A stretch of DNA of 64,000 nt, taken from contig CM052820.1 of the NCBI GenBank assembly GCA_028534125.1, positions 15,066,001 through 15,130,000 on the forward strand. The letters are read 5' to 3'. A program made the translations under genes and the position numbers. Below, piece after piece: positions 1 to 64,000 of this stretch (positions are counted from its first letter, which is position 1; each line of letters begins with the position of its first letter). Source of the stretch: Lama glama. Taxonomy: Eukaryota. Under the pieces are notes generated by a model. That model saw only the letters and a list, made by a program, of their open reading frames with translations. It was not told where the DNA came from and made no database searches.

Positions 1-120
1 TTCCTGCTGCCCGCCCGCCTTCGGCCTGTGCTACCCAGAAGGTCACCAGGGCGGCTGGTGGTTGCGCCTCGGGGGCTATTTTTAGGCCCCCCGGCTCGGG
101 TTGCGAGGGAGCTGTGGAGG
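1..120 (-). promoter_or_regulatory. GC-rich promoter region, probably of SPEG (gene body outside the window to the left), with canonical MEF2 site CTATTTTTAG at 76-85
   Basis: CpG-rich sequence with an exact CTA(A/T)4TAG match. SPEG assignment rests only on known synteny (SPEG follows DES on the same strand); no SPEG coding sequence is visible. Confidence 0.55.
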
Positions 121-924
121 GAGGGGGCAGCAGAGGAGGGGACTTGGACACCACTCGGCTCCTTGTCCCCCCTCTAAGAGCCCCCATCGCCCTCCTTGGC
201 CTGAATGGGTCCCTAAGGACTTGTTCCAAGCCCCCTACCCTGCGGTGTGCCCCGCCTCTAAGCCACCCACTTGGGGAGTCAGGTTACCCTTGGGCTCAAT
301 CCCACTTCCCTTCCTCCCTCCTCTCAGGCCCTGATTCCCAGCCCCACGTGGCTCTGGGAGAGGGAAAGGAGGTCCTGGGTGAGATATCAGAGAGGCAGAT
401 GAGCAGGCAGGCTCAAGTGAAGATGAGCAGACCCTGGGGAAGAGGGACCAGTGGCCTCCCACAGCCTCCATGGCAGCCGTGGTCAACAGTAAGACCAGGA
501 GCAGGGAGTCAGATGGATTTGGCTCCCAGCAAGTCCTGCCCTTCCTTGAGTGACATCAAATCTCTCTCAACCTTCAAATCCTCGTTTGTCTAAATGAGTT
601 GTTGTATAGAATTGCAACAGGGAGAGGAAAGTAGGAAGGACGTTCCAGGCAGAGGGAACAGCAAAATCAGTAGGTGATGTTTTCTGAGAATCAGAGGAAT
701 TTGGAGGGACTGAACCACAGTGGGGTGAGGTGGGTGGAGGTGAGAAGTGGGGCCTGAAAAGAGGGCTTTGCTTGCTAAGGTCCCTATCCTGATGGCCATC
801 CGGGGCCACTGCAGGGCGTTCAGCAGTAGAATAACATGGTTAGACCTGTGTTTTAGAAGGATCGTTCTAGCAGCCACAGTGTGGAGGGTGGGTTGGAGAT
901 AGGAGAGTTGCAGGCCAGTTAGAC

Positions 925-1430
925 CTGCAGTTCTCAAAGTATAGCCTCTGTTAAAAGTACAGATTCCCAAGCTCTACTCTGAGGTGCAGATTCAGTATAG
1001 GGGCTAGGAGGGTTTAGGAATCTGCACATAAATAGCCCAGTGACTCCAATGCATTTAAGAGCTGTACTTTGAGAAACATCAGGATAGGACATTACTGCTT
1101 TTAAAAGTCCAAGTAAGACTTTTGTGATGGGACAGTTCTGTATCTTGAGTCTGGTGGTCACATGAATCTACACATGTAATAAAATTGTATTGAACTAAAT
1201 ACACACACGCAAACAAGCATTAATGAATGCATGCAAACTGGTAAAATCTAAAGAAGGTGGTGGACTATGTCAATGGCAATTTCCTAGTTGTGATATGGTA
1301 TTATGGTTATGTAAGATGTTACTACTGGGGGAAACCAGGTAAAAGATACACAGTATCTCTCTGTGTTGTTTCTTATAACTGCATGTGAACCTAAAGTTAT
1401 CTCAAAATAAAAGTTTTTTTTTTAAAAAAG
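925..1430. mobile_element. MER5-like DNA transposon (about 925-1098) followed by an old L1 3' end (about 1115-1430)
   Basis: Inverted ends cagttctcaaagt / actttgagaaac; typical L1M 3' UTR ending ctcaaaataaaagtt. Confidence 0.65.
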
Positions 1431-1883
1431 TCCAGGTGAGAGACCTAGCCCTGATGTTGAACCCTAGGGGATGAAGCCTGGGAAGAGCAGAGAGGAGCCA
1501 AAGGAGGAGCCAGCAGTCATTAGGAGATGGAGAAAGTTACCCTTATCCCCCATCATCATTCTGAAAGGCCCAAGTCAAAGTGTTTGTGTGTGCATGGAGA
1601 GGGCAGAGTTATACACTGAATTATATCTATAGTGTCCAAGAGCCTTAACGAATGACATCTTTGATTTTAGTTTGCATACATTAAAGCTTACTCTTTGTGA
1701 TGTGCTGTTCTCCTGGTTTTGACAAATGCAGAGAACTGCATCTGCTACTCCAGGATCATACAGGACAATCTCATCACCCTGAAGATTGCCTGAGCATCCC
1801 CTTTGTTGTCAGACATACCCCACCCGCCAACCCCTGACAACCACTGATGCTGAACTGAACTCTTAAATGTAAACTGAATTCTA

Positions 1884-2022
1884 GGGGGGAGGGTGTAGCT
1901 CAAGTGGTAGAGTGTATGCTTAGCATGCACAGGGTCTTGGGTTCAATCCCCGTACCTCCTCTAAAAATAAATAAATAGACCTACTAATTACCTACCCCCC
2001 ACCAAAAAATAAAATAAAATAA
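1884..2022 (+). mobile_element. tRNA-Ala-derived camelid SINE (vic-1-type)
   Basis: A box TAGCTCAAGTGG, B box GGTTCAATCC, A-rich tail, 19-nt target-site duplication aaatgtaaa(c/t)tgaattcta at 1865 and 2023. Confidence 0.9.
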
Positions 2023-4939
2023 AAATGTAAATTGAATTCTAAAAGGTAAAAATGTGGGGGAAGACATTGTAAGCAGATGGAACATCAAGACCAAAGGAGG
2101 AGGATTCCTGTCCCCATGTTGCTTATATTCGAGGAAGGAGACAAATGTAAAGAGATAAAGAAATGATAAAGATCATCAGGCGATGCATATTGTGGGGAGA
2201 ATGGAGCAGGGTAAGGGAGATGGAAGTGTGGTGGGTAACTTACACTTTCAAACAGGAGGATAGGAGTTGGCCTCACTGGGAACAGTTGAGTCAATCTTGA
2301 AGGAGGCAAATGGTGCAGAAGTCTGGGCAGGACTGCTTCAGGCAGAGGTGGAAATGTGCCCTGTGGGCTCCAAAAGAACCAGGAGGCCGTCGGGCAGGAG
2401 AGTGGAGGGACAGGAGGTCAGACAGGCAATGGGGAACAGATGGCCTAGCATCTTGTAGGCCATGGTTTTTTTACTCCTAGTGAAGTGGGAAGTCATCTCA
2501 CAAGATTTTGAGCCAAGGAATTACATGATCTGACTTAGGTTGTTGTGATGGCTTTAACTTATTATATTAAATTTTAAAATGAATATTAACTATTTAAAAG
2601 GGCCTGGCACAGAGCCTGGAACATGGCTTGTGGGTCTCCTGTTTGAATGTCCATAATGGCTTTCACTGTTGGGCGCACAGGAGTGTGTGGGCCTGGGTAA
2701 GGAGGGCATAGCCCCTTGCAAGTCGCGGGCGCCCTCTCCTGGAGGAGCCCACACTAGCCGTGACGCCGGAAGCCATTAGGCCCTGGCCAGGGCCCTTACC
2801 CAGAGCAGCTGGCTGGCTGCAAGGAGCTCATCTGTCCCTCAGAATGGCCCCACAGTGCCCCACGGCTTGGCGCCAGGATGGGTGTGTGCTGCCAGTCTGC
2901 CCTGCCTTGCAATCACAAGCCTGTGGTGTCATGGAAAGATATCTGGGCTCCGGAGTCCAAGGAGCAGGGGGCCTGGTCCTCCTCTGCCACAGATATGCTG
3001 TGTGACCTTGGCAGTTCACCCCACCTCTCTGGGCCGTGGGGTGTTTCCTCCAAGTCATAATGATGCACCGTGTGGTAAAAGCTCAGTAAGTGTTCATTGA
3101 ATCAGTGAATGAAGTTGGGGGAGGGGCATCAACCTCTCTGGTAAATATTTAATTTAGAGAAAAGTACATTTAAAGTGCCCAGTTCATATTCATTCAACAA
3201 GTATTTAAATATTTGATTGGCACCTTCTATGGACCAAGCACTCTTCCAGGTACTGGGAATACAGTAGTGAATAAAATGAATAAAAACCTTGGCCTTGGGT
3301 AGCTGACATTTTAGGTGTTGAATCAAAAGTCAGTGATGTACTTGCATATGTGTCCTGGGCAGGGTTGTGGTCAGAGGAGGAATAAGGGAGGTGGTGAATG
3401 GGTGGGATGCTTGTCTTCAGGGGCAGGGAGGGTAGCCAGAGTGGACAGTGCCTGCTGAGACCTCAGTTCTTGGCTTAAGGACTTTGCCCCACAATCCTTC
3501 CTACTCCATTGCCTTAGGTAGGGTCTGAGTCGGTCAGGAACTGGTCCCAAAGGAATCAGTGAAAAGCTGGTTAGCCCTCTATGAGCCCTCTTATTTCTTG
3601 GTGTTGGGTCTTAAAGGAGAAGACATCAGAGTTTCCCAATGAGCAGGGAGAGTTTTTGCCATGGAGATGATGGGGTGTGTGTCTGTGTGGATGATAGTAT
3701 GTTGAAGGTCTGCTTGTGTTTGTGTGATCCCATGAGACTCAGATCTCTTTGGGTTTATTTTTGTCCATTCTCTGGAGCACTACATTCACCAGGGGCCACA
3801 GGGGGTGGGGCAGAGGGATGGGGTGTAGTCCCAGGTACTCCCAGGGCAAGGTGAAGAACAGTATTCCGTGGAGAAGTGGTCCTTCCTGGAGGGAGGGACC
3901 CCACAAACAAGAGGGGAAGAGGCAAACTTGTGAGCAAAGGCAGCATCCAAGGAGAGGGGGAAGACAGAGACACCAGAAAGTCTTTCAGTAGCTTCTGGAA
4001 AAAGCCAGTTAGGAACGGCACACTAGAGACTTTAAGACTAAAACCCCATTAGATTTATTTCACCTACAGGCTGTCCGAATTTATCATGTTTGTGATCTCT
4101 GCCCTCTTCCCGTCTCTAAAGGGTAATCCCTGAAATCTAAGGAGCGGCTGGAAGGCTGGGACCTACATGGATTTACCAAGCTTCCTAAATCTCCTATCCA
4201 CCTGGAATTTAGTTTTTAGAAGAAGTGGAAAAAGAGACAGCTTTCCCTTGTGCCCTACCCCACCCTCCACGGCCACCTAAATGCCCCCACGTCCTATATT
4301 GAATAATTAAGGTTTCTTGACAGAAACTTTGAACATATCTGTGTCAATGTTTTATTCCATGATTGCCTACTTATTTTCGTGTGTTCTATGTTCCTCTCAT
4401 CTTCCTAAATTCTTCCTAAATTTCCTTTTGGTATTTTAATTGAGATTGTATTGCACCAAAATTAAAAATTAACATAGGATGAATTGACATCTTTAAAGTA
4501 TTGAGTCCTTTTCTCCAAGAACAAGGTAGAGTTTCTGTTTTTCTTCACATGGTTATTTTTCCTGAATCGGCCTTTGTAGGTAAAAGGTGCAGGTTTAGTG
4601 GGAAGAGGGTGTAAGCTTCTCTAGGGAAGGGACTGGGGGAGCCCGACTTCACAGTCAGGCTGTGGGGGCAGCCTGGCACTGGGGCCTAACAAGAGGTATT
4701 TGATTCCCCAACAAAAGCCTACGCCCAGCCCCCCTCCCCCAGATGTTACTACCCATGTACAGCAAGACTGAGAGGCTCTGGGAGGAAAAGGGGTGACAGG
4801 CCCTGGGGGACAGCCTGGCTGGGCAGGAGGACAGCACACAGTCCATCTCGAGGTGGTGGGCCAGGGCCTGGGAGGGTCCCCAGCGGAGGCCTGGCAGTCA
4901 AGGCAGCACAGGACGACGTGTGAGGCTTGTGCTTATCTT

Positions 4940-4945
4940 TTTATT
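4940..4945 (-). terminator. DES: DES polyadenylation signal AATAAA
   Basis: tttatt on + strand about 750 nt past the DES stop codon. Confidence 0.8.
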
Positions 4946-5695
4946 ATTTCTGTCCAGAGCCCCTGCATTGGGGGAGGGGTGGGCACGGGGAGGTGGCACC
5001 CCTGCCAACCGCCTGAGACCGCTCTCTGCCTCTCTCCTCTCCTCTCTGCTCCCCTCTGGCATCACACCCACCCTCTTTCCTTCGGAATCTCCTGCTCCCA
5101 CATCTGGCACCTTCGGGGGTTCCCTCTTGCAGCCCCTACTTTCTAAGCCCACCCTGGGAAAGAAAGGGACCATGGGGTCAGTATCTAGCCTCCCAGTCTC
5201 CACAGGGGGCTGGATCCCCAGTTACCTGCCGGGCTTGCTGAGGATGCTGCCCCTTCTCTCTGACTCAGGCTGGGCAGTGGGGAGTGGGGAGGTCACGGGG
5301 CTGGATCCTGACCCTGCGGGGTCCCTACACCCTGCTCTGGGGCCCTCTCCAGAGCCAGAGGCTAGAGCCTGAGGTCACAGAGGTGGGAGGGGCAGGGTCA
5401 CTGCTGCCTTGGCTCCATCCTGCCCCTACCCAGCACACCCTTGCGTCGCCAAGAGCCAGGCTCACTCACTTCCAACATCCAGACCTCACACAGCGGGGGG
5501 CTTCCTGTGCGGGGAGGGGGATGGGCTATGTCCCCTGTGGGGACCTTGAGCGGTGGTGGTCGGTGAGCAGGGGTCAGAGGCTGTGAGGGGAGCATTGTGG
5601 CCGGGTACAGTGCCCTGGGATGGAAGGAGGCTGGCTCTGGGAGGCAGTGAGGACAGGGGTGAGGACGGTCTCTGGTGGCAGAGGGGTCTCTGGCT

Positions 5696-12020
<6,325 letters not shown>

Positions 12021-12759
12021 GGAGGCCAGCTCCCCCGCGAGAGGACTGTGCCCCTCAGCCGGCGAGTGGGAGGCCCCTGAGGGGTGCGGGAGAGGCTGGT
12101 GAACCCAGGAGGGCAGAAGATGGGCAGGCCTGCCAATTGCTTCACCGGGGCGGGCGTAAGCATTTCTGGAGCCCCCAGGCAGGCCCCTTTCAGCCTCCTC
12201 CTGGGGGTGGTCAGGGGGAGAGCTGGGGAGAGGCTTCCAGTTAGTTTGAGGCTCCAGGGAGAGATTTTGGGTCATTGCCTGAACAGACAAGACCTGTTTC
12301 CAAGAAAGCTCCAAATCACCTTCTTTCTTAAGATTCTCTGAAAGTGGCAGAGGTTTAGGAGGGAGTCCACTAGCCAGGCCTAGAGGAGTTGACAAGCAAG
12401 GAGGACAGGAGGGCCTCCTGGGGGCAAGCAGGAATCCGAGCCAGGGCCCGCCTACTTAAGGATGCCCACCAGCACCTAGGGTCCGGCTCCCAGCCTCAGT
12501 TTCCCTCTGGACTAGTGAAGGCCCTTTTCCTCCCCTCTACCGGTGAGGGCGGGCCCTTAAGTTGATAAACAACCAGAAAGGGTCTGGTAGGCTTTCAGTT
12601 TCCAATTATAACCATCATAACATAGCTGTACACTCTCACCCCCACCCCACCAACTTTGCCTGGCTTCTGCCCCCTTGAGCTTACCCCTACCCCTTCTCTG
12701 ATTCATCCCCCTCCTCACACCACCCACGCCCCCACACACCAGGGGTTTGTGTTTTGTCA

Positions 12760-12850
12760 GGAGCCTCATGTCAACTCAGCCATCTCCCTGGCAGCAACAG
12801 CTGCCAACCCAAAATACCAGAGCTGGTATTTATAGAGGAGAATGCATCCG
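12760..12850 (-). promoter_or_regulatory. DES: Desmin muscle enhancer core: MEF2-type CTATAAATAC (12826-12835) and E-box CAGCTG (12798-12803)
   Basis: Paired MEF2 and E-box motifs about 0.9 kb upstream of the promoter, matching the position and layout of the described desmin enhancer. Confidence 0.85.
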
Positions 12851-13809
12851 GGAAACAAGAGCATAGGAGAGGACCTCTGAGGGGTGGGGGCTGGGTACCT
12901 GAGGGGACACGGGTGTCAGAGGGCCGAGGGAGGCTTGGGGGGTGATGAGCCGCAATCACTTCCCACCCCCCATAATGCCCCAAGCCCCCGGCAGGAATGG
13001 AGCCCAGCAGAGCGCTTGTCCATCCCTTTCACAGGCCCCCCTCCTTAGTACAAGGCACTGGCTGACCGCTAAGCACATCCCTACTTCTCCATGAATACTA
13101 GCTGTCTCTCTGCACCTCCACCAAGCCTCTCAGCCCTGACCTTTTTGAAGCGCAAAGCTTGGAAAGAGAAGGCTGCTCTTATCCTATCTCTGCCATGACC
13201 AGCAGACGTAATTACAAGCCACCAAGTATTTACTTCTCTGTGTCCTCAACTATAAAGTGAGAATGTTCAGCCTGCCAATGTCTACTCTGTAGGGGTTTTA
13301 AGAAGCTCAGGTAACAATAGGCAAATAATAACACCTTACCTATGCTGAGCACCCCCCACCCATGACCCCGCATACTCTGCCACTCCTGTGAGGTAGGAAC
13401 TAGTATCATTCCCACTTTAAAGCTCAGGAAGCTGAGGCAGCCTGACTCCAGAGCCATGCTTTGCCTCCAGGGTGGGTGTGAATGTGCCAGGTGAACTGTA
13501 AAGGGCTTTGTTGCTGCTGTCTTTGCAAAAAAAAGCCCTTTCACATTCAGTATCTCATTTTTATCCAAGAGACAAGCTTATGAGGTGGGTGGGGAGTTCC
13601 AGATATTCTTATCCAACCTTCGAGTCAGTGCAAGCTGTTGTGTTCTGGTTATTTTTGTGTCTCTTCTCCCAAACTAGATTGTAGGCTCTTGGAGAATTTT
13701 GGAGACTGTGTGGATCCTTAGCACATCCTAGGCAGCAGTGTCCTTGTTTTAGCTCAAAGTAGCCTGCAGGCTTTCTTTCCTATCCTTTTATTTTGTTAAC
13801 AAATGCTAC

Positions 13810-13811
<2 letters not shown>

Positions 13812-13848
<37 letters not shown>
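13812..13848. repeat. (CA)n microsatellite
   Basis: Perfect dinucleotide run. Confidence 0.97.
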
Positions 13849-13852
<4 letters not shown>

Positions 13853-14759
13853 CGAGTGGACAGGTGACTCAGCTCCCAGCCAGTCTTATAACTGCATTGC
13901 TTTGACTGCAGTGATTGGCTCAAGGGGTGGGCCTGGACCTGAGCAGGGCCAATCAGAGAACTACCCTGTAATTTATAGATGGAACTGGGACTACTAAACT
14001 GGAGCCTATGGCAACCATGTCTCCTGCCCACTGGGGAGATCTTTCTGGAGTAGGAAGAGAGGTCAGCACGCCAAGAGAAGCACAGAAACCTAGAGAGGAG
14101 GAGAATGTGGTGCCAGAAGTCCTAAATTCCATCCCCTAGGGCCCTGGTTCTGCAGCTCTTCCCTCATTTTGTGAGCTCCCCCAGTGTCCCTCCTAGTTTT
14201 GAGGCCAATAAACTTTTCCTTTTTTTTTTTTCCACTTAAGACACTTGGGATTACTGTCACCTGTAACCCAAACAATCCTAATTAATCTACTATAGGAAAC
14301 TGTGCACCCATTTCCATGACAGAACATTTCTGAGACTTCTCTCTGTGAACACTCTCCACAAGTCAGGAGGAAACTGCTGTTCAGGCCAGCCCGAGGCCTT
14401 AGTTCCTTGGTGAAATGAGGCAGTAAACAAATAAATAAATTATGCTATCTATTCTCTAGTCAAAATCAACATCTACCAGACTTGGCTCTGAGCCATTTGG
14501 AGCTGTTCCCAAAATCTGATACCACCCCTAAGGATTTGCTACCATGGAGGACAGCAAAACAACACTCTGAGGCTTGGGAGACAGGTGAAAAGAAGAGCAT
14601 TCCAAATCGTGCTCTGAACCAGGCAGCACCTCTCAAATAAGAGACTCTCCAAGGGACTACTTCCAACTGGACATGCTAAAAATAATAATTTATCTGGATA
14701 GGTAACATACTTGGCACAAAATTTCAGAGGTCCCATTATGTGAGTGGCTTTTTCTCTCT

Positions 14760-16080
14760 GTTGGTAATATCCTTTGATGCACAATAGGTTTTAATTTCGA
14801 TAAACTCCAATTTATCTATTTACTGTTATATTGCCTGTGCTTTTAGTGTCATATCCAAGAAATCATTGCCAAATCCAATATGAGGAATATTAGCCCCTGT
14901 GTTTACTTCTAAGAGTTTTACAGTTTTATGTCTTTGACCCATTATGAGTTAATTTTCTTATGTGGTATAGGGTAAGGATCCAACTTCATTCTTTTGCATG
15001 TGAATACCTAGTTTTCCCAGTAAAAAGACTGTCCTTCCCCCCTAATTGAAAACCATTTAGCCATACATGCGAGGATTCATTTCTGGACTCTCTATTCTAT
15101 TCCACTGATCTATATATCTGTCCTCACACCAGTACCACACTGTTTTGATTACCATAATTTTGCAGTGAGTTTTGAAATCAGGGAATGCAAGTCCTCCAAC
15201 TTTGTTCGTTTTCAAGATATTTTGGTTATTCAGGATTCATATTGAGATTCAATATGAATTTTAGATAGAATAGATTTTTCTATTTCTTAAAAAAATGGTG
15301 GGATTTTGATTGGGATTCATTAAATCTGAAGATCGCTTTGGGTATTATCGACAGCTTAACAATATTAAGTCCTCCAGTCAATGAACACTGGATGTCTTTC
15401 CATTTATTTATTTCTTCTTTAATTTATTTCAGCAATCTGTTATAATCTTTAATGTACAAGTCTTGTGTCTCCTTGGTTATGTTTATTCCTAAATATTTTT
15501 TTCTTTTTGATGTTATTGTAAATCAGATTGATCATGAGGGGTTTTCCTTTCATTCTGTTAATGTGGTATATTATACTGATTGATTTTCGTATGTTGAATC
15601 ATCCTTCCATTCCAGGAATAAATCCCTCTTTGTCATGTGTATAATCTTTTTAATATGCTGCTGAATTTGGTTGCTAGTATTTTGTTGAGAATTTTAACAT
15701 CAATATTCATAAGGAATATAGACTTGTAGTTTTATTTTCTTATATTACTATGTCTGGCTTTGGTATCAGGCTAATGCTGGCCTCAAAGAATGTGTTAGGA
15801 AATATTTCCTTTTTTTAGCGTTTGAGAAGAGTTGGTGTTAATTCTGAAATATTTGGTAGAATTCACCAACAAGGCTATCTGGTCCTGCTCTTTTTTTCAC
15901 TGAGATCTTTTGAGTCATTCTTCTTAATATCCTCATTTGTATTTCACTGTATGGATTTACCATAATTTTTTGACCAATTTTTTTATTGATGGAAATTTAT
16001 ATTGCTTCCAATCTTTTGCTATTATAAACAATGCTGCTATGAGCATCCTCGGGACAAATGTTCAAATATACAAATTTTGG
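14760..16080 (-). mobile_element. Old LINE-1 (L1M) ORF2 fragment, antisense
   Basis: T-rich sequence with L1 hallmarks such as ccagtaccacactgttttgattac and ggatccaacttcattcttttgcatg. Confidence 0.85.
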
Positions 16081-19000
16081 TAAGCTGTTCTTTTTAAAAA
16101 AAAACAACATTATTTTACGGTCACACCTCTCACCTGAGCTAAATGATATTGGAAATAGGAAGGTCTTCCAAGACAGACCATTTTGTTCAGTGTTTGTCAG
16201 AAAAAGGAGACAATTTATAAATTTAAGTACATGATATGCAGCCTTGTACACTGAGTGTTAGCAATATATTTTGTTGAATCAATTAAAGGAAGTCAGACCT
16301 GATACTTGATTGAAACCTTCCCAGATTACTCCAAACTTGGAAAGTCTTGGAAACTTATGGTTGGAGGTAACTTCACAGGTCACAAGATCAACCAGTCCCC
16401 TGCCCCCACTTCTCAGTTAAGGCTTAAATATTTTCTACTGTGATTCCAGCAAGTACTGTTCCAGTTTGAATCCCTCTACTGCCTGGGAACTTGATGTCGT
16501 CAGGCAGCCCATTCCACTCCACAAAGAGCACTGGGTACCTAACATATCTCCTTCATGGGTCGGTGGACAGCTCTGCTGTTAGAAAACATTTCCTTATATT
16601 TGAACCCAGGTGATATGATGTCTCTGCTATGCCTCTTATTCTGCCCTGGGAGCCAAACAGAGCAAGAAGAAACCTCTTTCACAGATCTACTCTTCAAATA
16701 TTTGGGGACAGTGTTCATGCCTCTTGGAGACTATGCCTGTTTCACCATTCCCAATTTCTCCCCCTTCCCTGAACTAATGAACCAGCAAAACCCAAACTCC
16801 TCATAGCCTTCAAGGCCCCACAGAACTGGCCCTGCCCACCTTGCCAACCTCAGCTCACTCACGTCTCCTTTGGGTTCACTTCACTTCAGCCATCTTGTCC
16901 TCTTTTCTGTTGGGTAACACTGCCAAGCCCTTCCCTGCCCTCCCCAAAGGTCAGTGACCAGAGGGCTTGTGGATGCTTGGGCAGGTCTCTGAACTTCATA
17001 GAGGGCTCCCTGGAAGACAAGGGCCCTGGCTTCCTACAGAACATCACAGATCTCATGGATAGCATGGATGGGGGGAGGTGGCTTGTATGTGTGGAGGGCT
17101 GGGGTGGGGACACTGACTTGGCCAGCACAGGGCATTTGGATTGAGGAAAAAACTGAAAGGAGTCAAAAAGGAGAGAACCAGAAGTGACTTTTCTACCTTG
17201 TCCTGCCTAGGAGTGTCTCACTCACCCCTGGTCTACTCTAGGATCCGTGTGAGACGGTGCTGATGCCACCCCATGGTGTGCCCTCCCTCCACTGACTGAC
17301 CCCGACCTCCAGGGTTGCCTTTGTCCCTTCGTTCAGGGCCCATCCTCCTCCTCTTTCTGTTTCCCAGCCTAGGACCTAGTTCTCCCATCCCAAGCTGGGT
17401 CATGGGATATAGCCATTGCATGAGACCCTTCAGGACAGTGTGGCAGGGATAAACTCTGGGACCCTGGCTCTTGCCTTTAGCATTTGGTGGGGAGGTGGGA
17501 GGCCCAAGCATGGGGGTGTAGAGGTGGGGTGGTCAGCCAGATGCTAAGATGTGGGGATTTATTCTGGTGGTTCACCAACTAACCATCTGTACCACTTGGG
17601 CAAGTCCCATTTCCTCTCTGGCCCTGTCATGCCCAGGTGTGAAACAGGACCAGGCTGGGCCATCTCTGGAGCCCCCCAGCTTAGGACATCCTGAGTCTCT
17701 AGGCCCAGGGGGTGGGACATTGAGTGGCCCCGGCTGAGCCCTCGCTGCATCAGTGCTCCCAGAGCCCCTCCCTCCAACAGTCCCCTTCTGTGCTGCCAGC
17801 CTCCCCCCATCCACCTTCCTCTCCGTTGTAGTGGCTGCTTAACCTCCACAGGCGGCTGAGGAGCCCGGAGTGACTGTAAAAGGGAAGGAATGTCCAGAGG
17901 CAATTGTTTCTTCCTGATATCACCCGGGGTAGGTTGAGTTGGGGGGCCCAGCTGGAACGGTGGCGTCAGGATTCTCCCTGAAATTCATCTCCCCCGTGCT
18001 GCACAGGCCCCCCTGCCCCAGGCTCAGCTAGCAACCCACCCCCTCTCATCTGCCACTCTCTGCATCTCATTGGTTTAAGACCTACAGGCTTCCCTCTCCC
18101 AACTTTCTCCACCTCCTGACCCCAGACCCTTTCCTGGGCCCCTTCTTTCATGACACCTCCCCCCCAGTTCTTGTAAATCCTCCTCCTCCTCAGCACCCCC
18201 ATACCCCACACCCCTGACCTAGCTCCTTCTCTGGGAAGCCCCACAGCCCAGCTTCAACCCCCTCCAGCCCTGCACTCCTTTTACAGACATGGAGTGCTTC
18301 AGGTTTTCTGCCAAAGTAGGAGAAGTCCGAGGCTAATCTCACCTCCTCCCAGCTCCCTCCCAACTTCTACCAAATAGGATGCCTTCCAGGCTGGGGAGGA
18401 GGAGGGGGAAGGGGGGTGAAATTGAGTCTCAAGGGGAGGAGCTAATGAGATGGGGGAGGTGAAAGCACTTTATGGACTCTAAACATCCTGGAAATTTAAG
18501 GTGTTATTCGCTTCAGTAAGAGATTTGGGACAGGGAGGATGGGGATGAAAGTCAGGTTGAGGGAAGAAGATGAGGAGGCTTTGCTAGCATTGAGGAAAGC
18601 TCCCCAGGAAGGCATCCTGATGGATGGCAGCAGTGGCATGGCTGGGAGTCAGGGAGCAGGAGTCCAGGCCTACCCTGGATAAGTGTGTGACTTTGGACTG
18701 GCTGCCTCCCCTCTCTGGGTTTCAGTTTCTCCTGGCTTAAAGTGAAATATCCTGGACATCCCTCCCTGTTCTGACCTGCAGGAGAGGAGTGAGAGAGGCC
18801 CTTTTCTTTTCAAAAGGTGCCTCTCTCGGCTGCCTCGCCTTTTTGCTCACACAGACTCACCAGCAAGCTAGACCTAGACCATTGGCACATCCCCAGAACA
18901 GATCCAATCCCACCATATGTTGATGAGATGTGACTACCCCTGCCAGCAGAACTGGACTCAGCCTCCTCTGCAGACACATAAGTTCCCTACCTCCAGGTTC

Positions 19001-22000
19001 CTCCTGACAGCCAGCCCTCCTCTCTTCCCTCTTCCCTGGCTCCTGTCCTCACTGTATGGGGACTTGGTCCTGCCCAACAAAACGGATGCAGCCCCCACCC
19101 TCTTACGGGCTCCCAGAGTCTCATTTGTCCCGCATCTCTCTCCCCACCACATCCAGCCATCTCCCTACCATCCCCAGCTGTCTGTAGGAGATACCCCTGA
19201 ACTTCTGCAAATCCCCCCCCCCGCCCTGTCCTGAGCCGTTTCCTGAAGAGGCAGAGGAGCCCTCTTTCCCCAGCACAAACATGCACCCTCCCCTAGTTGA
19301 CAACCCCAAGGAGAGCAGAAGAAAACTCTTCTTGACCAGACTAGGGTATGTCGGGGTGGAAGGGGTGAAGGGGTGTGAGAACTGGGGTGGGAAGGAGTCA
19401 GGGTGAGTGGGGAGCCACTGAGATAGTACAGGGTGGCACTCAGTCCTGCTCCAACCTCCATAGAAGGGGACTTCACAGGCTTCTTCACCTACCCACGGAC
19501 TCACACTCTAGAGAGCTGCTCAAGGCCTAACTCTAATCCCTCCGCTAAAATGTAAGCCCCTTCTTTCCTTCTTAGACCTTAACCCAGATAGAGAAAAGTA
19601 GCTTCCTTTCCTCCCTGGAGTTCTCTGCCAGGATCTTAGTGCCATCACTCAGCCTTCTCTTCTCCCTGATTCATCCCCATTCCTTTCATCTTTCCTCATA
19701 GGCTTTTTTTGGTTTTAGCCCCTCCAGTTTGGTCATATCCCTGCTGTCCTGGGTGCTTTCCAGGTTTCCTACATCCCTCTGAGACTGTGGAGTGCTTTAA
19801 ACAGGGCCTGAGCAGGCTGGCAGTGACCTCACGGGGCCACTATGCACGGTTGCTATCTATAGCCTTATAGGATCATCCTCCTTTTCCTCTAGGCAGCTGA
19901 GTCACAGTCAGCTTGGGGTCCCCTCAGACCCCAGGGCCTTCTCTGCCACTCCAGACCACAGTCCATTACAGCATCCTGAGTTGTTCTTACTGCTGGGTAG
20001 GATGATTATTCTCTGAAACGTCTAAATACACAATGAAAGTGAGTCTTGGGTTTCAGAAGACACCCATTCTCAGACCCTCAGTGTTGTTATAGCCCAAGTT
20101 CTCTATCTTCTCACATCTGTCCAGATCGACAGCCAGTGGCCTAAGTTCCACTTGACTCTGCAGAGGTACAGGCAAGGTGAGGAATTTGGGGAGCAGCTGC
20201 TGGGCTGGGTTCAGATTGGATCTACCACTCTTGGGTGAGTTGCTTCATCCCTCAGAGCCTTAGTTTCCTCATCTGTAAAATAATAACAGCATAGGGTGTG
20301 GGGGAAGATTAAATGAGAAAATGTCTATAAAGTGCTTAGCACAGTGCCTGGCACACAGTGAGTGTTCAGTAAGTGCCAGCCATTACTACTGTTTTGTTGC
20401 CCTTGGACAGATAAGGAAACTGGTTCATGGAAGTCCAGGGACTGGCTTGAGTCTTTGCTTCAGGAGAGCAGGTGTAGGGCCAAGATTCATAGCCAACACT
20501 GCCTAACTCCAAAGCTTCACTCCAGAGCTCTCTATTACAGGATGTGCTGCCTCTGATAATAGCATAGCTACCACTTATTGAGTGCCTATTGTATACTAGA
20601 CATGGTATTCTGGACACCTGCTATATCAAATCACTGTACCTCTAACTAATCTTTACAACCCTGGGAAGTAACTATGAGCCTCATTTTACAGTTAGTATAC
20701 TAGGCTCAGAGAGGTTAGGTAAGTTCCCTAAGGTTGCACAGCAAGTAAAAACAAAGTCTGGATTTGAACTTTAGCTGATGGCTCCTAGAAACCCAGCTCC
20801 TCTCTCTATGTGGTAGCTAAGGCCTTGCCATATACTGACTTGACAGGCTTAGCTATAGTCTTTCCCCTTTTAACTTGGCCCTGTCCAGGGATCTCCGCTG
20901 AAAAGTCCCTTGTCCAGTAATGGGCAAGTCCCTCTGAACACTGTGCCCTGCTCCTCTCCCCAACCCCACTGCCCTCCAGAGAGGGGCCCAGGCTTGGAAG
21001 GTGCAGGTTTTAGGAAGTCTGGCCTTCATCCCACCAGAGCTAGGGGGCAGTGAAGATTTCCTATCCAGGGAATAAAGGGGCCAGTGGGGGCCACTCTGCC
21101 TTGTGTCACCCTCAGGCCAGCCAGGCACAGGGCTCCCCCGCAGGCTGGAGGGGCTCCCCGAGTGCACCCTGGCCTCAGACTGCCCCCAACTGGCCTGGGA
21201 GGAGGCCTCAGGCAACAGCATGCACAATTCTGTCCTGAAGAGGTGGCCTGGAGGACTGGGACCAGGGACTGAGCTTGGTCCTGTGGCCTCGGGGTTCAAA
21301 AGAAACTCTGGGGTCCACTGCCTCAGCTGCCCAGCCCCAGAGGTGCCAAGAGACATCCCAGATACACTCCCCTTCCCAATTTTAAAGATCCTGAGGGATT
21401 CAATTTGTTAAAAACAGAGCGCTGGTGTTCTTCCTCCCCACCCATAGTCAGAACTCTACCCCACAACCGTCCCAAAGGGCCCCTGACGCCCCCTCCCCAT
21501 CCAGCCTCAAAGAGATGGGCCAAGCTCTCCCTCTGCCCTTCTCCAGGCTCCCCAGCCACGCTGGGCACCAGAATAGACCACTGACCACCTGCCCCGGGGG
21601 GCTGGGCGGGGCCACAGCCGGTGCTGCCACTCAGGCTGGGGTAGGGGATTGGAAGGTGGGGCGAGGACTGCACTAGGGCGCTCCAGGGCCCCAGGCGATT
21701 TCCAGCGGCTTCTCTGTGTGGTGCAAAGGGCTCTCCACCGACACCGGACCGACAACTTCCCAGCCTGGACAAGGCTTGGAGCACCAGACACTCTCAAGAT
21801 AGGGCTCAGGCCGAGTTTCGGGCCCCAGCTTCTTCCGCCTCTGTCTCCGGCCTCCGTTTCTCCCCCTCTCTGGGCTCTGCCCACTTGCCCTCACCCCCAC
21901 CTCAGGTCTTTCTTCACCACCCCTGTAATCTCAGCCCCTCGACCCCAACCCCGGATCTCTGGGTCTCTACCCCTTCCCCTCCCCCAGCTCCATCTAAGTG

Positions 22001-23483
22001 AGAATGCCCTCGCTCGGTGACCTCACATTCCAGCCTGACTGGGGTCAGGAGGGCTTCCTGCCTGATGTGAGATCCCTGCCCCCACCCTTAGCTCCCGGCA
22101 GCCTCTCCGGGCCGTCCGGCTGCTGCTGGCCCTTTGCAGTTCCCTTCTTGAACCTCCCCCAGCCCCAGGCCCAATTTAGCTCCTTAATCTTCCCTGTAAT
22201 CCAATCTGACCATTTCCTGAGCACACACTGCACTTCCCAAACTGCCAGTCCCTGGAGAGGGGTGGGGTGGGGGCCGGACAGCTTCCGCTCTTCCCAACAC
22301 CAGAGCACCCCCACCCCACCCCATCGCGGGCACTCCTGCTGTACCCCGCTTCTTTTCCCCACTCCTAGGAGGCCCCAGGGAGCTCTAGTTGCGCAGGCCT
22401 CTGCCATCTTGACTCCATAGCCCAGGCCTGAGACCATTCTGACTCCTCGCCTCTTGTTTTCCCACCTCCGAGCCTTTGCCTGTGGTGTTCCCTCTGCCTG
22501 GAACACCCTCACCTCCACGTGCACTTCTTGTGAAACTCTACCCCCTCCTCTCTCCCGGCCAACTCCAGCCCGGTTTCCCAAATTCCAGAGACCACCTGGG
22601 CCTCTAATCCCATGTCTACCTCTCACCAGCCAAGTGACCTGGGGCAGGTTGCTTCCCTCTCCAAGTCTCCATTTCCTCATCTGTAAATGGGAATCATAAT
22701 AGTGCATCCCTCCCTTTACTTTATATAAAGTGATTAGAACAGGCACTGGGAAATGCTATTTAAGTGTTAAACAAAAATTATCTTTTCCTGCCTTGTATTA
22801 CAATGACTTTATTTCCTCCCAAGTTAAGACACCATGAATTGTGAAACACTTCATTTATTTGATAGCATCATTTCAAGGGGAGAAAAAGAAACATTACCAT
22901 ATGAAATGTACAAATTGTAAGCCATCTTCCAATATCATACATGTGTAAACTGTTCAGTAACAGTCTATGTGTAGCATCCTCGTCTCTCTGCTTTTGTCCA
23001 GTCAGTCCCCTTTTCAGCTTCAGGTACATTAATTGTTCATGGTCGGTGCCCAAGGGCTTGGGTTCAAGTTCTTACTCCCAAATTGTATTTAGCTAGGGGA
23101 ACTTAGGTAAATTTCTTGGCTCCTTTTAGCCTCACTTTTTTCTGAATAGCCAAAGTAATTCACAACAATCGTAGTGAATATTAAACAAGGCAATATATGT
23201 TTAAGGCGTTTAGCGCCTTATTGAATATTCAATCAGGAGAGCTATCAGTATTGTGATGATTTTAAAACGTTTGCTGAATCTCGGCTCTCCAAAGACGTGA
23301 GAGATGGAGGAGAGCTGGTATTTCATGGTCGAAGTGCCCTCCAGTGGTCATGTAGGGAAACTGCAGGCTTCTGATATGCTTGGAAAGTCTTTCCTTTGCT
23401 AGTCCAGGAACTAACTCAGCCACCCCCACCCCCAGATCAGGCCTATCCAACCCTCTTAGAATTCTACACATTATCTTTCCTTT

Positions 23484-26003
23484 TACAGAGGCCTTAAGGT
23501 ATTTTTAAAAACACTTAATAAGATAAGAGACTGGGAGCAGAGCTTTAGCCTAGGAAGGCTACAGCCTGGAAGTAGACTGTCACTCAAAGCTTGTGGGCCC
23601 AGGGCCCTGAGACAGGAAGGCAGAGTGGTGGAGAGCTGTGTCTTGGGCATCAGTTCTCCTCTGGCCTGGACACTGTTATCTGGACTGTGAGAGACCCTTC
23701 TTGCTGCTCACATCCAAAAATCTAGCACAGAACAAGTATAGCCCATTCCAAATATCCGCTTCTGTGTTTTGACAGATTTGTAGTTTGTTCATCCTTTCTT
23801 CCTTCCCTCACTCCTCCTCCCTCCCTCCCTCTCTCCTTCCTTCATCCCTTCCTTCCCAGCTCAAGGGCCAACTCCACATTGTCCATCAATATTTATTGAA
23901 TACTGTCTCTGTACCAAGCCTCACGTCCTAGGTGTTGGGGGTTAAAAAGATCAATCCTAACACAGACACAAACATACCACCAAGAGTTGTTCACAATGTC
24001 CCAGACACCACATGCAGAGTTAATCCTTGCATTTGAGTGTTTACAAGCTTCTCCATGTGGCTGAGTGGGAGGGCAGAGGCAGGGACATCAGATCCAGGCT
24101 ACCTGATTTCCCTGATGAAATGTGTGGAAGATTTGTCTGGCCAAGTTTTAGGGCTGACGTCCTCCTCTTGGACCACACTGCTCCTCTGAGAAGTCCTCCC
24201 CATCTCAAACACTGACCAAACTCCCAGTTCCCCCGAACTCCCTTCCCTTCCCCCACCATTGCCCTTTCCCCGGGGCTGAGAGTCAGCCAACACTTAGCAT
24301 CTAAACCCAGCTCAAGGGCCAACTCCACATTGTCCAGCAGTGAGAGGAAGGAGGCGTCCTCTAGAGTCATTGCTTGGGAGAGTAGCTGGAGGTACTCAGG
24401 GTCTGTCTTTTCGAAAGATGTCAGGAGCCGGAGGAAGAGATGGGTGAGTGATGTGTGCATTGTTCCTGGGACTCTGTTGCCTCCTTGAGCTGCCATCCTC
24501 TCTCCTTCCCTTCATGATCAAACTTCTCAAATGACTTCCCACGCCCTTCCTCAGTGCCCTCTTGCTTGCTCCTAATCATTCCATTTCCCCAGAAATCTTC
24601 TCAACTGTAGTAGCACAGGCTACTGGTCCCTTAGTGGGTTCCCTCAACTCCTAGACCAGTGCTGTCCAACAGAAACAAAATGGGATTTTTTAAATAAATG
24701 TCATTTCCAATGTTCTAGATGCCACATTTTAAAACGGTAAAAGAAACTGGTGACATTAACTTTAATAATATATTTAACCCATGTATCCAAAATATTATCA
24801 TTTTAACATGTAATCAATAGCTTCAAATTGAGATATGTTACATGTTTTTCATAATCCTACATATACAATATTTTATACATTTAGCACCTTTCAATTCAGA
24901 CTAGGCCACCTTTTAAGCTACTCAGGTGGCTGGTGGCTAGTGTATAGGGCAGTGCAGTTGTAGAACCTTCATTCACTACTTGGCATACACTCTTTCATTC
25001 TGTGTGGCTAATCATCTCATCTCCATGTGTCCTGTCTCCCCAGGGAGGTTCTGATCCCCTGGGTCAGAGCCCCCACTTTATTCATCCCTGTGTCTCCCTT
25101 GGCACCTTGAAGCTATCTGTGTGCCACACTCCAGAGGCCCTGCAAGCGAGTTTGTTAATGGGAGCAAGCATTGGGGATTGATTTTTGTGGTTTCGTTATG
25201 GCTGTAAATGGTATGTTATAGATTGCTTCTGTAGATGCACCCTGCTGCAATATTAGCAGAAATAAGCAGCCTGGTTGTCAGCGCAGGCAGAGGCCTGGGG
25301 CAGATGGGGCTCGATGACTCAGGCAGGGGAAATCCTGCCAGACCACATACCATTTCTCTGGCTTAAGAGCCTGTCATTGCCACCTCCTTGCAACCCCATC
25401 TCAGATACAGCCCTTGTCAGGGAGCATTACACAAAGGATGTGTCTCCAATATCCCACTACCAGGCTGGGAGCTCCTTGGGGCAGAAAAGGAGTTTTATTC
25501 AGATCAACAAGAGCCTGACTCACAGGTCAATGAGAATGAATAAATGAATGGGTGGCTGGAGCCTGAGAAGCCTTTCCCTCGGGTACTCATGCATCCCCAA
25601 AATCTTGGAGCACTTACTACATGTCAGGCACTGTGCTAGACATTGGAGATCAGTAGTGAACAAGGCCAATGTGGGCTCTGCCCTCCTGGAGCTCACATTC
25701 TGGAGTGGGGAACAGAAATCTATAGTCTCCTGGAATACAGGATACCCTCCCCTAAGTCAAAAGTCATCATTTAGACACAGGCCACAATAGTCTGGGTGCT
25801 GTGAGGACCTTACTATATCAAATTGCATTGATGATGTCATAATGGGCTCTATGGGATGGACCAAAGACCTCGCAGGTTGGAGCAGTGGGGCCACAGCAGG
25901 AGGAGGAGCTGATGTTGTCCATTCGGCCTCCGATAGACCTGGCCTCAGCTCGGAAGGAGGCAAGCAGGTGACCAATGATGCTCAGCCTCTCTGCCACGTC
26001 CAT
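23484..26003 (-). pseudogene. Candidate decayed multi-exon coding relic of unknown family
   Basis: Phase-compatible exon-like blocks 26003-25814, 25412-25351, 24427-24298 and 23721 onward, with single stops and damaged splice sites. No homolog recognised. Confidence 0.3.
24657..24960. mobile_element. hAT-Charlie MITE (MER3/MER33-like)
   Basis: Start cagtgctgtccaacagaa and degenerate inverted end; AT-rich interior. Confidence 0.6.
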
Positions 26004-26432
26004 TCCTAACTGGCTTCCGGGCTACCCTGAGGTAACCGGGCCTGTCTTCTAGGGCTGTCTCAGGTGGGAGTGTCCCAGCCAGTGCAGAGTGCCAACCTGT
26101 GAGCCATGCACTGTCTCAGAGATTGGGGGGATAAAAAGAGACTTGGTCTCTGCCATTGAGTTGCTGACAAATTAGACCTTGAGCAAGTGGCCCACCAGCA
26201 CATCATCCTCTTGGCTAACTTTGGAGGACCAGTGTGCTAAGTGGTGATGGAAATACTCTGAACAGCTTGCTCTGGTTCCTGAGCTTCTCTCCATATCGCC
26301 CCATGATGTGGCACTGAGTTCAAGGGCAGCCCACCCGTTGGCACTTGTGGTTTTGAGAATCTAGATTAGTGTTACTTAGGATGGTCCAAGGATAGATTTA
26401 TTTGCAGTACAGTTAGAAATACACATCCCTGG

Positions 26433-26571
26433 TGGGGGAGGGTACAGCTCAATGGTAGGGCTCATGCTTAGCATGCATGAGGTCCTGGGTTCAATCCCCA
26501 GTACCTCCATTAAAAAAAAAAAGGCTTAGAAAAAAAGATAGTAAAAGTTAATAAGTAAATAAATTTTTTAA
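26433..26571 (+). mobile_element. tRNA-Ala-derived camelid SINE, inserted in an older MER5-like element
   Basis: Same head sequence, A-rich tail, TSD aaat(a/g)cacatc(c/a)ctgg. Confidence 0.88.
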
Positions 26572-27365
26572 AAATGCACATCACTGGGCCTTTGCCCAAA
26601 CCTTCCAAAGCAGAATTGTCAAGTCGGGAAGGGGGTGCTCATGATTCTGCATCATTTATGAAAACATTCTAGGTAATTCTTATCCTAAGCACTGCCCTAG
26701 AATGGAAATACCTACCATACTCCCTAAGTTCCATATCTAGCTGGCCAGGGTGGGTTGGTTTCTCTGTCCAGAGATGGGTGTTGACTTTTGATATTTTATT
26801 ACTGATGAAAAGCCATGATTCAGAGGCTGCTGGTGGCCAGCTGTCAGCTTGGAAGGAATCAGAGGCCACTGAGAACAGAAATCTCTATCTTTTCAACCCA
26901 TCTATAAAATGCTTACTTGAGCAGACACTGTTTAAAGGCCATTAAAATACCAGACACAGAATAAGCCAGTCCCTGGAACTTTATAGACATATTTACTCAA
27001 ACCCAAGTGCTTGCAAAGAGTAAATAAAAGGGAAGCAAAATGAGCAAGCACCCCTAGAAATACGAACCGAAAGTAAACAGCCCTGTTCACTAAAATAAAC
27101 AGGACAAATCCAGCGAGGATTAAATGACCTCTAGTCAGACAGGCTTGGAGCCAGAAATGTCCCGTCTTGGCTCCTGGAAGATGATCAGGTGAGGGCTTGT
27201 CTCCACCACCTGGGAGCATGAGCCCGGAGGGCCACCTTAGGAGGTCAGGGCCAGGCCTGCAAGGGCAGACACCACCCTTGAGGGTGTGCGTGCTGCACAG
27301 AACCCCCTGGCAGGCTGCACTGGGCCTGAAATCTCCCAGATTAAAGATTAAGAAATATGCCCTAA

Positions 27366-27485
27366 GGGGAGGGTATAACTCAGTGGTAGAGCACATGCTT
27401 AGCATGCATGAGGTCCTGGGTTCAATCCCTAGTACCTTCATTAAATAAATAAACCTAATTGCTACCCCCCTAAAAAAACAAACAA
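27366..27485 (+). mobile_element. tRNA-Ala-derived camelid SINE
   Basis: ggggagggtataactcagtggtagagcacatgcttagcatgcatgaggtcctgggttcaatcc plus A-rich tail. Confidence 0.88.
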
Positions 27486-28582
27486 AAAGTGCACCCTGAA
27501 AGGCCTCTGATAAAGGACACATTTTCTGGAGGTGTAGCTTCTCAAGTCACTATTATTTGTGGTTTATTCATTAATTTAGCAAACGTTTGTCTCTTTAGCA
27601 CTTGGCTATGTTTCAGGCCCTGTGCCAGTCGCTAAAGTTATCAAAGTGAAGAAGGCATAAACCTACCCTCAAGTTGCTCAGTTTAATGAGAGATAAGATT
27701 GAGAGATAATAATAGTGGACATTTATTACTTCTCTATTTATTTATTTATGTATTAAAGCACTTGAGCAGGGAAAAGGTGCTCAAGTCTGAGCCATCAGCC
27801 AAGACGGCTGGTCAAGACAGCTCCTGTTCATTTATTTTTTGGCAAACTTAACAATAAGCACTTCATATCTCATCTAATCCTCTTACTGTGATAAGGTTAT
27901 TACTGCTATCTACCCCCATTTTACAGATGAGGACACTGAGGCTCACCGTCTGTGATATGGTAGGCAAAGTTTAACAATTAGCTCTCTGGAAGAAAATAAA
28001 CAAACAAACAAATCAAAAGCCATGATTTGTAGGATTTGCAGTCGCAGTAGTGTAAATACTCCCAGGCCGGTTTCAAGCCACCAGCCTAAAGTCGCTGAAG
28101 GTGGAGCTGGAAGGGGTGGGAGTGTGAGCTGGCTACAACATAGCATTGCAGATAGGGCCTGCAGCCAGTTGGTGGAGGGGGTGGAGCTTGAACTCAGCTG
28201 CATCTGATCCTGAGCTCAGGCACAGGACCACTTTGTTATACTGTCAATAATTACACGAGATCATTGACATTTGAGAGGGAAACATCTTAAGACCTTTGTG
28301 AAGCACTGGTTTTACAACGCTCCATAAATTTCCCAAGGTTAATCACCAGTGCTTCCCTATATCTCTTTGTTTTTATCACCCACAGGAACAGTTGATTTTA
28401 TTTTGAGGGCCATTTAAAAAAAACTTTATATCTTGAAATAATTATACATTCCCAGGAGGCTGCAAAAATAGTACAGAGAGGTCCTGTCTACCCTTCACCC
28501 AGTTTCCCTCAGTGGTTACATCTTACATAACTACAGTACACTATGGCAACCAAGCCAGTGACATTGTTCTAGGCCATATTGT

Positions 28583-28778
28583 CAAGGATCACTGGATTTA
28601 GCAAATAAAAATACAGGACACTCAGTTAAATTTTGTTTTTAGGGTAAGTATATCCCAAGTATTGCATGGGATATACTTTTGTTAAGAAATTATTCTTTGT
28701 AAAAAAAAAAGAAATTATTCTTTGTTTATCTGAAATTCAAACTTAACTGGGTGTCCTGTCTTTTAGCTGGCATCCCTA
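28583..28778. mobile_element. MER53-like palindromic hAT MITE nested in an L1M fragment
   Basis: aaaatacaggacactcagttaa and its inverse ttaactgggtgtcctgtctttt. Confidence 0.7.
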
Positions 28779-31700
28779 ACTTTATCACATGGGTAGTTAC
28801 ACAACCACCACCATAATCATGATACAGAACTATTTTAACACAAAGATGTTCCCTCGAGAAAGCCACACCCATCCCATCCCCACAACTTCCCTAACCGTTG
28901 GCAACCACTCATCTGCTCTCCATGTCTATAATTTTGTCATTTTTTTCACTTAGCATAATGCCGGTGAGATCCATCCAAGTTGCTGCACTTATCAACAGTT
29001 TGTCCCTTTTTATTATTGGGGAATATTCTACGAGGGCCATTTCTCATAAATAACAATTATTTTTAAAAATTTCATTCATTCGAGAAATATTTATTGTATA
29101 TCTACTATGTGCTAGGCGCAGACACAGGGAAGATGGGAACTGGTTGCAGTCAGGGTTGGGGTATTTGCCAGGCAAGTAAGCAAACCCAGAGTGAGCAAGA
29201 GATGTGGAGCTGTGTGCAAGGAAATGATTATAATGATGGAGCAGATGAGTTATGCTGGGCTGGAGGCGAGAGGAGTGAAGAACAGGAAAGAGGCAGGATC
29301 AATAGTTTGTAGTGCTTGTGTAGCTGAGCATTGAATGGAGTTGGGTACCTTTTTCTGAAGGTCTCCGTATCTCAACTTCAACTGACTTTGTTTAAAATAT
29401 CAACATCAAACGAAACATTCCATTCAACATCAGACATAATTTCCATATCATAGCATCAAACAGCTTTTCATGGGCTTTTTTAAACTGAAGGCTTTAGGGT
29501 TAAATGCTAACTAACAAAACCTTACCAACTCAATCCGGGTACAGAAGAAAACAAAAATTATGGTCACAGAAAGCACTTAAAGATCATCTTTCCAACTGCT
29601 GCTTTTTAAATTTACTTAGTTTTTAAAAGTTTTTTATGTACACACATAGAAAACATTCAGAAAGTTCAAAAGGATTTGTAGGGATCTGTTTTATAGGAAT
29701 AAGGAAGTGTCCCTTCTACTCCCAACCCTCAGCTACCTCACCCTCCTTCCCAGAGTCAATTACCATTTTTTGCGGTTCCTGATGTATATTAAACACATAA
29801 GAATAGGTGTGTGTGTGCATTTATACACACAAAGGACAGCATGCCATAACTGCTATTCTGCGTCTTGTTTTTCACTTAGTAGTCTATCTTAGAAATGGTT
29901 CCCTACCACTACCTGTAGAGGTACTTCATTCTTTTAACAATAAAAAGTGTTTTTCAAACCTCTCTCCTAGAACATGATTGGTTGGAAATTATAATCTTGC
30001 CTGAGCTACTCACCTCAAGGCATCCTGGGACTTGCAGTTCTTACTCAGTTGAGGCTTGCTCAGAAATCAGGACTTGACGAGAAAACATGTGTTGGAAACT
30101 AAAGTGCCCTTTCAATGATTACGTAAGAGAACAAAGTGCACTGTGTTATGCAAGCCCCTATCATTTCATCCAGAAGCAAATTATTTATTTATTTAAACAA
30201 CCAAGATACCTACCAGCAATGAGATACCCAGTGCTGTCTTGGCATCAGGAAATCAAGGTCATTTGATTCATACCCAGTACCAGTTCCTTACCCAGAGATG
30301 ACCACTCTCCTTCCAAACCTACTTCCATAAATTTACACATATATTTATATAAAACCTAGAAATTTGGTTCACTGAGTAAGTTTCACCAAAATGCTTTTGC
30401 CCCATAAATATTATTCTGGAAATTGCATTTTTTTTCACTCAACAATATATTTGGCACTTTTTTCTACGATAATACATAAAGATTGACCTCACACTGTTGT
30501 TTACTGCCATATGATACTCTAAAAAACACTGTGTCTCAAACTTTTTTGTGAGTTGAGATCATCTAACGATCACGTTAACATGCAGGTTCTGATTCGGCAG
30601 GTCTAGGGTAAGCCCTGACGGTCTGCATTTCTGAAAAATTCCCTCGTCAACAAAACACACTCTGAGGAACAGAGGTGTAGAGTATGGGTGAAGTTGTGTG
30701 TTAGAACTGACTTGGACCAGCTCATAAGAACTGACTCTCAAATTGCTAGGAATTTTGTGATCCTATCATTAAACACAGTGATTATTTAAAAATTAATTCA
30801 TGTAAACTTACAAGTAAATAAATCATATTACAGAGATAACAAATACTCAAAAATCATCGTTTTCCTAATTATTTTACTATAAATCTATGCTCCTGAGGTT
30901 ATTTATGTCTACTATACATTTGGTAGAAATCTACACAGTGATGTAGTTTTCCCAACTTCCCAACTCCACGTTCAGTTCACATTGGCAGCCTGAAATTGGC
31001 CACAGGGGAGTGTTCACATGACAGAAACTAGGTAGAAAGGCATACATCACCCCAAGCCTTTTCCAGCACTTGCTATTACCAATCTTTTTCATTTTTGCTA
31101 ATCTGACAAAGCAAACATGGTATCTCATTTTTAATTTGCATTCCCTGGTTACAGTGAGATTGGGTTATGTATATGCTTATTCTTAGGAATTTAATAGTAC
31201 TTTTTATTCTTGTAAATAAGCCCTTTCTCCTATTACATTTTCTAGTTGATTACCATACAGGACACTCCTTCTATCAGTTCTAACAGCTTATCAGTCTATT
31301 TTCTTGGAGGTTCTATTTAATCATATCATCTACGAACAGCGACAGCTTGTGCTTTTCCATGTATGTAATTGTATGTTTTGTGGACCTGGCTCTGACTGCA
31401 GGTCCACATTGACTACTGGTGATAATAGCTCATCAGTACCTTGCTTCTGATTTGAACAGGGACACTTCTCTATTTCCTCAATAATGTCTACTGTAGATTT
31501 CTGCAGGTAGTCTCCTTTATCCTTTATCTTCCAGTTTCTTAAGAGGATTTTGGTTTTGTTTTTATTAAGACTGGATGTTCAATTTATCAAACGTTTACTT
31601 TCACTTTCTAAGTTTTGCATTTTGGTGATATTTGAATTTCTCACATTAACCTGCACTATTTTTAAACTATCAAACAATGCATTTTAATTTTTTATTTTTA

Positions 31701-32461
31701 TGTTTTTGTGATTTGAATTAAGTTTTATCTGCACTTACTTTTAATTGAAGTTTAGTTGATTTGCAATGTTGTCAACTTGTACTCTTTTTTGTGATTAGGA
31801 GAACATTTTTAAGCCTCCCTCCCTTATATGTTGTACTCGTTTCAGCTCTTTTCACTGTCCTTGAATGTGTCCCTTCCCCAGTAGCCAGCCTCTGGCTCCT
31901 CAGAGAACAAGAATGTTCTCTCCATGTCCCACTCAGCAGTGAAATTTTATACATAATGGCATTTCAATAAATGGCTGGGAATGCCATGAATTAAACCATC
32001 ACCTAGTGTGCATAGTCCTGAACACTCCATTGCAATGTCTACACCTTTGAAGTGAGGGCTACAGGATCTTTCCGACTACTCCCCACTCCTCCAGACATTC
32101 CTACCTCAGTCCATAAGCGTCAGGTTGCTCCATTGACCTGTAATCTCTGGAATGTTAATAACCCTGTTTTGAACCTAGAGGCCACCAAGGGTCTTGATCA
32201 GAACTGATGGCTAAGCAGGTGCCTGGGTTTTTTAAATTGCTACTCACCACTCTTGACATAGGAATATTGGAACTGCCTCCAAGAACATATGGAGTTTGTT
32301 TTTTTTTCCCTATCATTTTAAGAAGTGGGACGAGTACAGATACCAGAGTCAAATCCCAGATGAATCCAAACAGCTGTGTGATCTCGGGCAAGTCATTCAT
32401 TTCTCCATCCCTTAGGGACCTCCCATATTAACATAACGTTTACCAAGAAAAGGGCCCAGAA

Positions 32462-32583
32462 GAATTATATCCAATATTTTGTAATAACCTGTAATGGAAG
32501 AGAATCTGAAAAAGAACATATGTATATTTGAATTACTTGAAACTAACACAACATTGTAAATCAACTATACTTCAAACAAAGAA
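32462..32583 (+). mobile_element. 5'-truncated LINE-1 3' end
   Basis: caacattgtaaatcaactatacttca tail with exact 17-nt TSD aagaaaagggcccagaa (32445 and 32584). Confidence 0.85.
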
Positions 32584-33104
32584 AAGAAAAGGGCCCAGAA
32601 AAGATCTGAGAGTGGGTGGTTCCAAGCCCCAGAAATCAAATTAACTGTGTCCAAACCCCACCTTTGCCACTTACTACTTTGGACAGGTTATTCTCTCTGC
32701 GTTTCGATTTGGTCATGTATAAATGGGGACACTAAAGATACAAAGTTGACAGGGCAGGGATGAAGATTAAACGAGATAGCACGTTAAATTTTATCATAAA
32801 ACTAAAACTCATGAACGCTCCATGAACACTACCCATGTGGCTTTTATTATCACCAGGGTGCCTGTGGAGAGAGAGAGCACTCTGTACAGCACCCGTCGGA
32901 CCAGGTGAGCTGGCCAGGTGTTTTTATGCGGACTTCCTAACCCCGGGTAGGGGTGGGGGCAGGCGGTTCCCCGCTGTTCTAGCACCTCCGGGTCGGCAGA
33001 GGGCGCCCGTCACCGCCGCGGAGGAGGGCGGGTCGAGCGGCGGGGGCGGTTCGGGTCGCGGGATTGGGGGCGGGCCGAGCGGACGCAGGCCCGCGCGAAA
33101 GGCT

Positions 33105-42752
<9,648 letters not shown>

Positions 42753-42818
42753 GGCCTCTTGGAAAGACTTCTCTTGCACTCGAGAAGGGGACATTCTCAG
42801 CTGAGCTGAAGCTGGATT

Positions 42819-42824
42819 ATTAAA
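42819..42824 (+). terminator. DNPEP: DNPEP polyadenylation signal ATTAAA
   Basis: 66 nt after the stop codon; the same hexamer is kept at the equivalent place in two duplicated copies (51004, 63046). Confidence 0.75.
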
Positions 42825-43606
42825 GTGAATTTTTCACTCAAACTCATTCTGTAGTGCTAATTTAGAGGTTGGAGAGGTGGGAGTTCAACCTGGCTTAAAC
42901 TTCTGGAACCAGAACAGATGGGGAGGTTAGGGTACAGGTAGAAAAGGCTACAGCTTCTGGAAGTTGATGGAGGCCTGATTTCAAATCTCTTTTCTTTCTT
43001 TTTTAAGCTCCTGCTGGATGCAGAGGGTGGGTGGGTTCACAACGAGAGGTTACTTCTCCCATCCCCAGGCCTTCCATTCCTAGAGTAGTCCAGGAGCCCA
43101 GCTTGGTCCTCTCAGGCCTGGGTGCTCAGCATTAGCGCCCCCTTAGCTGCCCTGGGCAGCCCAGACTTTCCCTCCCTCCCCTAATCCCTCCCTGCCCATC
43201 CCAGGCACAGTAAAGAGGAGGACACAGTCTGGACTTCAGCCTCACCCTTCCTCATCCCCTTCACTTAGCAGCTGCTCGTGTTACTTGATTGTTAATGTAT
43301 TACCAAGAAAATATTATCACTGAAAAGATCAAAATAGGAAAAGTCAAAGTCTGCTCATAAACTCTTCTATCAAAACAGTTGTGCTAATTGCTGTCTTTCC
43401 AATTACTTGGATACCAATATAAAAATTTTTTATATAAAATGACCATTTAAGTTTTTAAAAACAAGATGCATAAACAATGCTTGTGGAGTTAAAACATACA
43501 TGATTAAACACAGTACCGTAAAACTCAGGAGAAGTATACGTGTTAAAGAGTCCTAAGGTTCTTGCAATGTCCAGGAAGAGAGTGAAGGAATCAGTTAATA
43601 CTATAC

Positions 43607-43737
43607 CTATTTTTTTCCCTGGGGGAGGTAATTTGGTTTACTCATTTATTTATATTTCTGATGGAGGTGCTGGGGATTGAACCCAGGACCTCATGCATGC
43701 TAGGCATGCATTCTACCACTGAGCTGTACCCTCCCCA
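43607..43737 (-). mobile_element. tRNA-Ala-derived camelid SINE
   Basis: Reverse-complement copy with TSD ttaata(c/t)tatac. Confidence 0.88.
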
Positions 43738-43821
43738 CTTAATATTATACTTTGAAGTCAAGGATACATACTGTAATTTTTAAGAAAACCACTAAAAGTT
43801 CAGAAAGAATCTATAGCTTCC

Positions 43822-44291
43822 ATTAGGGGTTGAATTGTGTCCGCCCAAAAATGTTGAAATCCTAACCCCTAGTACCTATCAGCGTGTTCTTACTTAGAAA
43901 TAGGGTCTTTGCAGATGATCAAGTTAAGATGAGGTCATTATTGTGGGTCCTCATCGAATATGACTGTGTCCTTGTAAAAAGGGGAAATGTGGACACACAG
44001 ACAGACATGCACAGAGGGAAGAAGATATGAAGACAGGGAGGATGCTGTGTGAAAATATAGGATCCGAGTGATGCATTTACAAGCCAAGGAGAGTCAAAGA
44101 TTGCCAGCAAACCACGTGAAGNNNNNNNNNNNNNNNNNNNNNNNNNNNNNNNNNNNNNNNNNNNNNNNNNNNNNNNNNNNNNNNNNNNNNNNNNNNNNNN
44201 NNNNNNNNNNNNNNNNNNNNNNNNNNNNNNNNNNNNNNNNNNNNNNNNNNNNNNNNNNNNNNNNNNNNNNNNNNNNNNNNNNNNNNNNNNN
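43822..44291 (+). mobile_element. MaLR LTR (MLT1-type), 3' part covered by an N run (44122-44291)
   Basis: gggttgaattgtgtcc...gaaatcctaacccctagtacc...gaaatagggtctttgcagatg. Confidence 0.8.
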
Positions 44292-47089
44292 TTCAAACTA
44301 ATTGAGTGAGGAAAATGGGGTAATAAAAAATAATAGGTCTATTCTGCAACTTCACTTCAAATGGTTCAGCAAAACCATATTATGTATGTAATAGAATATA
44401 GTAAAATGAGTTGACTCTAGGACAAAAAGCATTGACTCCAGGTAGAGAGACCGTAGGTGTTCATTGTACTATTTTTTTCAAACTTTTGTACGTTTGAACA
44501 TTTTTATACTAAAAGTGTGGGGACAAATTTTAAAAATTCAACCCGAAAGAAGGAGAAATGAGGAAAAAGAAGGCGAAGCAATAGAAAGCACTTAAGATGG
44601 TAGACAAACTCACATAGCTCTAGTTACAATATTAATAAGTGGACTAATTATATCGTGAAGTTGTTGCTTAAAAAAAGTGGACTGTTTCAGTTAAAATACA
44701 GAGACTGTCAGACTCAAAACAAAAAGATATAGAAAGCTGACAAAACATTACTATAGATTCTTTTTTGAATTTCACAAATGTCTTATATGTACTCTTTTTG
44801 TCCAGATTCTCAGATTCTTTTTTTTTTCCCCAATTTTCCTGGCTTATTTTGATCAATGTAGTATTTTTGAGATTTACCTATGTGGTAGCATCTGGAAGTA
44901 GTTCTTTCCTTTTTATTGCTAAATATTATTCTTTTATGTAACTATACCATAGTTTCTTCATCCATTCTCCTACTGACGATAATGGGTTGCTTCTAGTGTT
45001 TGTCTATGATGAAGAAAGCTCTTAAGAACATTCTAATACAAGTATATTTGTGGACAAATACTCATTACCCTTGGATATACAACTAGGAATAGAATTGCGA
45101 GATTATAGGATAGATGCATGCTTATTTTTATAAAACACTGCCAAACAAGTTTACAAAGTGGCTGTGCCATTTTACACACCCACCAGAAATATGAGAGTTG
45201 CAGTTGCTTTACACCTTTACCTACACTTGGTATTGTCAGTCTCTTTAATTTTAGCCATTCTATTCAGTGTGTAGTGGTAACTTACTGTGATTTTAATTTG
45301 CCTTTTCCTGATAAGTAATTTTGAGCACTTTTTTTTGTGAGCGTATTGGCCATTTGGATGTCCTTATGTGAAGTTACTATTCAAATATTTTGATCATTTT
45401 CACTGAATTATTTATCCTGGTCTTATTCATAATATTGAATATACATACACACATAGAACTTACATTCTGAATGTTTGTGTATGTACATATATATTCAGAA
45501 TCCAAGTCCATTAGATACATGCATCACATTGTCCCCCAGTGTGGGGCTAGTAAAGTTGATTGATTTTTAAAATATTTTTCAGTTTTATTGAGGTATAATT
45601 TACATACAAGAAACCGCACCCATTTAAAGTATACGATTCTGTGAATGTTTAGATATATACTCCTGATAAACCACTTCCACAATCAAGATCCAGAACATTC
45701 CCGTCACCCCCCCAAAAGATTCCTTGTACCCCCTGTGCAATCAATCAATCTCCCTCCACCCCTGAGCCCCAAGCAACCAGTAATCTGCTTTCTGTCACTG
45801 TAGATTAGTTTGCATTAGTTTTGCCTTTTTTGGAATTTTACATCAATGGAATCACGCAGTCTGTGATTTCTGTGTCTAGTGCATAATCACCCGATTGTTT
45901 CTCCTTAGATCTATTAACATGGAGAATTATGCTGATGGATTTTTTCCTAATATCAAGTCATACTTAGATTCCCAGAACACGTCACATTATATTATTTTTT
46001 AATGGGTCATTAATTGTGTTTGACAACATTTTATTTCACTTTATTTGGGATTTTTGTGTGTGTATTTATAAATAAGATTGATTTGCAGGGTTTTTGGTGT
46101 GTTACCAGGTTTAGGTATTTTACTTTTGCTTCATAAAAATGTTTTTGGAAAATTTCCTGTTTTATTTACTTATTTAATTATGCTCTGAACAATTTAAACA
46201 GCATCCTAGGATTATCTGTCTTGAAAATGTGTAGACTTCCCCTGCAAAATCGTACTGACCTTGATGCTGCTTTGTGGAAATTTCTTTCATAAATTTCTCT
46301 ATTTGTTGTATGGAAATTGGTGTGCTTAAACTTTCTATCTCTAATGGCATCAATTTTTGTAAATTTTATGTTTTAGAAGTTGGTCATGTTATCTAAGTGC
46401 TCATATTTATTTGCATGGTTCTCTAAAGCAGTCTCACTGGTAAGTTTTTCTCCTCTGGGTAATAATTTCTCCCTCTAATTTCATAATTTCTCTCCTCTCT
46501 CTCTCCTCCCCTTCCCCCATTTCCCTCCTTTCTTCTTCTTCCTCTTCTTCCTTTTTGCATTTTTTCATTCTCCCTTTTTCTCTTAAGTTAGCTAGTAGTT
46601 TGCCTATTTGGTGGATCTTTTCTTAAGTACCGGCGGGGGTATGTATTCATTAGTGCTAAGCATGTTGGTGATAAACCTGCCTGCTGTTGTATCTCAATTA
46701 CCAAGCCTCTCACTCACTGGGGACGGCAGTGGTGGCTGTCCTCTCAGGCAGGGTTGACGGCAGGGAACGCTGCTTCGGAACTGAGCTCCCTAGTGTTGAT
46801 GTGATAATGGCATTCAGAACGGCAGAGACCAGGTGGCAGCACTTTACCACGAGAGTTGGTAGTATTTTGTGTCTCCCAATTATGCTGTAAGCACAGGTTC
46901 TGAGTATTTTTATTTCCTTCTTTCTCCTTTTTGTTAAACTGCATGATTTCTGGAGGATTCTTAGAGAGATTTGGACTCAGGCAGCTGCTGATAGCCCATG
47001 GGGACTGCAAATGTTACTTGTAATAGTAAAATGTTGACGGTGTTTGCAGAGGGCGCTGTGGGTAACCTAACTGCGTCTCTCACTCTTCC

Positions 47090-47515
47090 CACTTCAGTGA
47101 ACTTGACCCCACTTCCAACTGCCAATATCTGTACTTCTTTGCCTGCAGGCTTTCTTTTGCTGCTTGACTACAGTTTTCCACTCACATGGCAGTTGGAAAT
47201 GCTAGGGAACTCATGCTCTCTACCCCAGAGCAGCTCTAACCAGTGACTGGTGAGACTTTGGGTATGAATCCCCCAGCTCCCGCATGTCTTGGGTGAGATA
47301 ACTCCCCAAGGTGTGTAGTTTACACTAGCTCCCAGAGTCTCTCCAGCAGGATTAAGCCCAGAATTAAGCCTGATAACACACCCCTTTATTGGCCACCCTC
47401 CCTTCCTTGTCTCACTGCCCCGCATCCCTACCAGTGTTCTCCTTCACCTCCCAAATAAACTCCTTGCCCTCAGATTCTTGTCTGGGGTCTGCTTCTGGGG
47501 AAACCTAAAGTAAGT
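47090..47515 (+). mobile_element. ERVL LTR (LTR16-like)
   Basis: Ends cccaaataaactccttgccctcagattcttgtctggggtctgcttctggggaaacc, typical of this LTR group. Confidence 0.7.
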
Positions 47516-50024
47516 TAGAATTCCTTTGAAATTGAGAATAAGTTAAGAATGCCTGCTATTCTGTTTCTATTGAACACTGTACTGTAGGTCCTGAATTGGA
47601 GTGGGCAACTCCGAGTGTATGGTGAATAGAAGACATGAAAGTTGGGGGTGGAGAGAGGGAGGTGATTCCTTAGGAGAAAGTGTCTCACACTTCCTGGAAG
47701 CAGTTTCATGGTAGCAGGGCTCAGAAGGGAGGTTGGCTTTGAGTTCGAATTACTACTATTAATCACCATAGGTTTTAATGTGCAAATCATGCCTTAGTGT
47801 TTTCAAAGCACTCTTTACATCTTCAGCCTCATTTGATTCTCATAACAGCATCATTATTAAATTCCCGCTTGATCACATAATACATGCCAAGCACTGTGCT
47901 AAGAAACTTACATGCATTGGCTCCTGTCATTCTCTCAACGACTCTCTGAAGTTAGTCATTTCATAGATGAGAAAACTGAAGCTTGGCAAGTTTAATTAAA
48001 TTTCCCTTGGTCACAGAGCTAGTAAGAACAGGGACTCAAATACTGAGCTGGGCAGAAGGCAAACTCCTGCACCCCAGCCAGTCTCTGGATTCCTCCACCT
48101 TGTGGTCGCTGTGCACTTTAGGGAAAGTGGAAATTCAAATCACACTCTGGTTTCTGGGGTGGGTCTGTCAGACTGGCCCAAGTGTTAGCTCATTCCATCC
48201 TTTCACCATGATATCACTAGAGATGTGAAGACTCAGAAGTTGGAGCACACGCCCAGCCTCCATGGCCCGGAGACCTGCTCAAGGGATGGGCAGGCGACCT
48301 TTCCCACCAAAACCACCAGGCCAAGGTATGTGAGGCCTGTGCCCTGTCCACACTGCACATGTCTGGTAGACAGAGCAATTGGGAAGGAAATGAGTTTTAG
48401 GGCTATAGGTAGGAGCTGTCAGAAGTCCTATGAATAGAATGAAGACAGGGCCTGTCTGATTTCAGCCAGAAGCAACCCCATGATCCATTAGTGATGTCTG
48501 CAAAGGGAGGGGAGTGGGAAGCACACCTTCTATTTGCTATCCCCAACTTAATCTTTGTCTTCTAGGGGCAAGCTCCAAGAGAAACTGCCACTGTTTTTCC
48601 CTAGGGTGAGAGTCCTTCATGGATTTTGGGCCTCTTCTCTTCTTCCCTGGGCCCTTTCACCCTTTTCTCTTCACCTTTGACTCCTGGCTTCCCTCCCCTC
48701 AGAGCCCAGTGACCGAGGTGAACAGGGAGCAATGCTTGAACTCTGAAGTGGTTTCAGAGGCCCTGAACCAAGAGGTGACCAACCCCAGCAAGGCCTTGCT
48801 GTGTGTGTTTTGGTGAGGGGGGCTGGCCTTGTCCAGGAAGGCTGAGCCAGCCAAGAGTCTGTTTAAAGAGGGAGGCAAGGTGAAGGAAGGGACAGGTGTT
48901 GGCTGATAAGGAATGACAGGACTCCACTGAGCCTGATGGAGAACCTTCAGGAAGAGAGGGCCTGGAGGATAGGAAAGAACAGCGCTTTCAGTACAGACAA
49001 AGCCAGCCCAATCCTGGCTCTGTCGCTGCCCAGCTGTGACCTTGGACACATTATCCAAGCCCTTCAAGTCCCTTCTTCCACAGCTGTGAAATGGGGATGG
49101 TAGTCATGGTGACCCTCAGGGATTGATGTAAGAATTAAAGACAACTGTATGAAAAACGCCTTGGCTGCCAGTGGTTGCTGGATTCTAAGGGAGATTCTTC
49201 CTTTTGCCCACTGGAGGGTGCCCCCACAAGCATCTTTACACAGACACCTTTACACAGATTGCAGAAATGTGAGATACAGGGGCTGCGGGTCTCCAGTGGC
49301 CTGGTGTTCTGTAAGATCAAGCACAGGCACAGAGCTCGAAGGACCTGCAGAAATCTACTTCAGAACTTGTCTAACTTAAAAAGTATATACACAAGCCCTG
49401 TTTTTCTAAGAAAATCTTCAGTATGACATGACCCTAATCCTCCCCTCACCCACCCATCCGTATGTATTATACGTACATACATAAAGATTTTGTCCTAAAA
49501 TGAAGTGGGAGAGACGTAGCCAGAGCACCTTACATTCAGCCTCCCCCTTGCTCTTCTCTTGGTGTCGAGGAATTCACCTGAGTAAAGCTTTCAGGCATCT
49601 CCTTGGGACCCTTAAGTTCTTTGGCGCCAGGAGAGAAAATCTCCCATCTAATAGATATCTACCCGTCTTTACAGATGAGAAACTGAATGGGCAGGTGTGG
49701 AGCAGAACTAGACCAAGTGTCCTGACTCCCAGCCGTCCCTCTGCACTGCCCACACCCTTCCTCCCAGGGACCCTGGTAGAGGTTGGGCTGCTTCACACCT
49801 CAGACTTTTTTATTCAAGGATTGCCTGAGGAGGTGACTACTTGAACTTTAACCTAAAGGACACAAAGAAACAGCCAGGGGGAGAGCTGGAGGAAGAGTCC
49901 GGAAGGCGGGGAGAAGCAAATACAGTCGCCCTTAGGTGTGATGGTAGAACTTTCAGGGCAATGGACAGTATGGCCTGTGGCAGGAGAGGAGCTTGGAGAT
50001 GAGGCCCAGGACTACTCAAGGTTT

Positions 50025-50155
50025 TTTTTTTCAAACATTTTTTTATTGAGTTATAGTCATTGTACAATGCTGTGTCAAAGTCCAGTGTAGAGCACAATTT
50101 TTCAGTTATACATGAACATACATATATTCATTGTCACATTTTTTTTCGCTGTGAG
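50025..50155 (-). mobile_element. Short LINE-1 3' end inside copy A
   Basis: Poly(T) start and TSD ctcaaggttt at 50015 and 50156. Confidence 0.8.
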
Positions 50156-51650
50156 CTCAAGGTTTATAATCTACAGACAGCCTCTGGGTTTGATTCAAAA
50201 TGCAGTGGGAAATCATCAGGGGATTTTAAAGGAAAGAACAGGAAAATATGATAAATATTTTCTAAAGTTACACTGATGCTGATGGAAAAATAGATTATGA
50301 AATGGACAAGAAGAGAAGCAAGTAGACATTTTTGGGGCTACTGAGTTATCCAGACAGGATCTGTTGGTACCTCAGACTAAGATCGGGGCAGCGTTGCTGA
50401 GAAGCTCCACCTGGGCTCTGTCTGGAGGCGGCCTGCTCCTCAGAGGCACTCCAGCCCTTCACCCCTTTCAGAGACACTAGTCCCATCCCTGTCACCATGG
50501 CAGCAGAGCTTCCTTAGCTCGTATTGGCTGCTGGACCACATTATCGGTCCTGTGACTGACCCTGTGATGAGGACTGGTTACCATGGTTCTATCAAGTATG
50601 TAAACAAGGAGCTGCCAGTCTCCTCCAGGCTCAGGGGACGAACCAGCCCTGTGTCTAACAGAAAATCTGTGGTAGGAGATGGGACTAGAGACGGGGGCCA
50701 GGGGAGGGCCTGCAGTCTGACAGTTCCTGAGCCACTAGTCTCAGGGCCTATTCAGATCAAGACTGCTATTGAGATTCCTTCTGAATTTGGTTGAGGTGGG
50801 GTGGGTGAGGGAGTAGCAACACCTACCTCATTGCATTCACTGAAAATTGCTAGTTTCTTCCCATTTTAGGGTGTTCTTGAGCTGTTCCCTACTCTGAGTC
50901 ACAACCTTGCAGCTGATTAAGGCCTCAGGGGAAGCCTCCCATCCTCCACACCTTCCCTGGTGCTTTCCAGAAGGGCAATTTCAGGCTGATCCAAATATGG
51001 GTTATTAAAGCCAATTTCCAAGCAAACTCTTTCTACAGACTTGTCTAGAAGTAGGATGGGCGGGGCTTGGACCTGACCAGAGTCTCAGAGGTGAGAGAAG
51101 TGGGATCCGAACACAGGGGAGCTTGGGGTATGGAGGACAGAGAGCACAGCCCCTGGTTGCCCTGCAGGCCTGGTTTCAGATCCCTTCCTCCTCCCACAGC
51201 CCATTTCTAAGGCAGGTTAGAGGCAAGGTGGAATTGCAGCCAGAGCAGCAGCCATCCCTACTCATAGCCTTCAGATGTTTCTCCTTGGTCTTCCTTCCAT
51301 TTGTGGAAGGAAAATGTTCTCTCCAGAGCCCAAGTCTGAAAGGCCTGGTATGTTGCTCTGCCTTTTGAGGTTCACGGTATCCTCTGAGCATTGGGGTCCC
51401 CTACAGAGAAGTCATGCCAGTCCTGGCCCCAAGAAACCACACAGAGAATAATGCAGCTAAAGGCTATGCACATTTAACAGGTTGATATCTGTGGCCAGTT
51501 TGCCCTGGGAGGCAGGAAATTAGTCACCATTGCTCAACACAGCCGAACTCCAGCTGTCGCGTGTTCCAGGATTTACATTTCTCAAAGCACCTCACACTCA
51601 GTTCATTTGATCCTTGCAAATAGGAGCACATGGAAAAGTATCAAGACCAC

Positions 51651-52022
51651 TGTCTTAATCTGTTTGGGCTGCTATAACAAAATACCATAAACGTGGTGGC
51701 TTGTAAACAACGGAAATTTATTTCTCATAATTCTAGAGGCTGGGAAGACCAAGATTAAAGCCCTGGCAGATTAGGTGTCTGGTGAGGGCCTGCTTCTTGG
51801 CTCATAGATGGCACCATCTTGCTGTAACTTCACATGGTGGAAGGGTGAGAGNNNNNNNNNNNNNNNNNNNNNNNNNNNNNNNNNNNNNNNNNNNNNNNNN
51901 NNNNNNNNNNNNNNNNNNNNNNNNNNNNNNNNNNNNNNNNNNNNNNNNNNNNNNNNNNNNNNNNNNNNNNNNNNNNNNNNNNNNNNNNNNNNNNNNNNNN
52001 NNNNNNNNNNNNNNNNNNNNNN
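51651..52022 (-). mobile_element. MaLR LTR (MLT1A-like), partly covered by an N run (51852-52022)
   Basis: tgtcttaatctgtttgggctgctataacaaaataccataaac...aaatttatttctcataattctagaggctgggaag. Confidence 0.8.
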
Positions 52023-52334
52023 TTATAGAGCCCAGAGAAATTAAGAGACACTCCTCTGGTAATACAGACTTCATCATGCTGCCAGTACATGTCCCCTTCC
52101 CCATAACCTTGCATCTAAGGACATAGCTAAATATAATACTCATCATATTTACTATCTCTAGTTCTTATTAGTGAGGTTGACCCCTACCACCCATCTTACT
52201 TTTTCCCATCATGTGTTTACTTTGCCTGGCCACTGGGATAAATGGTTCCTGCCTCAAGGCAATTGAAGACTAGCGAGGGAAGTAAATCATAGATATAACA
52301 CATTTATGCAATAGATACTTATTGAACACATGTG

Positions 52335-54425
52335 TAATTGACCCCATAGGATCCCTGCTTTGTGTCTCCTACCCAGTCTCTGAGCTCATAAGCAGCTGGA
52401 CAGTGTCTGCATGTGCTGACACCTTCCCACCTCAAGCCATGGGATTTCTCATCCAGTGGATTCTCTGGAATGCCTGGAAACTTGCCTACTTATGCTCAAG
52501 ACAGTCTTGAATTATCTGGGATTTAACACCCTCAGAGGCAGCCCTCAAACAGGTAAGGTCTTAGTTTAGTAGTAAATGTCCCAACATATCCTGTTCTTGT
52601 TGGAGTCAATCTGAGACAATTTCTACAGATGCTCAGGTGTCTCCAGCAGGGTATACTCCCAGTTTCTTACTGTGAAGGATAACTTTCTATGTCAGTTTGC
52701 CTGGGTTAAGGGATGCCCACATAGCTGGTAGAGCATTATTTCTGAGTGTATCTGTGATGATATCTCTGGAAGAGATTAACATTTGAAACAGCAGATTGAG
52801 TAAAGAAGATCACCAATGCAGATGGGCATTATTCAATCCGCAGAGGACCTGAATAGAATAAAAAAGTGGAAGAAGGGCAATTTGCTCTCTCTACTTGCGC
52901 TGAGATAGCCATCTTTCCCTGCTCCTGGACATCAGTGCCTCTGGTTCTTGGGCCTTTGGACCCAGACTGAATTACAGCACCAGCTCTCCTGGTTCTGTGC
53001 TTGCAGGTGGCAGAATACGGGACTTCTCAACCTCCACAATTGTGTGCTTGACCTTTCCTTCCTTATTTTGAATTATTGAAACAGTTTTAAGTGTTCTAGT
53101 TTAATGTATCAATTGTGGTTTTTACTATCTTTCTATAGTTTTTTATGTGGTTGCTCTGAGGATCAGAGTATACATAAGTTTTCACAGTCTACTTATAATC
53201 ACTGTTTCACCATTTCAAGTGGAATGGTAGAAATCTCACCAGCATACAGTTCCCATTACTCTCCCACAATTCTGTTGTAGTTGTCAACCAGAATCAGTAA
53301 CATCTTTATACATTGAAGCCTTTATCAGACAATGTTATAATTCTTGCTTCCAACCATCATACATGTTTTAAATGATTCTAGAGGAAACAAATAGTATACA
53401 ATACTCATCCAGATATTTCCCACTTCTATTGTTCCTCCTTCATCCTGACATTTCAAGTTTCCTTCAGATACTGTTTCCCTTTATCCGAAGAACTTCCTTC
53501 AGCAATTCTTGTAGCGCAGGTATGCTTGCAATTAATTAATTTTTCTTCATCTTAATTTCACTTTCATTCCTGAAGTGTATTTTACTGGATATAAAATCCT
53601 GGGTTAACAGCTCATTTCTTCACCGCTCAAAATATGTTATTACACTTCCTTCTGGGCCCCATGGTTTATAATGAAAAATCCACTGTCATTTGGATTATAG
53701 TTCTCCTTTAAGTGATGTGCTATTTTTCCTCTCTGGATTTTTTCAAGATTTTTTTCTTTGTTTTTAGTTTTTAGATGTCTGCCTATGATGTATCAGGACA
53801 CGGATTTTTTTCAGGTTTATCCTGTTTGGAATTCACTGAACTTATTGACTCTATAAATTCATGATTTTGACAAATTTGGGAAGTTTTCAGCCATGATTTC
53901 TTCAAGTTTTTTTTTTCTTAATATACTACCTTTTTCCTCCTCTCCTTCAGGGACTCCAGCAACATGAATGTTAGACTCTGTGTATTCTCCCACAGGTCTA
54001 TGAGGCTCTGCTAACTTCCCCCCCCCCAATATTTTGTCTCTGTTGTTCTGATTGCATCATGTCTATTGATCCATCTTTAAGTTAACTAACACTTTCCTTT
54101 GTCATTCTTATTCTGTTGTTGAACTTACCTAGTGAATTTTTATTTTTGTTATTGTATTTTCCATTTCTATATAGCACATTAGAAGAACAAACAGAACAGC
54201 TAGTAGGAGGAGATGTGATTGGAGAAGTAAGCTCAAACAACAAGTTTATACTGTATAGCACAGGGAACCATATTCAATATCTTGTAGTAACTTATGGTGA
54301 AAAAGAATATTAAAGTGAATATATGTATGTTCCTATGTGACTGAAGTATTGTGCTGTACACCAGATATTGACACAACATTGTAAACTGACTATACTTCAA
54401 TAAAAAAATATTAAAAAAAAAAAAG
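52335..54425. mobile_element. Repeat cluster: LTR16-like, MLT2-like (about 52670-53050), antisense L1M (about 53050-54170), L1 3' end (about 54236-54425)
   Basis: Recognisable LTR and L1 motifs; internal boundaries approximate. Confidence 0.65.
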
Positions 54426-54479
54426 TAATCCCAGAACTGACCACATAGAGTCTTGCAGGTAATAGTAAAGAGTCTAGAT

Positions 54480-55320
54480 CTTACACAGAGGACAGAAGAA
54501 GATCATTAGGGCTTTTAAGGAAATGAGTAGAATAATAATGCAAAAATTTTAAAGACCAGCTTAGTACTGTTGGAGAATGTATTGACAGAGGGCAAGAGTG
54601 GAACAGACAGATCTGTTAGGAAGTATTATTTTGGTCCAGGGAATACTGCAGTAGTTTGAACTGGGCAACCACACAGAGCCGAGAACCTCCAGCTGGCCAT
54701 GGACTTTACCCAGAGGAGCCTGAGCCTCAAGGGGAATGCTCTCCAAGGAAACAGCTTCTGACTTCTGTCACCATGGCAACTGTGCTTCATTTGCCCAGAA
54801 TGGTTGCTGGGGTGACACATCAGCACTGAGTGACTGATCACCACAATAAGAACTGGTTACCATGGTATAAAGTCTGCAAACAAGAAGCTGCCATTCTTCT
54901 CCAGGTTAGAGTTCTTGACTAGCTATAAATCTAAGAGAAAATCAGGAGCTGGAGAGAAGATCAGGGCCAGAGAGCCAAGGGGAGGCCAGCTGTGGGGCAG
55001 TTGCTGAGTCATTTTGCCTCAGGACTTGCCCAAATCAAGACAGCTATTAGAGGGGAAAGGGGAGTTTACATTGTAGAGAGGGAGTACTCCAGCACATATA
55101 CACACAAATTACAAATTCCACATTTCCTTCCATTTTAGGGCTTCTTTGAACTGTTTCCTTCTCCAAGCAAAACTTTGTAGCTGACTGAAGCATCGCTATC
55201 CTCCACCCACTGCACTGCCATTTAGAGGGGCAGGTCTAAGACAACTTGCTTCCGAATTTTTAAAGTGGGTTTTGGTCAAAATCCTTCTTGTGGGCTTGTC
55301 TGATGGCAGGAAATGTGGGC
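54480..55320 (+). pseudogene. Further duplicate fragment (copy B): DNPEP exon 14 relic, intron and frameshifted terminal exon
   Basis: ttttag|GGCTTCTTTGAACTGTTTCCTTCT at 55139 (GFFELFPSPSKTL*, 1-nt deletion); upstream 54686-54910 aligns with 42260-42500, 50400-50630 and 62487-62720. Confidence 0.85.
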
Positions 55321-57065
55321 CCTAATAATTAAAACACAAAAAAGTAATGCTTAGAGGGAAAATATAGATTTACTTGCGTTTATTGTAAAGAAAAAAAAAT
55401 TGAGTCAATGATCTAAGCTACTAACTCAAGAAGCTAGAAAAAGATAAGCAAAACTCAAAGAAAATAGAAGGAGATAATAGTAAAGAATGGACATCAAAAA
55501 AATGGGTAAACAATAGAGAAAAACCAATAAAACCAAAAGTCAGTTCTTTAAAAAGATCAATAGCATTTGTAAATCGCTAGCTACACTGATGAAGAAAAAG
55601 AGAGGAAAAATATGAAGTATCAAAATCACGAATTTAAAAAGTGAAATCACTTCAAATTTCTACAGCCATTAAAATGATAAATATTATGAATATCTTTATG
55701 CTAACAAATGTGATAACTTAAATGTTAGAGACAAATTTCTTGAAAAATTCAAGTTTCCAAAACAGACATGAAAAGAAATAGAACAACTGAATAGCTAAAG
55801 AGATTGAAATTGTAATAAAACTTTCTCACAAAGAAACTCCAGGCCCAAAGAGGTGAGACGTATAGCTCAGTGGTAGAGCCCATGCTTGGCATGCATGAGG
55901 TCTTGGATTCAATCCCCAGTGCCTCCATTAATGGGGGGAAAAAAGAATCTCCAGGCCCATACACTCAAACAAGTAATATCAATCATACAGAAACTCTTTC
56001 AGAACATAACAAAAGAGGAATGCTTTCTGACTGATTTTATGAGGTCAGGATAATCAAACATTTGGAAGAAAGCATAGGAGAAAAATCTTTGTGAATTTGG
56101 GATAGGTAAACATTTCTAAGAACACAGAAAGCATTAGTGATAAAAAATAAAATCAATAAATTGGACTTCCTCAAAATTAAAATACTTTGCTCTTCAAAAA
56201 CACTATTAAGAAAATTAAAATTAAGTGCTCAGAATTGGGGAAAATATCCATAAAGCATTAACCTGTTAAAGAAGTTGTAACCAGAAGTACTAGAGAATTA
56301 TGTCAATTATGGAATAGTAAATATTTTTAAACAATTGTGTTCATTTTCAATGAACACATCAATGAACAAATCACCTCAAATCTAGTGGCTTGAACAACAC
56401 AAATTTGTTATCTTACAGTTCTGAAAGTCATAAGCCTAAAATCAATATCAAAATGTCAGCAGGGCTGTGCTCCTTCTAGGGGCTTAAAGGGAGAATATAT
56501 TTCCTTGTCTTTTTCAGCTTCTAGAGGTTGTTTGCATTCCCTGGCTTGAGGCCCCTTTCTCGTACCACTCCAACCTCTTGCTTCCAATATTATAACTCTG
56601 ACTACTGATTGTGACCCCTCTACTTCTCTTTTCTAAAGACTTTGTGATTATATTGGGCATACCAGAAAATCCAAGAAACTCCCCATCTGAAGTGAACCAC
56701 ATTCTAAGTTTAATCACACCTGCAAAATCCCTTTTACCATGTGAAGTAACATATTCACAGGTTCTAGAGATTTGAATGTGGACATCTGTGGGAGCCGTTA
56801 TTCAGCCTAAAACAGATATCATAATGCTATTGTGATTATGCAGAAAATTCATTCATTCTAAAAGATGTATATTGAATTTTTTAGGTGTGAAATGTCATGA
56901 TGTCTGTAAATTACTTTCAAATACTTCAGCAAGAAAAAGAAGCAATTGTGACAAAATCTTATTAATTGTTAAATCTGAGTGGTAAATATATTAATGTTCA
57001 TTTGAGTCTTCTCTTTTTATATTTGAAAATGTTCATAATAAAATTTTAAGCTTAATAAAAAAAAG
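55320..57065. mobile_element. Old L1 fragments (sense) interrupted by a SINE and an MLT1-type LTR (about 56350-56815)
   Basis: A-rich L1 ORF2-like sequence; MLT1 motifs tctagtggcttgaacaacacaaatttgttatcttacagttctg. Confidence 0.7.
55849..55941 (+). mobile_element. tRNA-Ala-derived camelid SINE inserted in an L1 fragment
   Basis: SINE head with TSD aaagaa(a/t)ctccaggccca. Confidence 0.88.
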
Positions 57066-57716
57066 ATTGAAATGTCAGTCTAGAGTTTAGGAATCCTGTA
57101 ACGAAATTACAGTGGAAGCAAGGGATCAGTTAGTTAGCTAGTTATTACAATAGCTCTGTTAAAAAGAGTACAGTGGTTTGATCCCAGGCTATGGCAGTGG
57201 ATGTGGAGAAGTAGATGGATGTGCTTATTCTTAGCAGGTCAAACCCATGATTGCTGAAGGGTTTTAGATGGGTGAGGGCAAAGTTAGCATCAAGATAATA
57301 AAAATAGACTAGATTCATTGAGTGCCGGCTACCCAGTTGCTGTTCATTTTTAATCCTCACAGCAAACCTATGAGTTAGGTACAAATCGCACCTGCGTTTC
57401 ACATGCAGTCCATTTCTCCAACCTTGGGACTGGGAGTAGAGGCAGTAGTCCTTGGCATACGATTTATGTAAAAAAGGAGTGGGTTCCTGGGGATGGGGTG
57501 TGGTGGGATGGTTGTGGGGGCGGTAGGGGAAGTAGGGGCTGAATAGGAGTCCGCAGGGGCAGGGCCCGCCAGTGATTGGCCCAGATGCCAAGGGAGGGTT
57601 GTGCAGATCCCGTTTCGCTAGCGGGTGGGAAGCCACAGCCCCGCTCAGTCCCTCAGGCAGCTGTCCCTACCTTCTCTGCGACTTAGGTGGGGAGCCAGCG
57701 CGCCAAGCCCAGGAGG

Positions 57717-59992
57717 ATGCAGCGCCTGCTGTGGCCTGGGGGCTCCCGGGGGCTCTGGCTGCTCCTCTGTTTCCTGCTTCTGAACAGCCGCCCAGGGGGC
57801 TGCAGCGACATTGGTGGCCACGGTCAGGAGGAAACCTGGGGGGTGCGGGCAAGGCTAGAGAGCGATTCTGAGCGAAGCACGCTGGGATGGGGGAGCTCAA
57901 GGTTTGGAACTTAAGAGGAAAGTAATGTGTTTAGGGGTGAAAATAGATGAATGTAGAGAGCATCTCGCCCAAAGAGGCGCAGGCTTGGAGTGGGGCTCGG
58001 CATAGGGGCTCTGCGACTCAGAGGACTCAGGGAAGCCCACTCAGGGGAAGACTGGGGATTTGGGAAGAGGACGGGGAAACATGCATTGGGGGAAGTAAAA
58101 CTGGCCTGTGAGGCCGCAAGAAAAGCAAGACGAGCCAAGGGGCCAGGGAAAAGATGCCTATGGCTGAGGGGTAGGCAGGGGACTAGAATCTCTAGACTGC
58201 AGGAGCAGGGACCGCGGGTTATCGGAGTCCTGGCTCCGAAGAGAAGGCTGGGCCGAGGGATGAGCCAAGGCTTCTTTATAAGCCCCCCAGAGCCTGGTGT
58301 CAGCGATCCAATTTCTGCTAAGAAGTGGAAGGCTAGGCCGGGGTAGAAGAGGATGGAGAGAGAAACAGTCCATCCTTTTTCCATCCCCTTCACTCTGAGC
58401 CAGCCAGGTAGACCATCGCTGACTCATGTCTGAGCTGCCAGAGACCGACTGCGCAGACTCAGGGATTCCAGCGCCTGGCGCGTGGGGCAGACGGCGCAAA
58501 CTCAGAGCCTAACGCCAACTTTCCTCCCCCGATCTGTGGGGTTTAGATGCCAATGCAGAGGACTCCCGAAGAACTGTGGGAGGAGGCCTGATGTCAAGCG
58601 ACAGGAAGCAAGGCGTGGGGAGCGGGTGGGGGTTGGTTGTGAGGACGATCAAGCCTTGTGGGAATGCCCAGCTCTCTTCACCGCTCAAAGTCGCCCCCAT
58701 GTCAGGCTTTGGCCATCACTCAGCACCGCGGACAGCGCCAGGAGCCCTGTGGGTCTGACCCAGGGTGTCCAGTTCACTGCTTTTCCTATCCGTTCTGGGA
58801 GTGCTGCCTCAGAGAACAATCTCTCCTTCCAGAAGCTCTTTTCCTTCTCAACAGGGTGCTGGAGGTTCTGGTCCTTCCTAAAGCCAGGAAATTAATATTA
58901 GGATCCATTTGACTGGGGAGAATTCGCAGTCCATAATGACTTGTGGTAATTCCACTATAGGGAAAACAAACAAACAAACAGACTCCAGTCCTACCCACCT
59001 ACCTGGAATAAGGAAAGTGTGTATAGCATTAGGGATTATCTCCATCTCCTTTCCTTCCCTTATGCAGTCTGCCAAACTGTGGCTTTCAGAACAAGGATCC
59101 AGACACTCAAACCCTATACATACCATACTTTTTTTCCTTTAAGGATTCCAGGCCTCCTCTGTAATCCCCTCCAGGCTTCAAAGACTTCCCTGAATGCAAT
59201 TTGCCTGTTTTCCATGCCCTGCCTGTTCACCTGATTATCCATTTCATGTGTGTAGCTTTCTGAGTCTCTGCTTATCTTAACCTCCACAGGATGCTCTTTG
59301 CCTGTAAGCTTGGTTCTTACTGGAAGTTGGTGCCAAAGATGAATGAGATTCAGGGGCTGAAGAACAGGGAAAGTGGTGATGGGGAGGGAAATATGAAAAG
59401 AAGGAGGACTTGAAATTAGGAGGGGGTCTGATGAGGGGGACAGAGACCAGTGAACCCAGGGATGTTAGTGGGAGGAAGCTGCTTTCCTTCAACTGGGATT
59501 TGTAAGTCTTCTGGCCAGGCTCCTTTCTCACACCACTATTTTGCTCTTAGATGGTCAGAGCCAAGTGGGAGTGGGGCAGCTCTGGTCCCTCCAAGGATTT
59601 ACTACCCCAGTCTTCCAGCGCTTGCAAGTTTTCTTCCAGCAGATTGTGCCTCAAGGTGAGTAAAAGGTGAAGAGAGTCTGGGACCTGGTCAGATACAAGG
59701 GTAGGTAATAATGAGGGGCTTTTTATTTGAGAACAGGTTTTCTTCCCCAGATATCTCTTCTTGAAACTTTTCTGTCATGCTTACCTCCTGGAGGACCAGG
59801 TGGGACCAGAGTAAGTGTGGAGCTGGAAGGACAGGCTGTTTGCACTTGAACATCCTGGAAGAACCCAGTAGAGGCTTCTAGAAGAAGCCCTTGGAAGATG
59901 TCAGCATCCAACTCCTTGAGACTAGCCCCAACCCCAACCACAGGCACTATCTGAGATTTTACAGAGACAGGAATCCTTAAATTCTCAGCCAG

Positions 59993-60043
<51 letters not shown>

Positions 60044-62968
60044 CAGCTTCTGAGTAGGAAGCAGAGCAGATTATAGGACAAATAGAAGGGAGGGATGAAG
60101 GGAGTGAGGAGCCTCTTGAAGACAAATGGCCAACCCTTCCTTATAGCAGAGTTGCATGAATGAGAGAAGAGTCCCATAGGAAATGCAGCTTGAGTTCATT
60201 GTACTACTACCACTACGAATGTCTATCATGTTTATAATGCCTTAGAGCAGCGGTTCTCAAAGTGCATCCCTGGACCAGTAGCAGCATCACCAGGAGACTT
60301 GTTAGAAATGCTAATTCTTGAGCGTCATCTCAGACCTCTTGAATCAGAAACTCTAGGAGTGAGGAACAACAATCTGTGTTTTAACAAGCTTTTTGGGAGA
60401 TTCTGATGCACCCTAAAGTTTGGAAATCACTGTCTTAGTTTTCTCAGCAATTTTTATATCCCTAATCTCATTTAATCCTCACAATAGCATCAAATGAATC
60501 AGCAAAAAGAGTATAGTCTTAATCCTAACTGAACATTTATTACATGCCAGGAACTGTGCTATGCAACTTTTATATGTCATCTCATTTAATTCTCTCCACA
60601 AATTGTGATCTTTTATCTACCTGAGGGAGAGGGGGAGTGTTGATCTCACTCTGGTCCCTGGAGTGGGCCAGTTAGAACATCCCCGGTGTTAATTCACCAC
60701 ATCTTTTCACCCTGCAGGTTTGTTCTGGAAGGATGACATGACCCAGAATGTGATGACCCAGAAGATGGGACACATTAGCAAACTCCATCCCCAGGATCCA
60801 TGTGTGAGGGTTGGACAGGCAGCCTTTCCCACCAGAACCACTGGGATGAGGTATGTGAGGCCTATGGTCAGTCCATGCTGTCTGACTGACAGACAGAGCA
60901 AGGAGGGAGCAGGCATTAATGCAGGTAAGAGCTGCCAGGAGCACTATGAGAATGATTCAGAGGTCCTGTCTGTGATCTGCAGGAAACAGTTCCATGAGCC
61001 ATTAGTAATGTCTGCAAAGGGAGAGGAGGCGGGTGCTAACAAGCCTAGGTCCCATTTATCATCCCCATGTCTTTTAGGGGCAAGCAAGAGGAGAAACTTC
61101 GACTCTTATTCCCCAAGGTGAGACCCATGTGTCTTCTCAAGACATGAATCCTGACTTTGGGTCCCATCTCTTTCCCTCAGGGGCTCTGCCACCTTTTTCT
61201 GTCTCCTTCTTGATTCCTGTCTTCCTTCTTCACAGAGCCCAATGGCCAAGGTGAACAAGGATCAGTGCTTTACCTCCAGAGTGGTTTCAAAGGCCTTGAA
61301 ACAAGAGGTGGCCAACCCTGTCAAGGTGAGGGCTCACTTTTTCTTGGGAGGCTAGAATCACCAAAGACTTCTTTAAATGAGGGAGGCAGGTGTGAAGGAG
61401 GGAATGGGCATTGGGATGTGAACAAAAAAGCTGAAGAAAATATCTTTCCCAATTGAATGGTACCCAGATTTTCCTGTCTCTCAGACCACCTTTGGGTGTC
61501 CAAATAAGAGGTTGAGGGGCATGATGCAGGTGCTGAGAGCCTCTAAGGGTGAAATGATCTATAGTATCATGAAAAACAATTGAGTTTAAAATAGGCATGC
61601 AAAATTGAAGGGTTTCACAATTAAGTAAAAGGTCCCTCTTTTCTCCATACACTCCTCTGTATATAGCAAGTGATAGTGAAGTTACTTTGGATGAATGGAA
61701 GAGGTAGCCCAGAGGCCTTTGCATTCAGCACCTCCCTGCCTTGCTCTACTCTGTGGCCTGAGTGAGCATCCCAAGGTTCTGCATTATCTCTTTGGGATGC
61801 TTGAACACTTCAGAATTCGACTGAAAACACTCATATAGCCCTCCCATCTATCTTTATAGATAAGACATTGGGGCCCAGGCTGGTCAAGCAGCTTACTCAA
61901 GGCTTCATAGCAGGTTCATGGCAGAGCAAAGACTGGACCCAGGTGTCCTGATTCTCAGCCCTTTCCCCTGCAAAGCCTCTACCCTTCCTCTCAGGGACTG
62001 CAGCAGGGGTTGGGCTGTCCCACATACCAGACTCTTCAACATGGACAAGTCTTTTTTTGGACTAAGGCCTAAATTACAAGAAGGTGCCAGCCAGAGGACA
62101 ATATAAAGGAAGGGCATCCAAGGCAGAGAGCACCATACTGACAAATGCCCTGAGACAAAGATCCATAGTATGTCTGAGGGACAGATGGAAAAGTCAGTGG
62201 TAGAGAATTAGGTTAGAGAATGTAGGACTGGGGTTGACCACACAAGGACTCATAGATCATGGTGGAAGGTTTGGATTTTATTCCAAGTGTGGTGGCAAGT
62301 CGATGGGGAAATTTTAAGGAAAGGGATATCATAATGTGATATGATTTGAAAAGACCACTCTAGTGATATTGGGGGATGGATTGTGAGAAAACTAAGAGTG
62401 AAAACTAAGAGGCCTATAAGGAGCTGATCATCCTGGTACAAGGGAGACTGAGGTGGCTTGGACTGGAATGGTGGCAGTGGAGTCGGCACCTCCAGCTGGC
62501 CGTGCACTCCATCCAGAGGCATCCTGCTTCTCTGGGGCTTCCAGCCCCTTATGCTCTCCTAGGAAACCTGTTCTCACTCCCATAAGATGGCAGCTGGGCT
62601 TCCTAAGCCTGGATCGGCTGCTGGGTCGGAGCACACAGAGCTAAGTGAAGACCACCTTTGGGAGACTTGTTGGTGTGGTGCTTTCAAGAAAACAAACAAG
62701 ATACTGCCATGCTTCTCCAGCCTGAGCCCAAGGGAAAATCACAGGATGAGAACCCTATGAATTCCATGTGGGAGCAAGGGGACAAGCACTCAATCGATGG
62801 ACTGAGTTACTGTGGGCTTACTTAAATCAGGCTGTTACTGAAGCATTTTGGAACGAGTAGGTGAGGGAGGGGCCACCTTCCCACATACTGATTCCAATCC
62901 TTTGTTTCTTGTTTTAGGGCTTCTTTGAGTCACCCTCCACTGTAGGCCACAACCTTGTCGCTGACTGA
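57717..62968 (+). CDS. RESP18: Regulated endocrine-specific protein 18, 6 coding exons, 174 aa, with signal peptide
   Basis: Exons 57717-57822, 59551-59655, 60718-60850, 61078-61117, 61236-61325, 62918-62968 = 525 nt, all GT-AG and in frame: [61 protein letters not shown]...[16 protein letters not shown]...[16 protein letters not shown]. Position next to DNPEP fits known synteny. Confidence 0.95.
58719..58739 (+). promoter_or_regulatory. RE1/NRSE (REST binding site) in RESP18 intron 1
   Basis: CTCAGCACCGCGGACAGCGCC matches 19 of 21 positions of the consensus TTCAGCACCACGGACAGCGCC. Confidence 0.9.
59995..60041. repeat. (CA)n microsatellite in RESP18 intron 2
   Basis: Perfect dinucleotide run. 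Confidence 0.97.
60248..60432. mobile_element. MER5A-like hAT MITE in RESP18 intron 2
   Basis: 185 nt, terminal inverted repeats cagcggttctcaaagt / agtttggaaatcactg, degenerate 8-nt TSD ccttagag / tcttagtt. Confidence 0.85.
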
Positions 62969-63045
62969 GACCTCGTGCAAGCCTCTCTGCCCCAGTGCCC
63001 TCCCCATTGCCCTCCAGGGAGGTAGTTCCAGGATGAATCTCCAAC

Positions 63046-63051
63046 ATTAAA
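63046..63051 (+). terminator. RESP18: RESP18 polyadenylation signal ATTAAA
   Basis: 77 nt after the stop codon, in a context homologous to the DNPEP signal. Confidence 0.75.
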
Positions 63052-63769
63052 GTGGCTTTCATGCAAACTCTCTGTGACTTGCCCTGAGGCAGGATGGGTG
63101 GGGTTTGGACCTGGCTAGAGTCCTCTAAGTGAGAGAGGCAGGACCTGAACAGGGGGTGGGGTGAGAAGAACACAGCGCCTTGGTATTGCTCAAAGGCTGC
63201 TTTCTGTCCTGTTTTCCTTCCTGAAGTAGGGAAAGTGAGGGTGGGACCATAGCTAGAAAGGCTAGCCTTCTCTGCCCACATCTGATGATGCTCTATGATC
63301 CAGTTGCCCACCCATCCTTCCATGTCAGACTTGCTTGGATGGTGCTGTTCTATGAGGGTCTCCACCTCCAGCATTACAGCCCCTGCCAAGGCTCTCCCAT
63401 TCTTTGTGCTTCCAAGAATCAACATAAAAGTGCTGTAATCAAAGTGTACGCACATTAAATGTTTTGCTGACTCTTGCTAGTTTGCTCCTGGTAGCTTAAA
63501 ATTTTTAAAAGGAGTGAGTAATCTGATCACTTGTGATCAGCCAAATACCAGAATGTCCTATCCGCAGAGCTTTATACTTCCCAAGACACTCTCATACTCA
63601 TTGGACATTCACAGGTACATGAAAATGGGCAAATATCTAGATTTTGTTTCTCTAAGAAATTGGGACTTGGCCACACACCACATCCATTTAAACAACCCAG
63701 AGAAATTAAGTGACTAGTTCTTGATGGCACAGATTCTTTGTCATGCTGCTGTTCTTGCCCTCTCTACTT

Positions 63770-64000
63770 ATCAACTATGTCAAAATGCATAAGGCAAAAA
63801 CTGATAGAACTGACAGGAGAAATAGAAAAATTCACCTTTATAATTAGAGACTTCAGCACTCCTCTGTCAGTAATTGACAGATCAAGCAGACAGAAGATCA
63901 GAAAGGATATAGATGACCTCAACAGAACAATCATTCAATCTGATCTAATTGATGGTTAGAATATACCATCCAACAACAGCAGAATGCAAATTCTTCTCAA
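63770..64000 (+). mobile_element. LINE-1 ORF2 endonuclease-region fragment
   Basis: Translates IRQKLIELTGEIEKFTFIIRDFSTPLSVIDRSSRQKIRKDIDDLNRTI, matching the L1 endonuclease GDFNTPLS region. Confidence 0.9.

What the first reader, a model, noticed from the sequence alone, without database searches (positions are those of the whole stretch)
47600..52100. Second RESP18-like gene relic with stop-free exons between DNPEP and RESP18
Four exon equivalents in order: 48208-48325 (DITRDVKTQKLEHTPSLHGPETCSRDGQATFPTKTTRP, donor gtatgt), 48566-48605 (GKLQEKLPLFFPR, 40 nt, AG/GT intact), 48703-48792 (SPVTEVNREQCLNSEVVSEALNQEVTNPSK) and 50870-50920 (GVLELFPTLSHNLAAD*), then ATTAAA at 51004. None has an internal stop or indel despite heavy divergence. 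Visible lesions: a 21-nt deletion removing the exon 3 acceptor (equivalent to 60712-60732), a GC at the exon 5 donor, and no recognisable exons 1-2 (repeats lie upstream). Inference: a RESP18 paralog that stayed under coding constraint for a long time and may be intact in other mammals.
Basis: partly seen in the sequence, partly recalled or inferred. Interest (0 to 1): 0.8.

Follow-up and report, generated by a model that had tools for sequence, protein, structure and literature searches.

The report
Dead RESP18-like paralog in alpaca
Between DNPEP and RESP18 the alpaca carries the decayed, 5'-truncated remains of an ancient second RESP18 gene that automatic annotation still calls a gene in carnivores and horseshoe bats; its stop-free exons are mostly chance, not proof of recent function.

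Summary
Coordinates, peptides, splice sites, the 21-nt deletion and ATTAAA are exact. 47781-52097 is collinear with RESP18 intron 2 to its 3' flank (best block E 2e-88), and the exon 3 peptide passes Pfam's RESP18 threshold. The assembly gap lies about 930 nt past the stop codon and no exon or frame crosses it.

The relic ("B") is a true RESP18 paralog. It groups (99/98) with NCBI models named "RESP18-like" or "PTPRN-like N" from cats, mustelids, seals, canids, horseshoe bats and a colugo. B-type keeps the 102-nt DNPEP-type exon 5. Every RESP18 seen, including an afrotherian's, has a 12-nt deletion there, so the split predates crown placentals. At least twelve carnivore sequences keep a 124-aa open frame.

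In alpaca it is dead. There are no exons 1-2 and the exon 3 acceptor is deleted, a deletion shared with an organism far more distant than Camelus. A net +8 nt sits before the true exon 5 donor (48813). B-branch substitution is the same in exons and non-coding DNA (0.13 vs 0.14). Stop-freeness has P=0.27 under neutrality; only the lack of indels is mildly unusual (p about 0.001-0.14).

The parts
47781..47939 (+). MIR-like stretch collinear with RESP18 intron 2 (60421-60599). This is the possible 5' limit of the duplicated unit, but it could be two independent repeat copies.
   Evidence: the same element also hits 20280-20373 on the minus strand
48089..48207 (+). 3' end of the intron 2 equivalent. 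It ends at the 21-nt deletion that removed the exon 3 acceptor and the first 5 codons.
   Evidence: The deletion is absent from the B-type copies of other mammals, whose ORFs read ..AG|LFWKDD.
48208..48325 (+). Exon 3 relic, derived from PTPRN: part of the RESP18 homology domain. Donor AAG|gtatgt is intact.
   Evidence: PF14948, 35.5 bits, profile positions 41-77 of 103
48566..48605 (+). Exon 4 relic, 40 nt, homologous to DNPEP 38914-38953. Both splice sites are intact.
48703..48792 (+).
48793..48812 (+). Tail of the ancestral long exon 5. It is 12 nt in DNPEP and 0 nt in RESP18; here it is 20 nt with a (TG)n run, a net +8. The homologous GTGAGG donor follows at 48813. TGA at 48814-48816 stops a read-through.
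   Evidence: Bat, colugo and canid B-type proteins end this exon ..KAPLQ.
50400..50475 (+). Dead relic of the penultimate DNPEP exon inside the intron 5 equivalent. The same relic sits in RESP18 intron 5 and in the third copy.
   Evidence: 8 gap events shared by the B, C and RESP18 rows against DNPEP
50870..50920 (+). Exon 6 relic, 51 nt, stop TAA at the ancestral position, acceptor ttttag|G intact.
51004..51009 (+). ATTAAA poly(A) signal, aligned with those of DNPEP and RESP18.
51011..51511 (+). 3' flank homologous to the RESP18 3' flank.
51852..52022 (.). Assembly gap, outside every exon of the relic. Not filled.
54438..55319 (+). Third, partial RESP18/DNPEP-type 3' unit ('C'). Its exon 6-like stretch at 55139-55188 has a 1-nt deletion and a premature TAG, and its poly(A) signal is mutated to TTTAAA.
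57717..62968 (+). RESP18 proper: 6 exons (57717-57822, 59551-59655, 60718-60850, 61078-61117, 61236-61325, 62918-62968), 174 aa, identical to Vicugna pacos RESP18.
   Evidence: P0095
38914..42752 (+). Last exons of DNPEP (38914-38953, 39078-39179, one ending at 42337, 42702-42752). They are the source of RESP18 exons 4-6 and were used here as the outgroup.
   Evidence: Peptidase_M18

Best explanation
The stretch is the alpaca ortholog of an ancient tandem paralog of RESP18, called B-type here. NCBI pipelines name it 'RESP18-like' or 'receptor-type tyrosine-protein phosphatase-like N' in other mammals.

Origin (inferred): the chimeric RESP18 ancestor, built from the 5' exons of PTPRN and the 3' exons of DNPEP, was duplicated in tandem before the crown-placental radiation. 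B kept ancestral features that RESP18 lost. These are the 102-nt DNPEP-type exon 5, an ELFP.LSHNL tail and, in other species, the Cys-rich PTPRN-like segment after the signal peptide.

Fate (shown for alpaca): a non-processed pseudogene. Exons 1-2 and any GC-rich promoter region are gone. A 21-nt deletion removed the exon 3 acceptor; the deletion is shared with a relative much more distant than Camelus, so it is old. A net +8 nt before the true exon 5 donor breaks the frame into exon 6. Since then the exons have changed at the same rate as their introns.

The open frames of the four short exons are mainly what chance leaves over 98 codons. They may also carry a residue of an early functional period, which would explain the lack of indels and the slight excess of synonymous changes.
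For: Duplication and homology; Pfam RESP18 hit.

Orthology: in the tree of exon 3-5 peptides, alpaca B groups with bat, colugo, seal, raccoon dog and two unnamed ORFs, support 99/98, apart from RESP18 of ten species.

Age: the 12-nt deletion in exon 5 is present in every RESP18 examined, including the afrotherian Rhynchocyon (P0059). It is absent from DNPEP and from B-type in alpaca, bat, colugo and Lycaon.

Completeness of the ancestral gene: carnivore and bat models have a signal-peptide exon, a Cys-rich segment and an exon 2 equivalent. None of these is found in window 40-48.2 kb when they are used as queries. GC content there is 0.31-0.47.

Lesions.

Neutrality in the alpaca lineage. B-branch substitutions are 24/181 in exons 4-6 against 44/306 and 85/623 in non-coding DNA. 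P(no stop) = 0.27. Against the ORF P0149, which shares the 21-nt deletion, identity is 30/39 in exon 3' and 27/36 plus 23/33 in the intron read in the same frame. Camelus differs from alpaca at only 2 of 89 such intron positions next door, so P0149 comes from a far more distant relative.
Against: Indels are scarcer in the exons than in flanking DNA. There are 41 gap events per 774 nt of non-coding B-RESP18 alignment, and simulation gives only 0.001-0.013 spurious gaps per nt, yet the 299 exon nt have none. Expected on the B branch: 3.5-7.

Five of six splice sites and the poly(A) signal are intact.

The B branch has 10 synonymous and 14 nonsynonymous changes, omega about 0.5, p = 0.07.

Between orders, B-type peptides are almost as conserved as RESP18 itself: 0.64-0.68 against 0.70-0.74 identity.

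Expression in alpaca could not be tested. The organism behind P0149 is unknown. No DNA from other mammals could be fetched, so no dN/dS across orthologs was computed.
Confidence: 0.75

Rival explanations
1. One reading: the alpaca copy stayed under coding constraint until recently, so its intact frames reflect selection in the camelid lineage.
For: No stop and no indel in 299 exon nt, against an indel density of 0.053 per nt in flanking DNA. Synonymous:nonsynonymous 10:14 on the B branch. Exon 5' shows 7 B-specific changes in 90 nt against about 12.6 expected. Exon 5' is 22/29 identical to the Lycaon copy.
Against: The acceptor deletion is shared with an organism about ten times more divergent than Camelus, and since that split exon 3' has changed as fast as its introns. 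Exons 1-2 are absent. The ancestral exon 5 carries a +8 frameshift. Overall the exon rate equals the non-coding rate. P(no stop) = 0.27.
Confidence: 0.1
2. The relic's exons are still used in alpaca as non-coding or alternative exons. They could be part of an upstream transcript that reads through into RESP18, as the bat and canid gene models do, or of a DNPEP read-through.
For: Splice sites of exons 4', 5' (donor at 48813) and 6' and the ATTAAA are intact. Rhinolophus sinicus isoform X6 joins B exon 5 to RESP18 exon 3 out of frame. R. ferrumequinum and Lycaon models join B-type exons to RESP18 exons.
Against: No promoter or first exon was found upstream. No camelid B-containing protein model appeared in either protein search. 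RNA runs held only 5-7% of the sampled words of the stretch, and substitution looks neutral. Direct read evidence was not obtainable.
Confidence: 0.08
3. Dead on arrival: a partial duplication of RESP18 exons 3-6 that never had a 5' end or a function.
For: Only exons 3-6 are present in alpaca. A still shorter 3' fragment (54438-55319) shows that partial copies do occur here.
Against: Members of the same clade in carnivores and bats have their own signal-peptide exon, Cys-rich segment and exon 2 equivalent. The ancestral B was therefore a complete gene and the alpaca truncation is secondary.
Confidence: 0.05

Closest known systems
[quoted passage not shown]
   Same: Same exon order, phases and PTPRN/DNPEP chimeric build from exon 3 to the poly(A) signal. 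The homology runs through the introns, including the fusion intron 3. Both carry the dead relic of the penultimate DNPEP exon.
   Different: About 29% nt and 44% aa divergence in the exons. The relic keeps the long DNPEP-type exon 5 that RESP18 shortened by 12 nt. It lacks exons 1-2 and the exon 3 acceptor, and it is not an intact gene.
NCBI gene models 'regulated endocrine-specific protein 18-like' or 'receptor-type tyrosine-protein phosphatase-like N' (e.g. XP_019597437 Rhinolophus sinicus, XP_004762899 Mustela, XP_040332285 Herpailurus, XP_035938877 Halichoerus; LOC103581357 Galeopterus)
   Same: Same clade in the tree (99/98). Shared long exon 5 ending ..KAPLQ in bat, colugo and canid. Shared motifs in exons 3 and 5.
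   Different: Those models have a signal peptide, a Cys-rich segment and an exon 2 equivalent. In most listed carnivores they give a 124-aa ORF that ends inside exon 3. The alpaca copy has lost exactly that 5' part. Their genomic position could not be checked.
RESP18 homology domain of PTPRN (IA-2/ICA512), Pfam PF14948
   Same: Exon 3' matches profile positions 41-77 of 103 above the curated threshold.
   Different: Only about a third of the domain is present. The N-terminal Cys-rich part, which is reported to route IA-2 to dense-core vesicles (PMC9900141, citing Sosa et al. 2016), is missing.
DNPEP exons at 38914-38953, 39078-39179 and 42702-42752 (Peptidase_M18)
   Same: Exons 4', 5' and 6' are homologous, keep the same phase, and have equal lengths for the 40-nt and 51-nt exons. 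The introns and 3' UTR also align.
   Different: No peptidase context survives: the intervening DNPEP exon is a dead relic and the sequence is read as a RESP18-type tail.
Non-processed (duplicated) pseudogenes in tandem arrays
   Same: Retains introns, lies next to its parent in the same orientation, is truncated at the 5' end, and changes at the neutral rate.
   Different: It is unusually old, predating crown placentals. Its orthologs appear to be retained as open frames in some orders, so it is a lineage-specific loss rather than a never-functional copy.

Membership tests
RESP18 domain family (Pfam PF14948) | Score above Pfam's gathering threshold | tested here: met
   Exon 3' peptide scores 35.5 bits against a cutoff of 25, E 1.3e-8, profile positions 41-77 of 103. 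RESP18 exon 3 itself scores 70.4 bits.
RESP18 domain family (Pfam PF14948) | Complete domain, including the N-terminal part (profile positions 1-40; exon 2 equivalent) | tested here: not met
   No exon 1 or exon 2 equivalent in 40-48.2 kb, whether queried with RESP18's own peptides or with B-type peptides of bat, seal, raccoon dog and colugo.
B-type RESP18 paralog ('RESP18-like' / 'PTPRN-like N' of NCBI) | Groups with the B-type models, apart from RESP18 proper | tested here: met
   Branch support 99/98; the grouping appears in 100% of 200 bootstrap trees.
B-type RESP18 paralog ('RESP18-like' / 'PTPRN-like N' of NCBI) | Long DNPEP-type exon 5, without the 12-nt deletion of RESP18 | tested here: met
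   20 nt lie between 48792 and the homologous GTGAGG donor, against 12 nt in DNPEP and 0 in RESP18. Bat, colugo and Lycaon B-type proteins end this exon ..KAPLQ.
B-type RESP18 paralog ('RESP18-like' / 'PTPRN-like N' of NCBI) | Same genomic position (between DNPEP and RESP18) in the other species | not testable with these tools
The only indirect hint is that bat and canid models read through from B-type exons into RESP18 exons.
B-type RESP18 paralog ('RESP18-like' / 'PTPRN-like N' of NCBI) | Own signal-peptide exon and Cys-rich segment | tested here: not met
   Absent from the alpaca window. The gap at 44122-44291 cannot be excluded as a hiding place.
Intact protein-coding gene | Start codon or first exon, all splice sites, and a continuous frame | tested here: not met
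   No exons 1-2. The exon 3 acceptor is deleted. Exon 5 is 110 nt to the true donor, which shifts the frame, or else needs a poor GC donor at 48793.
Intact protein-coding gene | Exons change more slowly than introns, or omega is below 1 | tested here: inconclusive
   Rates are equal: 0.13 against 0.14. Omega on the B branch is about 0.5 with p = 0.07. Exon 3' equals the flanking intron against P0149.
Intact protein-coding gene | Transcribed and spliced | not testable with these tools
RNA runs held just 5-7% of the sampled words.
Processed pseudogene | Intronless, poly(A) tract, dispersed location | tested here: not met
   The introns are retained and align with those of RESP18 and DNPEP, and the copy sits in tandem.

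The most novel reading that the evidence does not exclude
B-type is a real mammalian gene that no paper in the searched library describes. It would be a second, older-looking RESP18 that encodes a secreted signal peptide plus Cys-rich RESP18-homology-domain protein. Selection would keep it in Carnivora (a 124-aa frame in cats, mustelids and seals) and perhaps in horseshoe bats, while camelids and probably many other orders have lost it. The alpaca relic is then the tombstone of a lineage-specific gene loss, and it preserves the ancestral PTPRN/DNPEP chimera better than RESP18 itself does.
Probability: 0.4. Interest if true: 0.6.

Novelty: new member of a known kind. Interest (0 to 1): 0.42.

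Why it matters
RESP18 and the RESP18 homology domain of IA-2/PTPRN are studied for sorting into dense-core granules and in type 1 diabetes autoimmunity. No paralog of RESP18 turned up in the searched literature.

The relic shows that the chimeric RESP18 gene was already duplicated before the placental radiation. It also shows that the sister copy keeps ancestral states: the long DNPEP-type exon 5 and, in other species, the Cys-rich PTPRN segment. These help to reconstruct how the chimera was built. The sister copy has had different fates in different orders: open frames in carnivores, variably spliced and read-through models in bats and canids, and decay in camelids.

For annotation, it explains odd 'RESP18' or 'PTPRN-like N' models and fusion models in several genomes. 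For the scan, it is a caution: over about 100 codons split into short exons, a stop-free frame is weak evidence of constraint.

Tried and rejected
1. I first took 38.7-43.0 kb for a further relic. It is DNPEP's own 3' end, and I then used it as the outgroup.

2. Stop-freeness as evidence of constraint: rejected by simulation, P = 0.27.

3. A search for exons 1-2 of the relic with RESP18 peptides, with B-type peptides and by ORF listing found nothing.

4. RNA and cross-species reads. The look-up of sequencing runs gave coded runs.

No dN/dS on orthologs was possible.

6. The branching order of B, the third copy and RESP18 is unresolved, with 23/28/23 informative sites.

The outgroup row was put together inside the script from P0035 and the window's DNPEP exon translation printed.

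Searches were exon by exon and by reference. Exons were concatenated only in local scripts for codon counts and the tree.

9. The P0015 cluster (unnamed, 207 contigs, possibly human) was not followed. The human entry P0146 and the Pan cluster P0120 were not fetched.

10. Literature searches found no paper on a RESP18 paralog or pseudogene.


Full report
**What is there**

The window holds the 3' exons of DNPEP (up to 42752) and an intact six-exon RESP18 (57717-62968, 174 aa). This RESP18 is identical to Vicugna pacos RESP18 (P0095), so the DNA is from alpaca or a very close relative.

The region 47781-52097 is collinear with RESP18 from intron 2 to its 3' flank in six blocks, the best with E 2.4e-88. 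The exon 3' peptide alone passes Pfam's threshold for the RESP18 domain (35.5 bits, cutoff 25). The 21-nt deletion (= 60712-60732), the splice sites and ATTAAA at 51004 are as described.

The assembly gap 51852-52022 lies 931 nt beyond the relic's stop codon. No exon or frame crosses it. Homology to RESP18's flank resumes in order on its far side, though that match is weak. I did not fill it.

**Context the finding lacked**

A scan of the whole window with the unit found two more homologous sets.

- One set is DNPEP's own last exons (38914-38953, 39078-39179, 42702-42752). RESP18 exons 4-6 derive from them. The scan had already noted this (s1-862753), and I saw it independently. It gives an outgroup for polarising changes.
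- The other is a third, partial 3' unit at 54438-55319. Its exon 6-like piece has a 1-nt deletion, a premature TAG and a TTTAAA in place of the poly(A) signal.

The relic, the third unit and RESP18 share eight gap events against DNPEP, so all three descend from one chimeric ancestor. Their branching order is unresolved.

**Correcting one lesion**

In the three-way alignment the GTGAGG donor of exon 5 is conserved in DNPEP, RESP18 and the relic, where it sits at 48813. Before it DNPEP has 12 nt that RESP18 has lost in frame. The relic has 20 nt there, with a (TG)n run. The ancestral exon 5 in the relic is 110 nt (net +8), which breaks the frame into exon 6. An in-frame TGA at 48814 stops any read-through.

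**Is the open frame more than chance?**

I polarised changes with DNPEP as outgroup.

- Substitution rate. The relic's own branch has 24 changes in 181 nt of exons 4-6 (0.13). Non-coding blocks have 44/306 and 85/623, about 0.14. There is no slowdown.
- Synonymous versus nonsynonymous. The exon changes split 10:14. Neutral expectation is about 6:17 plus one stop, p = 0.07.
- Stops. Simulating about 44 neutral substitutions over the 98 codons leaves no stop in 27% of trials, or 15% if all exon 3 differences are charged to the relic.
- Indels. These are the only notable signal. Non-coding relic-RESP18 alignments carry 41 gap events in 774 nt. Simulation shows the aligner invents only 0.001-0.013 gaps per nt. 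The 299 exon nt carry none. Depending on how events are assigned to the relic's branch, 3.5 to 7 are expected. That gives p from 0.03 down to 0.001, or 0.14 down to 0.007 once the exon 5 tail event is counted.

Together this suggests, at most, an early period of constraint.

**Relatives elsewhere**

I ran a profile of the two exon 3 peptides, by reference, against 1.84 billion representatives. It returned 37 proteins. Several are not RESP18 proper but share the relic's marks. Cluster look-ups and two word searches named them:

- Rhinolophus sinicus 'RESP18-like' isoforms
- a R. ferrumequinum model
- Galeopterus LOC103581357
- canid models (Nyctereutes, Lycaon)
- a 124-aa protein in at least 12 distinct sequences from Felidae, Mustelidae and Phocidae, naming at least 15 species and called 'receptor-type tyrosine-protein phosphatase-like N' or 'RESP18-like'

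In a tree of exon 3-5 peptides these sequences and the alpaca relic are split from RESP18 of ten species with 99/98 support.

Every RESP18 examined, including that of the afrotherian Rhynchocyon, has the short exon 5. B-type proteins of bat, colugo and Lycaon keep the long one, ending ..KAPLQ like DNPEP's ..VPLQ. Assuming one deletion event, the duplication predates crown placentals.

The carnivore and bat models have their own signal peptide, a Cys-rich PTPRN-like segment and an exon 2 equivalent. The ancestral B was therefore a complete gene. None of these parts is found upstream in alpaca.

**State of the paralog in other orders**

Three carnivore families keep a 124-aa frame with 73-81% pairwise identity. 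From general rates I would expect several stops and indels over that much neutral time, so selection on the frame seems likely. I could not compute dN/dS, and annotation favours intact frames.

The 3' ends of the models are unstable:

- The carnivore frame stops inside exon 3.
- Bat isoforms end in different exons. One joins B exon 5 to RESP18 exon 3 out of frame, and another reads through the lost stop of exon 6 into the 3' UTR.
- Lycaon and R. ferrumequinum models run on into RESP18.

The half of the gene that survives in alpaca is thus the half that seems least protected elsewhere.

**Timing of death in the camelid line**

An unnamed ORF from ENA assemblies (P0149) carries the same 21-nt deletion. 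Against it, alpaca exon 3' is 30/39 identical. The flanking intron, read in the same frame, is 27/36 and 23/33 identical. Camelus ferus differs from alpaca at only 2 of 89 such intron positions in the neighbouring RESP18 intron. P0149 therefore comes from a much more distant relative. I infer another artiodactyl, but this is not shown. The acceptor was thus lost long ago, and exon 3' has drifted neutrally since.

**What could not be done**

Afterwards I kept those places out of all searches.
- The P0015 cluster, which might be human, and the human and Pan entries were left alone.
- The literature searches found no paper describing a RESP18 paralog.

**Verdict**

The feature is real and was correctly recognised as a RESP18-like relic. 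It is the alpaca remnant of a pre-placental RESP18 paralog that survives as an open frame in some orders. In alpaca it is a long-dead, 5'-truncated, non-processed pseudogene. Its stop-free exons are not good evidence of prolonged constraint.

Noticed in passing
window 54438-55319: Third partial RESP18/DNPEP-type 3' unit between the relic and RESP18. Its exon 6-like piece (55139-55188) has a 1-nt deletion and a premature TAG, and its poly(A) signal is mutated to TTTAAA. Its branching order relative to the relic and RESP18 is unresolved (23/28/23 informative sites).
   Followed up: partly
proteins P0065-P0083: A 124-aa B-type open frame (signal peptide, Cys-rich segment, RESP18 homology domain, stop inside exon 3) is annotated in at least 12 distinct sequences from cats, mustelids and seals. 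It looks like a retained gene that no paper in the searched library describes.
   Followed up: partly
proteins P0040, P0058, P0085: Gene models in Rhinolophus sinicus, R. ferrumequinum and Lycaon pictus join B-type exons to RESP18 exons. These are read-through or fusion models and could mislead ortholog tables for RESP18.
   Followed up: no
protein cluster P0015: Unnamed ORF cluster with 11 members, one of them seen on 207 contigs. It holds a B-type exon 3 with an intact acceptor. The organism is unknown and might be human, so it was deliberately not followed.
   Followed up: no
window 50022-50147 and 54299-54424: Inverted pair of about 126 nt at 81% identity. This is probably a young interspersed repeat inserted into the relic's intron 5 and next to the third unit.
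   Followed up: no
window 49712-49801: The extra 3' exon of the bat isoform X3 aligns to the relic's intron 5 (50% aa identity, E 0.001), a stretch that is also conserved with RESP18 intron 5 (61924-62154). It appears to be an intronic piece that became an exon in bats.
   Followed up: no
window 59508-59550: The Cys-rich segment of the raccoon dog B-type protein aligns weakly to the DNA just upstream of RESP18 exon 2. This may bear on the scan's note of a PTPRN exon 2 fossil in RESP18 intron 1.
   Followed up: no
window 44122-44291: Second assembly gap (170 N) in the AT-rich, repeat-rich 43-47.6 kb stretch between DNPEP and the relic. It is the only place where lost 5' exons of the relic could still hide.
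   Followed up: no

Follow-up and report, generated by a model that had tools for sequence, protein, structure and literature searches.

RESP18 is a studied neuroendocrine (hormone-cell) and blood-pressure gene, and an origin by duplication from PTPRN was reportedly proposed for it in 2007 by Zhang. It counts as a relative of the luminal domain of PTPRN. The available passages of PMC10201709 describe its homology to the RESP18 homology domain of PTPRN (ICA512/IA-2) and assign the condensing region, residues 94-126, to PTPRN exon 4. The homology domain of PTPRN and PTPRN2 corresponds to PF14948, which is also found in the RESP18 described here. As far as the available passages go, the kinship of RESP18 with PTPRN is already known, and a DNPEP origin was not found in the literature searched. 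Term searches returned no mention of DNPEP in PMC10201709, PMC11802530, PMC9855394 and bioRxiv 521351, and the available passages of these papers do not contain the exonised intron, the junction site or an origin of the 3' half in DNPEP. A literature search for RESP18 together with 'aspartyl aminopeptidase' found no paper. Among the matches listed, the three papers naming all three genes deal, as far as the listing shows, with deletions, structural variants or associations, and mention the genes once or twice. None of 65 papers listed in further searches mentions RESP18.

Chimeric genes at tandem-duplication junctions have been studied in a Drosophila yakuba population sample (PMC5460883). In the passages of that study, as at the locus analysed here, adjacent genes lie on the same strand, a duplication spans parts of both, and the chimera sits between its parents with the promoter of the 5' parent. 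Unlike the chimeras of the yakuba sample, as those passages describe them, the one at this locus is ancient, as intron identities of 63-70% suggest, is fixed in a named mammalian gene and is readable to ~20 nt.

Materials and Methods

The window is the whole stretch of DNA that was analysed, 64,000 nt of the llama (Lama glama) genome (G000:C5:15066001-15130000), and plain position numbers refer to it. All comparisons were made within this one 2.35-Gb genome, and the PTPRN sequence was taken from the 80 kb adjoining the window's end. Parents of RESP18 were searched by self-BLAST of the window, extended into the same genome. Gene names are based on Pfam matches and on knowledge of the locus, and the splicing of RESP18 was predicted from GT/AG sites and the open frame. 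The junction was located with a jumping pair-HMM anchored in PTPRN at the left and in DNPEP at the right, run with seven parameter sets. For copy A, the end anchor of the HMM was 1 nt off, at ~190 nt from the seam.

Results

DNPEP (33.1-42.8 kb), RESP18 (57.7-63 kb) and PTPRN (from G000:C5:15136394) lie in this order, all on the + strand. PTPRN is outside the window, its exons 1-4 beginning ~6 kb past the window's end. Counted from the ATG exon, the DNPEP model has 15 exons (33105-42752) and 0 internal stops. Its intron 11 occupies 38524-38913, its exon 12 starts in phase 2, and phase 2 is found in only 2 of its 14 introns. PTPRN exon 4 (L004:1262-1358, 97 nt) is followed by an intron of 880 nt, in phase 2. 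The RESP18 model has six exons (57717-62968) and a frame open to the stop. PF14948 (RESP18) matches exons 2-3 of RESP18 and exons 3-4 of PTPRN; it is over the cut-off in RESP18 exon 3 (74.7 bits), in exon 2 (49.1 bits) and in a further copy described below, copy A (36.1). All five matches of the peptidase-domain HMM PF02127 (Peptidase M18) fall within DNPEP and none in RESP18. The features are collected in Table 1.

Table 1. Positions in the window of the parental, chimeric and duplicated features of the DNPEP-RESP18 locus
Feature	Position	Strand	Remarks
3' parent: intron 11 and exon 12 of DNPEP	38524..38953	+	15-exon model; PF02127
Copy A, putative junction	48387..48417	+	copy A at about 47.6-51.6 kb
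Spacer upstream of RESP18	56823..57283	+	colinear with the spacer upstream of PTPRN; 62%, E 2e-27
RESP18 exon 1	57717..57822	+	derived from PTPRN exon 1 and promoter; 57569-57854 against PTPRN 75% ungapped
Dead PTPRN exon 2 remnant in RESP18 intron 1	59290..59339	+	acceptor kept, donor lost; by alignment
RESP18 exon 2	59551..59655	+	derived from PTPRN exon 3
RESP18 exon 3, segment with homology to PTPRN exon 4	60718..60814	+	65/97 identical, ungapped
RESP18 exon 3, last 36 nt	60815..60850	+	putative exonised start of PTPRN intron 4
RESP18 intron 3, chimeric	60851..61077	+	227 nt, GT..AG, phase 2
New donor and ~25-nt block fitting neither parent	60851..60879	+	block shared with copy A
Likely PTPRN intron 4-derived part	60880..60931	+	PTPRN L004:1403-1455
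Inferred PTPRN-to-DNPEP junction zone (first DNPEP-derived base)	60911..60933	+	
DNPEP intron 11-derived part of RESP18 intron 3	60926..61077	+	parent 38749-38913
RESP18 exon 4, equivalent to DNPEP exon 12	61078..61117	+	both 40 nt, phase 2 to 0
RESP18 exon 5, equivalent to DNPEP exon 13 minus 12 nt	61236..61325	+	same frame
Decayed DNPEP exon 14 remnant, now intronic	62457..62550	+	approximate ends
RESP18 last coding exon, equivalent to DNPEP exon 15	62918..62968	+	51 nt to the same stop

RESP18 follows PTPRN in its promoter, its first two exons and its first two introns, and the introns downstream of the seam, the exon 14 remnant and the 3' flank follow DNPEP, with intron and flank alignments to the parents at 63-75% ungapped. 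RESP18 exons 4-6 share 29 of 58 residues with DNPEP exons 12, 13 and 15. Along RESP18 the switch from PTPRN to DNPEP is single and colinear. By these alignments, the 5' half of RESP18, introns included, is PTPRN-derived and the 3' half is DNPEP-derived. No match of the PTPRN-spacer type was found in two control stretches. The earlier note had proposed a PTPRN/DNPEP fusion joined inside RESP18 intron 3 and had called exon 3 IA-2-like. Exon, intron and flank alignments agree on the first point, and we consider a genuine fusion located in this intron almost certain; on the second, exon 3 resembles PTPRN exon 4 over its whole homologous part and both carry PF14948. The likeness to DNPEP (aspartyl aminopeptidase, Peptidase M18) lies in the reuse of exons 12, 13 and 15 in the same frame, whereas exons 1-11 are absent and exon 14 is decayed. 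Judged from its sequence, RESP18 is not a peptidase. The dN/dS of RESP18 against its parents is 0.65 (58 codons) and 0.50 (31 codons), values that say little on selection in RESP18, given the constraint on the parent branches and a value of 0.54 for copy A.

Several smaller features accompany these alignments. PTPRN exon 2 is 51 nt long and in phase 1 on both sides, and its loss keeps the frame in RESP18. PTPRN intron 3 holds a stretch of ~1.8 kb (G000:C5:15138730-15140557) lacking in RESP18 intron 2, where a CA repeat at ~60000-60075 stands in its place. The first 600 nt of this stretch have five dispersed matches, and we take it to be presumably L2-like; if it was inserted after the duplication, the event would date to the time when that old element was active. 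Repeat-like stretches at 61857-62315, 39696-40152 and 49273-50021, presumably MIR- and L2-like, are common to RESP18, DNPEP intron 13 and copy A, and are therefore older than the duplication. A short open frame preceded by an AG in RESP18 intron 5 (61485-61575), noticed by eye, is a candidate for an alternative last exon.

A head-to-tail duplication that began in DNPEP intron 11 and ended in PTPRN intron 4 would be expected to leave this pattern, with colinear parents to the left and right and a duplicated spacer. It is very improbable that RESP18 arose instead in two steps, a PTPRN duplicate capturing DNPEP exons later by retroposition or insertion, or by homologous recombination between repeats. 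The locus did undergo several duplications (copies A and B), and the order-informative sites are split 22/21/22. However, introns 11-14 and the 3' flank of DNPEP were co-duplicated, which excludes retroposition, and gene order and duplicated spacer fit a single tandem event. PTPRN intron 4 and DNPEP intron 11 are without long homology (62 of 500 random targets and 68 of 1000 shuffles were as good), and this lack argues against (non-allelic) homologous recombination. A 44-nt resemblance between the two introns was rejected as chance: it is out of register with the seam and was equalled by 27 of 1000 shuffles and 187 of 2000 random targets.

Intron 3 of RESP18 is flanked by exon 3 (60718-60850) and exon 4. 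The onset of DNPEP intron 11 similarity near 60925, at 38750 in DNPEP, had been read off the sequence in the earlier note and was confirmed. RESP18 60926-61077 aligned to DNPEP 38745-38913 with a score of 5958. None of 1000 shuffles scored as high; among 4000 random genomic targets, a pool that contains the true paralogues, 3 did. BLAST extended the match over 60931-61328 against DNPEP 38754-39170 (67%, E 1e-28). The fusion reading would be at odds with DNPEP similarity running on upstream through exon 3, and this similarity is absent. Exon 3 against DNPEP 38364-38750 was at chance level (704 of 2000 random targets as good), as was 60851-60925 against DNPEP 38665-38750 (1185 of 4000), and similarity to DNPEP upstream of ~60911 was rejected by segment tests and by the DNPEP-only boundary. 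PTPRN similarity after 60926 was likewise rejected, since 3030 of 4000 random targets were as good. The right-hand bound of the seam is firm.

On the left-hand side, the same reading needs PTPRN similarity at the 5' end of the intron, and similarity to PTPRN intron 4 both reaches and passes the donor. The score of 60880-60931 against PTPRN intron 4 was reached by 19 of 4000 random targets and 10 of 1000 shuffles, and positions 48361-48415 of copy A align to the same PTPRN stretch (33 of 4000 and 10 of 1000). With the target widened to the rest of PTPRN intron 4, 102 of 1500 random targets and 31 of 1000 shuffles did as well as the post-donor match. A PTPRN match beyond the exon 3 donor is likely, if modest.

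The jumping pair-HMM placed the first DNPEP base at 60914-60933 (95% interval) in all seven parameter sets, with a posterior of 0.42 for 60928-60937, beyond 60925. The parent positions of the junction zone are ~L004:1435-1459 in PTPRN intron 4 and ~38728-38756 in DNPEP intron 11. For the last PTPRN base, RESP18 alone gave medians of 60914-60925 and lower bounds of 60871-60913; the probability that this base is at least 60890 was 0.987, equalled in 2 of 300 nulls. With the whole of PTPRN intron 4 replaced by random DNA, the observed score was reached in 0 of 200 runs. One-parent boundaries were 60913-60932 for DNPEP only and 60834-60967 (median 60924) for PTPRN only. In simulations built on the inference model's own assumptions, the junction fell inside the interval in 148 of 150 runs, with a median error of 3 nt and a 90th percentile of 21 nt. 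Joint analysis with copy A, which shares ancestry with RESP18 and is non-independent evidence, gave 60911-60932 for the first DNPEP base.

A different left-hand bound would follow if the fusion is real and PTPRN sequence ends near the donor (~60850), with 60851-60911 being filler or diverged sequence and the seam known only to 60-80 nt. The block at 60851-60879 indeed matches neither parent (scores reached by 2002, 1228 and 188 of 3000 random targets), the joint analysis lets the last PTPRN base lie as far left as 60833-60867, and the intron match to PTPRN reaches only p about 0.005-0.03, or 0.07 against the widest target. Yet the PTPRN matches of RESP18 and copy A are colinear and fall on the same PTPRN coordinates, and a null in which the PTPRN intron beyond +36 was randomised reached the observed likelihood in only 3 of 300 cases. 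We hold this shorter PTPRN part to be distinctly unlikely. The seam lies very probably at 60911-60933, its left-hand bound (PTPRN similarity to about 60915-60931) being likely, with p about 0.01. The 75-nt interval of 60851 to about 60925 put forward earlier was right in placing the junction inside the intron; the seam is narrower, sits at the right edge of that interval and may exceed it by a few bases.

The earlier note also suggested looking for microhomology at the switch point, and none could be demonstrated. That the join was mediated by one of the short motifs which both parents have close to the seam, AGAGG and AGGCTG, is doubtful. Both motifs lie within the inferred parent windows, and a 5-nt ancestral match at 0.67 identity would survive intact only ~13% of the time, so that absence is weak evidence. 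Against such a join, the best 12 junction solutions have microhomology of 0-1 nt in RESP18 and 0-2 nt in copy A, and the probability of at least 3 nt, 0.03, was equalled or exceeded by 110 of 200 nulls (null mean 0.05); in this low-powered test there was no excess over the null. Shared words of at least 6 nt occurred in 13 of 150 null windows and of at least 5 nt in 25 of 150.

RESP18 exon 3 has 133 nt as compared with the 97 nt of PTPRN exon 4. Its last 36 nt align to the first 36 nt of PTPRN intron 4 with 20/36 identities, ungapped (23/36 in copy A), a match reached by 11 of 4000 random targets and 0 of 1000 shuffles. The present donor, in phase 2, sits 36 nt inside the homologue of PTPRN intron 4. 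At the ancestral donor position, also in phase 2, the GT is lost in both RESP18 and copy A. Alternatively, the ancestral PTPRN donor might still be in use, with a local duplication or insertion spanning the end of the exon as the source of the additional 36 nt; in favour of this, GTATG opens the donors of both PTPRN exon 4 and RESP18. We find this origin of the 36 nt rather unlikely, given their ungapped alignment to the very start of PTPRN intron 4 and a sequence after the new donor that is without a second copy of the 36-nt block (2002 and 2358 of 3000 random targets as good). A duplicated donor block was also unsupported by the random-target test.

A donor shifted by 36 nt into former intron sequence keeps the phase. 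Phase 2 is common to PTPRN intron 4, DNPEP intron 11 and RESP18 intron 3, and the frame was compatible most likely because the two parental introns are both in phase 2. The phase 2 donor of exon 3 and acceptor of DNPEP exon 12, to which the earlier note ascribed the frame, do agree; that explanation needs amending in one respect, as the donor is not that of PTPRN and lies 36 nt downstream of it.

Two further copies, A and B, lie between DNPEP and RESP18. Copy A carries the same junction and the same shifted donor as RESP18. Its first DNPEP base is at 48385-48418 at best, with the upper bound at 48447-48480 in four of the seven parameter sets, and the parent coordinates of its junction overlap those of RESP18. 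The equivalents of exons 4, 5 and 6 are 40, 90 and 51 nt long, have open frames and keep the stop. Exon 3 keeps 46 codons open although 21 nt are deleted across the old acceptor; phase 1 would result if the AG at 48221 were used. Over 291 exon nt there are only 2 gaps of 1 nt, which cancel each other, where 12.8 would be expected. Relative to RESP18, dN/dS is 0.44. The exon 5 donor reads GC, and a homologue of exons 1-2 was not found by self-BLAST of the window and the same genome. Copy A looks to have been coding for long and lately decayed, or to be still in use. Copy B (54.5-55.3 kb) has only the tail of DNPEP exons 14-15, with an early stop. The four 3' tails are nearly equidistant (K2P 0.60-0.69; bootstrap of the order 62), which suggests that the copies were duplicated in quick succession.

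Discussion

The locus has the gene order, the DNA-level duplication, the single colinear switch and the open frame with compatible phases by which a tandem-duplication chimera is recognised, and on this sequence evidence RESP18 is very probably one. With high confidence, the switch at 60911-60933 can be taken as the fossil junction of the ancient tandem duplication that created RESP18. Then, how might the gene have come about? A block from DNPEP intron 11 to PTPRN intron 4 would have been duplicated head to tail. The join would have been non-homologous, or at most of short homology, about 80-100 nt into PTPRN intron 4. A splice joining PTPRN exon 4 and DNPEP exon 12 would have kept the frame from the outset, under the PTPRN promoter and with the PTPRN signal peptide. 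The loss of the old donor and its replacement by the one 36 nt downstream presumably came later, ahead of the split of copy A, and this shift would have added 12 codons with the phase unchanged. PTPRN exon 2 and DNPEP exon 14 would then have decayed.

We lean towards the full account, in which RESP18 is an unreported PTPRN-DNPEP fusion whose birth site is readable to ~20 bases after roughly 100 million years. On this account the fused frame was intact when the gene was born, PTPRN intron 4 would later have supplied 12 more codons, and amplification would have produced a small tandem family, the second member being protein-coding for much of its history. The age is our assumption, from mammalian rates and from the presence of RESP18 in rodents and people.

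The exact position of the seam adds modestly beyond the fusion itself, and the junction could serve as a marker dating the origin of RESP18 in mammals. RESP18 would stand as a clear example of a gene born by duplication, its junction being mappable. If the account is true, the structure-function boundary of the protein would run between a PTPRN part, a 12-residue intron-derived linker and a DNPEP part, and the C-terminal third of RESP18 would be repurposed peptidase sequence behind the PTPRN promoter and signal peptide.

What the first reader, a model, noticed from the sequence alone, without database searches (positions are those of the whole stretch)
60925..63150. RESP18 is chimeric: its 3' half is a same-frame duplicate of DNPEP exons 12, 13 and 15
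Seen directly: RESP18 exon 4 (61078-61117) and DNPEP exon 12 (38914-38953) are both 40 nt, phase 2 to 0, 32/40 nt identical ([13 protein letters not shown] vs [13 protein letters not shown]). Exon 5 [30 protein letters not shown] aligns without gaps to DNPEP exon 13 [30 protein letters not shown] (14/30 aa), ending 12 nt earlier. The last exons are both 51 nt ([16 protein letters not shown] vs [16 protein letters not shown], 8/16) with ATTAAA in the same context. Introns also align. Established: exons 1-3 resemble the luminal N-terminus of PTPRN/IA-2, the next gene on the other side. Inference: a tandem duplication fused the 5' end of PTPRN to the 3' end of DNPEP, so that pieces of a cytosolic peptidase became the tail of a secretory-granule protein. 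I do not know whether the DNPEP half has been reported.
Basis: partly seen in the sequence, partly recalled or inferred. Interest (0 to 1): 0.92.

Follow-up and report, generated by a model that had tools for sequence, protein, structure and literature searches.

The report
RESP18 tail copied from DNPEP
The last third of the neuroendocrine protein RESP18, with its 3' untranslated end, is an old DNA copy of the last exons of the neighbouring peptidase gene DNPEP, read in the peptidase's frame and well conserved in placental mammals, so RESP18 is a chimeric gene built from two neighbours.

Summary
The window is camelid. Its six RESP18 exon pieces translate exactly to alpaca RESP18 XP_006207285.1 (174 aa).

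RESP18 60931-62980 aligns collinearly, on the same strand, with the DNPEP 3' end at 38754-42764. The three HSPs score 123, 45.5 and 43.7 bits, against at most 29.2 bits in 100 shuffles. The alignment covers introns 11 and 12, exons 12, 13 and 15, a dead relic of exon 14, the stop codon and the ATTAAA signal.

A profile of 12 placental RESP18 proteins finds only DNPEP chains in the PDB (E 1.7e-5; next hit 0.68). The DNPEP-derived tail (residues 115-174) is the best conserved part of RESP18: 22/60 invariant columns against 6/79 in the PTPRN-like part. It is present in Afrotheria and Boreoeutheria. No non-placental RESP18 appeared among 138 hits.

The tail carries none of the five M18 metal ligands, so it is not a peptidase.

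The order DNPEP-RESP18-PTPRN fits a single tandem duplication with breakpoints in DNPEP intron 11 and a PTPRN intron. The PTPRN side lies outside the window. Two further partial copies show a more complex history.

No paper searched reports this.

The parts
57717..57822 (+). RESP18 exon 1 coding part (start codon, signal peptide), ends in phase 1
   Evidence: Read. The translation equals residues 1-35 of alpaca RESP18 P0063.
59551..59655 (+). RESP18 exon 2 (PTPRN-like RESP18 domain, first part)
   Evidence: Pfam PF14948 positions 1-34, E 3e-13. Equals P0063 residues 37-70.
60718..60850 (+). RESP18 exon 3 (RESP18 domain, second part), ends in phase 2
   Evidence: Pfam PF14948 positions 36-78, E 1.7e-19. 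Equals P0063 residues 72-114.
60851..60930 (+). 5' part of RESP18 intron 3 with no DNPEP match: the fusion junction lies here
   Evidence: DNPEP homology starts at 60931 = DNPEP 38754. DNPEP exon 11 ends near 38523, so the DNPEP breakpoint lies in intron 11 between about 38524 and 38754.
60931..61077 (+). 3' part of RESP18 intron 3, derived from DNPEP intron 11
   Evidence: 69% identity over 160 aligned columns.
61078..61117 (+). RESP18 exon 4 = copy of DNPEP exon 12 (DNPEP D357-K369)
   Evidence: 40 nt each, phase 2 to 0, 32/40 nt identical. Equals P0063 residues 116-128.
61118..61235 (+). RESP18 intron 4, derived from DNPEP intron 12
   Evidence: 64% identity over 116 columns.
61236..61325 (+). 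RESP18 exon 5 = copy of the first 90 nt of DNPEP exon 13 (DNPEP G370-G399), with a new donor 12 nt upstream of the DNPEP donor
   Evidence: The 30 aa alone find only DNPEP chains in the PDB. Equals P0063 residues 129-158.
62493..62602 (+). Dead relic of the 3' part of DNPEP exon 14 (includes the His440 codon) and the start of intron 14, inside RESP18 intron 5
   Evidence: HSP with 42265-42376, E 6e-6. The 5' half of the exon is missing, there is a 1-nt deletion, and the donor GT is changed to GA.
62918..62968 (+). RESP18 exon 6 coding part with stop codon = copy of DNPEP exon 15 (G460-D475)
   Evidence: Equals P0063 residues 159-174.
62969..63051 (+). RESP18 3' UTR with ATTAAA at 63046-63051, aligned with the DNPEP 3' UTR and its ATTAAA at 42819-42824
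   Evidence: Four-copy alignment.
38914..38953 (+). Parent: DNPEP exon 12
39078..39179 (+). Parent: DNPEP exon 13
   Evidence: Pfam PF02127 positions 340-373, E 7e-7.
42169..42336 (+). Parent: DNPEP exon 14 (168 nt, 56 codons, holds His440)
   Evidence: Pfam PF02127 positions 375-429, E 4e-23. His440 is a zinc ligand (PMC3472314).
42702..42752 (+). Parent: DNPEP exon 15 coding part with stop codon
47781..51113 (+). Copy B: 5'-truncated RESP18-like relic (exon 3-, 4-, 5-, 6-like pieces free of stops, exon 14 relic, 3' flank)
   Evidence: Collinear HSPs with RESP18 60421-63151, best E 5e-61. Piece-wise tblastn. Alignments.
54685..55194 (+). Copy C: partial copy holding the exon 14 relic and an exon 15-like piece with a 1-nt deletion

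Best explanation
RESP18 is a chimeric gene. Its promoter side, signal peptide and RESP18-domain exons 1-3 are of the PTPRN type. Everything from the middle of intron 3 onwards is a DNA-level copy of the 3' end of the upstream neighbour DNPEP. That copy covers exons 4, 5 and 6, the introns between them, the stop codon, the 3' UTR and the ATTAAA signal.

The simplest origin is one tandem segmental duplication. It would run from DNPEP intron 11 to the PTPRN intron that follows its RESP18-domain exons. Such an event leaves DNPEP and PTPRN intact and creates a PTPRN-5'/DNPEP-3' fusion between them, in the same orientation.

Both junction introns are phase 2, so the DNPEP exons are read in the peptidase's own frame. 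Two later changes also kept that frame. DNPEP exon 14 (168 nt, 56 codons) was lost from the transcript and survives as a dead relic. The donor of exon 13 moved 12 nt upstream.

The event predates the split of Afrotheria and Boreoeutheria. The 60-residue tail carries none of the five M18 metal ligands and cannot be a peptidase. It is nevertheless the most conserved part of RESP18, so it has been kept by selection as a luminal C-terminal segment of this ER and secretory-granule protein.

Shown: homology, frame, use in the annotated protein, conservation, and presence across placentals. Inferred: a single tandem duplication, the eutherian-stem date, and any function of the tail.
For: There are three collinear same-strand HSPs (E 8e-30, 6e-6, 2e-6), all above every one of 100 shuffles. 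The three- and four-way alignments show homology through introns 11 and 12, the same stop position and an aligned ATTAAA.

The exon pieces equal alpaca RESP18 XP_006207285.1 at residues 1, 37, 72, 116, 129 and 159. Exon 5 alone finds only the three DNPEP sequences in 177,635 PDB sequences. The profile of 12 RESP18 proteins gives 4dyo at E 1.7e-5, 7u5h at 1.8e-4 and 3var at 2e-4, with the next hit at 0.68.

The tail has a mean pairwise identity of 0.746 with 22/60 invariant columns. The PTPRN-like part has 0.630 with 6/79. The tail is present in tenrec, elephant shrews, rodents, primates, carnivores, ungulates and cetaceans.

The direction of transfer is clear, because Pfam M18 covers DNPEP exons 13-14. 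Published gene lists give the order PTPRN, RESP18, DNPEP. The PTPRN N-terminus is a RESP18 domain. Intron K2P distance between DNPEP and RESP18 is 0.40-0.52, which fits an age of roughly 100 My.
Against: PTPRN is outside the window. Homology of the RESP18 5' half to PTPRN was therefore tested only through Pfam PF14948 and the literature, and PTPRN's orientation rests on my own knowledge.

A 43-aa exon 3 query found no PTPRN among 1.8 billion representatives at E up to 0.001. No RNA reads could be laid, so use of the exons rests on annotation and on database proteins.

Alternative isoforms exist that read exon 4 in another frame. Camelid X2/X3 use a donor after 60924, and macaque X1 retains intron 3. 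Copies B and C show that more than one duplication happened here.

Absence from marsupials is only an absence of hits among annotated proteins. AlphaFold2 gives no confident structure (pLDDT 51).
Confidence: 0.8

Rival explanations
1. Stepwise assembly. Fragments of the DNPEP 3' end and of the PTPRN 5' end were duplicated separately and only later joined by deletion or new splicing, rather than by one tandem duplication. Free-standing DNPEP 3' fragments like copy C could be the first stage.
For: The interval holds two further partial copies (B at 47781-51113, C at 54685-55194), so the region duplicated repeatedly. Copy C holds only the exon 14 relic and exon 15.
Against: B, C and RESP18 share derived states against DNPEP: the missing 5' half of exon 14, the same 1-nt deletion, and NL(V/A)AD in place of NLLVD. 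B also contains RESP18 exon 3 and parts of RESP18 introns 2 and 3. B and C therefore look like later copies of the chimera, not its precursors. One event explains the order, the orientation and two intact parents.
Confidence: 0.14
2. The DNPEP-derived exons are a neutral passenger. They are spliced into annotated models but the tail has no function of its own, or the productive isoforms end before it or read it in another frame.
For: Predicted isoforms read exon 4 in the +1 frame and stop in exon 5. These are camelid X2/X3 (P0001) and macaque X1 (P0012). Other isoforms use an alternative last exon at 61485-61583. No RNA reads were obtained here.
Against: The tail is the most conserved part of the protein across 12 placentals, including two afrotherians: 22/60 invariant columns against 6/79. 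The loss of exon 14 and the donor shift both preserved the frame. Rodent RESP18 of 175 aa carries the same tail.
Confidence: 0.04
3. The similarity is chance, convergence, or gene conversion between unrelated 3' ends.
For: Each single-exon protein match is weak on its own (exon 5 alone: E 0.069).
Against: The nucleotide alignment has E 8e-30 and runs through introns. There are three collinear blocks, equal exon sizes and phases, the same stop position and the same poly(A) signal context. No shuffle comes close.
Confidence: 0.01

Closest known systems
DNPEP (aspartyl aminopeptidase, peptidase family M18)
   Same: RESP18 residues 115-174 are homologous to DNPEP residues about 356-399 and 460-475, in the same frame and with the same exon boundaries. 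RESP18 K133 and F140 align with the DNPEP P1-pocket residues K374 and Y381.
   Different: Only 60 of 475 residues are present. All five metal ligands (H94, D264, E302, D346, H440) are absent from the mRNA. There is no Pfam M18 match. The protein is luminal and secretory, not cytosolic. A Cys invariant across RESP18 proteins (C139) replaces the DNPEP Arg.
PTPRN/IA-2 and PTPRN2 N-terminal RESP18 homology domain
   Same: RESP18 exons 2-3 match Pfam PF14948. The literature assigns this domain to the first hundred or so residues of PTPRN and PTPRN2. RESP18 lies next to PTPRN.
   Different: RESP18 lacks the Cys-rich segment of the PTPRN domain and everything downstream of the domain. The homology to PTPRN does not extend into the tail.
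Chimeric genes made by partial tandem duplication of two neighbours, such as Drosophila Sdic (AnnX + Cdic) or human CHRFAM7A (from my own knowledge, not tested here)
   Same: A new gene lies between or beside its two parents. It takes the 5' exons and regulation of one parent and the 3' exons of the other, with intron homology that proves DNA-level duplication.
   Different: RESP18 is far older, at least as old as the placental crown. It is single-copy and conserved, and it joins a secretory-pathway head to a fragment of a cytosolic enzyme.

Membership tests
Peptidase M18 (DNPEP) | Pfam PF02127 match above the gathering score | tested here: not met
   RESP18 exon 5 and the full-length RESP18 proteins P0063, P0106, P0057 and P0025 give no PF02127 hit at E up to 10. 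DNPEP exons 13 and 14 do hit.
Peptidase M18 (DNPEP) | H.D.E.D.H binuclear metal-ligand signature (H94, D264, E302, D346, H440; PMC3472314) | tested here: not met
   The copied segment starts at DNPEP residue 356, after D346. The His440 codon survives only in the dead exon 14 relic at 62493-62602, outside the mRNA.
Peptidase M18 (DNPEP) | Homology (common descent) of the segment with DNPEP | tested here: met
   DNA alignment including introns, E 8e-30. A RESP18 profile finds only DNPEP in the PDB, E 1.7e-5.
RESP18 family (Pfam PF14948) | PF14948 match above the gathering score, and identity to annotated RESP18 | tested here: met
   P0063 scores E 4e-56. The window exon pieces are identical to alpaca XP_006207285.1.
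Chimeric gene from tandem duplication of two neighbours | DNA-level homology, introns included, with the 3' parent, which lies next to the chimera on the same strand | tested here: met
   DNPEP ends at 42.8 kb and RESP18 starts at 57.7 kb, both on the + strand.
Chimeric gene from tandem duplication of two neighbours | DNA-level homology with the 5' parent, which lies next to the chimera on the other side in the same orientation | not testable with these tools
   PTPRN is beyond the window end. The only evidence is the Pfam domain, the literature and published gene order. Orientation comes from my own knowledge.
Chimeric gene from tandem duplication of two neighbours | The fused exons are joined in a real transcript | tested here: inconclusive

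The most novel reading that the evidence does not exclude
The DNPEP-derived tail may be the functional core of RESP18 rather than an appendage. It is the most conserved part of the protein. It keeps the KVN motif whose lysine (DNPEP K374) lines the acidic-residue P1 pocket of the peptidase. It has also gained an invariant Cys139, which could form a disulfide with the invariant Cys99 of the PTPRN-derived part in the oxidising ER lumen. If so, a fragment of a cytosolic metallopeptidase has been exapted as a new luminal peptide- or cargo-binding or sorting module, born on the eutherian stem.
Probability: 0.12. Interest if true: 0.8.

Novelty: new member of a known kind. Interest (0 to 1): 0.62.

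Why it matters
RESP18 is used as a neuroendocrine marker, and it gave its name to the RESP18 homology domain of the diabetes autoantigen IA-2 (PTPRN). Its own function is still unclear.

Knowing that its most conserved third comes from DNPEP explains the origin of a gene that so far appears only in placentals. It is also a clean, old mammalian example of a gene born by partial tandem duplication across two neighbours.

The result has practical consequences:
- It tells experimenters which part of RESP18 is not PTPRN-like.
- It corrects a domain boundary. Pfam PF14948 runs to residue 139 of RESP18 and so includes 25 DNPEP-derived residues.
- It probably explains why UniProt names the panda RESP18 entry G1MEF3 'Aspartyl aminopeptidase'.

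Tried and rejected
RNA evidence:
- The look-up of sequencing runs listed RNA contig runs holding 5-9% of the words.

Cross-species DNA:
- I wanted it for dN/dS, for the relic and for the PTPRN flank.

Joined spliced model:
- I did not build or send one. The exons were searched one by one by reference.
- For full-length work I used database proteins, of which P0063 is identical to the window exon by exon.

Searches that gave little:
- Pfam on exon 5 alone found no M18 hit.
- The exon 3 search of 1.8 billion representatives found RESP18 proteins only, no PTPRN.
- AlphaFold2 on the 12-sequence alignment gave pLDDT 51 and pTM 0.15, so I made no fold search and drew no structural conclusion.
- tblastn for exon 1- or exon 2-like pieces in 43-57 kb found nothing convincing.

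Literature:
- Ten searches found no paper that links RESP18 to DNPEP by homology.
- Zhang 2007, Atari 2019 and Kumarasamy 2018 are not held. I did not request Bloomquist 1994, so 'unreported' is not proven.

Sequences deliberately not followed:
- Cluster P0021 sits on about 200 metagenome contigs and is probably human contamination. I did not follow it.
- The human RESP18 entries listed by the tools (P0131, P0167) were not fetched or compared.
- The N runs at 44122-44291 and 51852-52022 were left as they are.
Full report
WHAT IS THERE. The window carries DNPEP on the + strand. Its last four coding exons lie at 38914-38953, 39078-39179, 42169-42336 and 42702-42752. RESP18 lies about 15 kb downstream on the same strand.

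I read the RESP18 exons from the sequence:
- exon 1 coding part: 57717-57822
- exon 2: 59551-59655
- exon 3: 60718-60850
- exon 4: 61078-61117
- exon 5: 61236-61325
- exon 6: 62918-62968, including the stop codon

Each piece was translated by reference. Each piece is an exact substring of a database protein, alpaca (Vicugna pacos) RESP18 XP_006207285.1 (P0063, 174 aa), at residues 1, 37, 72, 116, 129 and 159. The window is therefore camelid, and the annotated protein uses exactly the three exons in question.

- Exon 4 and DNPEP exon 12 are both 40 nt, phase 2 to 0, with 32/40 nt identical.
- Exon 5 aligns without gaps to DNPEP exon 13, 14/30 aa identical, and ends 12 nt earlier.
- The last exons are both 51 nt, 8/16 aa identical, with the stop at the same place.
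- ATTAAA sits in aligned context at 63046-63051 and 42819-42824.

blastn of the two regions gives three collinear same-strand HSPs:
- 60931-61328 with 38754-39170 (420 columns, 67%, E 8e-30)
- 62493-62602 with 42265-42376 (E 6e-6)
- 62887-62980 with 42667-42764 (E 2e-6)

In 100 dinucleotide-preserving shuffles the best HSP averaged 24.8 bits and never passed 29.2. The real HSPs score 123, 45.5 and 43.7 bits. The first block runs through non-coding sequence: the last 160 nt of DNPEP intron 11 (69% identity) and all of intron 12 (64%). This is a DNA-level duplication, not a retrocopy or convergence.

The second block is a relic of the 3' part of DNPEP exon 14, sitting inside RESP18 intron 5. It lacks the 5' half of the exon, has a 1-nt deletion, and its donor GT has become GA.

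DIRECTION AND FRAME. DNPEP exons 13 and 14 match Pfam Peptidase_M18 up to position 429 of 432. M18 is a broadly distributed family, so DNPEP is the parent and RESP18 is the recipient.

RESP18 exon 3 ends in phase 2 and DNPEP exon 12 starts in phase 2, so the fusion reads the DNPEP exons in their own frame. The two later changes are both multiples of three. Exon 14 is 168 nt, and the new donor of exon 5 lies 12 nt upstream, where DNPEP has GGG GTG. The frame therefore runs on to the original stop.

In human DNPEP numbering the tail corresponds to residues about 356-399 and 460-475. I derived the offset from the positions of K374 and Y381 in the 4dyo alignment.

PROTEIN-LEVEL TEST. I searched all 177,635 distinct PDB sequences:
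- The 30 residues of exon 5 alone find three sequences at E up to 10, and all three are aspartyl aminopeptidases at the matching place (4dyo, E 0.069).
- Sheep and colugo family members give the same top hit (E 0.0067 and 0.0025).
- A profile of 12 full-length RESP18 proteins gives 4dyo at E 1.7e-5, 7u5h at 1.8e-4 and 3var at 2e-4, with the next hit at 0.68.

Pfam M18 itself does not reach RESP18.

CONSERVATION AND AGE. Two searches of the 5.8-billion-protein collection returned 88 and 138 RESP18-family proteins. All those listed are placentals. They include the afrotherians Tenrec, Rhynchocyon, Elephantulus, Trichechus and Dugong, with no marsupial, monotreme or other vertebrate.

Tenrec, elephant shrew, rodent, colugo, tarsier, rhinoceros, whale, hippopotamus and panda proteins all end with the same tail, [14 protein letters not shown] / SP..KVN..QCF... 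/ GFF...TVG.NLVAD.

Across 12 species the tail (residues 115-174) has a mean pairwise identity of 0.746 and 22/60 invariant columns. The PTPRN-like residues 36-114 have 0.630 and 6/79. The tail has therefore been under purifying selection in the DNPEP frame since before the placental radiation.

Intron distances between the DNPEP and RESP18 copies (K2P 0.40-0.52) fit an age of roughly 100 My under usual mammalian neutral rates. This is a rough inference.

MECHANISM. Published gene lists for human 2q35 give the order PTPRN, RESP18, DNPEP, DES. The window shows DNPEP and then RESP18 on one strand.

A single tandem duplication from DNPEP intron 11 to the PTPRN intron after its RESP18-domain exons predicts exactly this layout. 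DNPEP stays intact, a fusion of the PTPRN 5' end and the DNPEP 3' end appears next, and PTPRN stays intact after it.

The DNPEP breakpoint lies between about 38524 and 38754. The junction in RESP18 lies within 60851-60930.

This step is an inference. PTPRN lies outside the window. Its homology to RESP18 exons 2-3 rests on Pfam PF14948 and on the literature.

The history is also more complex than one event:
- Copy B (47781-51113) is collinear with RESP18 from intron 2 to the 3' flank. It has stop-free exon 3-, 4-, 5- and 6-like pieces.
- Copy C (54685-55194) holds the exon 14 relic and an exon 15-like piece.
- B, C and RESP18 share the truncated exon 14, the same 1-nt deletion, and NL(V/A)AD in place of NLLVD. 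They therefore descend from one chimera.
- Copy B's last exon, GVLELFPTLSHNLAAD, is intermediate between DNPEP and RESP18.

WHAT IT DOES. The tail cannot be a peptidase. Four of the five M18 metal ligands (H94, D264, E302, D346) lie upstream of the breakpoint. The fifth, H440, sits in the dead relic.

AlphaFold2 gives no confident fold for RESP18 (pLDDT 51). This fits the reported disorder of the RESP18 homology domain.

My best reading is that the signal peptide of the PTPRN-type head carries the former cytosolic fragment into the ER lumen. There it has been kept as a short, probably flexible C-terminal segment.

Three details are worth testing. The invariant KVN aligns with DNPEP K374 of the P1 pocket. 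F140 aligns with Y381. Cys139 is invariant across RESP18 proteins and absent from DNPEP, so it could pair with the invariant Cys99. These are hypotheses only.

ISOFORMS. Some predicted isoforms do not keep the frame:
- Camelid X2/X3 use a donor after 60924, read exon 4 in the +1 frame and stop in exon 5.
- Macaque X1 retains intron 3, so sequence derived from DNPEP intron 11 is translated.
- An alternative last exon at 61485-61583 is used in predicted proteins of camel, pig and whale. Manatee, dugong and elephant-shrew models have alternative C-terminal ends of the same kind, which I did not align to this exon.

NOVELTY. Ten full-text searches found no paper that links RESP18 and DNPEP by homology. 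The two names co-occur only in gene lists for 2q35.

The RESP18HD papers I could read do not discuss the tail or its origin. Some older RESP18 papers are not held, so I cannot exclude an earlier remark.

Machines have seen the similarity. UniProt G1MEF3 (panda RESP18) carries the automatic name 'Aspartyl aminopeptidase'. Pfam's RESP18 domain runs to residue 139, 25 residues into DNPEP-derived sequence.

The mechanism (chimera by partial tandem duplication) is a known kind. This case appears to be a new member of it.

LIMITS.
I worked beside those places afterwards.
- The other notes of this scan on the same window (copy B, the breakpoint, the exon 14 relic) agree with what I found.

Noticed in passing
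window 47781-51113: Copy B is a 5'-truncated RESP18-like relic with stop-free exon 3-, 4-, 5- and 6-like pieces. Its exon 5-like piece is closer to colugo LOC103581357 (P0025, 22/33) than to colugo RESP18 (15/30). P0025 keeps the ancestral DNPEP exon 13 end (KAPLQ). A second RESP18-like gene may therefore be old and still annotated in some mammals.
   Followed up: partly
window 54685-55194: Copy C is a third partial copy. It holds the exon 14 relic and an exon 15-like piece with a 1-nt deletion. It shares the dead donor (GT to GA) with RESP18.
   Followed up: partly
window 61485-61583: An alternative last exon lies in RESP18 intron 5 ([32 protein letters not shown]). Predicted isoforms of camel, pig and whale use it. 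Some afrotherian models (manatee, dugong, elephant shrew) have similar alternative C-terminal ends, not aligned here. It has no DNPEP match.
   Followed up: partly
window 60851-60924: An alternative donor after 60924 extends exon 3 by 74 nt (camelid isoforms X2/X3). Exon 4 is then read in the +1 frame ([13 protein letters not shown]) and translation stops in exon 5. In macaque isoform X1 the whole intron 3, partly derived from DNPEP intron 11, is translated.
   Followed up: partly
RESP18 protein residues 37-139 (window exons 2-5): Pfam PF14948 'RESP18 domain' (103 positions) covers exon 4 and the first 11 residues of exon 5. Its last 25 positions therefore model DNPEP-derived sequence, not PTPRN-like sequence.
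   Followed up: partly
protein P0078 (panda RESP18, UniProt G1MEF3): This RESP18 entry carries the automatic UniProt name 'Aspartyl aminopeptidase'. The tail homology probably explains the name.
   Followed up: no
window 59994-60041: A long (CA)n microsatellite lies in RESP18 intron 2.
   Followed up: no
protein cluster P0021: A RESP18 exon 3-like 144-aa ORF is seen on about 200 metagenome contigs. It is probably human contamination of metagenomes, so I deliberately did not follow it.
   Followed up: no
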